This document shows, one piece after another, positions 1-64,000 of a stretch of DNA of 64,000 nucleotides (positions are counted from its first letter, which is position 1; every line of letters starts with the position of its first letter). The notes beneath the pieces are model-generated. The model did not search any database, had not been told where the DNA came from, and saw only the letters and a list, made by a program, of their open reading frames with translations. Source of the DNA: a virus (Duplodnaviria; Caudoviricetes). A program made the position numbers and the translations under genes. Location of the stretch: positions 24,422-88,421 of IMG/VR virus record IMGVR_UViG_2757320666_000001. The stretch is one strand, 5' to 3'.

Positions 1-2
1 AA

Positions 3-3000
3 AAACCAGAAAAATTCCAAGATAATACAACAGGTGATTGGGATATTTCAAAATTTAATTTGTTTAAAATTTATAAAACAATACCTAATTTTGATGATGT
101 TGAAGTATTAAACAATGGAGGTAATTTATTATCAGGTAGTTATAATTTTTCTATTCAGTATTTAGATGAAGATTTGAATCCTACAGAATTTATTACAAGT
201 AGTGAAACAGTACAAGTATATAATAGTGATTTCACATTACCTTATAGAGATGTAAGAGGTTCAACTAATACTGTAACTGAATATCAAAATTTTGGTAGGT
301 CAGATAAAGCTATAAAAATAACATTATCTAATTTAGATGAAACTTTTCCTTTTTATAGATTAGCTATCACAGAAGCTACAGGAGGTACAGGACAGATTAC
401 TGATACAAAATTTACACAAGAAATATCTACTCAAAATACTGTATTTACATATACAGGAAATAATTATGAATCTTCTGGTACTCAATCAGATGTATTAGTA
501 TTTAAAAATATTATAGAAAAAGCAGGAAGTATTGAGCAAGTAGAAAATACTTTATTACTTGGTAATGTAAAAGGTAAAGAAGTAAATCTTTGTAATTTAC
601 AGAAATATGCAAGTAAGATATGTGCTGATATGGTTACTAAAAAAGTTGCACTAAATCAACTTATTGATGGTAACAGTAAACATACTTCTGTTAATTTAGA
701 AGGTTTAGGTTACATGCCTGGAGAAATATATTCTTTTGGTATTGTATATATTTTTGATGATAATACTTTAACACCTGTTTATCATATTCCTGGTAAAAGT
801 AATTTGATTCCAGCAGATACTATTTTTGATGCTGGTCAGAATATACATCCAATGGCACTTAACAATACAAGTGCTGATAATTCATATACTGATAATGATA
901 GTTGTGGAGGAGTAAATTATTGGGGAGTAGATTCAGAAGGTACTCAATTAACAGGACAATTAGTTAGACATCATAGATTTCCATTAAGAACAGATGTAAA
1001 TATACCTTTGTTAGAAAGAGTAAATACAAACACAACAACAAATGTATTTAAGAGAATAAAAGTAAATATAGCAGGAAGCATTCCTACACCTACAACTTGT
1101 CCATTAGTTGATGAACCAGGATATGACCCAGCTTGTGTTCCTGTTATTGCTAATACTTTTCAGTATAATCTTAATTATACTATAGATGGTGGAACTAATT
1201 TATATGAGTTTATAGGACAAGTAAAACCTTCTGATTATGCAAGTAGTAGTGCTTCTCATATAATATCTGAAAATGATTATTCTAATATTATAGTTGCTAC
1301 ATTAGTAAGTTTTAGTACACTTGATGAAAGTCAAGAAAATGGAGATATATTAAGAATTATAGGTACAATAGCTGGAGGAATTTTTACAGCTATATCTACT
1401 AATGGAGATTTAATAGACCCAGTTACAAATTTACCTACTGGTACAATAAAACCTGGTAGAGGTTTAACTTATACAGTAGAATTATCTAATGATATAGTTG
1501 AAACAAAAGATGAGCAATTTACCTCTGATATTTTTGGTATCCACTTTTCTAATATAGAAATTCCTTCTGAATTAGAATTAAATGGTAATAAAATCATTGG
1601 TTACTATATTGTTAGAAATGAAAGAATTGAAGATGAAAAAACTATATTAGATAGTGCTGTATTAACTTCTACTGTGCAAAATGCACAATTTGTATCTTCT
1701 GGTTTATTGATGCCTGAAATGGACAATGATTCAAGAATTAAGAAAGATATAGTTAGTATAATAAATCCAGAGTTTAAATTCAATGAAAAAAAATATAAGA
1801 ATGTAACTAAAATAATTCAACAAGGTAGTTTTAAAAGAACAGAAGCTATACACAGTAGAACAAAAATTATTGATGTTCAAGATGGTAATTCATATCAAAG
1901 TGGTATGAAAGATGCTGAAAATGGTAGATTTCAAGGTAATGGTAATAATGGTCCTGATGGATTCTTATTACAAATAAAATCAAGAGATAACATTACAACT
2001 TTTACAGATAAAAAAGATTTTGAAATTGATGCTTCTAAAATAAAAGAAATTTTCTTTTTACCAGCATTAGGAGATAAGTTAATTCAAGATTCTGCTGATG
2101 TTGGTGTAGATGTATTTAATCTTGCTTGTGATAATAAAGTAGGTATAATGTCATTAAATGAAAATATAAATTTTCCTATTGTAAATGATGTACCTTATGT
2201 TTATTTAGTAAAAGATAATGCTAATCCTTATAATAATTTTAGATTAACTCCTTATTATAAAGAAACTTTAAATCCAATTTATTTTACATCAACAGAATCA
2301 AGTTGTGATGTATTCAATGGAGATAGTTATATTACACCAATAAGATATACAAACAGTATATTTTATGATAACAGGTTAAGAAAAAGAGCAGCTAAAACAT
2401 CTGTTTGGAATTATATTGCAGCAGCACTTTTAGTAATTGTAGCTGTTGTAATTGCTATTTTTACTTGGGGAGCAGGTACAGCAGGAAGTATAGCTTTAAT
2501 TGGTGTAGCAGCAGCTATGGTAGGTGGTGCAGCAGCACTTGTGGCTTCTGGTATAAAACAAGATGCTTGGGCAAGAGCATATAGTGATTTATATGATAAA
2601 GGTTTGAGAGAAACTATTGTAGATAATTACATTTTATATGATTCAGACCCTGGTAATGGAGAACAAAGAGGTTTTGCTAAAAATCCACCAGATGATGAAA
2701 TTCAATGGTTAGGAGAATGTTTAAATCTTTGGTTTGAATCTAATGTAAATATGAATTTAAGACAAGGTGCTACTGATAATACACCTGACTTTCTTAATGC
2801 ACCAGGTAATAGAGAATTAGGAACATCTTATGGAGAATGGGATGAAGAATATTTTGGAATACATTCAGTTGGTTCAAGAGAAATTGCTCCTACAAATTCT
2901 TTAGATATTCACATGGTTAAAAAATTAACTTATTTGAATAGTGAAAGAAAAGGAGGAAGAGCTTATATAGGACTTGCCCTTGCTGAAATATATCAAATTA

Positions 3001-5456
3001 ATCAAGATTATAAAAGAAGAAATAAAGAAAAAATATATAATCATTTACCTTTGGAATATGATTGCTGTTCAGATTGTACTGAAACATTTCCTCATAGATT
3101 GCATTGGTCTCAACAAGCATTTCAAGAAGAATTGACTGATAATTTTAGAAACTTTTTACCTAATAATTATAAAGATATTGAAGGAGAAACAGGTGTAATA
3201 ACTGACTTGTTTAGAATCCAAAACAATCTTTATATTCATACAGAAGAAGCTCTGTGGCATCAACCACAAAACTTCCAAGAAAGAGTAACAGATAATATTA
3301 TTTCTTTTATTGGAACAGGAGAATATTTTAATATACCACCAAGAAAAATTGTTGATGATAATAATAGTTCTTCTGGTAATACTCATAAGTGGGGTAGATT
3401 GAAAACAAAAAATGGAGTATTGTTTCCTTGTCATAAAGAGAAAAAATGGTACTTATTTAATGGACAATCTCTTCAACCAATTTCTGATACATACAACTCT
3501 AATTATTTTAGAGAAAATATGAAATTTAGAATGGCTGAAAGTTATTATAATGCTAATCACATTAATTATCCATATAATAATAATCCATCAAATCCAATAG
3601 GAGTTGGTTATATTTCAACTTATGATACAAAAAAAGAAAGATTGATTATAACTAAAAAAGATTTTGATATTGCTGGTTTACCTGATGGAGATTATCAATT
3701 ATGCAATGAAGGTTTAGGAACAGTAATATTTCCTAATTTATCACAAATTATTGCTAATAGATTAGCTAATGGTTGGCATTATGTTGGTATAGAAAATTGT
3801 AAGTTAAAATTTGAAAAAGTAGTTCTTGAAACAAGAATAGAAATAAGAACAATAACTACGAATGTTCCTAATAATAGTAATATAGTTATACAGTTTGATA
3901 GGTCAGGTAGTTTTGGTAATGCTGGAGTTGCTAATGTTAAAGTAGCTGTATTAGCTTGGTTTACACAATTTAAAATTGATAATCCAACATTTACAGGAAG
4001 ATTAATTTATGTTTTAGCTGTTGAAAGATGTAGTGGTCAAGCATGGTTAAGTGTATTAAGATGGTTACAAAACAGTCAGCAAGTATTTTTAGTAGATAAT
4101 ACAGCAAATCCTTTAATTGGAATAGAAACACCTATAACAAATTTTAATACTATAAGTAGAAATATAATTATAGTTTCTACTGTAAATGAAGCAGCTATAA
4201 ATAGTTGTGGGGGTACTGGAGAATATCATACAAGTGGTATCAGTAATCCTACAGATGCTCCTTCTACAGAATATATTAATGATTTTAATGATTATAACAC
4301 AAGATATGATGCATTGATTGCTGCTGGATATAGCATTCATGGATTACAATATCCTATTGTTTATACAAGTATTCCTGGTCCTACAAGAGGTATGTTACAA
4401 CATAGTATATCTGCTATTACAGGTAGAACATTGAATGCAACAGAATTAGCTTTTTTAGCAGCTAATATTAACCCTTTTGTTCCAACAGGAGATTATGCTT
4501 TATTATTAACAGTATTAGCAGGAGTAAATCCATATCCATCAGGTTTAAGTCAAAGAAATTGGCAATATAAACATACAAGAGGTTGGGATGGTACTGGAGA
4601 TATAATTAGTCCTTTACAATTTGCTACTGATATAAATGGTTTTCTTGGAAGTTTAACTACAACAACACAAGTTGAAGTAGAAGTACAAATACCAGTATTA
4701 ACTTATGAATATGAAGAAGGTGTACCTTTAGAAACAAATCTATTAAATAATAGTTTTACAATGAGTTACTCATTGAAAGATACTAAATGGATTTCTTGGC
4801 ATTCATATTTACCAAGTTTCTATATGCATGTTCAAGAGAAGTTTTATTCTTGGAAAGAAGGTTTGAGTAATATATGGAGACATGGTAGAAGAAATCACTA
4901 TCAAAATTTTTATGGAGAAAGACATCCTTTTATAGTAGAATATGTTGATAATTCAAATGCATTAATTAGTAAAATATATGATGCAATTAAATTTCAAACA
5001 GAAGCTAAAGAATATGATGTAAATACAGATAGTTATATTGATAAAAGATTTATTACATTTAATAAAGTTCTGGCTTATAATACTCATCAAATAAGTGGTA
5101 TTCTTGATATGCTGGTAAAAGATGTTGATTTAGAATATATGAACAATCAAGTAGAAAATTCAGCAGGATTTATAAATCTTGATAGAAATGAAAGAGATTG
5201 GTGTATTAATGATTTAAGAGATTTATCTGTAAATCCTAATGTATCAATATTCAATAAAAATTTAACAAGTTTACAAGCTGATTATTTTATAGATAAAATA
5301 GTTAATAGTAATAGGATTGACTATAATAAGGATTGGACTGAAATGGAAAGTTTTAGAGATAAATTCATGGTGGTTAGATTCATATTTGATACCTTTGACA
5401 CCACAAGATTAATTATGAACTTCTCTGTGCAAGATTCAAAAGTATCTGAAAGATAA
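3..5456 (+). CDS. Large tail protein, crAss-like 'stabilization/muzzle'-type, 5'-truncated by the window edge; contains an inserted VWA-like domain
   Basis: The frame is open from nt 3 (KPEKFQDNTTGDWDISKFNLFK...), so the TTG at 60 is not the true start. It precedes the cargo/RNAP genes as in crAss-like phages, and the C-terminal part (WISWHSYLP, YDAIKF, ERDWCINDLRD, FRDKFMVVRF) resembles tail stabilization proteins. DRSGS MIDAS-type motif at 3897-3911; hydrophobic hairpin at 2406-2552. Confidence 0.65.
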   Translation, partial: KPEKFQDNTTGDWDISKFNLFKIYKTIPNFDDVEVLNNGGNLLSGSYNFSIQYLDEDLNPTEFITSSETVQVYNSDFTLPYRDVRGSTNTVTEYQNFGRSDKAIKITLSNLDETFPFYRLAITEATGGTGQITDTKFTQEISTQNTVFTYTGNNYESSGTQSDVLVFKNIIEKAGSIEQVENTLLLGNVKGKEVNLCNLQKYASKICADMVTKKVALNQLIDGNSKHTSVNLEGLGYMPGEIYSFGIVYIFDDNTLTPVYHIPGKSNLIPADTIFDAGQNIHPMALNNTSADNSYTDNDSCGGVNYWGVDSEGTQLTGQLVRHHRFPLRTDVNIPLLERVNTNTTTNVFKRIKVNIAGSIPTPTTCPLVDEPGYDPACVPVIANTFQYNLNYTIDGGTNLYEFIGQVKPSDYASSSASHIISENDYSNIIVATLVSFSTLDESQENGDILRIIGTIAGGIFTAISTNGDLIDPVTNLPTGTIKPGRGLTYTVELSNDIVETKDEQFTSDIFGIHFSNIEIPSELELNGNKIIGYYIVRNERIEDEKTILDSAVLTSTVQNAQFVSSGLLMPEMDNDSRIKKDIVSIINPEFKFNEKKYKNVTKIIQQGSFKRTEAIHSRTKIIDVQDGNSYQSGMKDAENGRFQGNGNNGPDGFLLQIKSRDNITTFTDKKDFEIDASKIKEIFFLPALGDKLIQDSADVGVDVFNLACDNKVGIMSLNENINFPIVNDVPYVYLVKDNANPYNNFRLTPYYKETLNPIYFTSTESSCDVFNGDSYITPIRYTNSIFYDNRLRKRAAKTSVWNYIAAALLVIVAVVIAIFTWGAGTAGSIALIGVAAAMVGGAAALVASGIKQDAWARAYSDLYDKGLRETIVDNYILYDSDPGNGEQRGFAKNPPDDEIQWLGECLNLWFESNVNMNLRQGATDNTPDFLNAPGNRELGTSYGEWDEEYFGIHSVGSREIAPTNSLDIHMVKKLTYLNSERKGGRAYIGLALAEIYQINQDYKRRNKEKIYNHLPLEYDCCSDCTETFPHRLHWSQQAFQEELTDNFRNFLPNNYKDIEGETGVITDLFRIQNNLYIHTEEALWHQPQNFQERVTDNIISFIGTGEYFNIPPRKIVDDNNSSSGNTHKWGRLKTKNGVLFPCHKEKKWYLFNGQSLQPISDTYNSNYFRENMKFRMAESYYNANHINYPYNNNPSNPIGVGYISTYDTKKERLIITKKDFDIAGLPDGDYQLCNEGLGTVIFPNLSQIIANRLANGWHYVGIENCKLKFEKVVLETRIEIRTITTNVPNNSNIVIQFDRSGSFGNAGVANVKVAVLAWFTQFKIDNPTFTGRLIYVLAVERCSGQAWLSVLRWLQNSQQVFLVDNTANPLIGIETPITNFNTISRNIIIVSTVNEAAINSCGGTGEYHTSGISNPTDAPSTEYINDFNDYNTRYDALIAAGYSIHGLQYPIVYTSIPGPTRGMLQHSISAITGRTLNATELAFLAANINPFVPTGDYALLLTVLAGVNPYPSGLSQRNWQYKHTRGWDGTGDIISPLQFATDINGFLGSLTTTTQVEVEVQIPVLTYEYEEGVPLETNLLNNSFTMSYSLKDTKWISWHSYLPSFYMHVQEKFYSWKEGLSNIWRHGRRNHYQNFYGERHPFIVEYVDNSNALISKIYDAIKFQTEAKEYDVNTDSYIDKRFITFNKVLAYNTHQISGILDMLVKDVDLEYMNNQVENSAGFINLDRNERDWCINDLRDLSVNPNVSIFNKNLTSLQADYFIDKIVNSNRIDYNKDWTEMESFRDKFMVVRFIFDTFDTTRLIMNFSVQDSKVSER

Positions 5457-5490
5457 TAAATATTAATCTGTATAAAAATTCATTTTTATT

Positions 5491-7287
5491 ATGAAAAAAA
5501 AATGTGCTACTAAAAAGAAATATGGTTATGGCTCAAGTGGAGTTGGTAGTAACTATATAGAAAATCCTGCTACAACTATAGCTAAAGGAGATATAATGAA
5601 TGCAGAAGCAGAAAGAAAAGCTGCTAATAATCCCTGGATTCCTATTACTTTAATGGCTGGTCAATTAGCTTCAACAGCTATTTCTGCTGGAGCAGGAAAA
5701 AGTGGTGCTAAAACAGGAGCAACAGATTTTACAGTAACAGGACAAGATACTGCTATAAATATACCTAATGAAGGAATGTCTCCTATACAACAACAATTCG
5801 TAAATGCTATGGGTAATAGTAATGCACAAGGTAATGTTGAAGTAGAAGGTAAAGAAGTTATTGAAACACCAGCAGGAGAAGTAGCAGAAGTAGAAGGTGC
5901 TTCACATGAACAAGGTGGTGTAAATATGAATGTTCCAGAAGGAACTAAAATTTATTCAAAAAGAATAGAAAAATTTGGAGAAACTATGGCTGAAAGAAAA
6001 ATAGCCAGAGAGAGAAAATTAACTAATCTTAATAAATTATTAGAAAATTCTAAAGGAGATATTGCTGTAAAAAATGCTCATGCGAGAAGTATAGAAGCTC
6101 TTAATGAACAAGAACAAGCTGATTTACAAACACAAGAAATGTATGGAGTTATAGCTGCTGTACATGAATTTGCTTTTGGTACAGATGAGAATGGAGTAAG
6201 AAAATATGGTGGTGGTACAGGACCAGGAGGAATAGAGTATGATGAATTTGGTAATCCAATTATAAAAGATTTACTTCAAAGTCAAATGATTACTCCAGGT
6301 GTAGTTGGTACTGCAAAATCGGTAAATAAAAAATATGCTACTGTACAAAATAAACCAGAAGCTCCTGATTACATGAAGAATTTACAATCTTCACCTGTAT
6401 TAAGTTTTGCTAATAACTTTGGAGAAACTTTACCAGAAAATAAAGATTATGGAGCAGGAGAATTTATAAAAGGATTTGATAAAGGTGAACCTGATACTAT
6501 ATCTTTAACTGATGAAGAAGTATTGAATAAAGGTGGTAAATATGATGGATATTCTAATCCTGAATTAGCACCAGAAGAAACAAGTATAGATAAACCAGGA
6601 AGTGTAGCAAGTAGATTTATAGATGGTGCTGGAAAATTTGTAGATAAGTCAGGTTTTAAAATGCCTGGTACTGGAGATTTAATTGGATTAGCAGGAGATG
6701 CAATATCAGCTTTTGCTCCAATGAAAAATACTTTAGAAAATAGAGCAGGAGATACTCCTAACATAAATGCTTTTAAAGATTTTGGAAAAGATGCTTTAGA
6801 AGCTAATTTAGCTGCTATGGAAATGAGTGCTGGTCAAAAAGCAGAAGCATTAAGAAAAATAACAGCAAGTGCTAATGGAGCAAAAAGAATTGGTAGAAAT
6901 TCAGCAAGAGGTATAAATCAAATGAGAGCATTGGATTTAGCAACTGATATAAATTCAAATGAAGCAAATCAAGGTGCTGTTGATAGTTTCCAAAGAACTA
7001 TGCAAGAATTACTTGGTCAGAAAGCTGGTTTAGAAAATCAACAAGACCAAATGGTAATGAATGGGGAACAAGAAAGAGATTTGAATGATAGAAAAGATAG
7101 AGATAATTTTTACACACAATTAGGTAAAGATAAATCTACTATGGGAGAAGGAGTTCAACATATTGGTAAAGATTTGAATGCTATAAAACAAAATGATATG
7201 ATGACAAATGTTATCAATCAATTATCTAAATATGGATTAGCTTTTGATGAAAAAGGTAATCTAATAGAAAAACCTAAAACAACATAA
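5491..7287 (+). CDS. Virion internal cargo/ejection protein
   Basis: 598 aa, Gly/Ala-rich and helical, with an EVEGKEVIETP..G..HEQGGV segment of the kind seen in crAss-like cargo proteins; lies between the tail gene and the virion RNAP. Confidence 0.55.
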   Translation: MKKKCATKKKYGYGSSGVGSNYIENPATTIAKGDIMNAEAERKAANNPWIPITLMAGQLASTAISAGAGKSGAKTGATDFTVTGQDTAINIPNEGMSPIQQQFVNAMGNSNAQGNVEVEGKEVIETPAGEVAEVEGASHEQGGVNMNVPEGTKIYSKRIEKFGETMAERKIARERKLTNLNKLLENSKGDIAVKNAHARSIEALNEQEQADLQTQEMYGVIAAVHEFAFGTDENGVRKYGGGTGPGGIEYDEFGNPIIKDLLQSQMITPGVVGTAKSVNKKYATVQNKPEAPDYMKNLQSSPVLSFANNFGETLPENKDYGAGEFIKGFDKGEPDTISLTDEEVLNKGGKYDGYSNPELAPEETSIDKPGSVASRFIDGAGKFVDKSGFKMPGTGDLIGLAGDAISAFAPMKNTLENRAGDTPNINAFKDFGKDALEANLAAMEMSAGQKAEALRKITASANGAKRIGRNSARGINQMRALDLATDINSNEANQGAVDSFQRTMQELLGQKAGLENQQDQMVMNGEQERDLNDRKDRDNFYTQLGKDKSTMGEGVQHIGKDLNAIKQNDMMTNVINQLSKYGLAFDEKGNLIEKPKTT

Positions 7288-7290
7288 GAA

Positions 7291-9489
7291 ATGGGAAGAT
7301 TTTATCAAACATCAGATGCTAAATTTGTAGATAACAAAATGTTTGAAGCACCTCATCAACTAATGGCACAGGTACTTCAAAATAAAGATAAGGAAATTGA
7401 TACAGAAATTACTTCTGCAACTGCTTATTTGGATAAACTAAAAGCTGATGTATTAACTCAAGATAGTCCAGAATTACAACAAGAAATAAAAAACTATGAA
7501 GCTAAAATTACTGGTATAGTTGATAATATAAGAAATAATCCTCTTAATTATAATAAATATAGTTCAGATATAATGCATTTGGGTAGAGATATAAATGCTA
7601 ACTGGACTACAGGTAAGATTGGTACAATGCAACAATATAAAAAAAATGTAGTTGCTGAATATGATAAATTAGATGAATTAGCAAAGAAAGACCCTAAAAA
7701 ATATGATGCTGCTTATATAGCTGCTGAAAAAGCTAATATACTTGCTAAATACAAAGGTGTTAATTGGAATGCTGATATGAATAAAGCAGGAGCTTCTCCT
7801 GATATTCAAAATGCTTATTATGCTGCTGATTTTGATGATAAGTTTTTAGAACACATGAAAGCAAGTGGTTATTCTGTAGAAAAAGATACAAGAGGAGGAA
7901 ATGGTTACATTTATAGACACAAAGAAGGAGGTAAACAATTAACTAAAGAAGAGATAGCTAATGCTATGTATTCTCAATTAAATGCAGATAATGATTATCA
8001 ACAAGCTGTTGAGAGAAGAAAACAATTAGGTGTTAGTGGTTATGAAAATGCAGATTTGAGTAAAGCCTATGTTTATGAAAAAAATGAAAAAGGTATTCCT
8101 CAATTTAAAGGTTTTAATAATGACCATTATGGCAAAATGATAAATGCTGCTGCTCAAACTTATTCACATAAAGACACAGAAGTATCAGATACTATTCATA
8201 ATGATGAAGGATATTGGAAAACTTGGGATAGAGCTAATAAATTAGCTGATGATGCTAAAGAAGAAGCTGAAAATGTAAATACAAGTTATGAATCTGTATA
8301 TCAAGTAGGTACTAACTCTTCATCTAATTTTCAGAAAACTCTTACTCAAACTAATCAAAATCTTGGTGCTATTCAAGATAATATTAATACTCAAATTAAA
8401 AACTTAAAAGTTAAGCCTGGTAGTGATATGGAAAAACTTATCAAAAAAGGTAATGTTCAAGCTATGGTTGCTGCTGGTATGTCAGAAGCAAGTGCTATAG
8501 AATTATCTTCTCAATATAAGTCAGAATTAACTAAAAAGAATTTATTAAATGCTCAAGCTCAAGGATTTATAGAATATGCTAAAAAGACAGGAAGAAAATT
8601 TGATACTACTAAAAATGGTTGGTTAAATGACCCTAATGCTCAAAAAGCATATAATGAATATTTAACTGTAAATGGTACTAAAGAAAAAAATAATGTTAAA
8701 GAAAATTTAGTAACTTTAAATGGTATAGGTTTAAATAAAAATACAATAACAGAATTAAAAGGTGTTATAGAACAAAGATTTGATGATGTTGCATTTAATA
8801 TAGACCAAACAGTAAAAGGTTCTCAATTAAAATTTGAAGATAAGAATGGTAATGAAATAGTTTATGTTGCTGCAAATGATAAAAGAGCAGGTAAAACTGA
8901 AAAAGTCAAAGCAGGAATAAAACCTGCTGTTGAAACAGGTTACTTTGATTTCAAATTAGATAAACCAGCAGAACAATTATATAAAACAAGAACCTATAAA
9001 GTTGCTCCTGGAGGTAAATTGTCTGTATCTCAATTAATTAGTGAAGGTGGTATAGAACAAAGAACTAACAAAGAAGGTAAAAAAATATATATTACAAGAC
9101 AAAATGGTAAAGAAGTTGGTTTACAAGTAGATGAAAAAACAGTTGGTTTAGATATGGCATTAGATAATGCTGGTCAAAGTAATTTAGGTATGAGTGTACA
9201 AATTGGAGATTATAGATTACCAGCATTGGTTTCTACTAATCAAATCAGTACACCAAGTATAGATAATTTTGTTTCTAAAAATAGACCAGAAATGGAATGG
9301 AGAAAAACAATGAATCATACTAATATTAATACATTAGGTAGGAGAACTGTTCCAGCTATGAATGGAGAATCTTATGAAACAGACCATGGAAAAGCATATA
9401 TTATTCATAAAGATGGAAGTAGAACTCAATTACTTAAATCAGAAGAAATAGATAAAGTACATCAAATTATTTATTCTGAACAAAATTAA
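7291..9489 (+). CDS. Virion internal cargo/ejection protein
   Basis: 732-aa ORF starting 3 nt after the previous stop; position immediately upstream of the giant RNAP gene. Confidence 0.5.
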   Translation: MGRFYQTSDAKFVDNKMFEAPHQLMAQVLQNKDKEIDTEITSATAYLDKLKADVLTQDSPELQQEIKNYEAKITGIVDNIRNNPLNYNKYSSDIMHLGRDINANWTTGKIGTMQQYKKNVVAEYDKLDELAKKDPKKYDAAYIAAEKANILAKYKGVNWNADMNKAGASPDIQNAYYAADFDDKFLEHMKASGYSVEKDTRGGNGYIYRHKEGGKQLTKEEIANAMYSQLNADNDYQQAVERRKQLGVSGYENADLSKAYVYEKNEKGIPQFKGFNNDHYGKMINAAAQTYSHKDTEVSDTIHNDEGYWKTWDRANKLADDAKEEAENVNTSYESVYQVGTNSSSNFQKTLTQTNQNLGAIQDNINTQIKNLKVKPGSDMEKLIKKGNVQAMVAAGMSEASAIELSSQYKSELTKKNLLNAQAQGFIEYAKKTGRKFDTTKNGWLNDPNAQKAYNEYLTVNGTKEKNNVKENLVTLNGIGLNKNTITELKGVIEQRFDDVAFNIDQTVKGSQLKFEDKNGNEIVYVAANDKRAGKTEKVKAGIKPAVETGYFDFKLDKPAEQLYKTRTYKVAPGGKLSVSQLISEGGIEQRTNKEGKKIYITRQNGKEVGLQVDEKTVGLDMALDNAGQSNLGMSVQIGDYRLPALVSTNQISTPSIDNFVSKNRPEMEWRKTMNHTNINTLGRRTVPAMNGESYETDHGKAYIIHKDGSRTQLLKSEEIDKVHQIIYSEQN

Positions 9490-9492
9490 TCT

Positions 9493-9500
9493 TATATTTG
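9493..9500 (+). promoter_or_regulatory. Bacteroidetes-type -7 promoter element (TAnnTTTG) upstream of the RNAP gene
   Basis: TATATTTG followed by TAAAAAAATAAATTTAT-ATG; nearly the same context recurs at 22389. Confidence 0.55.
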
Positions 9501-9517
9501 TAAAAAAATAAATTTAT

Positions 9518-12500
9518 ATGTTACCACCTAAAAGAAAGAGTGCAAGTTTAGATTTTTTAAACCAAAGTATAGAAAATAAAAAGAAAACATTTTCTTCACA
9601 AGTAGTTAATAATCAGCAAAATAATACTGCTAATGTATCACAAGAAGAGCTTACCTCTCAAGATATGAGTTTAGGTAATGTGTCTGCTGGTACATTGGAC
9701 ATGATGTATAAATCTTCTACTGAAAGAGAAAGAGAAGATTTTTTCAATTCTCAAGCTAAAAAAGAAGCTGAAAAATTAGCTAAAGCTAAAACTCTTGATG
9801 ATAATGGTGTTCTTGCTGAATTAAAAAATAAAGTAGGGGAAGAAAAAGCTATTGAATTTTTAGATATTGATGAAAAAATAAAAGAAAAAAGAAAGAAAAG
9901 TATTGATTTCATTGATGATAATGGAGTTAATATTTTTGCTCCTATTTATAAATTACATGATTATTTTGCTGATGATGAGAATAAATGGGGTAAAACAGCT
10001 AAAGAAGAAAAAGAATACAATGATTTAATTACATACAGAGATAATAAAATTATGCCTGTAATGAATGAAGTTAAAGAAAGTTTTAAAAATAGATTTAAAG
10101 AAATTGAAGAGAAAGCTAAAAAATATAGAGATGCTAAACTAAAAGATGATGCACAAATAGTATATCATAAAGATGGAAGTGTTGGTCCAAAAGCATCTGT
10201 TCCAGATAGACTTACTGGTTATCAAAAAAATACATCAGAAGATAATTATACTCCATATCAAGAAGAGATAAATTATAATATTGCTAAAAAAAATTATGAA
10301 GAAGTAATAGAAACTTTAGAAGATTATACTACTGGTAATACAGGATTTTGGTCAGGATTTGGTACACAAAGTAAAGACTTAAAATCATTAGGGTTATATA
10401 GTATAGCTAAAGATATTAAAAGTATTCCTATTATTGAAAAACAAAATAGAATAGTAAATGAAGTAACAAAGAATACAGATAAAAATGGTAATGTAAAAAA
10501 AGGTTATGTTCCTTCTGAAACACTTACTGATAGTGAACAAGCTGTTATAGAATCTATTGCTAAAAAACAAAATATTGAAGCAAGAGATTTAATGCATGAT
10601 AATAGATTATACAGAACAGGTAAAGGTGTTGCTACATCTGCTGTTATGATGGAACAAATGATAGCTACTGCACCAATAGGAGGTCCTATAGAAACTGCTG
10701 TGGGTAAATTTGTTGCAAGAGATGCTATAGGATTAACTCTTAATACTGCTTTACAACAAGGTGGTAAGAAACTTGCTTTAAAAATGATAGGTGGAGAATT
10801 AGCAGGAGGAACAGCAAGTTTAGCTGTACAAGGACTTGTTAATCCTATGACCTATGGTGGTTATGCAAAAGACCAAATTGGAAATGTAGAAATATCACAT
10901 GATGAAAATGGTAAAGAAATTTATCTAACAAGTCAAGCAATCTATAACAAATATAAAAAAGACTTTAATTTAAAGAATGTTCAAATAGATAGTCAAATAA
11001 ATAAATTATCTAAAAATAAAACAGAAGAAAATTTAGCTAAAATAGAAGAATTACAAGGAATGAAAGATTCTTTAGCTGATGAATTATCTTTAATACAACC
11101 ACATAGTAAAGTTGAATCAGCTTTGTTTGGTTATTCAGAATATTTAAAAGAAGCATTTGCTGAAAGATTTGTTGGAGAAGCACTTGGACCATTAGGTAAA
11201 TTAGCTAAATCTGAATCTACTATGTTAGGTAGAGGTTTAACTAAACTATCTGATAGTAAAATAGGTAAAGGATTATCAGCAATTAATGATAAATTTGTAA
11301 AGGGTAGAAATGCTATGAATAATTTAGCATTAGGTAAAATATCTACTCAAGCTATTGCTCATACAGGACAAATGAATATGTTAGATTCATTACCTGGAGA
11401 AGTATTAGAAGAAGTATTTACTGCTTTAGTACCTACTTATGGTCAAGATTATGGTAAACAATTAGAACAATTAAGTGATTCAGAATTTTATGAAGATGTA
11501 ATAGCTCAAACTCTTATAATGAATGGAGCTATGGGAAGTGTTGGTATGGGAATGAGAGCCAATAATTTCAGATTAGATAAAAAAGCAATTGCTAAAATTT
11601 ATAGAAATATTGATGCTGCTACAACAGATGAAGATTTAGCTGCTCATATTAATATGAATACTTCTGGTAGTTTATATAGCCCATTAGAATATGATGCTAT
11701 GATAACTAAATTAAGAGATAGTGGTAAAACTGAACAAGCTAATAAATTAGAAAAAACAAAATTTGAAAGATTAGCTGCTCATGCTATAAGAACAGGAACA
11801 ATAACTAATTTTCAAGAAACATTATATAAAGTGTTATTAAAACCTGATACTGAAATATCTGCTGAAACTAAATTAAATATACAACTTGCTAAAAAGAGAA
11901 TAGATGAATTAAAACAAGTTTATGATGCACATTCAGAAAAACAAAATTTTGGAACAATATTTAATTTAGCTGAAAAGAAATTAGCAAATAAACAGACTAT
12001 TGAAGAATTAGATAAACATATTGTTGAGAATAAACAAAATGCTAAAGAAGAAATAGATGCTTTTATAACAAGAGAAGGTATTAAAATAGATTATTCTATT
12101 GATACTTTATTGGATAGACAGTTTGAAAATGAAGAAGACCAACAAAAATATAATTCATTTTTAGATAGATTAGAAAAAGAAAACTTATTAGCTGTAGAGA
12201 ATCATAAAAATGCTACAATGTTAAAAGATACTTTGAATAGTAATCAAAGTATATTATTAAAAAATTATAATGACCAAGTTCATCCTCTATATCAAAAGAA
12301 AATGGAGGAGAAAAAAGCTATTTTACAGGATTATAATTCTATTGTAGAACAAATAAAACAAGAAGGTTCTGAAAATGCAGAATTTAATTATCAAAATGAA
12401 TTACAAGAAACTCCTGCTTTAATTGAAAGTGTAGTTGAAAAACTTAAACAAAAAGATATTACTGGAGAAAATAAAGATTTTATTAATGATTTAAAAGAAC

Positions 12501-15500
12501 AAAAATTACAAGAACTTAAAGTAAAACAAGAACAAGTTCATAAAGAAAAAATAGCTAAATCTATAAAAGACTTGTTAGCTCAAAGACAAGAAAAAATAGA
12601 TGCTGGAGAAGTTGTTCCTGAAAATGAGCCATATATTACAATTGTAGATGAAGATGCTAAAGAAGAACACACTTCTTCTGTTGCTGGTAATTTACAAACT
12701 ATGGAAACTGTTTTTTCATTAGATGACAATTCCACAACTATAAACAATGACCCTGTATTTATAGCAGATGATTTCAATGATATGATTGGAAATACATCAT
12801 CTTTTACACCTCAACAAAGTAATGTTGCTAAAAAGATTGTATCAGAAGATGTAACTAAAGTTAAAAATCTATTAAATAGAAATATTAGCTTTAGGGAATA
12901 TATGTCTCATTTGGATGAAATTGTAAATAATAAAGAACAATTAAAAAAATTATTTGATGGTTATGTAGAAGGTTGGAAACAAAATGGATTTGAAGCAGAT
13001 GACTATAATCAAGTTTATATGGATTTATTTAATCCATTGGCTTCATTAGGTACTAATGCTTCATTAATGGCTCAAATGTTTGAACAACAAGTTCCTATTG
13101 AAGAAGCTAATACATTTGTAGAATTAGAAGAAAAAGTAGAAGAAATAAAAAAAGAAGTTGCTCAAAGAGAAGTTACTACTGTTGGTTATGATGAAGAAAA
13201 CATTCCTATTCAAAAAACAGCAGTAAATGAAATTGAATCTAAAAGAACTTTAACAATTACTCCTAAATTAGGATTTTCTTCTATTGCTTATGTTGAAGTA
13301 ATAGAAAATGGTATTTTAGTTAGAAAATCAATAGGTAATGAATTGAATCACAAATTTGGAGATTTGATTGACTTTAGAGAATTGTTAAACCCTGATAAAC
13401 ATCCTTCTGGAAGTAAATTAGGGGTACAAATTGCTCCTGAATCATTATGGTCTCAAATTACTGTTTCTAATAGTAGAAATGCACAAGGAACAGCACAAAC
13501 TATTACTTTTGATAAATGGTTATCTGAAAAAGAAAAACAAAATGCTGATTTCAGAAATACACAAGAATTTAGAAATAAAGTTCCTGTATTCTATACTAAT
13601 AAAGAAGGCAAAGCATTAGCTTATGTTCAAGATACTGATTGGTATAATACATTCAATATAGGTAATCCTTTTGGGGATTCAAGTAATCCTAATTTACCTA
13701 CTCAAGAATGGGTGAATCATATTAATGAAGGTAAATTAAATGCTCAAAATTTAAGAAATAGTATAAACAATGGTTTAACAGAAGTTACAATTAATAAACC
13801 TTCTGATGGTATATTTTATGAAATACCTATGACAGAACCAAAAATTACTCTTCAAGAAGCTAATCCTCAAACTGTTGTAACAGTACAAATAGGAGAAGAC
13901 TTATATATGGGTAATCAAATTTTCAATGCTGGAAAACTCTTAAATAAAGATAAATCTGGCAATGAAGGAAAGTTTGATTTTAATAGTGTAGGTCATACTT
14001 GGGAAGTAAGAAGAATAGGTACAACATTAAATGATAAAGGGGAATTAGTACCTACATATAGAGCTTATCCTGTAGGCAGAGTTGTTTCTGATGAACAAAT
14101 AGAAACAGCAAGATTTGCTATGGCTGCACACCTTGCTCTTAAAAAAGATGCAAGTTGGACAAGACATTTAAAAGGTACTATATATGAAATGACTTATGAA
14201 AAAGCTAAATCTATTCAGAAAGATGTTCATACTCAAATGGGTCTTGATATTGAAAATGGAAATGAAATAGTTCAATTTATAAAAACTTTCTTTCAAGATA
14301 ATATTGCTGGAGATAATTTAGGTCAATATAAAAAAGGTTTGTTTGATGAGAATGTTATGAATAATGTTTCACAGCATACCAATAACAAACTTTTAAATAA
14401 CAGAAATGTAAAAAGTATAGTTCATATTACAAGAGAAGGAGTTACTGCTTTAAATCAAACTTATGACACTTATTTAAAAAATAATTTACTTACAAATATC
14501 AAATCTTTTGATATTGATGATACTGGAAAAAAACCTACTTATGTTACTATGATACAACCAATTATCACAGTAGATTATAAGGAAGTGGAGAAACCAGCAA
14601 CTAAAAATAATGATGCAAGACAAGAAGCTGCTAATGTAATTGTAGAACAGCTTAAAACATCTGTACCATTCAGTTTAGAAAAACATACTGAATTTTTAAA
14701 TGATTTAGGTATTGACCCTAATGATTTTGATGAAAGTAATGATATGATTGCTAATACAGATAAATTAGCTAATATTTTCAATGTTAGTGGAGATTTATCT
14801 ATAACTCAAGAAAAAAATGTAAGACAATTTATATACCATAAAATTGGTAATAAAGTAAGTTTTGGTTATAAAAATAAAGTATCAAAAGAAGCAATACAAA
14901 ATGATATTAAATCTGAATTAAACTTACATCTTAATAAGATAGAAAAACAAGTATTATCAATGTTATCTGAAATTAAAAATCAAAATAATACTAATGGTGC
15001 TTTAAATCATTATGTTGAAGCATATAATCAAACTTTAAAAAATATTGCTGATATTAAAAAGAATTATGAAGGTATATATAATAAAGCATTTGCTGATATT
15101 CAAAAACAAACTCAACTTACTCTAAATGAGAAAGAAGAGAATGATATTGAACAAGATGATGTTGAATTAAGTGTTAAAGATTATAGTAAAGATTCTATTG
15201 AAGAATCAGGTAAAGCTAAAGCATCTTATAGATTAAGAAGATTCTTATCTGAAATTCCTGTATTTGATAGCAAAGGAGTTGCTCAAAAAGGTTATTTAGG
15301 TATTCCTTTATATATGTCATTTAATGATGTATATAATGAATTAAGTAAAGTATTGGCTCTTGGTTCAGAAGTTAAATCTGATTACAATACTATTATAGCT
15401 AAAATGAAACAAAGTAATAATGCTTTTGTAAAAAGTGTTTTAGCTAAATTAGAAAGTGCTGACCAACAAATTAAAAATGAATTGGTTTATAATTTTGTTA

Positions 15501-18500
15501 GACATACTTTGTCTTCTAAATTTGCTATGTATGAAGATACTAAAAACAATGGTGTTTCATTAAAAATATATAATACTAATGCAAATGAAGCTACAAGAAT
15601 TATAGCTAAAAACTGGAAGAATGAGAATAAATCATCAGGTTTATATAATAAAAATCAATCCTTAAATGTTCAATATGCTCAATCATTATTAGATGACTTT
15701 AATAAATGGGATAGACAAGATTACAGAAAAGTTCCAGAAAATGATTTGAGAAAATGGTTATCTAAATTAGGTTATACTTTTGAAGATACATCATGGAATC
15801 AAATTTATAATGAAGGTATTTTTAATGCTGGAAAACAAAATTCTTTCAATGTATTGTATAGTCAAAATGCTGGTGGTTTATTTATACCATTAAAAAATTG
15901 GTTAGAGAAAGCAATAACTAATCCTGCTGATTTCAGCTTTGATAGTAAAGAAAGTATTTTTAATGATTTAGCTGGTGTTACAAAAGCATTAAGTTTAATA
16001 GAAGCAAAATATAACCCAACTTTAATAACCCTTTCTTTTAGAGATTCTGGTAAGAACATATCAACTTTAGTTCCTACCAAATATGTAACTGATATGGTTC
16101 AAAATTTAAAAAGAAGTATATCAGAAGATGGTAACAATTTAGTTGATGACTTGTTATCATTATCATTATCTGAAAATTCTATAATTTTAGATATGTTGAA
16201 AAATGAACCTACTTTTAAAAGTATGTTTGAAATTTCACATACTTCTATTACAGCATTTAAAGAAAAAGGAGAACAACCATATAGAGCAAGTATTACTGAT
16301 TTAAGTGATATTGATTATGATATGGCTGGTATTACTGGTTTTCAAGATAGAAAGATTGATAAATTACCTAAAGGAACTAAATTTGAAGGTATATCAATGA
16401 GAATGGCTAATATGTTATTTCCTACTATGTCAGATAAAACTACTGGTATGTATATGACAACTGCTATTTTTGATTTTTTGAAAGATGGTAAAATAGATGG
16501 TATGTTTAACTTATCAGAAGAAGGTGTAGTTCAAGGTATTGGTCCAACAGTTAAAACTTTATTGTTTAATCAATTGGTGTTACCAGAACTAAAAAGAATA
16601 GTTAAATTTCATACAGAAGTTAAAGCAACAAATATAAAAGATTATGATAAAGGAGCAACTCTTTTTCATTTCTTACCTATAATGAATACTTTAAAAGATT
16701 CTGATGGATTAAATATTGTAAACAAGTTAGCATTAACTGGTATTACAATAGATGAAGCTATTGAAAAATATCAATCTACTTTTGAAGATGCTATTGAAGG
16801 TGTTATTAAAAAAGAAGTAGAACATAAAAAAGATATGTGGAGTAATTATTTAGAAGTAAATAAAGAAGGAAACTCATATTCTAAAATGTTTGATAACAAT
16901 TATTTCAAAGAAGAAGGTAAAAATCCTTCAACTGATTATGATTTAGCTGTTTATGATTTTGTATTAAATAATATGATTACTAATTCAGAAGTATTTAAAG
17001 TATTTGCTGGAGATATTGCTAATTATAGTAAAGATAAATTATACAAAGAAGAAGGTAAGTCAGTTAATCCTTTTGATATAAAAGATGATAAAACTTATGT
17101 TTCTATTAATAAAGAAATTGGTGTGAATTTAGGTAAAAGGTTAGCTTTACTTATTGCTCCTGGTAGTAAAATTGCTAATTCTTATGGAGAAAAATATAAT
17201 CAAATTTTTCTTGAAGATTCTGTTGATATTAGTGAAAATTCAGAATACTTAATTAAAAATTATTATGGTCAAAAAGGATTAGATGAAGCTCAATCTTTAT
17301 TAGATAAATATAAAAAAGCTGCTGAATTACTAAACAAACACGAACAAGGAATTTTAAGTTTAAATCCTGTTAGATATAGTGCTGTTAATAAAACATTATC
17401 TGATATTAGAAAATCTTTAGCTAATAAATTTCCAGCTATAGATGCTTATTTTGATATTGAATCTACTGATGCTCAAGAATATTCAACAGCAACAGAACAC
17501 ATATCTATTTTACATAGAATAGGTAGAATTTCTGATGAAGAATTTAAAGTAATTACTAATAAATTATTAACAGAAGGAGAAAAAGGTTATTTAACAAAAG
17601 AAGAATTGAAATTAGTATTTCAACCAATTAAACCTGTTCATACAGGAACTTATACTAATGTAAATCAGGATGTTAATAGAGTAGTTTATATTAAATCTTC
17701 TGCTTTTCCTTTGATACCACAATTAACTGCTGGTACTAAATTAGATGCTTTAAGATTGAAAATGGAAGAGTTAGAAACTAACACAGGTAGATTTACCAGA
17801 GCTTCTTTTCAAACAGCTAATAAGGTAGGTGCTACAATAAAAACTGTAAAACCATTTGATATAAATTCATTATCAACTATAAAAGATTATAATGCTGATG
17901 ATGTAAATGCTAATATGTTAGTATTAAACAGAGATAATTTTAGAATACAACAAGATGTACCTTTTAAATCTGATAAACATCAAGATGATAAAGTTTCTAT
18001 GGGTACACAATTCTTTAAATTATTATTTGGTGATGGTGTAATTGACAAAGAAGGTTTTGTTATAGATGGTAAAGAACTTACTGGTAAAGAGTTATATCAA
18101 CATTTTAATAAAGCATTTAGTGATATAGTAGATAGTAAAAAACAAGAATTATTTTTAGATTTAGGTTTAGATACAAATGGTCAAATTAAAAATGAACAAA
18201 ACTTTGTAAAAAACTTACAAGATTTATTGATAAAAGAAGCTACTTCAAGAGGTTATAGTGTTAAATCATTAGCAGGATTGAAAATTGAAAAATTAGCTGC
18301 TGCTGCTGGATTTTACTATGAATTTAAAACTCCTTTATGGTTATCATCTGATAGTAATAGATATGAATCATTATTAAATTCAATCATTACTAACAAAATT
18401 ATGAAGCATAAAATGCCTGGTAATGGTTTTGTTGCTGGTTCTGAAAGTGGTTTTAGAATGAAAGAAAATCTTGAAGGTGTAGATAAATCAAGAATAATTT

Positions 18501-21500
18501 ATTTAGATTCATATAATGGTAAAGAATTACAAGGAACTCATACTTCAACAGATGAAAATGGAATAGTATTTCATAAAGCTCAAGTATTTATTCCTTCTAA
18601 ATTTAAAAATGATAAAAAAGAACTTATTGATTTATTTGAAGGATTTAATGGTAAAGAAGGAAAGTATTTAACAAGAAGAGAAAATGGTACATTAACTTTG
18701 AAAGAAGGTATGATAGACCCTGCTTTATTCAATAACTTCAGTTTTAGAACTCCTACTTCATCTCATAAATCAGGTTCATCTATTGAAATTGCTGGTATAT
18801 TACCTCCAGAAGTAGGGGATTTAATGATAGTACCTAAAAACTTTACTAAACAAAAAGGTCTTGATTATGATATTGATAAAGAATCTGCTTATCAATTAAA
18901 TCATATTATGACTAATGATGGTAAAATTAAAGTATTAGAAAACTCTGATATAGAAGATATTACAAGAAGTTTAACTAATAAAATAGAAGAATTTAATCTT
19001 GAAAATACAAGTGCTTCTGCAAAAAGTAATTTTGCTAATGAATTATTTAGAAGTTTCATAGCAGGTAAAGGAAGTTTATTAGATGAAGAATCTTTAGAAA
19101 CTTTATTATTACCTCAAGTTGATATTGTTGAAAAAATAAATAGATTAGAATTACAATTAAAAAGAAAATTAGCTGAAAATGAATTTATTAAATCTCATTT
19201 GGCTATATTCAATAATCCTAATTTAGATATTCAAAACAAAATCAATAGTGTTTTATCTATTGATTTTGCAAAAAGTCAAGCTGAACAGTTAGAAAAATTA
19301 AATGAAGCTGGTTACAGAAACAAGATGATTGCTGAATATATGGCTAAAGATGCTACATTATCTGATTTAAAAGCTAATGAGATGTATGAAGCTGACCAAT
19401 TGAATTTTACAATGCTTACAAATTCTTACCAAAAAAGTAAAATGAATTTAGGAGCTATTGGTAAAGTTGCTATTGGAGTATATGCTAATTATAGTACATT
19501 TAATGCTTTACTTCAACAACATCAAGGAGAAGATATTTATATTCAAGATGATTTAGGTAATCCAAAAACTATTCAAATTGGTCATTTTATTAGTGATGGA
19601 AAACTTGGTGCTATACAACATATAGAACCAACAGGTTTATCTGAATCTAAATTGAAAGAATGGAGAGAGAAACATCAAAGAAATATTTCAGAAGCATTTG
19701 ATGAAAAAATTAATACAGGTACTGATAATGAAAAAGAACAAGTTCTTGGTAGAGTAGGTGTAGATGAATTTACTATCAATGTAGATGCTAATACAGCTTT
19801 AAGAGGATTTGGTAAAGATGAAAATGGTAATTCTATTTCTTATTTATTATTATCTCAACCAATCATTAAAGAATTAAATCAAAGAAGAAAAGAAAGTAAA
19901 GGTGTTTTAGGAGAATTTATTAAAGATGAAGAGTTAATTAATGAATTAGTTAGTAAATATGGTAAAGATAAAGCACAATATCATACACAAGGTAAGCAAT
20001 TTGTCATTGTTGATAATATTGATGGTTCATATTTAACAGGTAATAATTTATTAGAAGGAATAAAATCTAATGGTAAAGATTACAATACACAATTGCAAAC
20101 TTTAAAAACTTATCTTGATTTAGAAGAAGAAGCTAAAAGAGTTGCTAAAGTTCAAAAAGTAATCAATACTAATATGCTTGGTAAATCTATGATTGAATCT
20201 CAATTGAAATATGAAGGATTAAAAAAACTTCCTGATAATGGAATTATTACTAATGCTCATTTATTGATTGGAGATTATATTGAAATTAATACATCTGAAA
20301 ATCAAAATGGTGGTTATATGATTGGAAACTATTATGTTACACCAAGAACACCACAAGGACAAATTGTTATAAATGGTTTACATTTAGGTAATACTTTATA
20401 TAGAGATTTCTTTCCATATCAAGACAAATCAATAAATGACGTTGTAAAAGAAATTTTGAAAATACAAGGTAAAGAAGAGAATATTTCTGATAATGCTATT
20501 ATTGAAAATTTTGAAGAAATTGTTGAAAACATTAAAAAATTAATCTATTCAAGAAAAGGTAATAATGTATTTAACATTGACCCTAAAGCTAAAAGATATG
20601 AATTATTCATTGATGATGAAAACAATACTTCATTATCTACATATTTAAAAGATTTATCAAAAAATGATGATAAACAATTTAAAAAAGGAATAAAAGAAGT
20701 ATCTCAAAATGCTTTACTAAAAAGTTTCCAATATGAAACAGGATTAGGAGAAGATGAGTTATCATTAATTAAATATAATAACACAGCTACTGATAATTTA
20801 GATGAGGAAAATTTATATAATGCTATACCTGAATTGGTTATGGCTAATAAACAATTACCTTTTAGAAATGGACAACCTTATTCTACAGTAAATTTAGCAG
20901 AAGATTTAGTAGCTTATTCTTTCTTACAAGGAGGTATTCAAAAAGCAACTGAATTTGCAAAATTTGTTCCTATTGAAATGCTTGAAAGTATGGGTCAATT
21001 TGAAAAAGATAGCTTTGTACCAGCAAATAAAAAATTACAATTATACAACACAAAACAAAATAGTTCTATCAATTTGTTTAATAAAGTATTAGGTATCAAA
21101 GAAGATTCTATGAGTACATTTACTAAACAATATTTCCAACATAATCCAAGTAAAGCTCCAAAAGCAAACTTTAAAAATGTTAAGAATAAAAAAGAAAATA
21201 GTTTTGAGTATAATGTAGAAGATAAAAAATATCCTACCTTGTTATCTGTAAAAGATAATAAGAGAAATATGCCTGTATCAGTTTCTTTATTTGAACATGT
21301 TGGTAATGGTTTATATCAAAAAATTGATACATTAGGTAATATGGGTATTAGTGAATATGAATTTGGTAATGATAATGTTTCTTCTATTAAAAATTTAAAA
21401 AAGAATGTAACACCTAATATTGCAACAGATGATAATATAGCTAATATAAGCAAAAAAACATTTAAAGTTAATGAAAATACTTCTGTAAAAGACTTATTGA

Positions 21501-22381
21501 ATCAAGTAGCAAATACTGAATTAACACCAGAATATGCTCATATTACAGAAGCTGCTAAATGGTTATTACCTATAATTGGAAATGACAAATTAGTATTGGA
21601 TTATAATTTAGATGCAGCAGGAAGAACAACAAAAAATAGTAAAGATGTTACTTTAAACCCTACTCATACATTAAATGTATCAGATGATAAAGCAGCTATG
21701 ACTTTATTACATGAAGTTATTCATACTGTAACTGTCAAAGAATTAGGTAATTATTTTGATGAAGCAGGTAATTTAAAAACTGATGCTCCTAAACATGTTA
21801 CAAATCTTGTAGTAGTATTTAATGAATTTAGAAAGTTATTACAACCAGAAATTACAGCTTTAATAGAGAAAAAAGCTCTTATAGATAATGCTAAAAAAAC
21901 TGGTCAAACATTGCCTTCTAATACTGAATACACAGAAAGAGAATTAGGTTTAATCTATGCTGGTACTAATATTAAAGAATTTATCACAGTTGCTTTGACA
22001 TCTCCAATGTTTCAAGAAGAGATGAATAAAATACAATACAAAGCTACTGATAAATCTTTATGGGATAAATTATCTGATGCTATCTTAAATTTATTAAATA
22101 CTGTTTATCCAGGATTAATCAATGATAGTGTAGCTAAAGAATCCATTATGGCTTCAATGCATTTTATCAGAATGGAAAACAATTTTAGAGAAGTTGAAAG
22201 TGTAGATAATATACCTAATGATGTATATTTAGAGATGGAAAAAACTCAAGCTACTCCTACTCAATATGCTCCATTATCTGATAAAAATCAAGTTCAATTT
22301 ACAATAGGAGATAATGATTTTGCTGAAAATGATATGATTGAAAATAATTTTAGATTACCAGAAATAAAAAATTGTAACTAA
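9518..22381 (+). CDS. Giant virion-packaged DNA-dependent RNA polymerase polyprotein (crAss-like double-psi beta-barrel type) with C-terminal zincin-like motif
   Basis: 4287 aa. FRTP at ~18743-18754; catalytic GLDYDIDK (DxDxD) at 18857-18880, comparable to the DFDID motif of crAss-like vRNAPs; LLHEVIH HExxH at 21710-21724. Confidence 0.88.
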   Translation: MLPPKRKSASLDFLNQSIENKKKTFSSQVVNNQQNNTANVSQEELTSQDMSLGNVSAGTLDMMYKSSTEREREDFFNSQAKKEAEKLAKAKTLDDNGVLAELKNKVGEEKAIEFLDIDEKIKEKRKKSIDFIDDNGVNIFAPIYKLHDYFADDENKWGKTAKEEKEYNDLITYRDNKIMPVMNEVKESFKNRFKEIEEKAKKYRDAKLKDDAQIVYHKDGSVGPKASVPDRLTGYQKNTSEDNYTPYQEEINYNIAKKNYEEVIETLEDYTTGNTGFWSGFGTQSKDLKSLGLYSIAKDIKSIPIIEKQNRIVNEVTKNTDKNGNVKKGYVPSETLTDSEQAVIESIAKKQNIEARDLMHDNRLYRTGKGVATSAVMMEQMIATAPIGGPIETAVGKFVARDAIGLTLNTALQQGGKKLALKMIGGELAGGTASLAVQGLVNPMTYGGYAKDQIGNVEISHDENGKEIYLTSQAIYNKYKKDFNLKNVQIDSQINKLSKNKTEENLAKIEELQGMKDSLADELSLIQPHSKVESALFGYSEYLKEAFAERFVGEALGPLGKLAKSESTMLGRGLTKLSDSKIGKGLSAINDKFVKGRNAMNNLALGKISTQAIAHTGQMNMLDSLPGEVLEEVFTALVPTYGQDYGKQLEQLSDSEFYEDVIAQTLIMNGAMGSVGMGMRANNFRLDKKAIAKIYRNIDAATTDEDLAAHINMNTSGSLYSPLEYDAMITKLRDSGKTEQANKLEKTKFERLAAHAIRTGTITNFQETLYKVLLKPDTEISAETKLNIQLAKKRIDELKQVYDAHSEKQNFGTIFNLAEKKLANKQTIEELDKHIVENKQNAKEEIDAFITREGIKIDYSIDTLLDRQFENEEDQQKYNSFLDRLEKENLLAVENHKNATMLKDTLNSNQSILLKNYNDQVHPLYQKKMEEKKAILQDYNSIVEQIKQEGSENAEFNYQNELQETPALIESVVEKLKQKDITGENKDFINDLKEQKLQELKVKQEQVHKEKIAKSIKDLLAQRQEKIDAGEVVPENEPYITIVDEDAKEEHTSSVAGNLQTMETVFSLDDNSTTINNDPVFIADDFNDMIGNTSSFTPQQSNVAKKIVSEDVTKVKNLLNRNISFREYMSHLDEIVNNKEQLKKLFDGYVEGWKQNGFEADDYNQVYMDLFNPLASLGTNASLMAQMFEQQVPIEEANTFVELEEKVEEIKKEVAQREVTTVGYDEENIPIQKTAVNEIESKRTLTITPKLGFSSIAYVEVIENGILVRKSIGNELNHKFGDLIDFRELLNPDKHPSGSKLGVQIAPESLWSQITVSNSRNAQGTAQTITFDKWLSEKEKQNADFRNTQEFRNKVPVFYTNKEGKALAYVQDTDWYNTFNIGNPFGDSSNPNLPTQEWVNHINEGKLNAQNLRNSINNGLTEVTINKPSDGIFYEIPMTEPKITLQEANPQTVVTVQIGEDLYMGNQIFNAGKLLNKDKSGNEGKFDFNSVGHTWEVRRIGTTLNDKGELVPTYRAYPVGRVVSDEQIETARFAMAAHLALKKDASWTRHLKGTIYEMTYEKAKSIQKDVHTQMGLDIENGNEIVQFIKTFFQDNIAGDNLGQYKKGLFDENVMNNVSQHTNNKLLNNRNVKSIVHITREGVTALNQTYDTYLKNNLLTNIKSFDIDDTGKKPTYVTMIQPIITVDYKEVEKPATKNNDARQEAANVIVEQLKTSVPFSLEKHTEFLNDLGIDPNDFDESNDMIANTDKLANIFNVSGDLSITQEKNVRQFIYHKIGNKVSFGYKNKVSKEAIQNDIKSELNLHLNKIEKQVLSMLSEIKNQNNTNGALNHYVEAYNQTLKNIADIKKNYEGIYNKAFADIQKQTQLTLNEKEENDIEQDDVELSVKDYSKDSIEESGKAKASYRLRRFLSEIPVFDSKGVAQKGYLGIPLYMSFNDVYNELSKVLALGSEVKSDYNTIIAKMKQSNNAFVKSVLAKLESADQQIKNELVYNFVRHTLSSKFAMYEDTKNNGVSLKIYNTNANEATRIIAKNWKNENKSSGLYNKNQSLNVQYAQSLLDDFNKWDRQDYRKVPENDLRKWLSKLGYTFEDTSWNQIYNEGIFNAGKQNSFNVLYSQNAGGLFIPLKNWLEKAITNPADFSFDSKESIFNDLAGVTKALSLIEAKYNPTLITLSFRDSGKNISTLVPTKYVTDMVQNLKRSISEDGNNLVDDLLSLSLSENSIILDMLKNEPTFKSMFEISHTSITAFKEKGEQPYRASITDLSDIDYDMAGITGFQDRKIDKLPKGTKFEGISMRMANMLFPTMSDKTTGMYMTTAIFDFLKDGKIDGMFNLSEEGVVQGIGPTVKTLLFNQLVLPELKRIVKFHTEVKATNIKDYDKGATLFHFLPIMNTLKDSDGLNIVNKLALTGITIDEAIEKYQSTFEDAIEGVIKKEVEHKKDMWSNYLEVNKEGNSYSKMFDNNYFKEEGKNPSTDYDLAVYDFVLNNMITNSEVFKVFAGDIANYSKDKLYKEEGKSVNPFDIKDDKTYVSINKEIGVNLGKRLALLIAPGSKIANSYGEKYNQIFLEDSVDISENSEYLIKNYYGQKGLDEAQSLLDKYKKAAELLNKHEQGILSLNPVRYSAVNKTLSDIRKSLANKFPAIDAYFDIESTDAQEYSTATEHISILHRIGRISDEEFKVITNKLLTEGEKGYLTKEELKLVFQPIKPVHTGTYTNVNQDVNRVVYIKSSAFPLIPQLTAGTKLDALRLKMEELETNTGRFTRASFQTANKVGATIKTVKPFDINSLSTIKDYNADDVNANMLVLNRDNFRIQQDVPFKSDKHQDDKVSMGTQFFKLLFGDGVIDKEGFVIDGKELTGKELYQHFNKAFSDIVDSKKQELFLDLGLDTNGQIKNEQNFVKNLQDLLIKEATSRGYSVKSLAGLKIEKLAAAAGFYYEFKTPLWLSSDSNRYESLLNSIITNKIMKHKMPGNGFVAGSESGFRMKENLEGVDKSRIIYLDSYNGKELQGTHTSTDENGIVFHKAQVFIPSKFKNDKKELIDLFEGFNGKEGKYLTRRENGTLTLKEGMIDPALFNNFSFRTPTSSHKSGSSIEIAGILPPEVGDLMIVPKNFTKQKGLDYDIDKESAYQLNHIMTNDGKIKVLENSDIEDITRSLTNKIEEFNLENTSASAKSNFANELFRSFIAGKGSLLDEESLETLLLPQVDIVEKINRLELQLKRKLAENEFIKSHLAIFNNPNLDIQNKINSVLSIDFAKSQAEQLEKLNEAGYRNKMIAEYMAKDATLSDLKANEMYEADQLNFTMLTNSYQKSKMNLGAIGKVAIGVYANYSTFNALLQQHQGEDIYIQDDLGNPKTIQIGHFISDGKLGAIQHIEPTGLSESKLKEWREKHQRNISEAFDEKINTGTDNEKEQVLGRVGVDEFTINVDANTALRGFGKDENGNSISYLLLSQPIIKELNQRRKESKGVLGEFIKDEELINELVSKYGKDKAQYHTQGKQFVIVDNIDGSYLTGNNLLEGIKSNGKDYNTQLQTLKTYLDLEEEAKRVAKVQKVINTNMLGKSMIESQLKYEGLKKLPDNGIITNAHLLIGDYIEINTSENQNGGYMIGNYYVTPRTPQGQIVINGLHLGNTLYRDFFPYQDKSINDVVKEILKIQGKEENISDNAIIENFEEIVENIKKLIYSRKGNNVFNIDPKAKRYELFIDDENNTSLSTYLKDLSKNDDKQFKKGIKEVSQNALLKSFQYETGLGEDELSLIKYNNTATDNLDEENLYNAIPELVMANKQLPFRNGQPYSTVNLAEDLVAYSFLQGGIQKATEFAKFVPIEMLESMGQFEKDSFVPANKKLQLYNTKQNSSINLFNKVLGIKEDSMSTFTKQYFQHNPSKAPKANFKNVKNKKENSFEYNVEDKKYPTLLSVKDNKRNMPVSVSLFEHVGNGLYQKIDTLGNMGISEYEFGNDNVSSIKNLKKNVTPNIATDDNIANISKKTFKVNENTSVKDLLNQVANTELTPEYAHITEAAKWLLPIIGNDKLVLDYNLDAAGRTTKNSKDVTLNPTHTLNVSDDKAAMTLLHEVIHTVTVKELGNYFDEAGNLKTDAPKHVTNLVVVFNEFRKLLQPEITALIEKKALIDNAKKTGQTLPSNTEYTERELGLIYAGTNIKEFITVALTSPMFQEEMNKIQYKATDKSLWDKLSDAILNLLNTVYPGLINDSVAKESIMASMHFIRMENNFREVESVDNIPNDVYLEMEKTQATPTQYAPLSDKNQVQFTIGDNDFAENDMIENNFRLPEIKNCN

Positions 22382-22388
22382 TATTAAG

Positions 22389-22396
22389 TACATTTG
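22389..22396 (+). promoter_or_regulatory. Bacteroidetes-type -7 promoter element (TAnnTTTG)
   Basis: TACATTTG followed by TAAAAAATAAAATT-ATG, matching the element at 9493. Confidence 0.55.
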
Positions 22397-22410
22397 TAAA
22401 AAATAAAATT

Positions 22411-25400
22411 ATGGCTTGTACAGTAGAAATTCAAGATATTCAAGAAGAAATAAAACTTGAATTAAAAGAAAAGTTTGAATCTATAAAATTTACAAAATAT
22501 AGAGATAGATTAGCAGGTTTTATTCCTTATGATATTAATAATCCTACAGAAGCTAAAGACCCTTTGTTTGGAAGAGTACAATATCAAAAAAATAAATATA
22601 ATACTCAATATAATTCTAAATTGTATGGAGAAGTAGTATCATTTAATCAAACAAAGGAAGGGATAGAATTTAATATTCATCCTACTATAAAATTGGCAAA
22701 AGCAATGTCTAATCAAAATGAGCAAGATGCTTATAATGAAGCAAGAGCAAAAGCTGAAAAAGATTCAAGAAATGAAGGTAGAAAAATTCAGAATGAATAT
22801 GATGAAATGAGAGATTTACCTCCAACATTTTCAGAGGATGATTTTGAATATATGCCAAGTAACAGTACAAATACTCCTGTATCAAAAACTGTTATACAAC
22901 CTAACTTCAATGATGTTCTTGAACATAAAAGAAAATTACTTATCAATGTAGATAAAACTATTACAAGATTATATAATGATAAAAGATTACATGATTCAGT
23001 TGAAATAACTAAAAAAATAGCTAAATTCAATTTAATTAAAGATTCTTTAGAAAAAGATATTAAAGACTTTAATAGTAATATTGATAAAGTATCATTGATT
23101 AGAGATTTTTTTGAAAAAGATATTCAAACAATAAATGAATTACTTTCTAATCCTACATTAGATAATGTATTTTTAGCAAAAACAATGTTTGATTATTTAG
23201 AAAGAACTAAAAAATCAGAAGCAAAAGATACTGATATTTTTGCTTTAAATAGTAAACAAGAGTTTGAAAAAGAAGTTCAAGATATAATTGATTATATAGA
23301 GAAACATTTAGAGAAAACTAAAAATAGAATAAATGAAACTGTAGATGACATCTTTCTTCAACTATTGGAAAAAAATGAAGATAACTTATCTAAATTATAT
23401 CCAGGATTAACATTAGAAGAAATTAAAGAAGAACTATTAAAGAAATTACAGGATATAAATAAAATTGAATCTTACTTTTTTACTCAAGGTGCTAATTTAT
23501 TATCAGAAAATAACATTATTGACCAGTTAATTATATTGGAATATAAGAGAGAAAAACAATTTCAAAATAATAAAATTCAACCTATAATTGAAAGTATCAA
23601 TAATGGTCTTCCTGCTATTGAAGAAGAATTAAAAAGACTTGGTAAATTCTTTACATTCAGAAAGAAAACAGTATTTGATTATAATTGGTTATATAGAAAA
23701 GATAAGGTTGCTGAACCAGAGTTGATTAGTAAGTTTTCAAAAACTTATGAAAATACTATATACAATCTTCAAAAGAAATATCAAGAAGATTTATATCAAG
23801 CAAGAAGTCAGAAAGATTGGGCAGAAGTAGAAAGGTTATTAAAGAATAAATTTAATGATTTGAATGATAAGGTAGAATTTTTAAATTTTACTTTATTACA
23901 TGATATATTTGATGACCCTATTTATGATAGTTTTAAAAGAGGAACTACTCAAGAAGCTGATAATTATAAGCAAGAAATAATTGCTAAAATTGGGCAAGAA
24001 GAGTATGATAAAGCTATTGAAAATCAAAGAAATCTATTAGATAAATACTTAAATGAAGCAGGATTAATTATACAAGCAAAATTAGATGATGAAAATGTAA
24101 CTGATGAAGCTCAATTATCTGGTGCTGCAAAAGATAGTATAGAAAATTCCCTTCAAAGAATTAGCCCATTGGCTTTCCTTGATTCTTTCTATGCTGGTAA
24201 TTCTGGTATGGTAGAACTTAATTATGGTACTCAAAAAGATGAGAAACCTTCTTATATTAAATTCAATGGTTTTATACCAAAAGCACAAAATAATTTAGGA
24301 TTAGATACAGGTTTCTTTGATGAAAACTTTAAAGATATTGAGAACAATCCTATAATGTATGATTTCTGGAAAAGAATGAAATCTGGTGTGGAATTAATAA
24401 ATGAAAATCTTATTGATTCTGACTTGAAAGTAAAATACAATTCTATTTTGAGTTTTAAAGAAGGAATAACTAAACAAGTATTAGATAAGTCATTTAAAAC
24501 ACAATTAAAAGAAGCATTTAGTAAATATACTAATTTACTTGGTTTATGGAAAAGTATTTTTAGTGCAAAGAATTATAAACATAATGAATCAGAATATGTA
24601 CAACTTGCACATCAAATAAAAACAATAGAAAGTGAGGTAAGTAAAGATTTTGCATTACTTAAAACTGATGTATCTAATATAATAGGTAAGACTTTAATGG
24701 ATAATACAGTTATTCATTGGAACTCTTTATCTTTAGAACAACAAGATAAGATACTTGCTGTAACAGGAATGAAAGATTCAGTTGAGTTTTTAGATAATTT
24801 AGATTCTACTAATGGTATATTTGGAGCAGGAGATTTGAAAATATTCTCTAAAATAAAGAATATGGAGCAACAATCTTTGAACTTACCAGCAGTAATAAAA
24901 GGATTATTAGAGTTATCAGCAGACCATAAAGCAAGAGCAACATCTAAAAATGAAACAAACATTTATAGAATGAAAAGTGCTGACATTTTAACAAAAGAAA
25001 ATGGTTGGCATCAGAAAAAAGATGAAGTAAGAGAAAGTGAAATAAAAAGACAAGACTTCTTTTATGAAAAAGTTATTTTAAATAAAAATCAAAAAGACCA
25101 TCCAGGAGGAGTAAATAACATAAGTGATATATTGAGAAAATCTTTAAGTAAAGAACATTTCAATGCTCCTATTGTAGGTAAAATATTTTATAAAAATTTC
25201 AACAAAGAAGAGAAAGTAATATATGATTCAGCAATTGAGAGAATAAAACAACTTGAAAATGAAATTGCACAAACTACTTCACCTAAAAAAGTTGAACAAT
25301 TAAATATTGAAAAAGCTGCATTACATCAAAGAATAGAATTATTAGGTAAAGACTATATGATTAGTGCTTTATTTGATAATATAGTTAATAAATTAAGAGT

Positions 25401-27201
25401 AAAAGTTGGTTTAGGATATAATTTACTTGCTGGAGTAAATAACTATAAACAAGGTTTTATTACTACATTAAATAGAGATGGTGTATTTTGGCAAAGAGGT
25501 AACATTTATCCTGTTCAGCATTTTGTTGATTTAGGTTCAATAAGACATGTAAATCCTACTTATAAACAAAAATGGGAAACAGCTAAATTATTTATAGAAA
25601 AATTAGGTATTGTAGAAACAGGAACTAATGAATTACAAAAAGCAGAAGCTGAAATAAAAAACAGAGCAGGTTGGATGCAACCAATGTTTATTACTGAAAA
25701 AGTAGAATATCGAAATCAAGCAAAAGGTATTTTAGCTATGGCTATGGATGTTGAAGTAGAACATGCTACAGAAAAAAATCCTGATGGTACTCCAGCTAAA
25801 TATCCTTTATTCAATGGAAGTGATTTCATACCTTATATAAACAATAATGGTGTTTTAGAGTTAAAACCTGAATTTGATACTCCAACAAATAGAGAACACT
25901 TAATTACTATGACTTCAAAAGATATTTCTGATTGGAAGTTAAATGTTAGAGCTATGAATAATAGTATGAATGGAGATTATACTAAAGAAGGTGTTACAAG
26001 AATTAAAGGTAGCTTATTCACAAGACCATTAATGACTTTTAAAACTTGGATTCCAGAATACATAGGAGCAAGATGGAAATATCAACAAAAAAATGTTCTT
26101 ACTGGAGAAATTGAAACAGGTTTTATGTTATCAAGTTTACTTAATAAGAAAACTTCTGTTGCTGCTGGTTTAATGTTAGCAACTACAGGAGCATTAGGAA
26201 TGGTAACAGCTTCACCTATTTTGATTGCTGGTTTTGTTGCTTCTTTAGGATTTGGATTTGGTTATACTAAATATATAGCACATAAAAATAGAAATACAAC
26301 TTTAGTAGATAATACTGAACCTATTGCTATGGTACAACAAGCTATGTATTGGTTAAAAATGATTAATCCTGTAGCTTTAGCTGAAATGCCAATAAATACT
26401 ATATTTGGTAAAGAATTAATTAAACCTGTTGAGTTTAAATCAGAATTAAATCTTACTGAACAAGAAAAGAAAGATTTGAGAGCAATGGGTAGAAATATGC
26501 AACATTTAGCAATATTAATGTTAGTTAAGATAGCTATTCAAGCATTTTTAAAAGATAATGATGATGATGAACCTAAAGGAGAAGAAGGAACAGAGCAAAG
26601 AGCTAAATATGAAGCACAGAAATTAAGAAGAGCAGAAGGAAATCATACTTATAATTTTCTTGAAAATATGATTACTGGTACTTTTAATGAATCTTCATTT
26701 GGTACAGACCCTGCTGCTTTATGGAAAGCTGGTTCAGAAGGTGGTATAGAAGGACAATTAAAAAGTATAATAAAGTTGGGTGTTGCTTTATGTAGTCCTA
26801 CAGAAGAAATACAAAAAGGACCAAGACAAGGACAAAATAAATTAAGAAATGCAGCAGCATCAATGTTCATACCTGCTTTATTTAGAGATTTAGGACATGA
26901 TACTTATAGGTTTGGTTTTGAAAACTCTATGCTTACTGAATGGGATAAAGCAGAAGGTTTAGATGGTATATTTAACTCTGATTTTAAAGATGATAAGAAA
27001 GAACTAAAAGAAGCTAAACAAGCTAAAATACAAGAACTTCTTGAAGAATTTGAAACAGAAAATAATGTAGAATATGATGAATTACCAGAAGTAGAACAAG
27101 ATGTAATTGATAAAGAAATTAAAAAAGAACTTGGAGATGAATTTAAAATAGACAGAGAAAATTATGATGAAGAGCAAAATAAATCTGTAGATGAAGAATA
27201 A
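22411..27201 (+). CDS. Large virion cargo/ejection protein with putative transmembrane hairpin
   Basis: 1596 aa, mostly helical; hydrophobic segment VAAGLMLATTGALGMVTASPILIAGFVASLGFGFGYT at ~26158-26268; acidic C-terminus; last gene of the + strand block. Confidence 0.55.
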   Translation: MACTVEIQDIQEEIKLELKEKFESIKFTKYRDRLAGFIPYDINNPTEAKDPLFGRVQYQKNKYNTQYNSKLYGEVVSFNQTKEGIEFNIHPTIKLAKAMSNQNEQDAYNEARAKAEKDSRNEGRKIQNEYDEMRDLPPTFSEDDFEYMPSNSTNTPVSKTVIQPNFNDVLEHKRKLLINVDKTITRLYNDKRLHDSVEITKKIAKFNLIKDSLEKDIKDFNSNIDKVSLIRDFFEKDIQTINELLSNPTLDNVFLAKTMFDYLERTKKSEAKDTDIFALNSKQEFEKEVQDIIDYIEKHLEKTKNRINETVDDIFLQLLEKNEDNLSKLYPGLTLEEIKEELLKKLQDINKIESYFFTQGANLLSENNIIDQLIILEYKREKQFQNNKIQPIIESINNGLPAIEEELKRLGKFFTFRKKTVFDYNWLYRKDKVAEPELISKFSKTYENTIYNLQKKYQEDLYQARSQKDWAEVERLLKNKFNDLNDKVEFLNFTLLHDIFDDPIYDSFKRGTTQEADNYKQEIIAKIGQEEYDKAIENQRNLLDKYLNEAGLIIQAKLDDENVTDEAQLSGAAKDSIENSLQRISPLAFLDSFYAGNSGMVELNYGTQKDEKPSYIKFNGFIPKAQNNLGLDTGFFDENFKDIENNPIMYDFWKRMKSGVELINENLIDSDLKVKYNSILSFKEGITKQVLDKSFKTQLKEAFSKYTNLLGLWKSIFSAKNYKHNESEYVQLAHQIKTIESEVSKDFALLKTDVSNIIGKTLMDNTVIHWNSLSLEQQDKILAVTGMKDSVEFLDNLDSTNGIFGAGDLKIFSKIKNMEQQSLNLPAVIKGLLELSADHKARATSKNETNIYRMKSADILTKENGWHQKKDEVRESEIKRQDFFYEKVILNKNQKDHPGGVNNISDILRKSLSKEHFNAPIVGKIFYKNFNKEEKVIYDSAIERIKQLENEIAQTTSPKKVEQLNIEKAALHQRIELLGKDYMISALFDNIVNKLRVKVGLGYNLLAGVNNYKQGFITTLNRDGVFWQRGNIYPVQHFVDLGSIRHVNPTYKQKWETAKLFIEKLGIVETGTNELQKAEAEIKNRAGWMQPMFITEKVEYRNQAKGILAMAMDVEVEHATEKNPDGTPAKYPLFNGSDFIPYINNNGVLELKPEFDTPTNREHLITMTSKDISDWKLNVRAMNNSMNGDYTKEGVTRIKGSLFTRPLMTFKTWIPEYIGARWKYQQKNVLTGEIETGFMLSSLLNKKTSVAAGLMLATTGALGMVTASPILIAGFVASLGFGFGYTKYIAHKNRNTTLVDNTEPIAMVQQAMYWLKMINPVALAEMPINTIFGKELIKPVEFKSELNLTEQEKKDLRAMGRNMQHLAILMLVKIAIQAFLKDNDDDEPKGEEGTEQRAKYEAQKLRRAEGNHTYNFLENMITGTFNESSFGTDPAALWKAGSEGGIEGQLKSIIKLGVALCSPTEEIQKGPRQGQNKLRNAAASMFIPALFRDLGHDTYRFGFENSMLTEWDKAEGLDGIFNSDFKDDKKELKEAKQAKIQELLEEFETENNVEYDELPEVEQDVIDKEIKKELGDEFKIDRENYDEEQNKSVDEE

Positions 27202-27225
27202 AAAAAAGTAAAAGTGAGGAAATAA

Positions 27226-27275
27226 AAATGCACACATATTCCGTTTTAGTATATTTTCGGAAAATGTGTGCATTT
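27226..27275. terminator. Bidirectional intrinsic terminator between convergent gene blocks
   Basis: Inverted repeat AAATGCACACAT...ATGTGTGCATTT with inner TTCCG/CGGAA pairing, flanked by A and T runs, exactly at the strand switch. Confidence 0.75.
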
Positions 27276-27284
27276 GTTTTAAAT

Positions 27285-27476
27285 TTAATTCTTTTTTCGT
27301 AAGTAGTTATAAGTTCTAATATGTGTAACAGATTTTTCTTCTTCACATATACCACAAATTGCTTTGTGAAATGTACTACAACCTCCTTCTTCTTTTTGCT
27401 TTTCTGTTAAATATTGTACACCACATTCAAAACAGACATAATCTGACTTTCTATTTTCTACTGTATTCATACTCAA
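27285..27476 (-). CDS. Small zinc-finger protein
   Basis: 63 aa with CFECG and CGICE; ATGA overlap with the upstream ORF. Confidence 0.55.
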   Translation of the reverse strand: MSMNTVENRKSDYVCFECGVQYLTEKQKEEGGCSTFHKAICGICEEEKSVTHIRTYNYLRKKN

Positions 27477-27793
27477 TTGTTTTTAAATTCTTTACATGCT
27501 TTCATAGCTAAAGTAACATCTTTTCCTGTTACAGCACATTTATGCATAATTCTTTTATTTGGTTGAGTTTTTAATAGATATTTACAAGTTTTACATCTAT
27601 GAGTTTGACTATAATCTGTTAGTAAAGATTTTAATAATAAATCTTCATTGACAGTTAATTCAATACCTTTTTCATTTATAGAATTAAAGATATTTCTTAA
27701 ATCTATTTCAATTTCTTTATGAGGTAAACTTCTAAAAATAAAGATTATATTATGGTCTTTCAGAGAATAACACCAAATAACTTCTTCCATCAT
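27473..27793 (-). CDS. Hypothetical protein with C-terminal Cys cluster
   Basis: 106 aa; CKTCKY...CAVTG...C; 4-nt overlaps with both neighbours. Confidence 0.5.
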   Translation of the reverse strand: MMEEVIWCYSLKDHNIIFIFRSLPHKEIEIDLRNIFNSINEKGIELTVNEDLLLKSLLTDYSQTHRCKTCKYLLKTQPNKRIMHKCAVTGKDVTLAMKACKEFKNN

Positions 27794-28014
27794 TCTAAAA
27801 TTATAAAATGTTTTTTAATTTCAATTGGATTTCTAATTCTTGATTCTACATAACTAATAGAATATTCCCAACCTATATTAAACTTATCTCTTAATTGTTG
27901 CATACCATAATAATCTACCATAGTATTAATTGATTCAATACATTTATAACAAGGTCTTTCTTTATTACAAACTGTTTCATGTAAACTCATAATTAAAAAG
28001 CAATTAATTTCCAA
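27790..28014 (-). CDS. Hypothetical protein
   Basis: 74 aa with CNKERPCYKC; coupled to its neighbours. Confidence 0.45.
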   Translation of the reverse strand: MEINCFLIMSLHETVCNKERPCYKCIESINTMVDYYGMQQLRDKFNIGWEYSISYVESRIRNPIEIKKHFIILE

Positions 28015-28754
28015 GTTACACCAATCCCAATAAATACTTGTGGTTGAAAGCTGTTTCCAATTCCATAATAAACACCTGGTCCAATTGTTATTCTTTTAGT
28101 TGCTGGTTCTTTTGTACTATAAACTCTCATTTGCTTTACTTCACTATAAGGATTTAATAATACTACATCAGCAAAGGTTTTACCTTTACCTAACCCAAGA
28201 AAACCTGTTTTTTCTTTACCTATAATCAGATTTAACTCTTCTTTATAAGTAAGTTTTATTGAGGTACTATCTTTTGTAGCAATTGTGCTTCCTTTTATCC
28301 AACCTTTTAAATTGAAATTAGAAGTATATACAGGACTTTTTATAGAATCTAATGGTAATATACTATCTATTACTTTTGTTGCAACTGTAGTACCTACATT
28401 TGTTTCTGTGTTGATAATTGATATGCTACCTTGTCTATGTATTTTAGATTTATTACTTTCTACAAGTTTCTGTAATTTTTGTATAGTTGTGTCTTTTGTA
28501 GCTAAACTAATGAAATCTTTTTCCTTATCTGCTTCAAATACTGATATTTTAGCAGCATTTAAACCATCTTTTGTTTTATAAGTAGTTAAACTATCTTTCA
28601 AACTCTGATTTAATGCTACTGATATACCACCTTGTCTTTCCATTTCACATCCTCTAAATAATAATATAGCAATTACTATAATAGATATGATAATGTAAAC
28701 TTTTCTCATTGGTTTTAAATCTTTTTCAAATTCTATTTGTTCAAATGTTGTCAT
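27993..28754 (-). CDS. Membrane-anchored protein, spanin-like candidate (start may be 28709)
   Basis: N-terminal hydrophobic stretch ending LLFRGC, a coiled-coil middle, and a C-terminal amphipathic beta-hairpin ending in Phe (..VFIGIGVTWKLIAF). Confidence 0.4.
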   Translation of the reverse strand: MTTFEQIEFEKDLKPMRKVYIIISIIVIAILLFRGCEMERQGGISVALNQSLKDSLTTYKTKDGLNAAKISVFEADKEKDFISLATKDTTIQKLQKLVESNKSKIHRQGSISIINTETNVGTTVATKVIDSILPLDSIKSPVYTSNFNLKGWIKGSTIATKDSTSIKLTYKEELNLIIGKEKTGFLGLGKGKTFADVVLLNPYSEVKQMRVYSTKEPATKRITIGPGVYYGIGNSFQPQVFIGIGVTWKLIAF

Positions 28755-28758
28755 ATTT

Positions 28759-29076
28759 TTATTTTTTACAATGTTCCATTAAATAAATTTGAATGACATC
28801 CCAATTAATACCAATATTGGCATCATGTTTATGAATAATCATTTCTAAAACTTCTTCAAATTTTGTCTCATCAAAATCTAAATCAGGACTAAAACCTTTT
28901 AAATTTTCAGCTTGATGTTTAAGGTCTTCTACAGACCAAGATATACTTCGAGATTTTGGATAGTAATCATTTTCAACTAATTCTATGACTTTCATCATAC
29001 CATAACCTTTAGCTTTTTCTCTTGAATCTCCAAAATCTAATAATTCTTGAGCATGTTGTTTTAATTCTTTTAGCAT
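28759..29076 (-). CDS. Hypothetical protein
   Basis: 105-aa ORF in the operon direction. Confidence 0.5.
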   Translation of the reverse strand: MLKELKQHAQELLDFGDSREKAKGYGMMKVIELVENDYYPKSRSISWSVEDLKHQAENLKGFSPDLDFDETKFEEVLEMIIHKHDANIGINWDVIQIYLMEHCKK

Positions 29077-29090
29077 AATATGATATTTAT

Positions 29091-29116
29091 AAAGAGGAGT
29101 ATTTCTACTCCTCTTT
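29091..29116 (-). terminator. Hairpin, putative intrinsic terminator
   Basis: AAAGAGGAGTA-(GAAA on minus)-TACTCCTCTTT, 11-bp stem just after the MazG-like stop. Confidence 0.6.
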
Positions 29117-29121
29117 TAAGA

Positions 29122-29700
29122 TTATTTTTCTAATTCTACTCTTTCAGCTTCTAAATTTCTATTTAAAGCAGCTTCATTAGTAAAAGAATCAGGGTATCTT
29201 ACTTGTAATTTGTTAATATTATTTGTAAGTAATTGATAAAAATCAAATTGCCAAAAATCAGAAAGAAATTTAGTAACTGTAAGTAAATTAAAAGTGTTCA
29301 TCATATCAAGATTACCAAAGAAATCTTTGTAAAATTGAATAGTAAAATCAACTTTAACATCAGTAGTTCTTTCAGGAATTTTAATAAAATCATCATAAAC
29401 ACTACATAGATTCAACCATAAAGTCTTATCAACTTCTGTAATATCATCTAATAAAATTAATCCTTCAAGATTAGCTTTATTAGCAATATACCACATTTTA
29501 TCAGAAATTTCTTCTCCTATATTGACTACATCAACAGGTTTTGAATAAGCTAAATTCTTTTTACATACATCAAGTATTTCTCCAACTTCTGTAGTAATTC
29601 CTAACCACATGTGATTCTGATTTTTTTCATCAGTTTGTAAATCAACACAGGTTCTACTTGCTAATTGCTGGTATTCAGCAATATTTTTAATTTTTTCCAT
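29122..29700 (-). CDS. MazG-like nucleotide pyrophosphohydrolase
   Basis: GITTEVGEILD...EEISDKMWY acidic ExxE/ExxD pattern and the C-terminal NINKLQVRYP typical of phage MazG-like proteins. Confidence 0.75.
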   Translation of the reverse strand: MEKIKNIAEYQQLASRTCVDLQTDEKNQNHMWLGITTEVGEILDVCKKNLAYSKPVDVVNIGEEISDKMWYIANKANLEGLILLDDITEVDKTLWLNLCSVYDDFIKIPERTTDVKVDFTIQFYKDFFGNLDMMNTFNLLTVTKFLSDFWQFDFYQLLTNNINKLQVRYPDSFTNEAALNRNLEAERVELEK

Positions 29701-29712
29701 CTTAAATTTTTA

Positions 29713-29997
29713 TTATTCTACACCAATAATTTCATCATAGTAAACAATAGTATGTAAAATTGTTTTTACATCTTTTACTTCTTCTATAATTTTAGCACCA
29801 TGAAAATCCACATGTTTTGTAAAAATAGGTACATCTCCTACATTTATAATACCTTCTGGACATTCTTCTCCTAACTGTAAAACTTTAAAAGTTATATCAA
29901 ATGTTTCCTCTGGAGCAGATTTACCAGTTAATATAATTTTAGTTTGTTTTTTAGTCATTGTTTGTTCTACAAGAACTCTTCTACCTATTACTTTCAT
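29713..29997 (-). CDS. groES: GroES/Cpn10-like co-chaperonin
   Basis: 94 aa; MKVIGRRVLVE...IILTG mobile-loop pattern, VLQLGE, VGDV; size fits. Confidence 0.65.
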   Translation of the reverse strand: MKVIGRRVLVEQTMTKKQTKIILTGKSAPEETFDITFKVLQLGEECPEGIINVGDVPIFTKHVDFHGAKIIEEVKDVKTILHTIVYYDEIIGVE

Positions 29998-30018
29998 AAT
30001 TTTTATTTTTAAATTAGC

Positions 30019-31104
30019 TTACAAAGATAAGTTATTATCTACAATATATCTATATTGAATAAAACCTTTTAAATTATTACACCAACCTAAATCTCTTCGA
30101 GTAATAGCTTTTTCTCTATTTAATCCTTGAACAGTTTTTACAGCAGTATAATATTCTTCATCAGACATTGCTCTTGCTGTATGTTCAAATGGACTTGAAT
30201 GAGGAGGATGTTGATTTAAAAGTCTATCATGTAAAGCAATTAAGTTTTCATAGTTAAGCTCTTTTTCTTCTCCTACTACTGTATAAGAAGTTCTTGCTGC
30301 CATTGCTACTGAAATTTTAATATCATTTAATTCAAAATCTTTTACTAATTTATCAATATCATCAGCATTTATATCAGAATAACTTTCAAATCTCTCAATA
30401 AAAGGAATATGCCACTCTCCAGCTTTTAATTGTTTAGGTGTACTTTCATTGTAAGCATCCCAAATACATTCAGCTAAAGCCATCATGTGAATTTCAGCTT
30501 GACCTGTATTTTGTTTTAACCAAAATAAATCATTCCAATCATTTACTTCTACTGGTCTTGTAACATCTTTTCCTGTCTCAAAAGTACCATTCCAAGCAGC
30601 TACCCAGTCTTTTTTACTTCTATAAGATTTGTTTTCAGGTTCAAAATAATATTGAGGACATCTTAAATAAAAGAAATTATCCCAACCTGATTTTGGTCCA
30701 GTAATTAACATAGTAGTCCACATAAAAGGTTCTAAAAGTCTGTTACAAAGTTGTTTAGTAACTTTATTTTTATCCAAATCTTTTGCTCCTTCTACAGCTC
30801 TATCTCTTGCTATAAACCAACTTTCTTGTAAATCAAGAATTTCATGTTCTCCTTCCCAATATTCTGTTCCTTGCATACCTTTATGGTCTTTTTGCCAACC
30901 AATAGGAACAAATGGATTTCTCTCAATCATTTCTAATAATTTACTAAATGGAATAGCTCTTGATGATGAGGTATTTTTACTTAACATCCTGTGAGTATTT
31001 ATTTCGCTTAAAATTATACGAGGAAATGTTATTAAAAAAGATGTCAATCTTTCTCCCTGTGGACTTATACTATCTGCAACTATCTCTGCACTTATTTTAC
31101 TCAT
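30019..31104 (-). CDS. thyX: Flavin-dependent thymidylate synthase
   Basis: SEINTHRMLSKNTSSSRAIP matches the ThyX xHRxxSxxxxSxR motif; NRLLEPF; HSSPFEH. Confidence 0.85.
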   Translation of the reverse strand: MSKISAEIVADSISPQGERLTSFLITFPRIILSEINTHRMLSKNTSSSRAIPFSKLLEMIERNPFVPIGWQKDHKGMQGTEYWEGEHEILDLQESWFIARDRAVEGAKDLDKNKVTKQLCNRLLEPFMWTTMLITGPKSGWDNFFYLRCPQYYFEPENKSYRSKKDWVAAWNGTFETGKDVTRPVEVNDWNDLFWLKQNTGQAEIHMMALAECIWDAYNESTPKQLKAGEWHIPFIERFESYSDINADDIDKLVKDFELNDIKISVAMAARTSYTVVGEEKELNYENLIALHDRLLNQHPPHSSPFEHTARAMSDEEYYTAVKTVQGLNREKAITRRDLGWCNNLKGFIQYRYIVDNNLSL

Positions 31105-31729
31105 TGTTTTGATTTTTATAATTTTTAAATTCTTCCTCTGTCATATCACCTTTACTACAATTACAACTTAAACAAGCCATTGTTATATTGTTAGAAGAAT
31201 GAGTTCCCCCTTTATTTAAAGGAAGTTTATGTTCTAATGTTCTAAATTTTACAGAAATATCTTCTTCACAGTAATAGCATATATTTTGACCATACACTTC
31301 TATTACAAATTCAGAAGTTACAGTACCATCACTTACCAATTTAATTTTATTTCTTCTGTTAAACTGATTAATTCTATGTAATGACCTCCACCAAAGTCTA
31401 TTATTATCTCTGTATTTTTGTGTTTGTACTCTCCTCTCTTCTTTAGTTTTTCTTTTAAGTTGTCTTTTAGAAGAACAAGATTTACAATATGAAGATTTAC
31501 CTTTTCTACCTCTTATAGAATCACTAAAGTTTTCTAATTCTACCATATCTTTACACTCACCACATTGCTTATGTGTATCAGTTACAGTTGGTATAAATTT
31601 CAAAGTGCAACCAATACTTATAGAATATTTTTGATTTCTCTTCTGTACACAATTTTTACAATTATATTTTCTTGAAGGAGTAAATTCTACTTCGGGTTCA
31701 GATTTATGACAGTCATTACAAATTTTCAT
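31097..31729 (-). CDS. Free-standing HNH homing endonuclease with N-terminal Cys-pair repeats
   Basis: CYYC..EHKLPLNKGGTHSSNNITMACLSCNCSKG HNH motif; several CxxC pairs upstream. Confidence 0.85.
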   Translation of the reverse strand: MKICNDCHKSEPEVEFTPSRKYNCKNCVQKRNQKYSISIGCTLKFIPTVTDTHKQCGECKDMVELENFSDSIRGRKGKSSYCKSCSSKRQLKRKTKEERRVQTQKYRDNNRLWWRSLHRINQFNRRNKIKLVSDGTVTSEFVIEVYGQNICYYCEEDISVKFRTLEHKLPLNKGGTHSSNNITMACLSCNCSKGDMTEEEFKNYKNQNNE

Positions 31730-31749
31730 ATATTCATTCTTTTAGAGAA

Positions 31750-31779
31750 CAAATATATGAAAATTTTTTACTTCTACAA
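31750..31779 (-). promoter_or_regulatory. Bacteroidetes sigma70-type promoter (-33 TTG / -7 TAnnTTTG) for the HNH-thyX genes
   Basis: Minus strand TTG, 19-nt spacer, then TATATTTG, about 20 nt before the HNH ATG. Confidence 0.6.
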
Positions 31780-31804
31780 GAATAGGTAAGCCACTATTTC
31801 TGCT

Positions 31805-32029
31805 TTAATCATTAAAATATATTTTTTGTAATATTAAACAATCTGTTTTACCTTCTACTAATAAATCATTCAAATCCCTTAAAGTAGAACCTTCTTTTAG
31901 AGTAATTTCCATAGATTTTACTGTTTCTGTTTCAGTAAATTCTATTATTTTTTTCTCTATTTCATCTGTCATTCTACCTTCAAATGTTTCAAAGATAACT
32001 TGACCATTTTTTATAAATTCTGCTTTCAT
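31805..32029 (-). CDS. Hypothetical protein
   Basis: 74-aa ORF, 4-nt overlap with the upstream ORF. Confidence 0.5.
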   Translation of the reverse strand: MKAEFIKNGQVIFETFEGRMTDEIEKKIIEFTETETVKSMEITLKEGSTLRDLNDLLVEGKTDCLILQKIYFND

Positions 32030-32223
32030 AATTCTTGATTTATTGTTGCTTTTAATTCTATACTAAATTCTTTTTCAGAACTTATAGATACTGTTTTCTT
32101 ATCAGTAGCTATGTTAAAATTACATACTACACCTTCTGCATGTAATTCTTTTAATCCTTCTTCTAAAGCACCTAATAAAATTTTGATACCTTGTACTTTC
32201 TCTTTAATTGTTATATCACTCAT
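32026..32223 (-). CDS. Hypothetical protein
   Basis: 65-aa ORF. Confidence 0.5.
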   Translation of the reverse strand: MSDITIKEKVQGIKILLGALEEGLKELHAEGVVCNFNIATDKKTVSISSEKEFSIELKATINQEL

Positions 32224-32225
32224 TT

Positions 32226-32339
32226 TTAAGTTTTTTTGTTAATACAATCTTCACATTGTAAAGGTAAATGTAAGTTAGAATCTTCTACATAAAATACTTT
32301 ATTACAATTAGAATTTATACATTCTTTTGGTTTACTCAT
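32226..32339 (-). CDS. 37-aa zinc-ribbon microprotein (not in the ORF track)
   Basis: MSKPKECINSNCNKVFYVEDSNLHLPLQCEDCINKKT*; CxxxxC...CxxC; fills the gap exactly, overlapping the helicase stop and ending 2 nt before the next ATG. Confidence 0.6.
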   Translation of the reverse strand: MSKPKECINSNCNKVFYVEDSNLHLPLQCEDCINKKT

Positions 32340-33831
32340 CTTCTGATTTAATTATTAAGTAATAAAGTTCTTTTTTTGCTCTGGTTCTTGCTACATATTT
32401 CAAATTTTGTTCTTGTTCTAATTGCATTGGTGATTTAGCAAATTTAGAAGGTATCAAAAATTCATTTAAAATATATACTACATCAGCTTCTAAACCTTTT
32501 GATTTATGAATAGTACACAATGTAATTACTGTTTCATCTTCTGGTTCAGCAAATAATTGTTTCAAAGATTGTAATAAAACTTCTATTTTATTATCTCCTA
32601 TAACTAAATGAGTTATTAAAAGAATAAAATTAGAATAATTTTGTTTCAATCTGTATAGTTTAAACCTTTCATCATCATTCTTATTCTCAATTCTTTCTAA
32701 TCTTGTCAATTCAGAAGCTATTTTTCTTTTAGTTTCATCAACAGTTTTATAAGAATATGGTTTTAAGAATTTAGTTATAGAAGCTAAAATGTCATCACCT
32801 TTAATAAATACCTTTCTATTTAAAGAAAGTAATTGAAAATATAAGTCTATAAGAGGAGTAGAATTTCTACAAATAACCATTGAACCATCTTGAATCAAAG
32901 ATACATCTTCAATATTCTCAACAATTCCTGGTTCTTGCTTAAATCCTTCCATTACATTATATACTTTATTTGCTTCATCTACAACTAATTGAGGACATCT
33001 ATAACAAACATCTAATGGTAATTCAACTACATTAGGTTCTTCTTTAATTAAATCAAAAGAATTACCATAAGCACCTGAAAATCCATAAATTGATTGTCTT
33101 CTATCTCCAATTTTGACCCATTTTTGTATATCACCTTGATTTACCAGCAGATGAATAAATTGATGTTGTGCATAACTTAAATCCTGAACTTCATCAATCA
33201 TCAAATAATAGGGTTGAACTGCTACCATAATTTTCTCTCTTACAACAAGATATATCATATCATTGAAATCAATTTCAATTTTATTACCAGTATAAGTTTG
33301 TTCCCTCAAAGTAATAAATTCAGTCCAAAGTTGTTCTAAATTAGCATGTTCAAAATAGAATTTATCCATTTGTTTCATAAAGCCAAAAAGTTCTTTCATA
33401 TCATTAGTAAGAAAAACTCTTGATAAGTCATTCATTTCCATAATAGTCATACTAATTTTAGCTCTTTCTTCCCAAATTAATGAACCAAATAGTCTTTTAT
33501 TAAATCTTTCCAAATCTTTCATTAATTGCCAAGATTTGTTATTATTTATAACAACATTTCCTGAACCATAATGATTTCTAATTGAAAGTAAACCTAAAGA
33601 ATGGATAGTCATAGCTTTAGCATGAGCATATCCATTCTGTTCAATTTTACTTTGAATTTCTTCTTGAATTGATTTATTAAAAGCTAAAAATAAAGTTCTA
33701 TATTCACATCTTTCTAAAATACCCATTAAAGTAGTAGTTTTACCACTACCTGCTACAGATTGAATAAGTAGATTATGATTTGTTGAAGTCCAAGTATCAT
33801 ATACAACTTGTTGTTTTATACTTGGTATCAT
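32332..33831 (-). CDS. UvrD/Rep-like superfamily 1 helicase
   Basis: AGSGKTT (Walker A), IDEVQD (Walker B), GDRRQSIYGF, YRCP, TIHKSKGLE, YVARTRAK. Confidence 0.9.
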   Translation of the reverse strand: MIPSIKQQVVYDTWTSTNHNLLIQSVAGSGKTTTLMGILERCEYRTLFLAFNKSIQEEIQSKIEQNGYAHAKAMTIHSLGLLSIRNHYGSGNVVINNNKSWQLMKDLERFNKRLFGSLIWEERAKISMTIMEMNDLSRVFLTNDMKELFGFMKQMDKFYFEHANLEQLWTEFITLREQTYTGNKIEIDFNDMIYLVVREKIMVAVQPYYLMIDEVQDLSYAQHQFIHLLVNQGDIQKWVKIGDRRQSIYGFSGAYGNSFDLIKEEPNVVELPLDVCYRCPQLVVDEANKVYNVMEGFKQEPGIVENIEDVSLIQDGSMVICRNSTPLIDLYFQLLSLNRKVFIKGDDILASITKFLKPYSYKTVDETKRKIASELTRLERIENKNDDERFKLYRLKQNYSNFILLITHLVIGDNKIEVLLQSLKQLFAEPEDETVITLCTIHKSKGLEADVVYILNEFLIPSKFAKSPMQLEQEQNLKYVARTRAKKELYYLIIKSEDE

Positions 33832-33989
33832 TCAGCTAAAATTTTAGAAATTTCTATTGCAGTTTTCTTATTATGAGCTACTTCTTTTTCAAGTATAGCA
33901 ATCATTTCATTGATTTCACCAATTTCATCAGAACCTATCCTATCAGACCATTGCTTCATAGCTTTTAATCTGTTAATTACTTCTATCAT
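33828..33989 (-). CDS. 53-aa hypothetical protein (not in the ORF track)
   Basis: MIEVINRLKAMKQWSDRIGSDEIGEINEMIAILEKEVAHNKKTAIEISKILAE*; ATGA overlaps at both ends. Confidence 0.6.
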   Translation of the reverse strand: MIEVINRLKAMKQWSDRIGSDEIGEINEMIAILEKEVAHNKKTAIEISKILAE

Positions 33990-34186
33990 AGTTTTTCAAT
34001 ATCTTTAAGTTCATAAACATCTATCCATTTTTTATTACAATCTTCTTCATTACATTTAACAGTTCTACTACAAGAATTTGTATCAAAATCTGGATGGTCT
34101 GCTGTAATATCTCCTGAATGACAATATGGACATTCATCTGGATTTTTCAGATAATGTTCTTTTTGTTCTTGTGTTAATTTAGCCAT
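33986..34186 (-). CDS. Small zinc-ribbon protein
   Basis: MAKLTQEQ...CPYCHS...CNEEDC; start re-assigned to the ATG overlapping the upstream TAA. Confidence 0.55.
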   Translation of the reverse strand: MAKLTQEQKEHYLKNPDECPYCHSGDITADHPDFDTNSCSRTVKCNEEDCNKKWIDVYELKDIEKL

Positions 34187-34341
34187 TATTGACAATATTT
34201 AATTTGTTGTTTCCAATATGAAATTAATGTATAAGCATTATCACAGTAATCTTTAAATTCTTCTTCATTTAAAGATGGTTCAATTTCTTCAATAGATTTC
34301 TCTATTTGACCAATAATTTGATTAATCTTTTGCTTTTCCAT
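34186..34341 (-). CDS. 51-aa hypothetical protein (not in the ORF track)
   Basis: MEKQKINQIIGQIEKSIEEIEPSLNEEEFKDYCDNAYTLISYWKQQIKYCQ*; TAATG coupling to the next gene. Confidence 0.5.
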   Translation of the reverse strand: MEKQKINQIIGQIEKSIEEIEPSLNEEEFKDYCDNAYTLISYWKQQIKYCQ

Positions 34342-35143
34342 TGATTTTAGAATTTACAATTGATAATAAAGCATGAGAATTACATATACCATAACCTGCA
34401 TTCATAACATCAATAACAGATAAACAAGGTTTATTTGATAAAATAAATTCTTGAGCAGCTTCTTTTGTTGAAAAATGCCAAGCTGATTCAGACATGTGTT
34501 CAAAATTATATTGTTTATTAGCAAAAGTTTGATGATTATACAATTCAAAATCTTTTTTAAATACTCTAAAATACTCATTACCTTCATAAATTTCTTCTCC
34601 ATCTTTAGTTGTGAAAAGATAATTATTAATGTGTCTAATTGTATTTAGTGGCATAGTTGTACCAGATTCAGCTTGACAAATAATTTTAATACCAGGATAA
34701 AAAAATGTTATATTTTGAACTTTAAAATTAGTCAATTCATCTGTTAAAGAATCTTGAACTCTATTACCTAAAGTAAATAATTCTCCATCAGATAATCTTT
34801 TAACTGAATAAATAGACCAATGTTTCATTTTAACAAGACCTTCTTCTCCTTTCCAAGTTAAAATCTTATCACCTTTATATTGACCATTTTCTTGCTTGGT
34901 AATAATTTCACCTTTTCTTAACTCATTAAAGTTTTGATTACATACAAAAGATAAGATTTCATAATTTTTTTCAATTACTTCTTCCCAATATTCAGGATAA
35001 TTTTCTACATAATTTTGTGAAACAGTCATATTTACATTAGGACTGTTTATATCAAAATATACAAAAACACCTCTTCTATCCACAATAGTACCTAATTTAG
35101 GTGAACCTGGATATTCTTTGATTAGTTTATACTTCTTTGTCAT
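34322..35143 (-). CDS. Hypothetical phage protein
   Basis: 273 aa starting MTKKYKLIKEYPGSPKLG; coupled to its neighbours. Confidence 0.55.
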   Translation of the reverse strand: MTKKYKLIKEYPGSPKLGTIVDRRGVFVYFDINSPNVNMTVSQNYVENYPEYWEEVIEKNYEILSFVCNQNFNELRKGEIITKQENGQYKGDKILTWKGEEGLVKMKHWSIYSVKRLSDGELFTLGNRVQDSLTDELTNFKVQNITFFYPGIKIICQAESGTTMPLNTIRHINNYLFTTKDGEEIYEGNEYFRVFKKDFELYNHQTFANKQYNFEHMSESAWHFSTKEAAQEFILSNKPCLSVIDVMNAGYGICNSHALLSIVNSKINGKAKD

Positions 35144-35463
35144 TTTTTTTCAATTTTATCTTTAATAGATGCTTCACATAATATAAGATAATTAATTAAA
35201 TCTCCAATTTTTTCATCTACTTTTTCAGTAGAAGGAAGAATATTATTATCAATATCATTAAGAATATCAATAAATGATACATAATGTTTTAGAGCAAATC
35301 CCCATAATGCTTTTTCTCTTGAAACATTATTTATTCTTGCTGCTACATTAAAATTATGTAAAGGGTCATTATTTCTCTGATATTCCAAACCTTTAATTAA
35401 TAATGTTTCTCTGATTTTTTGTAATCTATTTTCAATTACTTTGTCAAACTCCTCTTGTGTCAT
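35140..35463 (-). CDS. Small all-alpha protein, DUF1599/nucleotide-modification-associated-like
   Basis: Pattern F...L..K..EY....D.L.NF...A...K.LW..ALKH.....IGDLINYLIL; family call from memory. Confidence 0.45.
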   Translation of the reverse strand: MTQEEFDKVIENRLQKIRETLLIKGLEYQRNNDPLHNFNVAARINNVSREKALWGFALKHYVSFIDILNDIDNNILPSTEKVDEKIGDLINYLILCEASIKDKIEKK

Positions 35464-35735
35464 AATTCTACAAATTCTATAGATTTTTTATGTAATTCAG
35501 TCATTACCAGTAAATCTTGATTATCAAATTTTTCATCGGAATCATCCATAGATTCCTGTATTAAACCTACTTCATATTGACAAGATTTTCCAGAAACATC
35601 ATCATCATTTTGCATTGCTGGTGTAACTTGTTCTCTTATGAATCTTTTAAATCCTGGAGTAAATTCTGGATTTAATGCTACTTTAAATAGTGATTGCCAC
35701 ATAATTATAAGTTTAAAAAAATCAAAGTGAAGCAT
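35460..35735 (-). CDS. Hypothetical protein
   Basis: 91-aa ORF; start uncertain. Confidence 0.4.
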   Translation of the reverse strand: MLHFDFFKLIIMWQSLFKVALNPEFTPGFKRFIREQVTPAMQNDDDVSGKSCQYEVGLIQESMDDSDEKFDNQDLLVMTELHKKSIEFVEL

Positions 35736-35764
35736 TGCACTTCACTTTGATTTTATATTATAGA

Positions 35765-36019
35765 CTATTTAGCTCCTTTGAAACCAAATACTTCTCTTGC
35801 TGCAATAGTAAGAGTTTCTCCTGTTTTAGGATTTCTACCTTGTCTTGCTGCCTTTTTCACATTTGAGAAAGTACCATAACCTTGAATAGTTAATTTACCA
35901 TCTTCAATAGCAAGATTTTTACAAGAAGTTAATACAGCTTGAATGTTTTTTTCAGCTTCTTCTTTTGTTTGTCCTGTAACTTCTTGTACAGCTTTTGTTA
36001 GTTTAGCATTATTATTCAT
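35765..36019 (-). CDS. hup: HU/IHF-like histone-like DNA-binding protein
   Basis: GKLTIQGYGTFSNVKKAARQGRNPKTGETLTIAA..FGFK HU signature. Confidence 0.9.
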   Translation of the reverse strand: MNNNAKLTKAVQEVTGQTKEEAEKNIQAVLTSCKNLAIEDGKLTIQGYGTFSNVKKAARQGRNPKTGETLTIAAREVFGFKGAK

Positions 36020-36040
36020 AATAAAGATTAGAGGTTTCCT

Positions 36041-36631
36041 TTACTCCTCAAGGTTCTTATAATTAAAAAATTCTTTTTGTTTTTCAGGAGGGAAGTCATA
36101 TTCCATACCTTCATCTTTCAAGTCTTTGTGTGTTAAAACTGTACCAAATGAATCATTCACTTTTTTGATAAAAATATCTCTCATACTTAAAGATTTTGTA
36201 AGAACTTTTTTAGCTTCCGTTTCTTTTGGAAAAAATTGTTCTAACTCATCTTTACAGTACATTTTACTATATTTACCTTCATTGAATTTATCATATACAT
36301 CACTATGACTTTCTGGAAATTTTATAACAACCATGTGTTTTCTTCCTCTTTCTATATCATCATAAGCATAATCAGTAACATAATATTCCTGATGTTTAAG
36401 ATAATTTAAAAAGTTTTGAAATTTTGCAGGTTGATATAATTTATCTGATAAAATATAAATTAATCTTTGTTGTTCAAAAGGAGTACCATCTAAAAGACAG
36501 TCATGTATTCCAAATGCTAAATTAAAGACAGAATTTAATTTTACTACAAATGTTGGACCATGCAACTTTAAACAAGGTAATAAATATTTATAAGTTTTAT
36601 TTACATATATTTTTCCTAATTCTATTTGCAT
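36041..36631 (-). CDS. Hypothetical protein (crAss-like conserved type)
   Basis: 196 aa; NKTYKYLLPCL N-terminus and F.EGKYSKMY; no function recognised. Confidence 0.5.
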   Translation of the reverse strand: MQIELGKIYVNKTYKYLLPCLKLHGPTFVVKLNSVFNLAFGIHDCLLDGTPFEQQRLIYILSDKLYQPAKFQNFLNYLKHQEYYVTDYAYDDIERGRKHMVVIKFPESHSDVYDKFNEGKYSKMYCKDELEQFFPKETEAKKVLTKSLSMRDIFIKKVNDSFGTVLTHKDLKDEGMEYDFPPEKQKEFFNYKNLEE

Positions 36632-36634
36632 AAT

Positions 36635-37873
36635 TTACACATTTATTACACCATTCCAATCAACAACTAAATGTTCATTTTTATCATCAGCTTCCATAAT
36701 ATCTTTATCCATTTCCCATCCTTTTTCAGTATGGTACAAAAATAAATCAATCAATTGCTCAAAACCATCAATTTTAGACAATATTACATATTGTTCTGGT
36801 ATTGATGTTGAGAAAGAAGTATCAACAACTGTATAAGATGGTCTTCCTTCTCTACCTATTTTAAGTAATGTTTCTGACATTTCATAAATAAGTGGTTTTC
36901 CAGGATTTATCGTAGATTCAACAATGAATTTGAAAGGTTTTAATGATTGTAAATTATTTTGCAAAGCATAATAATCAATTAAAGCATTAGAATACCAAGC
37001 AGCTTGAATATCATATCTATAAGATTTGATACTACTCAAGAAATCAACAGTATTTCCAGACATTGTTTTTAAATCAATACCTTCTACACTAATAATTTTA
37101 CCTTGTTCATCTCTTACTACAACAACCAAATCTAATAATGCTTTACAATTTACTCCTTTGTAATTGAAATATAAAGGCATTTGATAAATAAAGGTTACAT
37201 TTTCCATTTCATTTTGCAACTCTCTATCAAAATATTTAGATGTTCTCCAATGAGTTTTCAATGAAGAAACTATACCTAAAATTTTGTTGTGAGTTGTTGA
37301 ATCAATGATAGTTTTACCAAAAGATTTAGATAAATCTTGAAAGTATTCTGTTCCAGGTTCACAAATAGCTTTCATTTTTGCTTCTGCTCCCCATCTTGAT
37401 TGATAGTTTACTTCTGCACAAGCATCAAGAATATATGCTTCCCAATCATGTAAATAACCAGCAAATTCAGGAAAAGATTTTTTCAATTCAGGAAATTCCA
37501 AAGTATCATTTTCAATACTGATATGGTCTCCATTATCTTTTACTTCAACAGCATCTTTTACAGGATAACTATTTACTTCATTATCATAATCTTCTTTTAC
37601 TCTATTGAATACTGATAATATTATACCAGCAACAGCATCAGAAGGAGCTTTTTCCAATGAAGAAACATAAAATGCTTTTTCAAATTCTCCTTCTTCTCCT
37701 GTTAAAATGGTATCTACAGCTTTACCTAATATAATATGAGGTTTACTATTAATATCTTCTTCAAAAGTAAAATTATCAACTCCTTTTGTCAGTTTTTTTA
37801 ATTTAGACTGTCCTAAACTTTCTGATGCATAATAAGCATCAATTTCACTCTGTGGTGTTATTATTACTCCCAT
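36635..37873 (-). CDS. PD-(D/E)xK exonuclease (RecE/ExoVIII, DUF3799-like)
   Basis: LGQSKLK, LGKAVD, CKALLDLVV, IDLKT, YDIQAAWY motifs. Confidence 0.75.
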   Translation of the reverse strand: MGVIITPQSEIDAYYASESLGQSKLKKLTKGVDNFTFEEDINSKPHIILGKAVDTILTGEEGEFEKAFYVSSLEKAPSDAVAGIILSVFNRVKEDYDNEVNSYPVKDAVEVKDNGDHISIENDTLEFPELKKSFPEFAGYLHDWEAYILDACAEVNYQSRWGAEAKMKAICEPGTEYFQDLSKSFGKTIIDSTTHNKILGIVSSLKTHWRTSKYFDRELQNEMENVTFIYQMPLYFNYKGVNCKALLDLVVVVRDEQGKIISVEGIDLKTMSGNTVDFLSSIKSYRYDIQAAWYSNALIDYYALQNNLQSLKPFKFIVESTINPGKPLIYEMSETLLKIGREGRPSYTVVDTSFSTSIPEQYVILSKIDGFEQLIDLFLYHTEKGWEMDKDIMEADDKNEHLVVDWNGVINV

Positions 37874-38378
37874 TTTCGATGTAGTGTTTTAATATTATTT
37901 CATTTTTAAAAACTTCAAATGTCATATTAACAATAGTTTTAAATTCAGAGTTCATATCAAACTTAAAATCTTTCAATCCATCATATTTCAAGAAAGGATT
38001 TAAAGTTTGAAAAATATCAAACTGTTGTAATGACATATAAACCTTTTCATGTTCAGGAAGTCTTTTATGACCTCTTCCCACTTCTTGATAATGAATTAGC
38101 AATAAAGGTTTCTTAAAAACTTCATCTTCTTTTGGGAACATTGCTTGAATACAGCTATACATAGCAAACAACTCTTTACCTGCATTCATGTTTTTTTGTT
38201 TACCAGCTTTGATTTGCAAATTAAATGGAATATACATTAAATCTATCTTTGCATTATCATGTTTTTTACTGACAAAACGAGAAGTTTCACAAAAATTAAA
38301 ACCTAAATCTCTAAATTTTATGGCATATAATCTTTCTGCATTACTTCCTTTTCTTTTATTCGTTTTTCCTATTCCCAT
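37845..38378 (-). CDS. PD-(D/E)xK nuclease, Holliday junction resolvase-like
   Basis: NKRKGSNAER.YAIKFRDLG...KIDL...LQIKAG fits the archaeal-Hjc-like G..xE...D...(E/Q)xK pattern. Confidence 0.65.
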   Translation of the reverse strand: MGIGKTNKRKGSNAERLYAIKFRDLGFNFCETSRFVSKKHDNAKIDLMYIPFNLQIKAGKQKNMNAGKELFAMYSCIQAMFPKEDEVFKKPLLLIHYQEVGRGHKRLPEHEKVYMSLQQFDIFQTLNPFLKYDGLKDFKFDMNSEFKTIVNMTFEVFKNEIILKHYIENGSNNNTTE

Positions 38379-38424
38379 TAAGGTTTTTAATTTAATTAAA
38401 CAATTAAAAACTTTATGTTACAAA

Positions 38425-39513
38425 TTAGAAGGGTAAATCTTCAACTTGTGGCTCTTCTGTATCATCAATAAGATTGATTACAGTTCTTGTTCTTGTAGTG
38501 GGTGCAGGTAATGGATTATTTAAAAGTTGATTTCCTAAAGAAATATTAAATGCTTCTGCTGGAGTTCCAGGATATTCATTGTAAGAATCAGTTGAACTGT
38601 TCAGAAAATTAGAAGGAACAAGTAAACTTTCATTTACTAATCTTCTTGCTTCTTCTATATTAAATGAATTAAGATAATCAGAAGTTATAGGATTAATAGG
38701 GTCAATAGCACCTCTTCTTCTCATTTGAGCTACTAAACCTTCCATTTTCGGAATTTCTTCCCCCCATAAAACTTCATCTTTTTTAACAGGAACAAATTTT
38801 CTTTGTCTATCTTCTAATTTACTACCAATACCAGGATTAAAAGTTTTAAATTGTTCAGGACTTTTAAACATTATGCTACCTACATTATTAATTAAATGAT
38901 TTTGTAATTCATCAATATTATTGAATTTCATTTCAAATTCATTAGAATAAGTAAGATTTTCTATTTTAACAGAAGTAGTAAAAACTACAGGAATATTTAC
39001 TTTATAGGCATCTAATATATATTCTTTTTCTAATTTTTTATAGAAATTTGTATATATAGGATTAGTAACTAATTCTGTTGAAACTAACAATGTTAAATTT
39101 TTAGCATTTTCTTTTGGTATTGTGCTTTTTGAATATCTTGGTTGAAAAGGAAGATTTAATTTATCAGGTTTAGTAGTCAATACCATAAGAATTTCATCTT
39201 TGTCATTAACTATATAACCTTTACCTACATAAATTATGTTTTTTTCTTCTCCTAAACCTAAATTAAAAGCATATAAACCAACACTTTCATTAATCATTTC
39301 AAGAAAATCTCTAATATTAAATTTTCTTGGTCTATTATCAATTTTAAGTAAAGGTTTATGATATAAAATAAAATTTCCTTCCGTAACTCTTTGATAACGA
39401 TTACTTTCTCTTATACAATTAATTATAGGAACAAAATAAGAAGTAACTGATGAACCAATTTTAAATTCATTACCATGAAATTCACTACGATAAGTTTCAG
39501 TTAATTGTAACAT
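38425..39513 (-). CDS. Uncharacterised protein, last gene of the ubiquitin-like cassette
   Basis: 362 aa; ATG 2 nt after the E1 stop; IIYVGKGYIVND...LMVLTT core; low-complexity acidic tail ending DLPF. Confidence 0.55.
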   Translation of the reverse strand: MLQLTETYRSEFHGNEFKIGSSVTSYFVPIINCIRESNRYQRVTEGNFILYHKPLLKIDNRPRKFNIRDFLEMINESVGLYAFNLGLGEEKNIIYVGKGYIVNDKDEILMVLTTKPDKLNLPFQPRYSKSTIPKENAKNLTLLVSTELVTNPIYTNFYKKLEKEYILDAYKVNIPVVFTTSVKIENLTYSNEFEMKFNNIDELQNHLINNVGSIMFKSPEQFKTFNPGIGSKLEDRQRKFVPVKKDEVLWGEEIPKMEGLVAQMRRRGAIDPINPITSDYLNSFNIEEARRLVNESLLVPSNFLNSSTDSYNEYPGTPAEAFNISLGNQLLNNPLPAPTTRTRTVINLIDDTEEPQVEDLPF

Positions 39514-39515
39514 AT

Positions 39516-40202
39516 TTAAAACTTATTAGTGGTTAAAGCTAAAGGAATAAAGAACTCGTAGTAAAAGGGAACATCTCTTACAACTTCTCTTTCATAGATG
39601 TTTGTCATGTGATTTGTGAAAAAAGCAGTCATTAGAGTAGCTATCATAGCTGCTGCATGAGAAGTTTGTTTCATTGTGCAAGGTGCATCTTCAACTTCTT
39701 CATCTGTAAATAATGTTTTTTCATAATCTTCAATTCTGTCTGGAGTTACACAGAAAATTTGCAATTGTTCCATTTCTAATCTACCATCAATTAAAATAGG
39801 TGTTACTGCACAATTTTCAATACTTCTCTTCCAGTTTTCAAACATATTCTTTCTTGCTAACATATTGTCAAAACCAGAAAACATAAAATAATGAGTAGGA
39901 GAGTTTTCATCTATTCTATTATTAAAGCCTGACATTGAATCATTAGCAAATTCCTTGATAATTTCAGATAAAGCAGAAACTTTATGTTTACCTACATCTG
40001 AAAGTCTAAATAATTGACCTCCTGTATTATGTTCTTCAATAATATCAAAGTCATAAACAATTGGTTTAAATCCTGCTCTTGCAAGAAATAATGTAAGCCA
40101 AGAGGAAATTCCTCCTGCTCCACCTACCATTACAGTTTCATTTTCTTTTGGAAACCAAGGGGCATCTTTAAATCTATTATACTGTTGTGTCATTTTTTTC
40201 AA
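39516..40202 (-). CDS. ThiF/MoeB/E1-like adenylating enzyme
   Basis: VMVGGAGGIS nucleotide-binding loop, YDFD..EEHN, GKHKV, GFDN..AR, IDGR, candidate catalytic Cys175 in DAPCTMKQ; N-terminal YNRF. Confidence 0.88.
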   Translation of the reverse strand: MKKMTQQYNRFKDAPWFPKENETVMVGGAGGISSWLTLFLARAGFKPIVYDFDIIEEHNTGGQLFRLSDVGKHKVSALSEIIKEFANDSMSGFNNRIDENSPTHYFMFSGFDNMLARKNMFENWKRSIENCAVTPILIDGRLEMEQLQIFCVTPDRIEDYEKTLFTDEEVEDAPCTMKQTSHAAAMIATLMTAFFTNHMTNIYEREVVRDVPFYYEFFIPLALTTNKF

Positions 40203-41448
40203 ATTCTACAATCATAGCTCTAATAGCTTCGATTGTTACATTAATAAATGGGAATTGCATAATTTCATCTCCTAATAAATCAATTACTACATAAGTATCT
40301 TCAACAAATTCTTCATCAGCAGAATCAGGAAAATGTTTATCATATAAAAATGTATAATTTTCAATAACAGAAGAAGCAATTTGATAAGCATCTACTTCTA
40401 AATCTTCTAATAAACATAAAGCATCTTCAAGAGTTTCATTAGGTTCAATAGGAGTAGTAAACTTCATTAATTCTATGGTAAAAGTATCAATAGGACTTAA
40501 ATCATCTATTTCAGATAAATCATCAAAAGTTTTGATGTCTATCATAGAAGCTATATTTTTTACTTTTTTACCTCTATTAGATAATTTAGTTTCATCAATT
40601 TTATAATGCTTGATTTTATTAGCCAATTTAGCATTTTCCAAATTATTTACTGCTGGTATAGCAGGTGTATTAGGAATCCACTTACCATTAATCCATTTAC
40701 CATTATTAAATCCTGTATTAACAGGTGTATTGTTAGTAGTAGCAGGATAAGTATGAGGAGTAAATTGTTTAATAGGTTTAGGTTTCATAATTTCCTTAAC
40801 TCTATTATCAAATCCTTCTTCAACAATTACTTGTTCAAATGGAGAAATTACTTCACAATCATAAACAAACATTTTATCTTTTTTCAAAGTGATATTTGGT
40901 CTATCTATAATGTATTTTACACCATTTTCATCATTTGCATAATATGGAATTTCTTTAATTTCTTGTTCTAAACTTGCAACAAATGCAATTTTAGCCATAA
41001 AATCCATATAATTATTTACAATTAATGATAAATAAAAATTGTGTGATGGAGAATTATCATTCAATTCAGCCATATCTGTACCAGAAAAGAATACAGCCAT
41101 AGTATTATGACTATGAATATGACCTACATACCAGTCCATTCTTTTTTCATCTTCCATTAGATAATCAAGGTATCTATCATCAAGCTCATATTCTGTATAA
41201 GCTGATGTTCCTTTATCTAATGGTAAAATATCTTCCAATTTTATTTTGAATGTTAGTGGCTCTTTAATACTACCTTCAATAGAGTAGAATAAAGCACCAG
41301 ACCATTCATCTTTGTTTATATTTTTACAAAGGTACTTGATTTTGTTCAGAATCTCTTCTGACATAATTACTGGAAGTTTCAATGTAGTTAATTCCGCTAC
41401 CTCTAACACAGGCTTTGTAAATTTCGGATTCGAGTTGTTTACAGACAT
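40177..41448 (-). CDS. JAB/MPN+ metalloprotease (deubiquitinase-like) with long C-terminal extension
   Basis: E48 (EWSG) and H112-S-H114...S122..D125 (GHIHSHNTMAVFFSGTD) form a complete JAMM motif. Confidence 0.88.
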   Translation of the reverse strand: MSVNNSNPKFTKPVLEVAELTTLKLPVIMSEEILNKIKYLCKNINKDEWSGALFYSIEGSIKEPLTFKIKLEDILPLDKGTSAYTEYELDDRYLDYLMEDEKRMDWYVGHIHSHNTMAVFFSGTDMAELNDNSPSHNFYLSLIVNNYMDFMAKIAFVASLEQEIKEIPYYANDENGVKYIIDRPNITLKKDKMFVYDCEVISPFEQVIVEEGFDNRVKEIMKPKPIKQFTPHTYPATTNNTPVNTGFNNGKWINGKWIPNTPAIPAVNNLENAKLANKIKHYKIDETKLSNRGKKVKNIASMIDIKTFDDLSEIDDLSPIDTFTIELMKFTTPIEPNETLEDALCLLEDLEVDAYQIASSVIENYTFLYDKHFPDSADEEFVEDTYVVIDLLGDEIMQFPFINVTIEAIRAMIVEFEKNDTTV

Positions 41449-42586
41449 AATCTAAAAAATTAGGATAAATTCCATATTCGGAAATATCAATTGTTGTTAT
41501 TTGTTCAATAGGTAATATATTGAAAGATAATTTCTTACCTTGAATATATAGGAAAGGCATCTCACCAGAACCTTGTTCTTTTATTTTATTTGTGATTAAT
41601 TGTGGACCAGAAATCCTTTGTCCCATTTCAGGATATGTGTAAAATTTACCATCACTTCCTTTTTTACAAATAACTTTTGTAACATATTCTTTAAGATTTT
41701 CATTGTTTAAAAAGGCATCTTTTAGAAATTGTGTAAAAACAAAATCTTTTTTAATTTTAAATACACCATCAATATAAACAAAATTAAGAGGTAATTTTTG
41801 AGGTAAAGCTAATTCATAGCTTACATAGCTTAGAAATTTTCTATATATACTCATAATTTCACTTGTAGAAGTAGTAACTCTAATAGCTGCATCTTCTATA
41901 GTTATTTCTCCCATTCTGAAATAAGGACCTCCTTCTAAACTTTCCCAAGCTACAAGTGAATCAATTGTATATAACATCAATTCAAACTTATCTGAATCAA
42001 ATTCAGCAGATAATTCAATATCTAATTCAGATAAATCTTCTGAACCAATACAAAAATTATTTGTTATTAAGCATTCATTAAAACCAGTAATTTTAGAAAT
42101 ACCAGGTAAATGACTATGCATATATCCTCTATTCCATTCATCTTGTAGTAATGTTACTCTTGTTCCTTGTATTCTTTTTGTATAAATACAATTATTATCA
42201 ACACTAAAAGTAACAGGTAAAACAGCAATTAAATCAGTCAATTCTCTTGATTGGTCAGAACTATTTGTAATTTCCAATTTAGGATAATACATAATAAAAC
42301 TTATTTCGTAATAATTTTTATTATCTATTCTTCTATTTGTCAAATGAATATCCCATTTATCTACAAACTTTCTTTCAAAAACAGTAATTAATTCAAATAA
42401 TTGTTCAGTAAAAATAGCATAATTTCTCTTATGTAAAATTTTATATCTATCATCAAAATTATAGTAAATTTTACCTTTATCAATCATTTTTTTTAACCAT
42501 TCTCTATTTCTGGTCAATCCTGATATTCTTGCTGAACTAATACAGTTTTGAAACTTATTAGATGATTTATTATTTTTTAAATCCAT
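41324..42586 (-). CDS. Prokaryotic E2/UBC-like conjugating enzyme (inferred)
   Basis: Beta-strand meander followed by YMHSHLP...FC179IG and WESLEGGPY, analogous to E2 HPN...xCx; lies between the Ubl and JAB genes. Confidence 0.6.
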   Translation of the reverse strand: MDLKNNKSSNKFQNCISSARISGLTRNREWLKKMIDKGKIYYNFDDRYKILHKRNYAIFTEQLFELITVFERKFVDKWDIHLTNRRIDNKNYYEISFIMYYPKLEITNSSDQSRELTDLIAVLPVTFSVDNNCIYTKRIQGTRVTLLQDEWNRGYMHSHLPGISKITGFNECLITNNFCIGSEDLSELDIELSAEFDSDKFELMLYTIDSLVAWESLEGGPYFRMGEITIEDAAIRVTTSTSEIMSIYRKFLSYVSYELALPQKLPLNFVYIDGVFKIKKDFVFTQFLKDAFLNNENLKEYVTKVICKKGSDGKFYTYPEMGQRISGPQLITNKIKEQGSGEMPFLYIQGKKLSFNILPIEQITTIDISEYGIYPNFLDYVCKQLESEIYKACVRGSGINYIETSSNYVRRDSEQNQVPL

Positions 42587-42601
42587 TTTTAAGATAATTA
42601 A

Positions 42602-42633
42602 AAAAACTCCAATTATTTCTAATTGGAGTTTTT
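42602..42633 (-). terminator. Intrinsic terminator between the Ubl and E2-like genes
   Basis: AAAAACTCCAATTA-GAAA-TAATTGGAGTTTTT, 14-bp stem with a T-run on the minus strand. Confidence 0.7.
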
Positions 42634-42657
42634 GTTATAAAGCAATATAAATAAGGA

Positions 42658-43527
42658 TTATCCAAACATTTTAGCTTCAGCAGCTAATCTGTCATCTTCT
42701 TCTTTTTCAAGTCTTGCTTTTTCTTCTTTTTCTTTCTTTTCAGCAGCAAGTTTCTCTTCCTCTTCTTTTTGAGCTTTTTCTCTTGCAATTCTTCTACCTT
42801 CATCTTCAGGAGATTCATCTTTTGAAGCAGCAACAGAAGCTACTACATCAGCAACAGTTGTTACAGTAGCAGTATCATCATTTTCAACTTCTTCTTTTAA
42901 ACCAGGTAAATAGTCATCAAGAATCTCATTTGCTCTATCAGAAACATCTTCATTTTCTGTGTTATCACAAATTTCTTTTAATAAAGTTTCAACTTGTTCA
43001 ACTCTATCAGCATTTGTAATAGTTCTTACAGGAGCAGAAGGAGTTTCTATAACAGTAGCTGTTTCAGTAACTACAGGAGCAACTTCTTCTTTTACCTCTG
43101 CTTTTGCAACACCAGAAGGAGCAACAAAAGTATTTAGTAAACCTCTCAAGATTTCAGTACCTTTTGTGGTATAGTTTTTTTCTTGATTATAGTGAGCATC
43201 TGCTTCTTCTTTAAAAGAAGTAAAATCATCTTTGATAGCAGATTTGATTTCTTTGTAAGATAAACCATCTCCTCTACCACCAGATTTAACTTGTTTAGGT
43301 CTCATAAACACAGTAAAATCTCCTGTTGGTAATACTGCTGCATCATTAACAAGGTCTGTTTTGTTAATATTTTCAGTAGCATGTAACTTATCAAGGTCAT
43401 AACCTTCTCTTTTAATAAGAGATTTCAATTCTCCCCAAGTTGTAGCTTCTGTTTCTAATTTTGCTTTTTTTGCTCCTTTTGTAGCATAAAGAGTAATAAC
43501 TCTTGCTGTAGCTGTTTGTGTACTCAT
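42658..43527 (-). CDS. Ubiquitin-like (beta-grasp) protein precursor: 84-aa Ubl ending VKSGG plus a 205-aa extension
   Basis: RVITLYAT..AKLETEATTWGELKSLI....L....N..DL....AVLP..DFTVFMRPKQVKSGG has the beta-beta-alpha-beta pattern; G83-G84 at 43276-43281. Confidence 0.7.
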   Translation of the reverse strand: MSTQTATARVITLYATKGAKKAKLETEATTWGELKSLIKREGYDLDKLHATENINKTDLVNDAAVLPTGDFTVFMRPKQVKSGGRGDGLSYKEIKSAIKDDFTSFKEEADAHYNQEKNYTTKGTEILRGLLNTFVAPSGVAKAEVKEEVAPVVTETATVIETPSAPVRTITNADRVEQVETLLKEICDNTENEDVSDRANEILDDYLPGLKEEVENDDTATVTTVADVVASVAASKDESPEDEGRRIAREKAQKEEEEKLAAEKKEKEEKARLEKEEDDRLAAEAKMFG

Positions 43528-43545
43528 TTTTTAATTTTTAAAAAT

Positions 43546-44295
43546 TTACCAATTGATTTTGTTTAGAGATTTTTTCTCTAATATTGTATTAACATAACTG
43601 AAATGATTACATCCAAAAAAACCAGCATTAGAAGAATATGCTTCTGCTGCTGGATGTGCTGCTCTTAAAATATAGTTCATATATGGACTATTTGGTACAT
43701 CTTTTATAGTTTCTTTACTATAACCTTTTACATCAAAGAGAGTATTTTTTGGCATATTTGAAATAAACATTTGTGCTTTCTTTCCCCACAACAACCAAAT
43801 ACAAGGATTTGTTGAAGCAATATACCATATAACTTTCTTTGTGAAGTTTTCCCAATATTTAAGATGACTTCCTGCTTTACCTGATTCTACTGTTAAAGCT
43901 GTATTTAGAAGGAATACTCCTTGTTGTTCCCAATGTTCTAAAGTTCTCCATTCAGGATTGTATTCATTAAGAGTATGACTTAATTTTTTATTAACCAAGT
44001 CTTCTTGTTCAATCTCTTTATAAATATTTCTTAAACTTACAGGAAGTTTTACATCTGAATTAACTGCAAAAGCTAATCCATTTGCATTTCCTTTAGTAGG
44101 GTAAGGGTCTTGTCCTAAAATAACAACTTTAATTTCTGAAACAGGTTTCTGGAATACTCTAAAAATGTTTTGTTTTTCTGGGTAATATATAGAAGTAGGT
44201 AATACTTCTTGATTTAATCTTAACATTTCTTCTTGATTAAGTAACCCTGTTAATAAAGGCAACCAAGAAAAATGAATTTTGTCTGTGGGTTTCAT
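43546..44295 (-). CDS. ung: Uracil-DNA glycosylase, family 1
   Basis: VVILGQDPYP, NANGLAF, GVFLLNTALTV, AAHPAA. Confidence 0.9.
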   Translation of the reverse strand: MKPTDKIHFSWLPLLTGLLNQEEMLRLNQEVLPTSIYYPEKQNIFRVFQKPVSEIKVVILGQDPYPTKGNANGLAFAVNSDVKLPVSLRNIYKEIEQEDLVNKKLSHTLNEYNPEWRTLEHWEQQGVFLLNTALTVESGKAGSHLKYWENFTKKVIWYIASTNPCIWLLWGKKAQMFISNMPKNTLFDVKGYSKETIKDVPNSPYMNYILRAAHPAAEAYSSNAGFFGCNHFSYVNTILEKKSLNKINW

Positions 44296-45326
44296 GTGAA
44301 TTTGATTAAGAAATCTTCTAATGATTCTTTTCCTTTTCTATGCAATAAATCAGAAGGGTCTGATATACCAATAACATTTAGTTTTTCTGGTAGCCACAAA
44401 GAATTACATTTATTAGGAAAATAAGAATTAATTAAATTACTGATTTTTTGAGAACTCTCAATCCCTTGAGTATCATTATCAAACCATATAATAACTTTAT
44501 TAAATCTTTTAATTATAGGAATTAAAATTGTAGAATCTGGTATCATACCTTCATTTTGAAACCATATAGCATATTTACCATTATTTATAAGAACTCTCCA
44601 GTCCTTATATGATTTGGTAATAATTAATTGGTTTCCAAAAGGAGGTAATCTATTTAAACCACCAATATCATTTTTTGTACAAGTAGAAATAAATCTTCCT
44701 TTACCTTCTCTATAAGGAAAATAAAGTTTTTTTCTACCATTACTAAAATCTGTATATCCATAGCAAATATCATAACATCTACTACTGAAATCTCCATTTT
44801 TTGAATTTGATAAATGATATTTGTTAATCGCAAAAACTTTATCTTCTATCAAATTTTCTTTGGTTATTCCATATCTATTTTCCCAAAACACACCATCTTT
44901 TTTTAAAAATGGTCTTGAATCAAAATTTAAAATTACTTCTTTCTTTTGAATTATATGTTGGATTCTTTTTTCTGCAACTACATTCTTATTCTTTATTAGT
45001 CTGTTATACACATATTCAAGTGTAAGGTAGAAATTAGAAATTTTAAAGTATTGCTGTACAGCATCAAAACAATCCATAGGTTTATTGATTCTACTGTTAG
45101 CATAATCAATAAATCTTAATTTTCCAGTATGAGATGAAGTTCTTTCAAACCAACAACCTGGATTCCTATCATTTCTAAAAGGAGAAGTAACATAACTATA
45201 TTCTTCTGGTTGAAAACCAAAAACTAATTCAAAAATCTCTTCTTCGGTAACATATTCAAGAATAACATTTTGATTAATAAAACCTCTTCTATCAGCATTG
45301 TCAAGTGTAAAAACATTCTTATTCAT
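44292..45326 (-). CDS. DNA primase (Toprim), crAss-like
   Basis: SPFRNDRNPGCWF N-terminal segment; LIITKSYKD and WFDNDTQG Toprim-like motifs. Confidence 0.75.
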   Translation of the reverse strand: MNKNVFTLDNADRRGFINQNVILEYVTEEEIFELVFGFQPEEYSYVTSPFRNDRNPGCWFERTSSHTGKLRFIDYANSRINKPMDCFDAVQQYFKISNFYLTLEYVYNRLIKNKNVVAEKRIQHIIQKKEVILNFDSRPFLKKDGVFWENRYGITKENLIEDKVFAINKYHLSNSKNGDFSSRCYDICYGYTDFSNGRKKLYFPYREGKGRFISTCTKNDIGGLNRLPPFGNQLIITKSYKDWRVLINNGKYAIWFQNEGMIPDSTILIPIIKRFNKVIIWFDNDTQGIESSQKISNLINSYFPNKCNSLWLPEKLNVIGISDPSDLLHRKGKESLEDFLIKFT

Positions 45327-45345
45327 ATAATATTCTTAAAAGTGG

Positions 45346-45353
45346 CAAATATA
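45346..45353 (-). promoter_or_regulatory. TAnnTTTG -7 element upstream of the primase/UDG/Ubl genes
   Basis: Minus strand TATATTTG about 20 nt before the primase ATG; no clear -33 element. Confidence 0.45.
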
Positions 45354-45381
45354 ATAAAAGAGGTTTATTGTTTAATGATTT

Positions 45382-46140
45382 CTACCAAGTAGATTTTTGA
45401 GCAGCACCATTTCCAGGTTGCATATTAGCTGCTTGAGCTAAAGTGTTATTTGCTGTCTCTTGACCTTCAATTTGTTGATTAGCTTTAAATCCTTCCATGA
45501 AGTTTTTATCTTTGTCAATAGGATGCACTTGACCATTCTGATTTACATAAGTAAGAGAACCATCTTCTGCTTTCTTTTCTAACCAAACACCAGCTTGAGC
45601 AGGACAAGTAAAATAACCACCTGTCATATTTTTAGGTACTTGAAGATAAGTTCTATCTTGACCTTCTGAAATTTGCCATTGATATTCCAAGAATACATCT
45701 ACAGGTTTTGTAGCAAAATCAGCAGGAACAAGAGCTACTAATGATTTAATACCAGCAACAATATCAGCAGGATTGATAGTAGCAACAACAGCATCAATTT
45801 GAGTTTGTGTTACACCTACTGCTTTTAAACAATGTTTAACAACAGCAATTTTCTGACCCATAGAATCAAAGTACAAATCTTCATATCCAGCTTCTCCAGG
45901 ATTTACTTTAGTATTATTTTTACCAAATAAAGCTCCTGTATCTTCATACAATCTTCTTCTGTATTCTTTTTCATCTACTTTGAACCAAATATCTACTGCA
46001 TTTGCTGGACCATTATTTGCTCCACCATCAGTAATAAATTCAAATTTTGAGATAAAACCTTGATTTAAACCAAATTTACCTGATGCTTTACTTTTTAATG
46101 ATTCATCTGTATCATTAACTGCGAAAATGTTTTTTAACAT
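45382..46140 (-). CDS. Putative single-stranded DNA-binding protein
   Basis: 252 aa next to the primase; beta-rich core with aromatic residues and a flexible tail ending in W; inferred from context. Confidence 0.45.
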   Translation of the reverse strand: MLKNIFAVNDTDESLKSKASGKFGLNQGFISKFEFITDGGANNGPANAVDIWFKVDEKEYRRRLYEDTGALFGKNNTKVNPGEAGYEDLYFDSMGQKIAVVKHCLKAVGVTQTQIDAVVATINPADIVAGIKSLVALVPADFATKPVDVFLEYQWQISEGQDRTYLQVPKNMTGGYFTCPAQAGVWLEKKAEDGSLTYVNQNGQVHPIDKDKNFMEGFKANQQIEGQETANNTLAQAANMQPGNGAAQKSTW

Positions 46141-46170
46141 AACTATTTAGAATTTTAAAGGATTAATTAA

Positions 46171-46539
46171 TTACCAAGTACCATTTGCACTTGTAGGAGG
46201 AGCAACAGTTTCTTCTACTGTTTCTGTTTCACCTACAACTACATCATCTTGATTTTCTGATTCAACTGTATCAATTACTTGTTGTACAGCTTCTTCCTCA
46301 ACAAAATCTACTTCTTGATTAGTATTTGCTTCACCATCAGTATCATCAATCAAATTGATAGCAAACTGTTTTTTTGCTTTACGATTTTTTAATTTTGGAT
46401 GTTGCCAAACAGTTGCTTTCATAGCAGCTACAGTTTCTCCAAAATGAGCAGCAATCTCTTCTCTGCTTTTACCTTCATCAAGTAAAGCTAATACTGCTGA
46501 TACAGTAATGTCTTTTTTAACTTCTTGTTCTACTGACAT
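46171..46539 (-). CDS. Hypothetical protein with HTH-like N-terminus and acidic tail
   Basis: MSVEQEVKK...GKSREEIAAHFG; start re-assigned to the ATG at 46539. Confidence 0.5.
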   Translation of the reverse strand: MSVEQEVKKDITVSAVLALLDEGKSREEIAAHFGETVAAMKATVWQHPKLKNRKAKKQFAINLIDDTDGEANTNQEVDFVEEEAVQQVIDTVESENQDDVVVGETETVEETVAPPTSANGTW

Positions 46540-46552
46540 AATATAAATTAAT

Positions 46553-46720
46553 TTAATTTTTGAATGTTTTTTCAAACTCTTTTGCTTCTTGAGCTAATCT
46601 TTTGTTTTCTTCCTCTTCATAAGAAGTTTCTTTTGCTGTTTTAGATAAAAACAACATTAAGATAAAACCTATGTTTAAAAGAATACTAACCACAAGAAAG
46701 AATATTAATAGTTTTTCCAT
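46553..46720 (-). CDS. 55-aa single-pass membrane protein (not in the ORF track)
   Basis: MEKLLIFFLVVSILLNIGFILMLFLSKTAKETSYEEEENKRLAQEAKEFEKTFKN*. Confidence 0.55.
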   Translation of the reverse strand: MEKLLIFFLVVSILLNIGFILMLFLSKTAKETSYEEEENKRLAQEAKEFEKTFKN

Positions 46721-46727
46721 AATATTC

Positions 46728-47408
46728 TTAATTGTAATTCATCAATGCTTCCAATATAAACTGATAATCATTGCTTATTTTTGGTTCAAACAAGTTTTGT
46801 GGACTTCTTGCTGTATTAAAACCATTATTTTGAGTTTCTAAAATGTAACTCAAACCATCTGTTGATTTCTCAACCATACTATAAAATACAGATTCAAGTT
46901 TACCTTCTAACTGCATTTTAGTAGCCATATTACCAAGAACTTTTAATCTTTGCATTGTTTCATTTCCAGATTTGAAAGTTTCAATATGTCCTGTAATAAA
47001 AGCATATCTTTCATTTTCAAACATATTATTTTGCAAACCTAAATCAATGTGATTAGTAATTTCTTTGTAACTACTTGGTATAATATGGAAAGGATTTCTT
47101 GGATTAACTTTCTTTCCATACTCTGCATTTCCACCTTCCCAAACAGGATTTTTGTTATCAGCATTATACCAAATATTAGTATCATGCTTCAAAGTTCTCA
47201 TACCAGAAGATTTACCTGTACCAGGTTCTCCAAGTATTAAAACTAATTCAAATCCTCTTCTTTGTAGGTCTCCAATAAAAGTATAGATGTCCATTCCATA
47301 ATCTTTCCACTTGTCATGCCCAGCTTTCTTTTTATCTCTCATGTATTCTTCATTCTGAATACCAGTAAGAGTATCAACACAAATTGTTCTTATTTTTGTA
47401 TCTGACAT
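46728..47408 (-). CDS. AAA_24/Sak4-like P-loop ATPase with permuted motif order
   Basis: ICVDTL (Walker B-like, aa 9-14) precedes LILGEPGTGKS (Walker A, aa 57-67); then FITGH, LEG, TQNNG..TARSP. Confidence 0.75.
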   Translation of the reverse strand: MSDTKIRTICVDTLTGIQNEEYMRDKKKAGHDKWKDYGMDIYTFIGDLQRRGFELVLILGEPGTGKSSGMRTLKHDTNIWYNADNKNPVWEGGNAEYGKKVNPRNPFHIIPSSYKEITNHIDLGLQNNMFENERYAFITGHIETFKSGNETMQRLKVLGNMATKMQLEGKLESVFYSMVEKSTDGLSYILETQNNGFNTARSPQNLFEPKISNDYQFILEALMNYN

Positions 47409-47410
47409 AC

Positions 47411-48622
47411 CTATTTAATTATTAATTGTTTAAATTTCTTGATTCCTCCTAACATATCAACTCTAAAATGTTTAGGATAGATAGTGTGCCTACTTTCTAC
47501 AAGATGAATACTTCTCATATAAGGATATAATAAATTATTTGCTCTGTCTTTAATCATTTTTCCAAAATGCTTTGTTAGATTATATCTATCATCATTTGGA
47601 TTAAAGATTGTAAGCATAACATCACAATCTTCTGCTAAATTACCAGTTTCTTTTACATCATCTGAATTAGGATAAAGCATATCATCTTGTTGTTTAATCC
47701 TGTTAGTATCTGTCATAGACCTATTAAGATGTATAATATGAACAAAACTATACTTAAAAGAAATTTTCATTTCTACAGCATATTCTGAAAATTTATCAAC
47801 AGTTTGTTTTGCATTAAATCCTCTTTCAGGAATAAGTTTTCTTAAATGGTCAGTAATAACAAAAGTATATTTTTCAGGATTACTTGGTTCATATTTCACA
47901 ATTCTTTTATGAATTTTACCATCAGCTCCTGTAAATTTACTATAAGTTATTTTACCATTTAATTCAGCATGTTTTATTAATGAATTTCTAATACCAGTAG
48001 GATTGTCTTTATTTTCAAAAAAACTAATTATACCTTTTTTTATAAGGTCTCCTTTGACATCATATTCTCCAAATAAAGGAATTATTCTATTTTCATATAC
48101 AGTTTTAATTGCTTCAAAAATGGAAGGTTTGACTTTAATCATCTTACCATTATCATCAGATAAAATACCTCTTAAATAGTTAGAAGATAATTCAATGATA
48201 TTTTTTCCTTCGTATAAAACACCTTCATCTAAACTGATATTTTGAATACCAAAATCATAGTTTAAGAAATGAGCAACAAAATCAAATTCTTTACTAATTC
48301 TATCTATCTCATAAGAATAATAAATTATTTCTAAATCAATATAAGAAATGTTATGAATAGATTTGATTTGCTCTTTAGTAAAACCATCATTTAAGAGTTT
48401 CAAATATGTGAAATTATTATTAATAACAAATAAACAAGGACCTATAACAAAACCAGCATCAACAAGTGTTGATTTACCACCTTTAGCTGCACCAGCAACA
48501 ACATAAATCATTGCTCTTTGTAAATCATTAATAGCAGCAGAAATGTTTTCCAAACCTTCTCCCATAGGAAGACCTTTATTTGCTCCCTCTTGTCCTTTTT
48601 TATATGCTTCAATAAGATTCAT
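47411..48622 (-). CDS. DnaB-like (SF4) replicative helicase
   Basis: VAGAAKGGKST, VITDHLRK, IHLNRS, DVKETGNLAEDCDVMLTIFNP, HLVESR. Confidence 0.8.
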   Translation of the reverse strand: MNLIEAYKKGQEGANKGLPMGEGLENISAAINDLQRAMIYVVAGAAKGGKSTLVDAGFVIGPCLFVINNNFTYLKLLNDGFTKEQIKSIHNISYIDLEIIYYSYEIDRISKEFDFVAHFLNYDFGIQNISLDEGVLYEGKNIIELSSNYLRGILSDDNGKMIKVKPSIFEAIKTVYENRIIPLFGEYDVKGDLIKKGIISFFENKDNPTGIRNSLIKHAELNGKITYSKFTGADGKIHKRIVKYEPSNPEKYTFVITDHLRKLIPERGFNAKQTVDKFSEYAVEMKISFKYSFVHIIHLNRSMTDTNRIKQQDDMLYPNSDDVKETGNLAEDCDVMLTIFNPNDDRYNLTKHFGKMIKDRANNLLYPYMRSIHLVESRHTIYPKHFRVDMLGGIKKFKQLIIK

Positions 48623-49158
48623 TACATCATTGTATTATTTGAACCACTTCTACCATTTTCAGAAACAGTCATTTCTTTGTATCTATTTACCCATTCTAAT
48701 AAATGTGATACTTTTTCAGCACCTTGACCTTCATAAATAAATTTATGAGAAGTCTTTAAATACATAGGTTGTGTAACTGTTCTTAAATACATTTTAGTAG
48801 CTTCCATTACTTCATCTTGTCTGATTGCTGGATTATTGATAAAGAAGGTTTTCATTCTTGCAGCAACATTTCGATAAGTTCCTTTTCTGTCCTTATTGAT
48901 ATTACCAAATTCTTCCATCCAATCTTTTACCCATTCAAAACCAGTAACTTGCTCTTCAAATAAAGGAACATTCCAATCAAGAGTTTTAGATTTTTCATCT
49001 AAAACTAATATTCTTGTTCTGTTCATTTTTTCTACTAAAGCTAAAGGTGTATAAGAAGGTTTTACATCATAATAAATAGATAACAAGTAAGCTATGCCAT
49101 CATTCACAGGAATACCAAAAGTTTTTAGTACAACATTTATTTCTGGATTTATTAGCAT
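48622..49158 (-). CDS. Hypothetical protein upstream of DnaB (possible loader or initiator)
   Basis: 178 aa, TAATG-coupled to the DnaB-like gene; function inferred from position only. Confidence 0.4.
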   Translation of the reverse strand: MLINPEINVVLKTFGIPVNDGIAYLLSIYYDVKPSYTPLALVEKMNRTRILVLDEKSKTLDWNVPLFEEQVTGFEWVKDWMEEFGNINKDRKGTYRNVAARMKTFFINNPAIRQDEVMEATKMYLRTVTQPMYLKTSHKFIYEGQGAEKVSHLLEWVNRYKEMTVSENGRSGSNNTMM

Positions 49159-49355
49159 AATTGTTTTTCTTTTTGGATTAATAATTCTATCTCAACAGTT
49201 TCCTCATAAGAAAAAGTCCTATTTTCATCATTAATTACAGTAATCTGTTCTTTGGTAAACATTGCACCAGGATTATCTGTTTTAGATAAAATAGAATTTC
49301 TTTTCAAATTGGTAATTTTATTGAGTTGTCCATTTTTATATAATCTTACATTCAT
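49152..49355 (-). CDS. Hypothetical protein
   Basis: 67 aa, coupled at both ends. Confidence 0.5.
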   Translation of the reverse strand: MNVRLYKNGQLNKITNLKRNSILSKTDNPGAMFTKEQITVINDENRTFSYEETVEIELLIQKEKQLC

Positions 49356-50596
49356 TACTTTTTTTGTTTTAAAGATTCATAACTGATATGCTCTATTTTA
49401 GATTGGTCAAAATTAGCTAATGCTACATTAGACCACACTTCATCTTGTGTTTCATCACAAACAATAATCCAAATATGAGCTTCATGTCCAGGTCTAAATC
49501 TAATTAATCTTCCTATTCTTTGAATTAAGTCTTTTTCTTTTGAATTTAATTGAAGAATTAATCCTCCATCTAATCCAATAAAATTATGACCTTCATTGAT
49601 AGCTTTTACACAAGATAATTTTTTAATTTCATCTTTTTTAAAAGCATTATAGAAAGTATCTCCTGATTTAGAGTGAAAAGTTTCTTTACAAATTTTCTCT
49701 GCTTTTTCTATACTACCACAAAATATCAGAGTTCTGTCCTCTTTATCTATATGATTATTTAGAATATATTGAGCAGCAATAAATTTACTTTCAAGATTAT
49801 ATATAAATCTCATTCTGTTAAAAGTAGAAGTTTGACCAGGTCTTGTAAGACATAAAGTAGATAAATAGTTATATTTAGCTAATTCTGTTTGAAAGAATGG
49901 TTTTTCTTTAGTACCAGATTGAACATTTTTACTAACATTGTCCAATTTTGTATGGACAACAGTAATCTTATATGGAGCAACAAATCCTAACTTAACAGCA
50001 TCATCTAATGTTAAACTATAAACTACATGAATACCTAATCTTTGAAAAATAGCTAATTTTTCTTCATCATTTGGCACAGTAGCTGTTAAAGCTATAACAT
50101 TTTCAATATGATTGTTACTAAACAATTCAGATGCTAATTCAGTCATATTATGACATTCATCAAGAACACCAGTATTAAAATCAAAATCTTCAATTTTAGA
50201 AGCAGAAGCATAACATAATTTTTCAGTTTTGTCATATAAAGACAATCCTTTCCATTTATCAAATTCTTCTTTCCAATTTTCATCTCTTAATTTCTCTGTT
50301 GGTACAACTAAAACATTGTCATAATTAGAACCTTGAGGATTGTAATATTTTAATAAATCAATAGCAACTTTACTTTTTCCACTACCAGTAGCCATAGCTA
50401 CAAGACCTCTCCCTCCTGCATCAATAACTGCCCACATAGCTTCTCTTTGTACAATAGCTCTGACTTTATTAACAAAGGTTGTTACCTCTTCTTCTGTTGT
50501 TAATGCTTCTCTTAATGATAAAACATCATCTACACATTCTAAAATAGATTTGTGTTTTTTAAGTAGCAAATTTAACTTTTTTAAAACTTCTTTCAT
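49355..50596 (-). CDS. Superfamily 2 helicase (UvsW/ResIII-like)
   Basis: MATGSGKS, VVPT, LDECH, ALTAT, INEGHN, IQRIGRLIR. Confidence 0.88.
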   Translation of the reverse strand: MKEVLKKLNLLLKKHKSILECVDDVLSLREALTTEEEVTTFVNKVRAIVQREAMWAVIDAGGRGLVAMATGSGKSKVAIDLLKYYNPQGSNYDNVLVVPTEKLRDENWKEEFDKWKGLSLYDKTEKLCYASASKIEDFDFNTGVLDECHNMTELASELFSNNHIENVIALTATVPNDEEKLAIFQRLGIHVVYSLTLDDAVKLGFVAPYKITVVHTKLDNVSKNVQSGTKEKPFFQTELAKYNYLSTLCLTRPGQTSTFNRMRFIYNLESKFIAAQYILNNHIDKEDRTLIFCGSIEKAEKICKETFHSKSGDTFYNAFKKDEIKKLSCVKAINEGHNFIGLDGGLILQLNSKEKDLIQRIGRLIRFRPGHEAHIWIIVCDETQDEVWSNVALANFDQSKIEHISYESLKQKK

Positions 50597-50597
50597 G

Positions 50598-50825
50598 TTA
50601 AAAACTTTTTTTATACCTAAAAGGTAAGATTATAATTTCTGCTTTGAGATTATCAGGTAAATTCATATTCTGAAATACTGAATGTGTTTTATCAGAAATG
50701 ATTTGTAAAGGATATACTTCTATATCATACAACTCATTGATTATCATACTTAATGATTTAGCATCAAATACAACAATTGGACCAAGTAATTCAAAATTAA
50801 ATACCATTATTTCTCTCAATAACAT
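50598..50825 (-). CDS. Hypothetical protein
   Basis: 75 aa, overlapping the PolB stop. Confidence 0.4.
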   Translation of the reverse strand: MLLREIMVFNFELLGPIVVFDAKSLSMIINELYDIEVYPLQIISDKTHSVFQNMNLPDNLKAEIIILPFRYKKSF

Positions 50826-52908
50826 TAATAATTTTGTAAACTTCTGCTATATAGTAAGGATAATAAATAATTTTCTTTATTTCTTCATCTGTTATCATTT
50901 GATTGATAACAGTACATAGAAAACCAGCTTCATAATTATTATGTCTTATCTTTTTTACCAGTTGTTTAAATTCTTCAAAACTCCCTTCATAACCTTGTTC
51001 AATAGTAGCAAAAGAATAAGCATCTCTTAATTTCTTACTATCTTTAGGTTCAATTGGGGGCATTTCTTTTATTAGTGATATACCTTGACCTACATTATGA
51101 TATTTTTTAGTTTCTTTAGTATAAACTACTTCTCCACTTATTAAATATCTTGTAATTCTCTGAATCTCGTTATCAGAAACTACATTTCCATCTTCATCAT
51201 AAACTACAGTTAAAAGTCTATCAGTTTTATTAACTTTAGTTCTTTTAAAAAAGTCATATAAATCTGTATGATTGTAAATAAAAGTTTGAACATCTATTCC
51301 ATGAACAAAATAGGCTTCAAGAGCTTTAGGTATAACTAACATAGAAAAGTTCTTATGTAATTCAAGTTCATATTCATAAGTACCTTTCCTTTTGACACCA
51401 CCATAGTCATAAATTGCAAGGTAATTATTCACATTACTGATTACCATTTTAGAATAAAATGCTTCTTCTAAAATTAAACCTGTTAAGGATTCCCATCTCT
51501 TACAGATTAATCTGAACAATTCTAAATCTTTTTTCTTAATCCTCATAGTTAAACCATCAGTATTAATTTGTAACATTTCATAGAAAGATAATTCTATGGT
51601 TAATGTTTCAGCCAACATACATAAAAGTAATTGACCATTTACACAAGTTTGAACTACATATTGCTTATCACATAAAGGACTAAATTCACTACCTCCCTTA
51701 CCATAAGAACCATTCCCTGCTAATTTCATTGATGTGTTTTCAGGAGTTTTCTTTGGATATAGTTTTCGTTCTTCTTTAATTTCTTTATGTACTTCTGCAT
51801 ATACTCCTTTCAAATGTTCAGGTTCAAAGTTGAATTTTTCAGACATACTTGGATAATATCCAGCTACATCAATATCAACTATCAATTCATCTTCTTCTGG
51901 TGTATAACAACCAGAATCAATTGAACCATGAATACCACCTACTCCAAAATCATACTGAAATCCTTTATATACAATGTTTAAATTTTTCTGCTTCCCAACA
52001 GTTTTATTTACAAAGTAATAAGGTTCTAATGATACTAAATCTTCAAAAGGAATTTTGCTGAAAACACCATTTAATTCTTTTATTGTTTTAGTTTTAAACC
52101 AATTAAGAATCCTTTGAAATGGTTCTTCTCTGAAAACAATAAAAGGAAGTATGGTATCTCCTATATTTATTGATTCTCGAATAGTATTTCTTGGTAATTT
52201 TCTAATTCCTCCAGATTGAGTTTCAAATTCAGTATAAATAAGATGTTCCCCTGCTTTTTGGATAATTTTACTAATAAAAATATGTTCTCCTATTTTTACA
52301 TCATTAAAATTTGTAAAATCAATGTTGTATTTGGGAGATAATACTTCTCTTAATTCAATTCCAGGTAGAGTTTTGAAAAAAGTTAATTCTGTAGCATCAA
52401 CATCATTATCACAATACTCAATTACTTTGTAAATTTCTTCTCTTGTCAAATAAGTTCCTACAGGATATGGTAACTCTTGTATATTATTCAACCTCAAATT
52501 AAATTGTAAAAGTTTTAAAGAAGTCATTTTGGCTTTATTATCAAAATGATTAATCTTGAATAAGTCAATTTGTTTTCTTAATGGAGTAATTGCTTTGCTG
52601 AATCCACTACCTTGTGTTTTAATTTTTTTATCACCAAACTTAAATATAGAAAGACAAGAATCTTGTGCTGACATATTCATACATTTAGTAATAAGATGAT
52701 GTAAAACAGGATAATCATAGAATAAATTATTAAATCCAATCATATTTTCTACATCATTCAATAACCATTTTGCTAAATCACCTCTTTCATCTGCTAAACA
52801 ACTGATTTGAAATTTCTTTCTTTCCTTTGTAAAAGGATTTTTGGCAGATAATAAGAATAAATTAGGATATGATTCTTCATCATATATCCAAGTAGATTGT
52901 TGATTCAT
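50797..52908 (-). CDS. Family B DNA polymerase with 3'-5' exonuclease
   Basis: Exo motifs YDEE, GFNNLFYD, YCDND; polymerase motifs DIDVAGYYPS, KLAGNGSYG, INTDG. Confidence 0.92.
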   Translation of the reverse strand: MNQQSTWIYDEESYPNLFLLSAKNPFTKERKKFQISCLADERGDLAKWLLNDVENMIGFNNLFYDYPVLHHLITKCMNMSAQDSCLSIFKFGDKKIKTQGSGFSKAITPLRKQIDLFKINHFDNKAKMTSLKLLQFNLRLNNIQELPYPVGTYLTREEIYKVIEYCDNDVDATELTFFKTLPGIELREVLSPKYNIDFTNFNDVKIGEHIFISKIIQKAGEHLIYTEFETQSGGIRKLPRNTIRESINIGDTILPFIVFREEPFQRILNWFKTKTIKELNGVFSKIPFEDLVSLEPYYFVNKTVGKQKNLNIVYKGFQYDFGVGGIHGSIDSGCYTPEEDELIVDIDVAGYYPSMSEKFNFEPEHLKGVYAEVHKEIKEERKLYPKKTPENTSMKLAGNGSYGKGGSEFSPLCDKQYVVQTCVNGQLLLCMLAETLTIELSFYEMLQINTDGLTMRIKKKDLELFRLICKRWESLTGLILEEAFYSKMVISNVNNYLAIYDYGGVKRKGTYEYELELHKNFSMLVIPKALEAYFVHGIDVQTFIYNHTDLYDFFKRTKVNKTDRLLTVVYDEDGNVVSDNEIQRITRYLISGEVVYTKETKKYHNVGQGISLIKEMPPIEPKDSKKLRDAYSFATIEQGYEGSFEEFKQLVKKIRHNNYEAGFLCTVINQMITDEEIKKIIYYPYYIAEVYKIINVIERNNGI

Positions 52909-52910
52909 AA

Positions 52911-53144
52911 TTATTTATAATTTTTCCCAACACCTTTATATGAAGTATCTTTTCTAGAAAGTTTATGAATTTTAAAAAATCTTCTTCTATTTGATAACAT
53001 TAAATTCTGTTGAGGTCTTGGTTGTTTGTGTTTAGGATGTATTTTTTCTTTTTCAAATATATAAAACTCTGGAGTATATATAGTATGATATTGTGGAATA
53101 AATCCAAGATAACCAATAAGATAAGTAAATTGTTTTACAGCCAT
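52911..53144 (-). CDS. Small basic hypothetical protein
   Basis: 77 aa, K/R-rich C-terminus. Confidence 0.45.
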   Translation of the reverse strand: MAVKQFTYLIGYLGFIPQYHTIYTPEFYIFEKEKIHPKHKQPRPQQNLMLSNRRRFFKIHKLSRKDTSYKGVGKNYK

Positions 53145-53150
53145 AGTAGT

Positions 53151-53549
53151 TTAGTAATCTAATATTCCTGAATCTCGTATTTTCTCATACAATTCTATTT
53201 TCTGTGAAGGAAATAAAATTGTATCATCTATGTATCTTTTAAGAGATTCTTTCCTATCTGAAATGGTTAATAAATTAGTTGTTTTCAAAGTTGCTTCAAT
53301 TCTACTCATAAGTTCTAAAACATAAGTAGCTCCTTTTTTCATGTGTTCAGCATCTTCTGAATTAACAGCAAATACTTTATTTACATAATTTTCAATATGA
53401 GGAATTGAATTTTTTACACTTTGTTTTGCTTTATGAGCTAATAATTTATTTTCCTCCATAATTTCAAATCTCTGTACTAACATAGATGCTAACACAAGAC
53501 TTTCAATCATTACATCACTTAATTCTTCGGAGGTTAATTTATCAGCCAT
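53151..53549 (-). CDS. Hypothetical protein
   Basis: Start re-assigned to MADKLTSEE at 53549, overlapping the DUF3127 stop. Confidence 0.5.
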   Translation of the reverse strand: MADKLTSEELSDVMIESLVLASMLVQRFEIMEENKLLAHKAKQSVKNSIPHIENYVNKVFAVNSEDAEHMKKGATYVLELMSRIEATLKTTNLLTISDRKESLKRYIDDTILFPSQKIELYEKIRDSGILDY

Positions 53550-53820
53550 TAGGTAAAATTTTAGAAGCAATAATATTATTATAAATCTTATCACCTTTAA
53601 TTGAACCTGCAAAATAATATTGTACTTTTACTTGCTCACCTATTTGCCATTCATTATCTAAATCAACTCTTGATTCAAAAAATACTACTTGTTTTTCATT
53701 AGTTTCTACACCAATTGTTCTTTTGCTAAATGGATTACCATCTCTTCTTTCTATTTGAACTACATCTGTTGATATAATTACTTTACCTTCTAAATTATAG
53801 GTTTTTCGATTGCTACTCAT
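53542..53820 (-). CDS. DUF3127-like OB-fold (SSB-like) protein
   Basis: GKV...DVVQI...G..FSKRTIGVET......FE.......IGEQVKVQY...G....YNNIIASKI. Confidence 0.7.
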   Translation of the reverse strand: MSSNRKTYNLEGKVIISTDVVQIERRDGNPFSKRTIGVETNEKQVVFFESRVDLDNEWQIGEQVKVQYYFAGSIKGDKIYNNIIASKILPNG

Positions 53821-53822
53821 GT

Positions 53823-54662
53823 TTAAACATTGTATAAAATTAATAAATCACTTGCTCTGGTTATACCTGTGTAAAATAATCTTGTTTTCTCTTTTTGGCT
53901 TGGATTGCGATTAATATTTCCAACATTAAGAATTGCTTGTTTATATGTACTTCCTTGTGATTTATGTACTGTAATAGCATGATTATATTTTACTTTAGCA
54001 AACCTGTCTTCAAAAGCATTTTTACTTGTCCATTTTAATTTCTTATTAAGACAACTGTATTTCATAAGAGTTAATACAGCATTTAATTGCTTTTCTGCAT
54101 CTTCATGTATTATGAATATTCCTTTCCAGACTAATTTACCATCATCCCATTCATCAACTTGCTTACCATTTATAACATAAGTTTTTAATGTAACAACATT
54201 GACTTTCATAGGACTTTCTTCCATCATAACATTAAATACCATATCAACAATATCAAGTTTATCAACTTTTATCTCTTGATTTGTAAAATAAGTTTGATAA
54301 GGTTCATCAAAGATAAGACTTTCTCCTAATTCAATTTTAGCTGGATTAGTATAAATTTTCTCTCTGACTAAAGTATTTATTTTATCTACTTCTTTGTTTT
54401 CCCAAGCAAGATATTTTAAATCATCTGAACCATTTATAGCAGCTAATTCAGAAACTATTTTGTCTTCATTAGTAGTATAAACAAATCCTTTGTCATCATT
54501 TAATCTTGCTTGTAAATCCCACATTGCACTCATATTTCTACTTAATGTAATAATAGGATTACCTTCTCCTTGTCTGATAATTTCAGTTAGTTCTACTTCT
54601 GGATAACCTTGTAAAAATACTGGACTTTCTTCTTCTTTTACTGGATTTATTTGCTTATCATC
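53823..54662 (-). CDS. RecD/Dda-like SF1B helicase, exon 2
   Basis: Begins DDKQINPV, completing motif III G|DxxQxxPV after splicing; LTEIIRQ, YNHAITVHKSQGST, YTGITRAS. Confidence 0.9.
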   Translation of the reverse strand, partial: DDKQINPVKEEESPVFLQGYPEVELTEIIRQGEGNPIITLSRNMSAMWDLQARLNDDKGFVYTTNEDKIVSELAAINGSDDLKYLAWENKEVDKINTLVREKIYTNPAKIELGESLIFDEPYQTYFTNQEIKVDKLDIVDMVFNVMMEESPMKVNVVTLKTYVINGKQVDEWDDGKLVWKGIFIIHEDAEKQLNAVLTLMKYSCLNKKLKWTSKNAFEDRFAKVKYNHAITVHKSQGSTYKQAILNVGNINRNPSQKEKTRLFYTGITRASDLLILYNV

Positions 54663-55861
54663 CATTTCTTTGTAATATTATCTTTATATGGTAATTACTT
54701 CCATACTAAATATTACCTATATATTTCTATATAGATTAGACTATATCTTATTTATTCATATTTCCACAAAAATCCTTTATGTGTTTTTTTATCTCCTCTG
54801 CAAACTTGTGCAACATTATTAGGATAAAAACCATCTATTTTTGTTTCCATAGTTGAGTTATATTTTTTTATAATAACATTTGTGATAACATCTATTTGCA
54901 AAACAACTTTTTTATTGTTTTTAGATAACTTAATAATATAATTGTTATTTGTATAATTTTCTTTATAAGTATAAAAGAAACCGTTTAATTGATTTCTCCT
55001 ACCATTACAAACTTGATAAACACCTTTAACTTTATTATCTATTTCAGCTTCTTTAAGACTTCCATATTCACAAATATAATTACCTTTTAAATCAAGTTTT
55101 ACAACAGCTTTAGAAATTGAATTGTTTGAACCTTTATTACCAAAATTAGGATTTGTGTTTCCGAATAATTGTTTTCCAAAATAATTAATTCTATTTCCAG
55201 TATTTTGTAATATTTCTAAATTATTTTTAAAATAATTAGATTTATTAATTTTTTCTTTGTCTGTGTAAATTCTTCCTGAAACACCTTCTCCTCCATTTGT
55301 AAGATTTACTAATGTCCCTTGATGTAATCCTTTTCTGCCAAAATAATCAATCCAATAAATTTCTTTTTGAAAACATTCGTCTTCATCTAAATTTATTTCT
55401 TCTATTTTTATATAATAACCATATTTATTTACAATATTATTCCACCATTTTGACCTGTTAGATTTATGTAAACATCTGTTTTTATTACCTTTCCCTACAT
55501 AAAAAGGTACATTATCTAATGTATAATGTATATAAATATAAAATTTATTATTTTGTATAAAGTGTTCTTGATTTATAATATAACTCACAGGATTTATTTG
55601 TTTGTACAAATGTAAACAAATAAATCCGAATAAATCCTACCTTTTCCATTAAAATTAATTATATTTTAATGTACTCCATTTCTGGATAGTCGTTGAACCT
55701 TATTCCTTAACTTAATAGTAGGAATCTTGGCTGCTGATTGCCCATTCCGCCATACTTGTCTCTTTTACTATACTATAATCATTACTGTTATAGGGAGTGT
55801 ACAAATCTTTAGGGGTTTCCAGTCAATTAAATAGGTTTTATATCGGCAATGATAAATTTTT
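54663..55861 (-). ncRNA. Group I self-splicing intron (IA2-like), 1199 nt
   Basis: Exon 1 ends in U and pairs UAUCGGU with GCCGAUA (P1, U.G at the splice site). P10 UUUAUCAUU pairs with exon 2 GAUGAUAAG. Conserved Q (GCAAUCAGCAGCC), R (GUUCAACGACUA) and S (AAGAUAUAGUCU) elements; P7.1 and P7.2 hairpins; P9 with GAAA loop; terminal G at 54663. Confidence 0.93.
54752..55609 (-). CDS. Intron-encoded GIY-YIG-type homing endonuclease with NUMOD1-like C-terminal repeats
   Basis: FYIYIH...PFYVGKG...R; C-terminal KAVVKLDLKGNYICEYGSLKEAE and KKVVLQID...THKGFLWKY repeats; lies in the P8 loop; TTG start uncertain. Confidence 0.85.
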   Translation of the reverse strand: MYKQINPVSYIINQEHFIQNNKFYIYIHYTLDNVPFYVGKGNKNRCLHKSNRSKWWNNIVNKYGYYIKIEEINLDEDECFQKEIYWIDYFGRKGLHQGTLVNLTNGGEGVSGRIYTDKEKINKSNYFKNNLEILQNTGNRINYFGKQLFGNTNPNFGNKGSNNSISKAVVKLDLKGNYICEYGSLKEAEIDNKVKGVYQVCNGRRNQLNGFFYTYKENYTNNNYIIKLSKNNKKVVLQIDVITNVIIKKYNSTMETKIDGFYPNNVAQVCRGDKKTHKGFLWKYE

Positions 55862-56326
55862 ACCGATAAATATAACAGTTGTTTTATTTATTGTTGCATG
55901 TTCTTCTATCCAGCCTAACATTTCTTCTCCAATCATAGATGATTCATCTATAATTAAAAGAGCTACACCAACTAAAGGCATATATTTAGGATTATTTGAT
56001 AATAAAGGTTGAAAGTGTTTAATACCTGTATTTTTATCAGTAACCATTCCTATTTTTAAAGCAGAATGAATAGTAATTAAACTTAAATTTTTAATTTCTT
56101 CTCTTTCAGTAATTTTTCCAGCTAATACTGAAACAGCTTTATTTGTAGGAGCAGAACAATAAATAGATTTGTATTTAGGAATACCTTTTGATAAAATTTT
56201 AAGTAATTCATCTACCATATAAGTTTTCCCAACTCCAGCACTACCTTTAATCAATAATCTCTTTGAAGTTTCAAGTATCTCTAATGCACTACTTAAAACT
56301 TCTGATTGATGGCTTGTTAATCCCAT
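55862..56326 (-). CDS. RecD/Dda-like SF1B helicase, exon 1
   Basis: GSAGVGKT, APTNKAV, TIHSAL, IIDESSMI, VIFIG; the spliced product would be 434 aa. Confidence 0.9.
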
Positions 56327-56374
56327 TTGAATAATTTTTCATATTAATAAATTTATTTTTAACATTAGTAAAAA

Positions 56375-56408
56375 AACAGAAAGTGAAGAAAAATCTTCAC
56401 TTTCTGTT
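56375..56408 (-). terminator. Intrinsic terminator
   Basis: AACAGAAAGTGAAGA / TCTTCACTTTCTGTT 15-bp stem followed by a T-run on the minus strand. Confidence 0.7.
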
Positions 56409-56425
56409 AAAATTTATGAATTAAA

Positions 56426-57076
56426 TTAAAGAACTTTTTGACCAGCTTCTTCTAATTCATTTTTGATTTCTGCTGTTAGATATACATCTAATGGTTCAGC
56501 AGTTCTTGTGTCCATATCTTGAATAGAGCTTACTTTGAAGCAAACTTGACGATATTGACATTTTCCATTTTCATCTAATACCAAACTTCCTGCATCAGGA
56601 TGATTATCTGGGTATCTTACAGCTTGTCTGTTACCAATAACATCCATTGTAGTCAAACCAGCAGTAATTGCATATTTTTGACTATCATTTAAGATTGGTT
56701 TGTTAGACAATACTCTGTAAAGAGTAGCATTTGGAAAACTTCTTAACTTTTCAGTTACACTTTCAATGGTAGAATCCATAGGTACATCAATCCAAGCAAC
56801 TCTTGTCTCAACATTTTCAAATGGTTCATTTTCTTTAAAGCCAAAGTCTTTGATACCAAAGATGTTATCTTGCATATCATTGCTTACAGACTTACTTGGG
56901 TAAAAACTCAAGGTTTTTACAGTCTGTTTAATTTCAGCAGATAAAGTGCCTTCTTTTTGCCAAGCACTTTTATATACTCTTGTAACTTCTAAACCTGCTT
57001 TTGAGGTTTCTTTTCTGATTCTTTCTTGTGCTTCTGCAACTGTAGAATCAACTGGTGTTTGAACTGTTGTGTTCAT
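56426..57076 (-). CDS. Hypothetical protein
   Basis: 216-aa ORF with an A-rich leader; no function recognised. Confidence 0.55.
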   Translation of the reverse strand: MNTTVQTPVDSTVAEAQERIRKETSKAGLEVTRVYKSAWQKEGTLSAEIKQTVKTLSFYPSKSVSNDMQDNIFGIKDFGFKENEPFENVETRVAWIDVPMDSTIESVTEKLRSFPNATLYRVLSNKPILNDSQKYAITAGLTTMDVIGNRQAVRYPDNHPDAGSLVLDENGKCQYRQVCFKVSSIQDMDTRTAEPLDVYLTAEIKNELEEAGQKVL

Positions 57077-57587
57077 AATGTAAAAAATTAAATGTTAAAA
57101 AATAAATGGAATAAATATATTAGAAGACAAAATGTCTTGAATATTACCAACAAGAAGATTTAGCATAATATGTTTTGTGCTATGCATCTACATATTTAAT
57201 AGGTTAGCTTTAACCTCGAACTTTATTTTAATTTACTGTTCTAATTTTGTGTAAAACTAAATCAATCTCAAACGGAGAATAACTATTGACTGGACTGACT
57301 TGGTATTGGGTTTCATCATGTATCTTGAAAAAAAATCAGATTACTTGCTCACAAGGATTGACAGGATTAAGTTATTCATTTGTTATATTATAAAAAAAGT
57401 TTAGATAGAAATTGTTTGTAGCCACATTATACTACCAACTGTGTATGTAGGGTTGCTCCCACTATGTCCAATTTCGCACTCTAAACTTTTAGATTTTAAG
57501 TCCATTGATATTCTCCCAGAATATCTCTTCTGCGATTTAGCAGTATGCTTTTAGGCAAGGAAGATTTTACATTTTTTGGACTGCCTG

Positions 57588-57999
57588 TGGAGGTGCTGGA
57601 AGTCGAATCCAGGTCTTAATTACTTCAAAAATACAATTTTATACAGCTTTATGTTATCAGTATTATTTTAATTCTCACAATAACTATAGAATACATCTCT
57701 TTCAATTCTTTATGTTAGAACAGGGTCAAACTGATTTCTCAATATGACGAATCCACCAGAGCATTTATTTATAAGGGTAACACACAAAACCCACGAATAG
57801 TTTAGGCAGCAACTGCAACATCTTCTCTAATCAAAGAGAAAGCCATATTCATATTTGCTTCAACTTGTGCGTTATCTTCTAAAGACACTACACTATTATT
57901 TGTGTTTCCAATTACTTGATTTCACCTTAGTTTTAAACAGTTATCTCTCTGTGCTGAATTGTATAATCTATAATAACTAATCAAAGCCAAATCACCCCC
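57588..57999 (-). ncRNA. ssrA: tmRNA (transfer-messenger RNA), 412 nt, CCA not fully encoded
   Basis: 5' GGGGGUG pairs with 3' CACCUCC-A giving a G3.U70 alanine determinant; T-arm CUGGA-UUCGACU-UCCAG; internal tag frame 57909-57802 ending VAVAA*. Confidence 0.9.
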
Positions 58000-58012
58000 T
58001 TTTTTTAAAATG

Positions 58013-58058
58013 AAAAATACTTATATAATAGAACCAAACTTATTATATAAGTATTTTT
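58013..58058. repeat. Perfect 18-bp inverted repeat immediately upstream of the tmRNA
   Basis: AAAAATACTTATATAATA-10 nt-TATTATATAAGTATTTTT; a TAAGTTTG (TAnnTTTG) on the minus strand at 58035-58042 lies across the loop. Confidence 0.7.
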
Positions 58059-58177
58059 GTTAGTAAGAAATATGCATCTTTCTTTACCCTGTAATATTTC
58101 AATGTTAATCCTGACACATTTCTCTGATTTCCTTGAATAATTACTAACTGTATATTGCTGAACTAATGATTGCTTAT

Positions 58178-58381
58178 TTAATGTCTATTCTCATCATTTG
58201 GAGTGTGGACATGGTATTTTAAAATCTTTTGACCTGCCTTGTGTACAGGTAGTTTCTCTATAAGATTCTCACTAATTCTGAATGAAGAAAGCAAAAGATT
58301 TATAAAATAAATTAGTAATATAATAAAAGCTGTAACATATTTAATAAACTGATACACTATTCCTAAAATAGAGGTTCTCAA
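58178..58381 (-). CDS. Small membrane protein (tentative)
   Basis: 67 aa with one hydrophobic segment. Confidence 0.35.
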   Translation of the reverse strand: MRTSILGIVYQFIKYVTAFIILLIYFINLLLSSFRISENLIEKLPVHKAGQKILKYHVHTPNDENRH

Positions 58382-59030
58382 TTAACTCCTTACCGAAATT
58401 CAAGGTATTTATTATCATTTACAATTTAAACATGAAGGACATCTGCTATATTTCATACAGTTGTATGTTTTTCCTGTGGTCATTTTCCTCATGTACTTTT
58501 ATTGCCCCACAGACCTGGACATTTTTCATTACTAATTTAAAAGATAAATTTCAAGTTTTTATTATACATTAATTAAGCTGTCCTACCAATTATAAACTAT
58601 AATTATGAATACAAGAAAATAATAATTGGTGCTATGTCAATGACCTGGAATATTATTGAGAGTTTCCAGAACTTTTTTCTCTCTACTTGAAATTTAATTT
58701 TTAGAAAAATGAATGAATCAAAACTTTAATTAAAGGATTACATGATTCATCCATTCTCTGTTAATAAACCCAACTCTATCAACAATGTTTTTTACATAGA
58801 TTCTAATTTAGCTAAATCTTTAGTTTAAAATATCTATTTGTTTTTTTCTGTCAGCTATAAGCATATTTCTCATTTATATTAGAATATTTGATTGTTCATC
58901 AACATCAAATTCTTGTTGTATAAGAAATATAACTTTTTCTGCTTGACTATATGTTTTTTCTTCTTTGGTTAGAGCAAAGAAGTTTCTAATTTTCTCAATC
59001 ATAAGATTAATTTTTAAAAAGTTATGAAAA

Positions 59031-59056
59031 TAAAGTCCAAAATTAATTGGACTTTA
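59031..59056 (-). terminator. Putative intrinsic terminator
   Basis: TAAAGTCCAA / TTGGACTTTA stem right after the 56-aa ORF. Confidence 0.55.
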
Positions 59057-59070
59057 AATCATTTGATGTT

Positions 59071-59241
59071 TTAGTAGTGGAGACTCGCTCTTACACCAAT
59101 TACATTTTGAGAGATTATTCTATTAGTTAAACCATTTTTAATGTATTTAACTTCTACTTCTAATCTTTTTCCCATAATGTTTCTTATCTTATTAGAAGAA
59201 GCTACTAATCTTCCTACTAATATTCTGTTTCTCTTTGCCAT
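59071..59241 (-). CDS. 56-aa basic hypothetical protein (not in the ORF track)
   Basis: MAKRNRILVGRLVASSNKIRNIMGKRLEVEVKYIKNGLTNRIISQNVIGVRASLHY*; sits between the 18-bp motif and a terminator. Confidence 0.55.
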   Translation of the reverse strand: MAKRNRILVGRLVASSNKIRNIMGKRLEVEVKYIKNGLTNRIISQNVIGVRASLHY

Positions 59242-59333
59242 TGTTAATAATTTTATGTGGGGTTAATATTCACTCACTCTAATGTCCTTGTACTACAATA
59301 CTCTTAAAAGAGAAACTTTATTGTAATGCTACA

Positions 59334-59351
59334 AATAAGTGAGGGTTTTGA
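59334..59351 (-). promoter_or_regulatory. 18-bp repeated motif, copy 1 (candidate phage promoter)
   Basis: TCAAAACCCTCACTTATT on minus; identical at 63432-63449 and 63949-63966. Confidence 0.6.
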
Positions 59352-59369
59352 ATTGAGGTTATATAACAA

Positions 59370-59400
59370 AAAAACATAAAGTAAAATACCTTATGTTTTT
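59370..59400 (-). terminator. Putative intrinsic terminator
   Basis: AAAAACATAA...TTATGTTTTT stem after the 59406 ORF, immediately before motif copy 1. Confidence 0.5.
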
Positions 59401-59405
59401 TATAG

Positions 59406-59789
59406 TTAAGCAGATAATTTTTCTATGATAAACATAGCAAATTCATCTTGTAGTTTTCTTGCTGTTTTTTCATCAAGTTTTAATCCTCCTGTACCTGTAA
59501 GATGACCCCAACCTCTAATCATTATGAAAGGTTTACTTACATTATTAATAATAATATTAATAACACAATTCTTATATTCATAATCAAATTTAGTTTTGGT
59601 TTTAAAAATACCTTCTGTATCATTGAGAATCTTTAAAATTGTATTTTCATCTTCTTCTGATACTTTAAAAGAATTTTTATCTAACCATTTCTCCATAAAA
59701 TCAAAAGCCATATTATTATCAGTAGTAAGTATTTTTCCTCCAAACATATCATTTGTTAATGGAAATTTATAGACATCTTTAAAAGTCAT
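59406..59789 (-). CDS. Hypothetical protein, paralog of 61963-62313
   Basis: Start re-assigned to MTFKDVY; shares the AF(D/E)F...FIMIRGW.xL...A..(L/I)Q......E(K/R)LS pattern with the paralog. Confidence 0.6.
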   Translation of the reverse strand: MTFKDVYKFPLTNDMFGGKILTTDNNMAFDFMEKWLDKNSFKVSEEDENTILKILNDTEGIFKTKTKFDYEYKNCVINIIINNVSKPFIMIRGWGHLTGTGGLKLDEKTARKLQDEFAMFIIEKLSA

Positions 59790-59805
59790 AAGAAAAAAAT
59801 TTAGA

Positions 59806-60312
59806 TTAAAAATTCCACACACCTTTTGTTATAACATAGGTGTTTGCTGCTGTATTATATAATAATGTAGCTTCATAAATAGTATCAGTACAAATATATA
59901 ATTCAAATGTTTGAGTATGAGTTTTATTTAAAACTATTTCTCCAGTTTCTACATTAATTATTTTAATAGTTACATATTGAACAGCAATACCTTTACCTGA
60001 ATTAGCATTATTATTATTGAATGCTGGTAATTTAATTTTAACTCCAATATTAGTACCACTTAATACCTTTTCATAATCAATTTGAGATGGATTACTTCCT
60101 GTATTAGTAAATGTTTCTGTACTATTGTCAGATATAAATTGAGTATCAACAATGTAAGGAGATGTAATAGTATTACAATTGTTAGTTGTAATACTTGCTG
60201 AAACAATTACTTTGAATTGATTTTCAGAGGATAATCTTGCAGCTTCATCTGTTGAACAAGAAAAGATTACTAAACTTAATAAAGTTAGTAATAAAAATTT
60301 AAAATTTTTCAT
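59806..60312 (-). CDS. Phage lipoprotein
   Basis: MKNFKFLLLTLLSLVIFS|CSTDE signal peptide II and lipobox; beta-rich mature part. Confidence 0.75.
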   Translation of the reverse strand: MKNFKFLLLTLLSLVIFSCSTDEAARLSSENQFKVIVSASITTNNCNTITSPYIVDTQFISDNSTETFTNTGSNPSQIDYEKVLSGTNIGVKIKLPAFNNNNANSGKGIAVQYVTIKIINVETGEIVLNKTHTQTFELYICTDTIYEATLLYNTAANTYVITKGVWNF

Positions 60313-60355
60313 TTGTTGTATTTTTAAGGTTTATATTTTTGATTTTTAAATATCT

Positions 60356-60568
60356 TTATTCTAATAGAATAAGGATATTTAATAATGAACATTCGTGATA
60401 TAATAGTACATCATTTATGTTTTTTGGTTCAATATTCTGTTCATCAAATTCTTCCATCATGGTTTCCCAAACTTGATGTTTTTTAAGAGTTCTTAATAAT
60501 TCAGAATTTTTACCATGTATGACATCAATAATGTCATCATCACTATATATTACTACAGTTTCAAACAT
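60356..60568 (-). CDS. Hypothetical protein
   Basis: 70-aa ORF. Confidence 0.45.
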   Translation of the reverse strand: MFETVVIYSDDDIIDVIHGKNSELLRTLKKHQVWETMMEEFDEQNIEPKNINDVLLYHECSLLNILILLE

Positions 60569-60596
60569 ATTGTATAAAATTGTTAATTACCAGCAA

Positions 60597-60989
60597 CTAA
60601 AGAAGGTATGGGATTAATTTAAGTGCTTCTTGAAGTCCAATTTCTAATACTTCCTCATATTTTCCTGAAACAGGAGGATTGTGTGAAGCTATATTATTAA
60701 GCCATGTATTTTCATCACAGGTAAAACAATAAACATTGATATTGTGAACTTCTCGAAGCCATTTTTGCAATTGACTTTGAGTAGGTGCTGATACATATTG
60801 TCTATACTTATCTTGAAAACAAGAATGATTCCAATTTGATACTCCACCAAATCTTCTTTCTCCCTGATTTAATATTGTACCCATTTCAGGATATTCCCAA
60901 TTAATAAATTGATATTTATCTTGAGTAGGTATATTAAATCCTTTTTCTTGAGCTAATTTAGCAGTAGTATAATTTACTAATTCTTCCAT
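60597..60989 (-). CDS. Hypothetical phage protein
   Basis: 130 aa; TAKLAQEKGF...APTQSQLQKWLREVHNI. Confidence 0.55.
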   Translation of the reverse strand: MEELVNYTTAKLAQEKGFNIPTQDKYQFINWEYPEMGTILNQGERRFGGVSNWNHSCFQDKYRQYVSAPTQSQLQKWLREVHNINVYCFTCDENTWLNNIASHNPPVSGKYEEVLEIGLQEALKLIPYLL

Positions 60990-61088
60990 TTTAAAAAGTT
61001 GTTAATAAGTATTTTTAAATCTATATAAAAACACTTGATTGTTAATTTTATTTCTTATAACTTGCATAATATTAAAATTAAAAGATTT

Positions 61089-61802
61089 ATGCAAGTAGTT
61101 GGTATTTACAAAATAGAAAATATTATAAATAATAAATTCTATATAGGTAGTTCATTAGATATAGGTTATAGATTTAAAGCACATATCAGAGCATTAAAAC
61201 ATAATATACATAAGAATAAACATTTGCAAAATGCTGTTAATAAATATGGTATTACCAATTTTACTTTTACCATAATAGAAGAATGTAATAATACAGAACT
61301 CATGGTTAGAGAACAATATTATATTGATAAATATGATATAAATTCACTATATAATAAAACTAAAATAGCTTATGGTGGTGGTTCTGACAAAGTAGAAATT
61401 CCTTTAGTTCTTTTAGATTTAAAAGGTAATATAATCAATGAATATAAAAGTGGTAGTGAATTAGCAAGAGATTTGAAAATAAGTTTAGCTCCTTATGCAA
61501 CTTTAAATACTAAAAGTATATTAAAGACAAAATATAGAGTGGTTTCAAAAAAGTTTTATCTTAATAATTTGCAAGAGATTTTAACATGGAAACAATATTC
61601 AAATGAAACAAAACATAAAAAGATTGTGAAGATGAATAGTCCTAAAATTTACAAGTATAAATTGATAAAAGATAATGAAATATTATATTTTGATTATTTA
61701 AAAGATATAGGTACTATTTTATCTATCAGCACAGAAAGAGTAAGACAATTGATAAATAATACACATAAGAAAACAGGTTATAAAATATTAATAAATATTT
61801 AA
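61089..61802 (+). CDS. Free-standing GIY-YIG homing endonuclease, inverted relative to neighbours
   Basis: GIYKIENIINNKFYIGSS...R...H...E..REQYYI...YN; start re-assigned to MQVVGIY. Confidence 0.88.
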   Translation: MQVVGIYKIENIINNKFYIGSSLDIGYRFKAHIRALKHNIHKNKHLQNAVNKYGITNFTFTIIEECNNTELMVREQYYIDKYDINSLYNKTKIAYGGGSDKVEIPLVLLDLKGNIINEYKSGSELARDLKISLAPYATLNTKSILKTKYRVVSKKFYLNNLQEILTWKQYSNETKHKKIVKMNSPKIYKYKLIKDNEILYFDYLKDIGTILSISTERVRQLINNTHKKTGYKILINI

Positions 61803-61962
61803 CATTAAATATAACCATAATGTCAAAAAAAAAGACTAACTTTGCTCACGAAGTTCTTCTTCGCTGCCATGCAGACAAGAAACAAAACTTCATCACTCTG
61901 TGAAAGACCTATAACTATGAAGTTTCTTTTTGTGTTACTTTTTCTTTGTGAATAGAAACATT

Positions 61963-62313
61963 TTAAGAACTTAATCTTTCTACTAACCAATTACCAAGAC
62001 TTTCTTGAATTTGTGATGCTTTTTCTCCAGAAAATTCATAATTTGAAGTCAAATTACTCCAACCTCTAATCATTATAAATCTTTCTCCATGATTTCTTGT
62101 AATAATAGAAGTTGATGGATAATAATTTATAGGATTATAATCAGGAATTTCTTCTGTATCTTTATTTATAGCATTTAATCTATATAATATTTTACCTTGT
62201 TCTTCTCTTGATACATTTATAAATTCAAAAGCAACATTTTTCTTCATATCATATACTTTTGAATCATAATCCAAAGTATGAAATGGTCTTACATAAAATT
62301 CTGGTTCATTCAT
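61963..62313 (-). CDS. Hypothetical protein, paralog of 59406-59789
   Basis: FIMIRGWSNLT...ERLSS. Confidence 0.6.
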   Translation of the reverse strand: MNEPEFYVRPFHTLDYDSKVYDMKKNVAFEFINVSREEQGKILYRLNAINKDTEEIPDYNPINYYPSTSIITRNHGERFIMIRGWSNLTSNYEFSGEKASQIQESLGNWLVERLSS

Positions 62314-62440
62314 AATAATGAAGATTTTTAAAGTTATTCAATAGCAGTTGGAAGAGTAATTCTAATAGGTATATTACATTCTATTTATCACTCTTCTTTT
62401 CTACTATCACTCCAAGAGTTAATTAAGCCACTCTATAAAG

Positions 62441-62758
62441 CTATTTTACAATTATATTATAATCTCTTGCCATTATTTTGATAACATTTTTAATGTTTAA
62501 TGCAGAGATATAAATACAATGTGGTTTTTTAGTAATTTTCTTTTGAGCAACAATATTACCTTTCATAGCATCTTCAAATTTTACTGCTGGTAATTCATCA
62601 AAAATAGCTTTTTCAATAGTTTGCTTCTCTAAATTTACTTCAAATAGAGTATGATTCTTTTGAGGTCTCATTTTTCCCTCTAATACAGTTTGAATTTCCT
62701 GAACTTGTTGTTTAGTAATTTCAATCTTATCTGGCTTTTTTTCTTCTAATTCTTTCAT
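62441..62758 (-). CDS. Hypothetical protein
   Basis: 105-aa ORF. Confidence 0.55.
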   Translation of the reverse strand: MKELEEKKPDKIEITKQQVQEIQTVLEGKMRPQKNHTLFEVNLEKQTIEKAIFDELPAVKFEDAMKGNIVAQKKITKKPHCIYISALNIKNVIKIMARDYNIIVK

Positions 62759-62863
62759 GTTAGATGATTTTTGTTGGGTTAATAATAAAATAAAACAACC
62801 TAATCCTTATGGTTTGATTAGTTCAGAGATACCACAATATTACTCTTATTGTTTTATAGAATT

Positions 62864-63040
62864 TTACATTGATAATAATAAACAAATTGATGCTGTCCAA
62901 AACATAGCTATAAGTATTGTTATAGATATAGGATTGTAAGCAAGTTGATTATTTTTTAATGCATAAATGTATCTTGAAATATATGATATTGAAAAGAATA
63001 TAGCCAAGAATAATGTGATTGATAATAAGATTAGTTTCAT
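62864..63040 (-). CDS. 58-aa two-TM membrane microprotein (not in the ORF track)
   Basis: MKLILLSITLFLAIFFSISYISRYIYALKNNQLAYNPISITILIAMFWTASICLLLSM*. Confidence 0.5.
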   Translation of the reverse strand: MKLILLSITLFLAIFFSISYISRYIYALKNNQLAYNPISITILIAMFWTASICLLLSM

Positions 63041-63431
63041 AATGTTGGGTTATAATGATTAAAAAATTAATTTTGCTAAAGTTTTAGCTATTAAGATAAT
63101 TGTTGTGAAATACAGTGGAAATGAAAAGAGTTCAAAAGAGGTGTATGTTTGCTATGCCACGCTATCATTGACTTCTATGCAATACATATTACCATTTTCA
63201 AACTAATTTATAATCTTCTTTTCATCTTTCTATTCATTTTACTATGAAAGTTATATGGAACACAATTAAAACACATTTTAAATGCAAATTTACTCTGCGT
63301 ATTAGTCTCTTAAATAGAAAACAAACTCTTAATTATGATTTCAATATCATATTATGTTCATAAGAGTTTGTTTATTGTGCCTTCTTATAGTGCCATACAA
63401 CACCTATTACATTATTATATGTAACTCTTAT

Positions 63432-63449
63432 AATAAGTGAGGGTTTTGA
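63432..63449 (-). promoter_or_regulatory. 18-bp repeated motif, copy 2
   Basis: Exact match TCAAAACCCTCACTTATT (minus). Confidence 0.6.
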
Positions 63450-63581
63450 AACAGTATAAATGATAAAAAAAAGAAAGTATCAAACAGTATTAATTTAAGT
63501 TTATACATATTTATAGTGTATGAATGTTAATATTAATTTGAACTTGAAAACGGAACACAGTTTAAGGGAGAAAAAAAAGCA

Positions 63582-63619
63582 ACTGCATACTCACTCCCTA
63601 TTGGAAGCAAGTATGCAGT
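63582..63619 (-). terminator. Intrinsic terminator
   Basis: ACTGCATACT...AGTATGCAGT stem followed by an 8-T run on minus, just after the 87-aa ORF. Confidence 0.65.
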
Positions 63620-63625
63620 AAACTA

Positions 63626-63889
63626 CTATAATGTGAATACCACATTATCAGCAGATGCTTTGATGTTTGTTAAACAAGCATTGTCAAAATCATCTCCATC
63701 TACAAGGACTTTCATTTCTTTTGAACCATCAATGTCTTGCTGACATTTGTAATTGGTAGAACCAATGCTCAAAAACAATTTTCCTGTATTAGGATTTTTA
63801 ACAACTTGTGCTTTTTCAGATGATAAAGCAACTCTTTCTTTAAATTCAGCAATTGTGTAGAATTTAATGTTTGTGTTTGTTGTACTCAT
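63626..63889 (-). CDS. Hypothetical early protein
   Basis: 87 aa FYTIAEFKERV...VKNPNTGKLF; flanked by motif copy 3 and a terminator. Confidence 0.6.
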   Translation of the reverse strand: MSTTNTNIKFYTIAEFKERVALSSEKAQVVKNPNTGKLFLSIGSTNYKCQQDIDGSKEMKVLVDGDDFDNACLTNIKASADNVVFTL

Positions 63890-63948
63890 AATGTTGGGTA
63901 AGTATTATAATCCACTCCTGGCTTTAAAATGTTAGCAATATCGCTATA

Positions 63949-63966
63949 AATAAGTGAGGGTTTTGA
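63949..63966 (-). promoter_or_regulatory. 18-bp repeated motif, copy 3
   Basis: Exact match, about 60 nt upstream of the 63889 ATG. Confidence 0.6.
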
Positions 63967-64000
63967 GAGATTGTATTATGCTCTCATTGCTGATGATTAA

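Follow-up and report, generated by a model that had tools for sequence, protein, structure and literature searches.

The open reading frame at positions 42658-43527 (minus strand, ATG to stop, 289 aa) of the window, the whole 64,000-nucleotide stretch of phage DNA that was analyzed, codes for a ubiquitin-like (Ubl) tag followed by a long acidic tail. The protein is probably a pro-Ubl, which a JAMM peptidase encoded nearby would cut after G83 and which an E1-like enzyme and an E2-like protein, termed gene X, would then conjugate to a target. The window comes from a Flavobacterium psychrophilum phage of roughly 90 kb, which is 99.7% identical over this region to FPSV-S29 and to twelve further genomes of Fipvunavirus. 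The gene for the precursor is labelled there only as a hypothetical protein, PHROGs places it in a family of unknown function, and scans of the 289-aa protein with Pfam and PADLOC gave no match.

Residues 1-83 (43279-43527, minus strand) are predicted to be a ubiquitin-like domain, made up of a beta-grasp core (residues 9-77) and a C-terminal arm (R76-P-K-Q-V-K81-S82-G83). The AlphaFold2 model of the precursor, built with a 37-row homolog alignment (mean pLDDT 77.6), has a beta-beta-alpha-beta-beta core with strands at 9-15, 20-26, 48-52 and 71-77 and a helix at 31-41 (pLDDT about 88). Foldseek matched the N-terminal domain to ubiquitin, SUMO, NEDD8 and ISG15 (target TM 0.64-0.72), with superpositions of 2.2-2.8 A rmsd across 75-80 residues. 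The top VIA-align matches were FAT10, UBX domains, ubiquitin, SUMO and ISG15 (Z 8-9.4, rmsd 2-3 A over 68-78 residues), and a shape search of the ESM Atlas returned viral hypothetical clusters and eukaryotic ubiquitin-domain proteins, and nothing else. The assignment depends on the predicted structure, because sequence methods (Pfam, PDB sequence profiles) miss the domain; a profile search of PDB sequences found no relatives for it. Residues T30, W31, L34, L66, K81 and G83 are invariant in homologs of the domain.

The end of the domain is marked by a single conserved glycine. An earlier note, made from the sequence alone, had placed an internal Gly-Gly at residues 83-84 (43276-43281) and a tail of 205 residues behind it, and the translation of the reading frame agrees with this (minus strand; G83 codon at 43279-43281, G84 codon at 43276-43278, 205 residues C-terminal of G84). 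The pair itself is not a family motif, as only G83 is kept. An unbiased alignment of 120 homologs has R76, K81 and G83 in every sequence and P77 and S82 each in 119/120, whereas position 84 is mostly alanine and is a glycine in only 6/120. G83 was also found in 73 of 74 locus-derived homologs. Among cluster representatives (the best 149 of 2,150 matches), 14 have a glycine at position 84, and the residue that would occupy P1' is variable (A, L, S, G, I, V, N, T and others). As read from these alignments, the conserved boundary motif is K81-S/A82-G83 with one glycine, G84 is incidental, and the conservation of G83 goes far beyond chance. The predicted scissile bond at the G83-G84 junction (43276-43281, minus strand) lies after G83, with G84 as P1'. 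The homolog alignment that had been suggested as a check therefore supports the expectation in part: Ser-Gly is kept at the domain boundary and the length of the tail is highly variable, but the second glycine is not kept and the sequence of the tail is partly conserved.

To what extent residues follow the glycine can be judged from two collections, 80 loci from a back-translated IMG/VR scan and an hmmsearch with a profile of the Ubl domain only against 1.84 billion cluster representatives, which gave 2,150 matches at E<=1e-3 and 1,128 at E<=1e-10. The Ubl domain is N-terminal in all 150 best matches listed, and in 149 of them the match reaches the last profile position. Among these best 149 of the 2,150 matches, the domain ends in KSG in 131 cases and in KAG in 16. 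No tail of 0 aa was found in this set; 8 tails have 1-5 aa, 5 have 6-30 aa, 19 have 31-100 aa, 106 have 101-200 aa, and 11 are longer than 200 aa. In the IMG/VR loci, one residue (K, F, R, I or E) follows the glycine in L002, L052, L069, L070, L076-L079 and L082, two residues follow in L074, 21-22 in L063-L065 and 52 in L003, and most other loci have 100-270. Altogether, about 230 relatives have between 1 and about 270 aa after the boundary glycine, and never 0. The tblastn matches of about twenty more distant IMG/VR loci stop exactly at query residue 83.

The boundary in the IMG/VR loci and in the 149 representatives was set by the K-x-G pattern and is in that respect partly circular; the same position was found independently from the hmmsearch end coordinates and from the free alignment of 120 homologs. 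The short tails are metagenomic gene calls, which recur in many independent contigs with an intact gene X downstream. In an 86-column tree, short tails would require 7 changes if the tree is left free, and well-supported branches force only 1. The tail appears to be dispensable in about 9% of the best 149 representatives, or roughly one lineage in ten. None of these relatives encodes a free C-terminal glycine, and trimming would therefore be required throughout; judged from these sequences, the tail would almost certainly have to be removed before the tag is used. The junction itself (residues 78-90) has a pLDDT of 63 in the AlphaFold2 model. The low pLDDT and the abundance of indels (39% identity, 22% gaps) are what an exposed, cleavable linker would be expected to show.

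The tail is entirely helical apart from its linkers. In the AlphaFold2 model, helices span residues 91-133, residues 140-166 are disordered, a hairpin follows at 172-216, and a single long helix covers 240-286. The three features described before from the letters, a helical segment, a linker and a long charged helix, are thus all present. The module next to the predicted cut site, module i, comprises three short helices (residues 91-134; 43126-43257, minus strand; pLDDT 86-89). It is followed by the helical hairpin (residues 172-216; 42880-43014, minus strand; pLDDT 90-96) and by the long charged helix 240-286 with the acidic amphipathic C-terminus EEDDRLAAEAKMFG (residues 276-289), which together occupy 42661-42810 (minus strand).

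Conservation along the protein is uneven. Mean pairwise identity among 34 full-length relatives is 67% for the Ubl domain (residues 1-83), 39% for the indel-rich junction (84-90), 56% for module i as compared to 27% for the linker that follows it (135-171), 34% for the hairpin (172-216), 33% for residues 217-262 and 48% for the last 27 residues. The hairpin is considered lineage-specific because of its mean identity of 34% and 17% gaps among relatives. L281, A282 and E284 near the C-terminus are invariant in homolog alignment A1. Across 134 diverse tails, the consensus directly after the cut site is sYKElR..IK...hfN.GKNYT..sT.eLr.LL, and the C-terminal consensus is e...L..Ea.el..gf. The idea that the tail varies freely thus holds for its length, but not for residues 91-134 and the last ~15 residues, which are kept from Flavobacterium phages to gut crAss-like phages. 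In the crAss-like Ubl of cr128_1, for example, ...KKIKSG is followed by AMNRKEIYALIK, then by a ...YTRCKSEDLLKLIE helix, and then by an acidic ...EIDEMFDFV end. The tail has a net charge of -22 in the window phage and a median of -10 across the family; the Ubl domain, for its part, is slightly basic.

A protein consisting of the tail without the tag was not found. Two protein searches gave no stand-alone tail homolog, no tail-only protein is present among 1,504 ORFs of related loci (one-residue-tail loci included), and no separate tail gene lies within 6 kb of the loci whose tag carries a single extra residue. For the tail, nothing above noise came out of Pfam scans of 37 family members, and a feature search of the ESM Atlas with residues 85-289 gave no usable match. 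We read the tail as a selected, system-specific accessory, the function of which depends on co-production with the Ubl. Two further ideas were considered, a SAP/HeH-like motif for DNA binding in module i, which has two ELR-type helices around a GKNYT loop, and DNA mimicry by the acidic tail (net -22); no analysis supports either of them, and we do not claim them.

A separate observation concerns the end of the tail. A 55-aa ORF elsewhere in the window (46553-46720, minus strand), which has an N-terminal hydrophobic segment, ends in ...EEEENKRLAQEAKEFEKTFKN and closely resembles the tail end EEDDRLAAEAKMFG. The pattern LA.EA has only two matches in the six frames of the window, at the ends of this ORF and of the Ubl tail. 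The 55-aa membrane ORF was found only in the closest relatives (L004-L008), and the likeness may be a coincidence.

Genes for the enzymes that a tag of this kind would need adjoin the Ubl gene. The order Ubl, X, JAB, E1 after a primase gene was found in every IMG/VR locus with enough flanking DNA; the primase gene precedes the cassette with or without UDG (80 IMG/VR loci). The cassette sits in the replication module, both in Flavobacterium phages and in true Crassvirales (cr128_1, cr111_1, crAss001, the PhiCrAssBcn phages, DAC15, Kehishuvirus and Kolpuevirus). In Crassvirales its genes are annotated as hypothetical, metalloprotease-domain containing, or E1 family protein.

The JAMM/JAB metallopeptidase gene (40177-41448, minus strand, 423 aa; PADLOC JAB 4.5e-6) is the proposed maturase and deconjugase. 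It carries the full JAMM/MPN+ motif E ... HxH x7 S xx D, and two homolog sets (46 and 35 sequences) have E48, H112, H114, S122 and D125 without exception. The Pfam match to Prok-JAB is weak (16.6 bits, versus a curated cut-off of 25 bits), and a PDB sequence profile search with the JAB alignment gave only spurious helical-repeat matches to the C-terminal region.

Read from its first ATG, the JAB reading frame shares 125 nt with the end of gene X (41324-41448), and a start at M29 would leave an overlap of 41 nt. Positions conserved in >=90% of homologs begin with L40, followed by E48, and the L003 homolog aligns from residue 27. In all 13 near-identical GenBank phages, a 1,021-bp insertion interrupts the JAMM region of the gene at about residues 110-123 (for example L001 9083-10153 in FPSV-S29, MK764449); the window phage is without the insertion. 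This inserted DNA represents a group I intron on the strand of the gene (Rfam RF00028, 43.4 bits, E 2e-9; the gathering score of 50 is not reached) and bears, on the other strand, an ORF for a LAGLIDADG homing endonuclease (Pfam 3e-10). Because of this interruption, PHROGs and GenBank split the JAB gene into two hypothetical proteins.

The E1-like adenylating enzyme is minimal, with 228 aa and a single ThiF-type domain (39516-40202, minus strand; Pfam ThiF 4e-12), and is labelled ThiF in GenBank. Its best sequence match among solved proteins is the NEDD8-E1 UBA3, followed by MccB and PaaA. Conserved residues are G28xG30G31, D51, D53, K74, D112, R117 and D139, and C175 is present in 40 of 41 sequences. 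The E1 gene is followed by a 362-aa gene (38425-39513, minus strand) with homologs in only 26 related ORF sets; jackhmmer found it absent from all short-tail loci. It may belong with the downstream recombination genes (a 177-aa protein and the PDDEXK exonuclease phrog_412) rather than with the Ubl cassette.

Gene X (41324-42586, minus strand, 420 aa) codes for a candidate E2-like enzyme, an assignment that we make with moderate confidence from its model. In the AlphaFold2 model (pLDDT 83.7), the region of about residues 50-230 starts with an alpha-helix, which is followed by a beta-meander, a loop and further helices; VIA-align indicates a fold of the UBC/UEV/RWD type. The top 50 VIA-align matches are mostly E2, UEV and RWD chains and include BubB (9eav_D, Z 5.0), although the scores are modest (Z 4.2-5.4). 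Foldseek against the PDB gave nothing convincing, so that the UBC-type fold was seen only by the exhaustive aligner, and gene X has no Pfam match and no PDB-sequence relatives in a profile search. H159, C179 and E215 are invariant in 38 homologs, and all three are retained in the gut crAss-like homolog (hhalign probability 99.6%). Gene X exceeds its usual ~400 aa in some of the loci with a single-residue tail (460 aa in L002/L052, 521 in L069, 543 in L070 and 446 in L078) and has 349-405 aa in others. The extra parts of the long versions are not homologous to the Ubl tail.

Among described systems, Type I Bub is the closest proven analog. There, BubCD uses its JAB domain to cut the BubAB pre-protein directly behind the conserved G229 (Ye, Gong, Chambers, Corbett 2024; PMC11601596). 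As in Type I Bub, the phage Ubl is fused to a long C-terminal polypeptide, a JAB/JAMM protein is encoded in the operon, and a single glycine is conserved. The cut in Bub yields an activatable Ubl and a second product in 1:1 ratio (PMC11601596), and by analogy we propose the same cut for the phage protein. BubB is also, as mentioned, one of the structural neighbors of gene X. However, the part released in Bub is the E2, whereas the phage E2-like protein is the product of a separate gene and the phage tail is all-helical and acidic, has no UBC fold and belongs to no known family; the precursor is thus no Ubl-E2 fusion. JAB and E1 are fused in Type I Bub and separate here. The Bub E1 and E2 work without cysteine and form Tyr/Ser oxyesters, in contrast to the phage proteins with C175 in the E1 (40/41) and the invariant C179 in gene X. 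No Pfam match to the DUF6527/BubE serine protease of Type I Bub was found in the eight ORFs flanking the cassette. Finally, Bub is bacterial and associated with defense, but the present cassette is carried by phages in their replication module.

The Bil system shares other features with the cassette. In Bil, the E1 can act only once the extra residues behind the conserved C-terminal glycine are gone (Chambers et al. 2023/2024, PMC10557695), and BilC, which removes 1-9 such residues from BilA, also cleaves a fusion of BilA with GFP (PMC10557695; Hor et al. 2023, bioRxiv 10.1101/2023.09.04.556158). Like BilABCD (PMC10557695), the phage cassette has the gene order Ubl, E2, JAB, E1 and a conserved glycine followed by extra residues. 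The extensions in Bil are 1-9 residues long, as opposed to 205 residues with conserved modules here, and the Bil E1 is multidomain, unlike the single ThiF-type domain of 228 aa. None of the PADLOC models matched the Ubl or gene X, sequence similarity to Bil proteins was not detected, and the order H159, C179, E215 in gene X differs from that in BilB (C138, E144, H146, H151; CEHH motif). Bil protects bacteria from phages, whereas here a phage carries the system. The cassette lacks the fusions, the cysteine-less chemistry and the DUF6527 protease of Bub and the multidomain E1 of Bil, and it therefore belongs to neither; it is a separate phage-borne lineage that would work like both.

More distant parallels exist in eukaryotes and in other phages. 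Eukaryotic ubiquitin is translated as polyubiquitin or, in UBA52 and RPS27A, as a fusion with a ribosomal protein, from which a deubiquitinase frees it together with an equal amount of the tail. The phage protein resembles these precursors in that a modifier with the ubiquitin fold is translated as a fusion. The eukaryotic tails are ribosomal proteins that stand alone in other lineages, and the motif at their boundary is GG; the phage tail, in contrast, was never found alone and follows a single glycine. The comparison with ubiquitin-ribosomal-protein fusions that had been drawn in the earlier note therefore does not extend to the tail, which has no Pfam family and no stand-alone homolog in the searches that were run. 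In lambda-type phages, the tail assembly protein I, a Ubl, adjoins the JAB/NlpC protein gpK (Iyer, Burroughs, Aravind 2006, PMC1779556). This is likewise a phage beta-grasp protein beside a JAB peptidase, but it belongs to a tail-assembly module without E1 or E2 and to a different Ubl family.

Several other explanations have to be weighed against the proposed maturation and conjugation. The protein might never be cut, and its beta-grasp might stay in place as the N-terminal interaction domain of a larger, helical protein, in the manner of UBX or Rad23/Dsk2-type proteins, with JAB, E1 and X acting elsewhere. Non-conjugated Ubl and UBX domains are indeed among the top fold matches, the tail has two conserved modules that are always joined to the Ubl domain, and it is longer than 100 aa in about 80% of the best 149 representatives; conserved tail modules would also fit a protein that remains in one piece. 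We nevertheless consider this highly improbable. Many family members are essentially a Ubl domain with 1-5 residues attached, K81 and G83 are the only invariant residues near the junction and lie exactly where homology ends, the cassette contains no other Ubl candidate, and E1 and JAB are invariably linked to the Ubl gene. Another scenario accepts the cut, but not the role as a protein modifier. The E1 would then make an acyl-adenylate or thiocarboxylate of the mature Ubl, as with sulfur carriers of the ThiS/MoaD/CysO type, or an MccB/PaaA-type C-terminal modification, for a nucleotide or DNA modification pathway of the replication module. This is very unlikely in our view: among solved proteins, the NEDD8-activating enzyme matches the sequence of the E1 best, a protein with the UBC fold and invariant Cys and His, unneeded in sulfur-carrier pathways, is always encoded between Ubl and JAB, and Pfam detected no rhodanese, cysteine desulfurase or sulfur-acceptor enzyme among the ORFs scanned. 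In its favor are the E1, which is a minimal ThiF-type domain of 228 aa, is called ThiF in GenBank and has MccB and PaaA among its solved relatives, and the DNA-metabolism genes that surround the cassette. JAB peptidases are also known to process sulfur-carrier Ubls such as CysO.

It is possible, though not what we would expect, that the cut frees a fully independent second protein and that the Ubl is a co-translational chaperone or a device to set stoichiometry, which was the point of the ribosomal-protein analogy. The folded parts of the tail are well predicted (residues 91-133 and 172-216, pLDDT >90), its modules are conserved family-wide, and the part released in Bub is a working enzyme (PMC11601596). 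However, no free-standing tail homolog was seen in the two protein searches or in the 6 kb around short-tail loci. Dispensability of the tail in about 9% of the best 149 representatives, its lack of a Pfam family and the empty Atlas feature search also speak against full independence.

Together, the fold, the glycine boundary, the spectrum of tail lengths, the gene neighborhood and the catalytic residues are best accommodated by maturation of a pro-Ubl, for which we infer the cleavage, the cut site, the activation, the transfer and the role of the tail as follows. The precursor would be inert while any residues follow G83, because the carboxylate for adenylation by the E1 is absent in this state. 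The JAMM peptidase (40177-41448) would cut after G83. The 228-aa E1 (39516-40202) would adenylate G83 and probably form a thioester at C175, from which the Ubl would be passed to C179 of X (41324-42586) and then conjugated to a target; the JAMM enzyme could also reverse the conjugation. Of the interpretation in the earlier note, the precursor reading has strong backing from comparison, whereas the motif has to be corrected to one glycine, and the tail is partly conserved and was never found as an autonomous protein. The precursor reading is carried by the invariant glycine boundary, a tail that is never zero, and the constant linkage of the Ubl gene to JAMM and E1 genes.

The other product of the cut, residues 84-289 (206 residues), would be made in a strict 1:1 ratio with the tag, and could be a regulatory pro-domain, a docking handle, or an adaptor that is released on cleavage. 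It is not likely to be an independent housekeeping protein, because it was never found encoded alone and is reduced to 1-5 residues in a minority of relatives. Action of the tail before cleavage (by blocking or docking) and after cleavage (as a released adaptor) appear to us about equally probable. A more specific idea, which we regard as rather unlikely, is that the tail is a cleavage-activated adaptor, and that module i and the acidic C-terminal helix dock the precursor on a replication or host-defense protein. If this were true, JAB would free the tag at the docking site, for attachment on the spot by E1 and the E2-like enzyme. The precursor would then be a tag-plus-targeting-factor polyprotein of crAss-like phages, used in genome replication or counter-defense.

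The putative precursor design has already been proven in one bacterial system, and we found it undescribed for crAss-like phages in the searched literature. In the open literature (subscription journals being outside the scope), no description was found that links Crassvirales or crAss-like phages to a ubiquitin-like system or to ThiF. The K-S-G83 boundary opens the system to direct tests, as it defines the mature tag for E1 assays. On target lysines, trypsin digestion would be expected to leave Ser-Gly (+144.05 Da), and clean mutants can be designed, either G83A or a stop codon placed behind G84. Regulation or target choice may lie in the long, conserved tail. Prokaryotic ubiquitin-like conjugation has so far been studied as bacterial defense against phages (CBASS, Bil, Bub). 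Here it is a phage that carries the kit; the carriers include cultured gut crAss-like phages as well as phages of the fish pathogen Flavobacterium, and in all of them the tag would be made in an inactive form.
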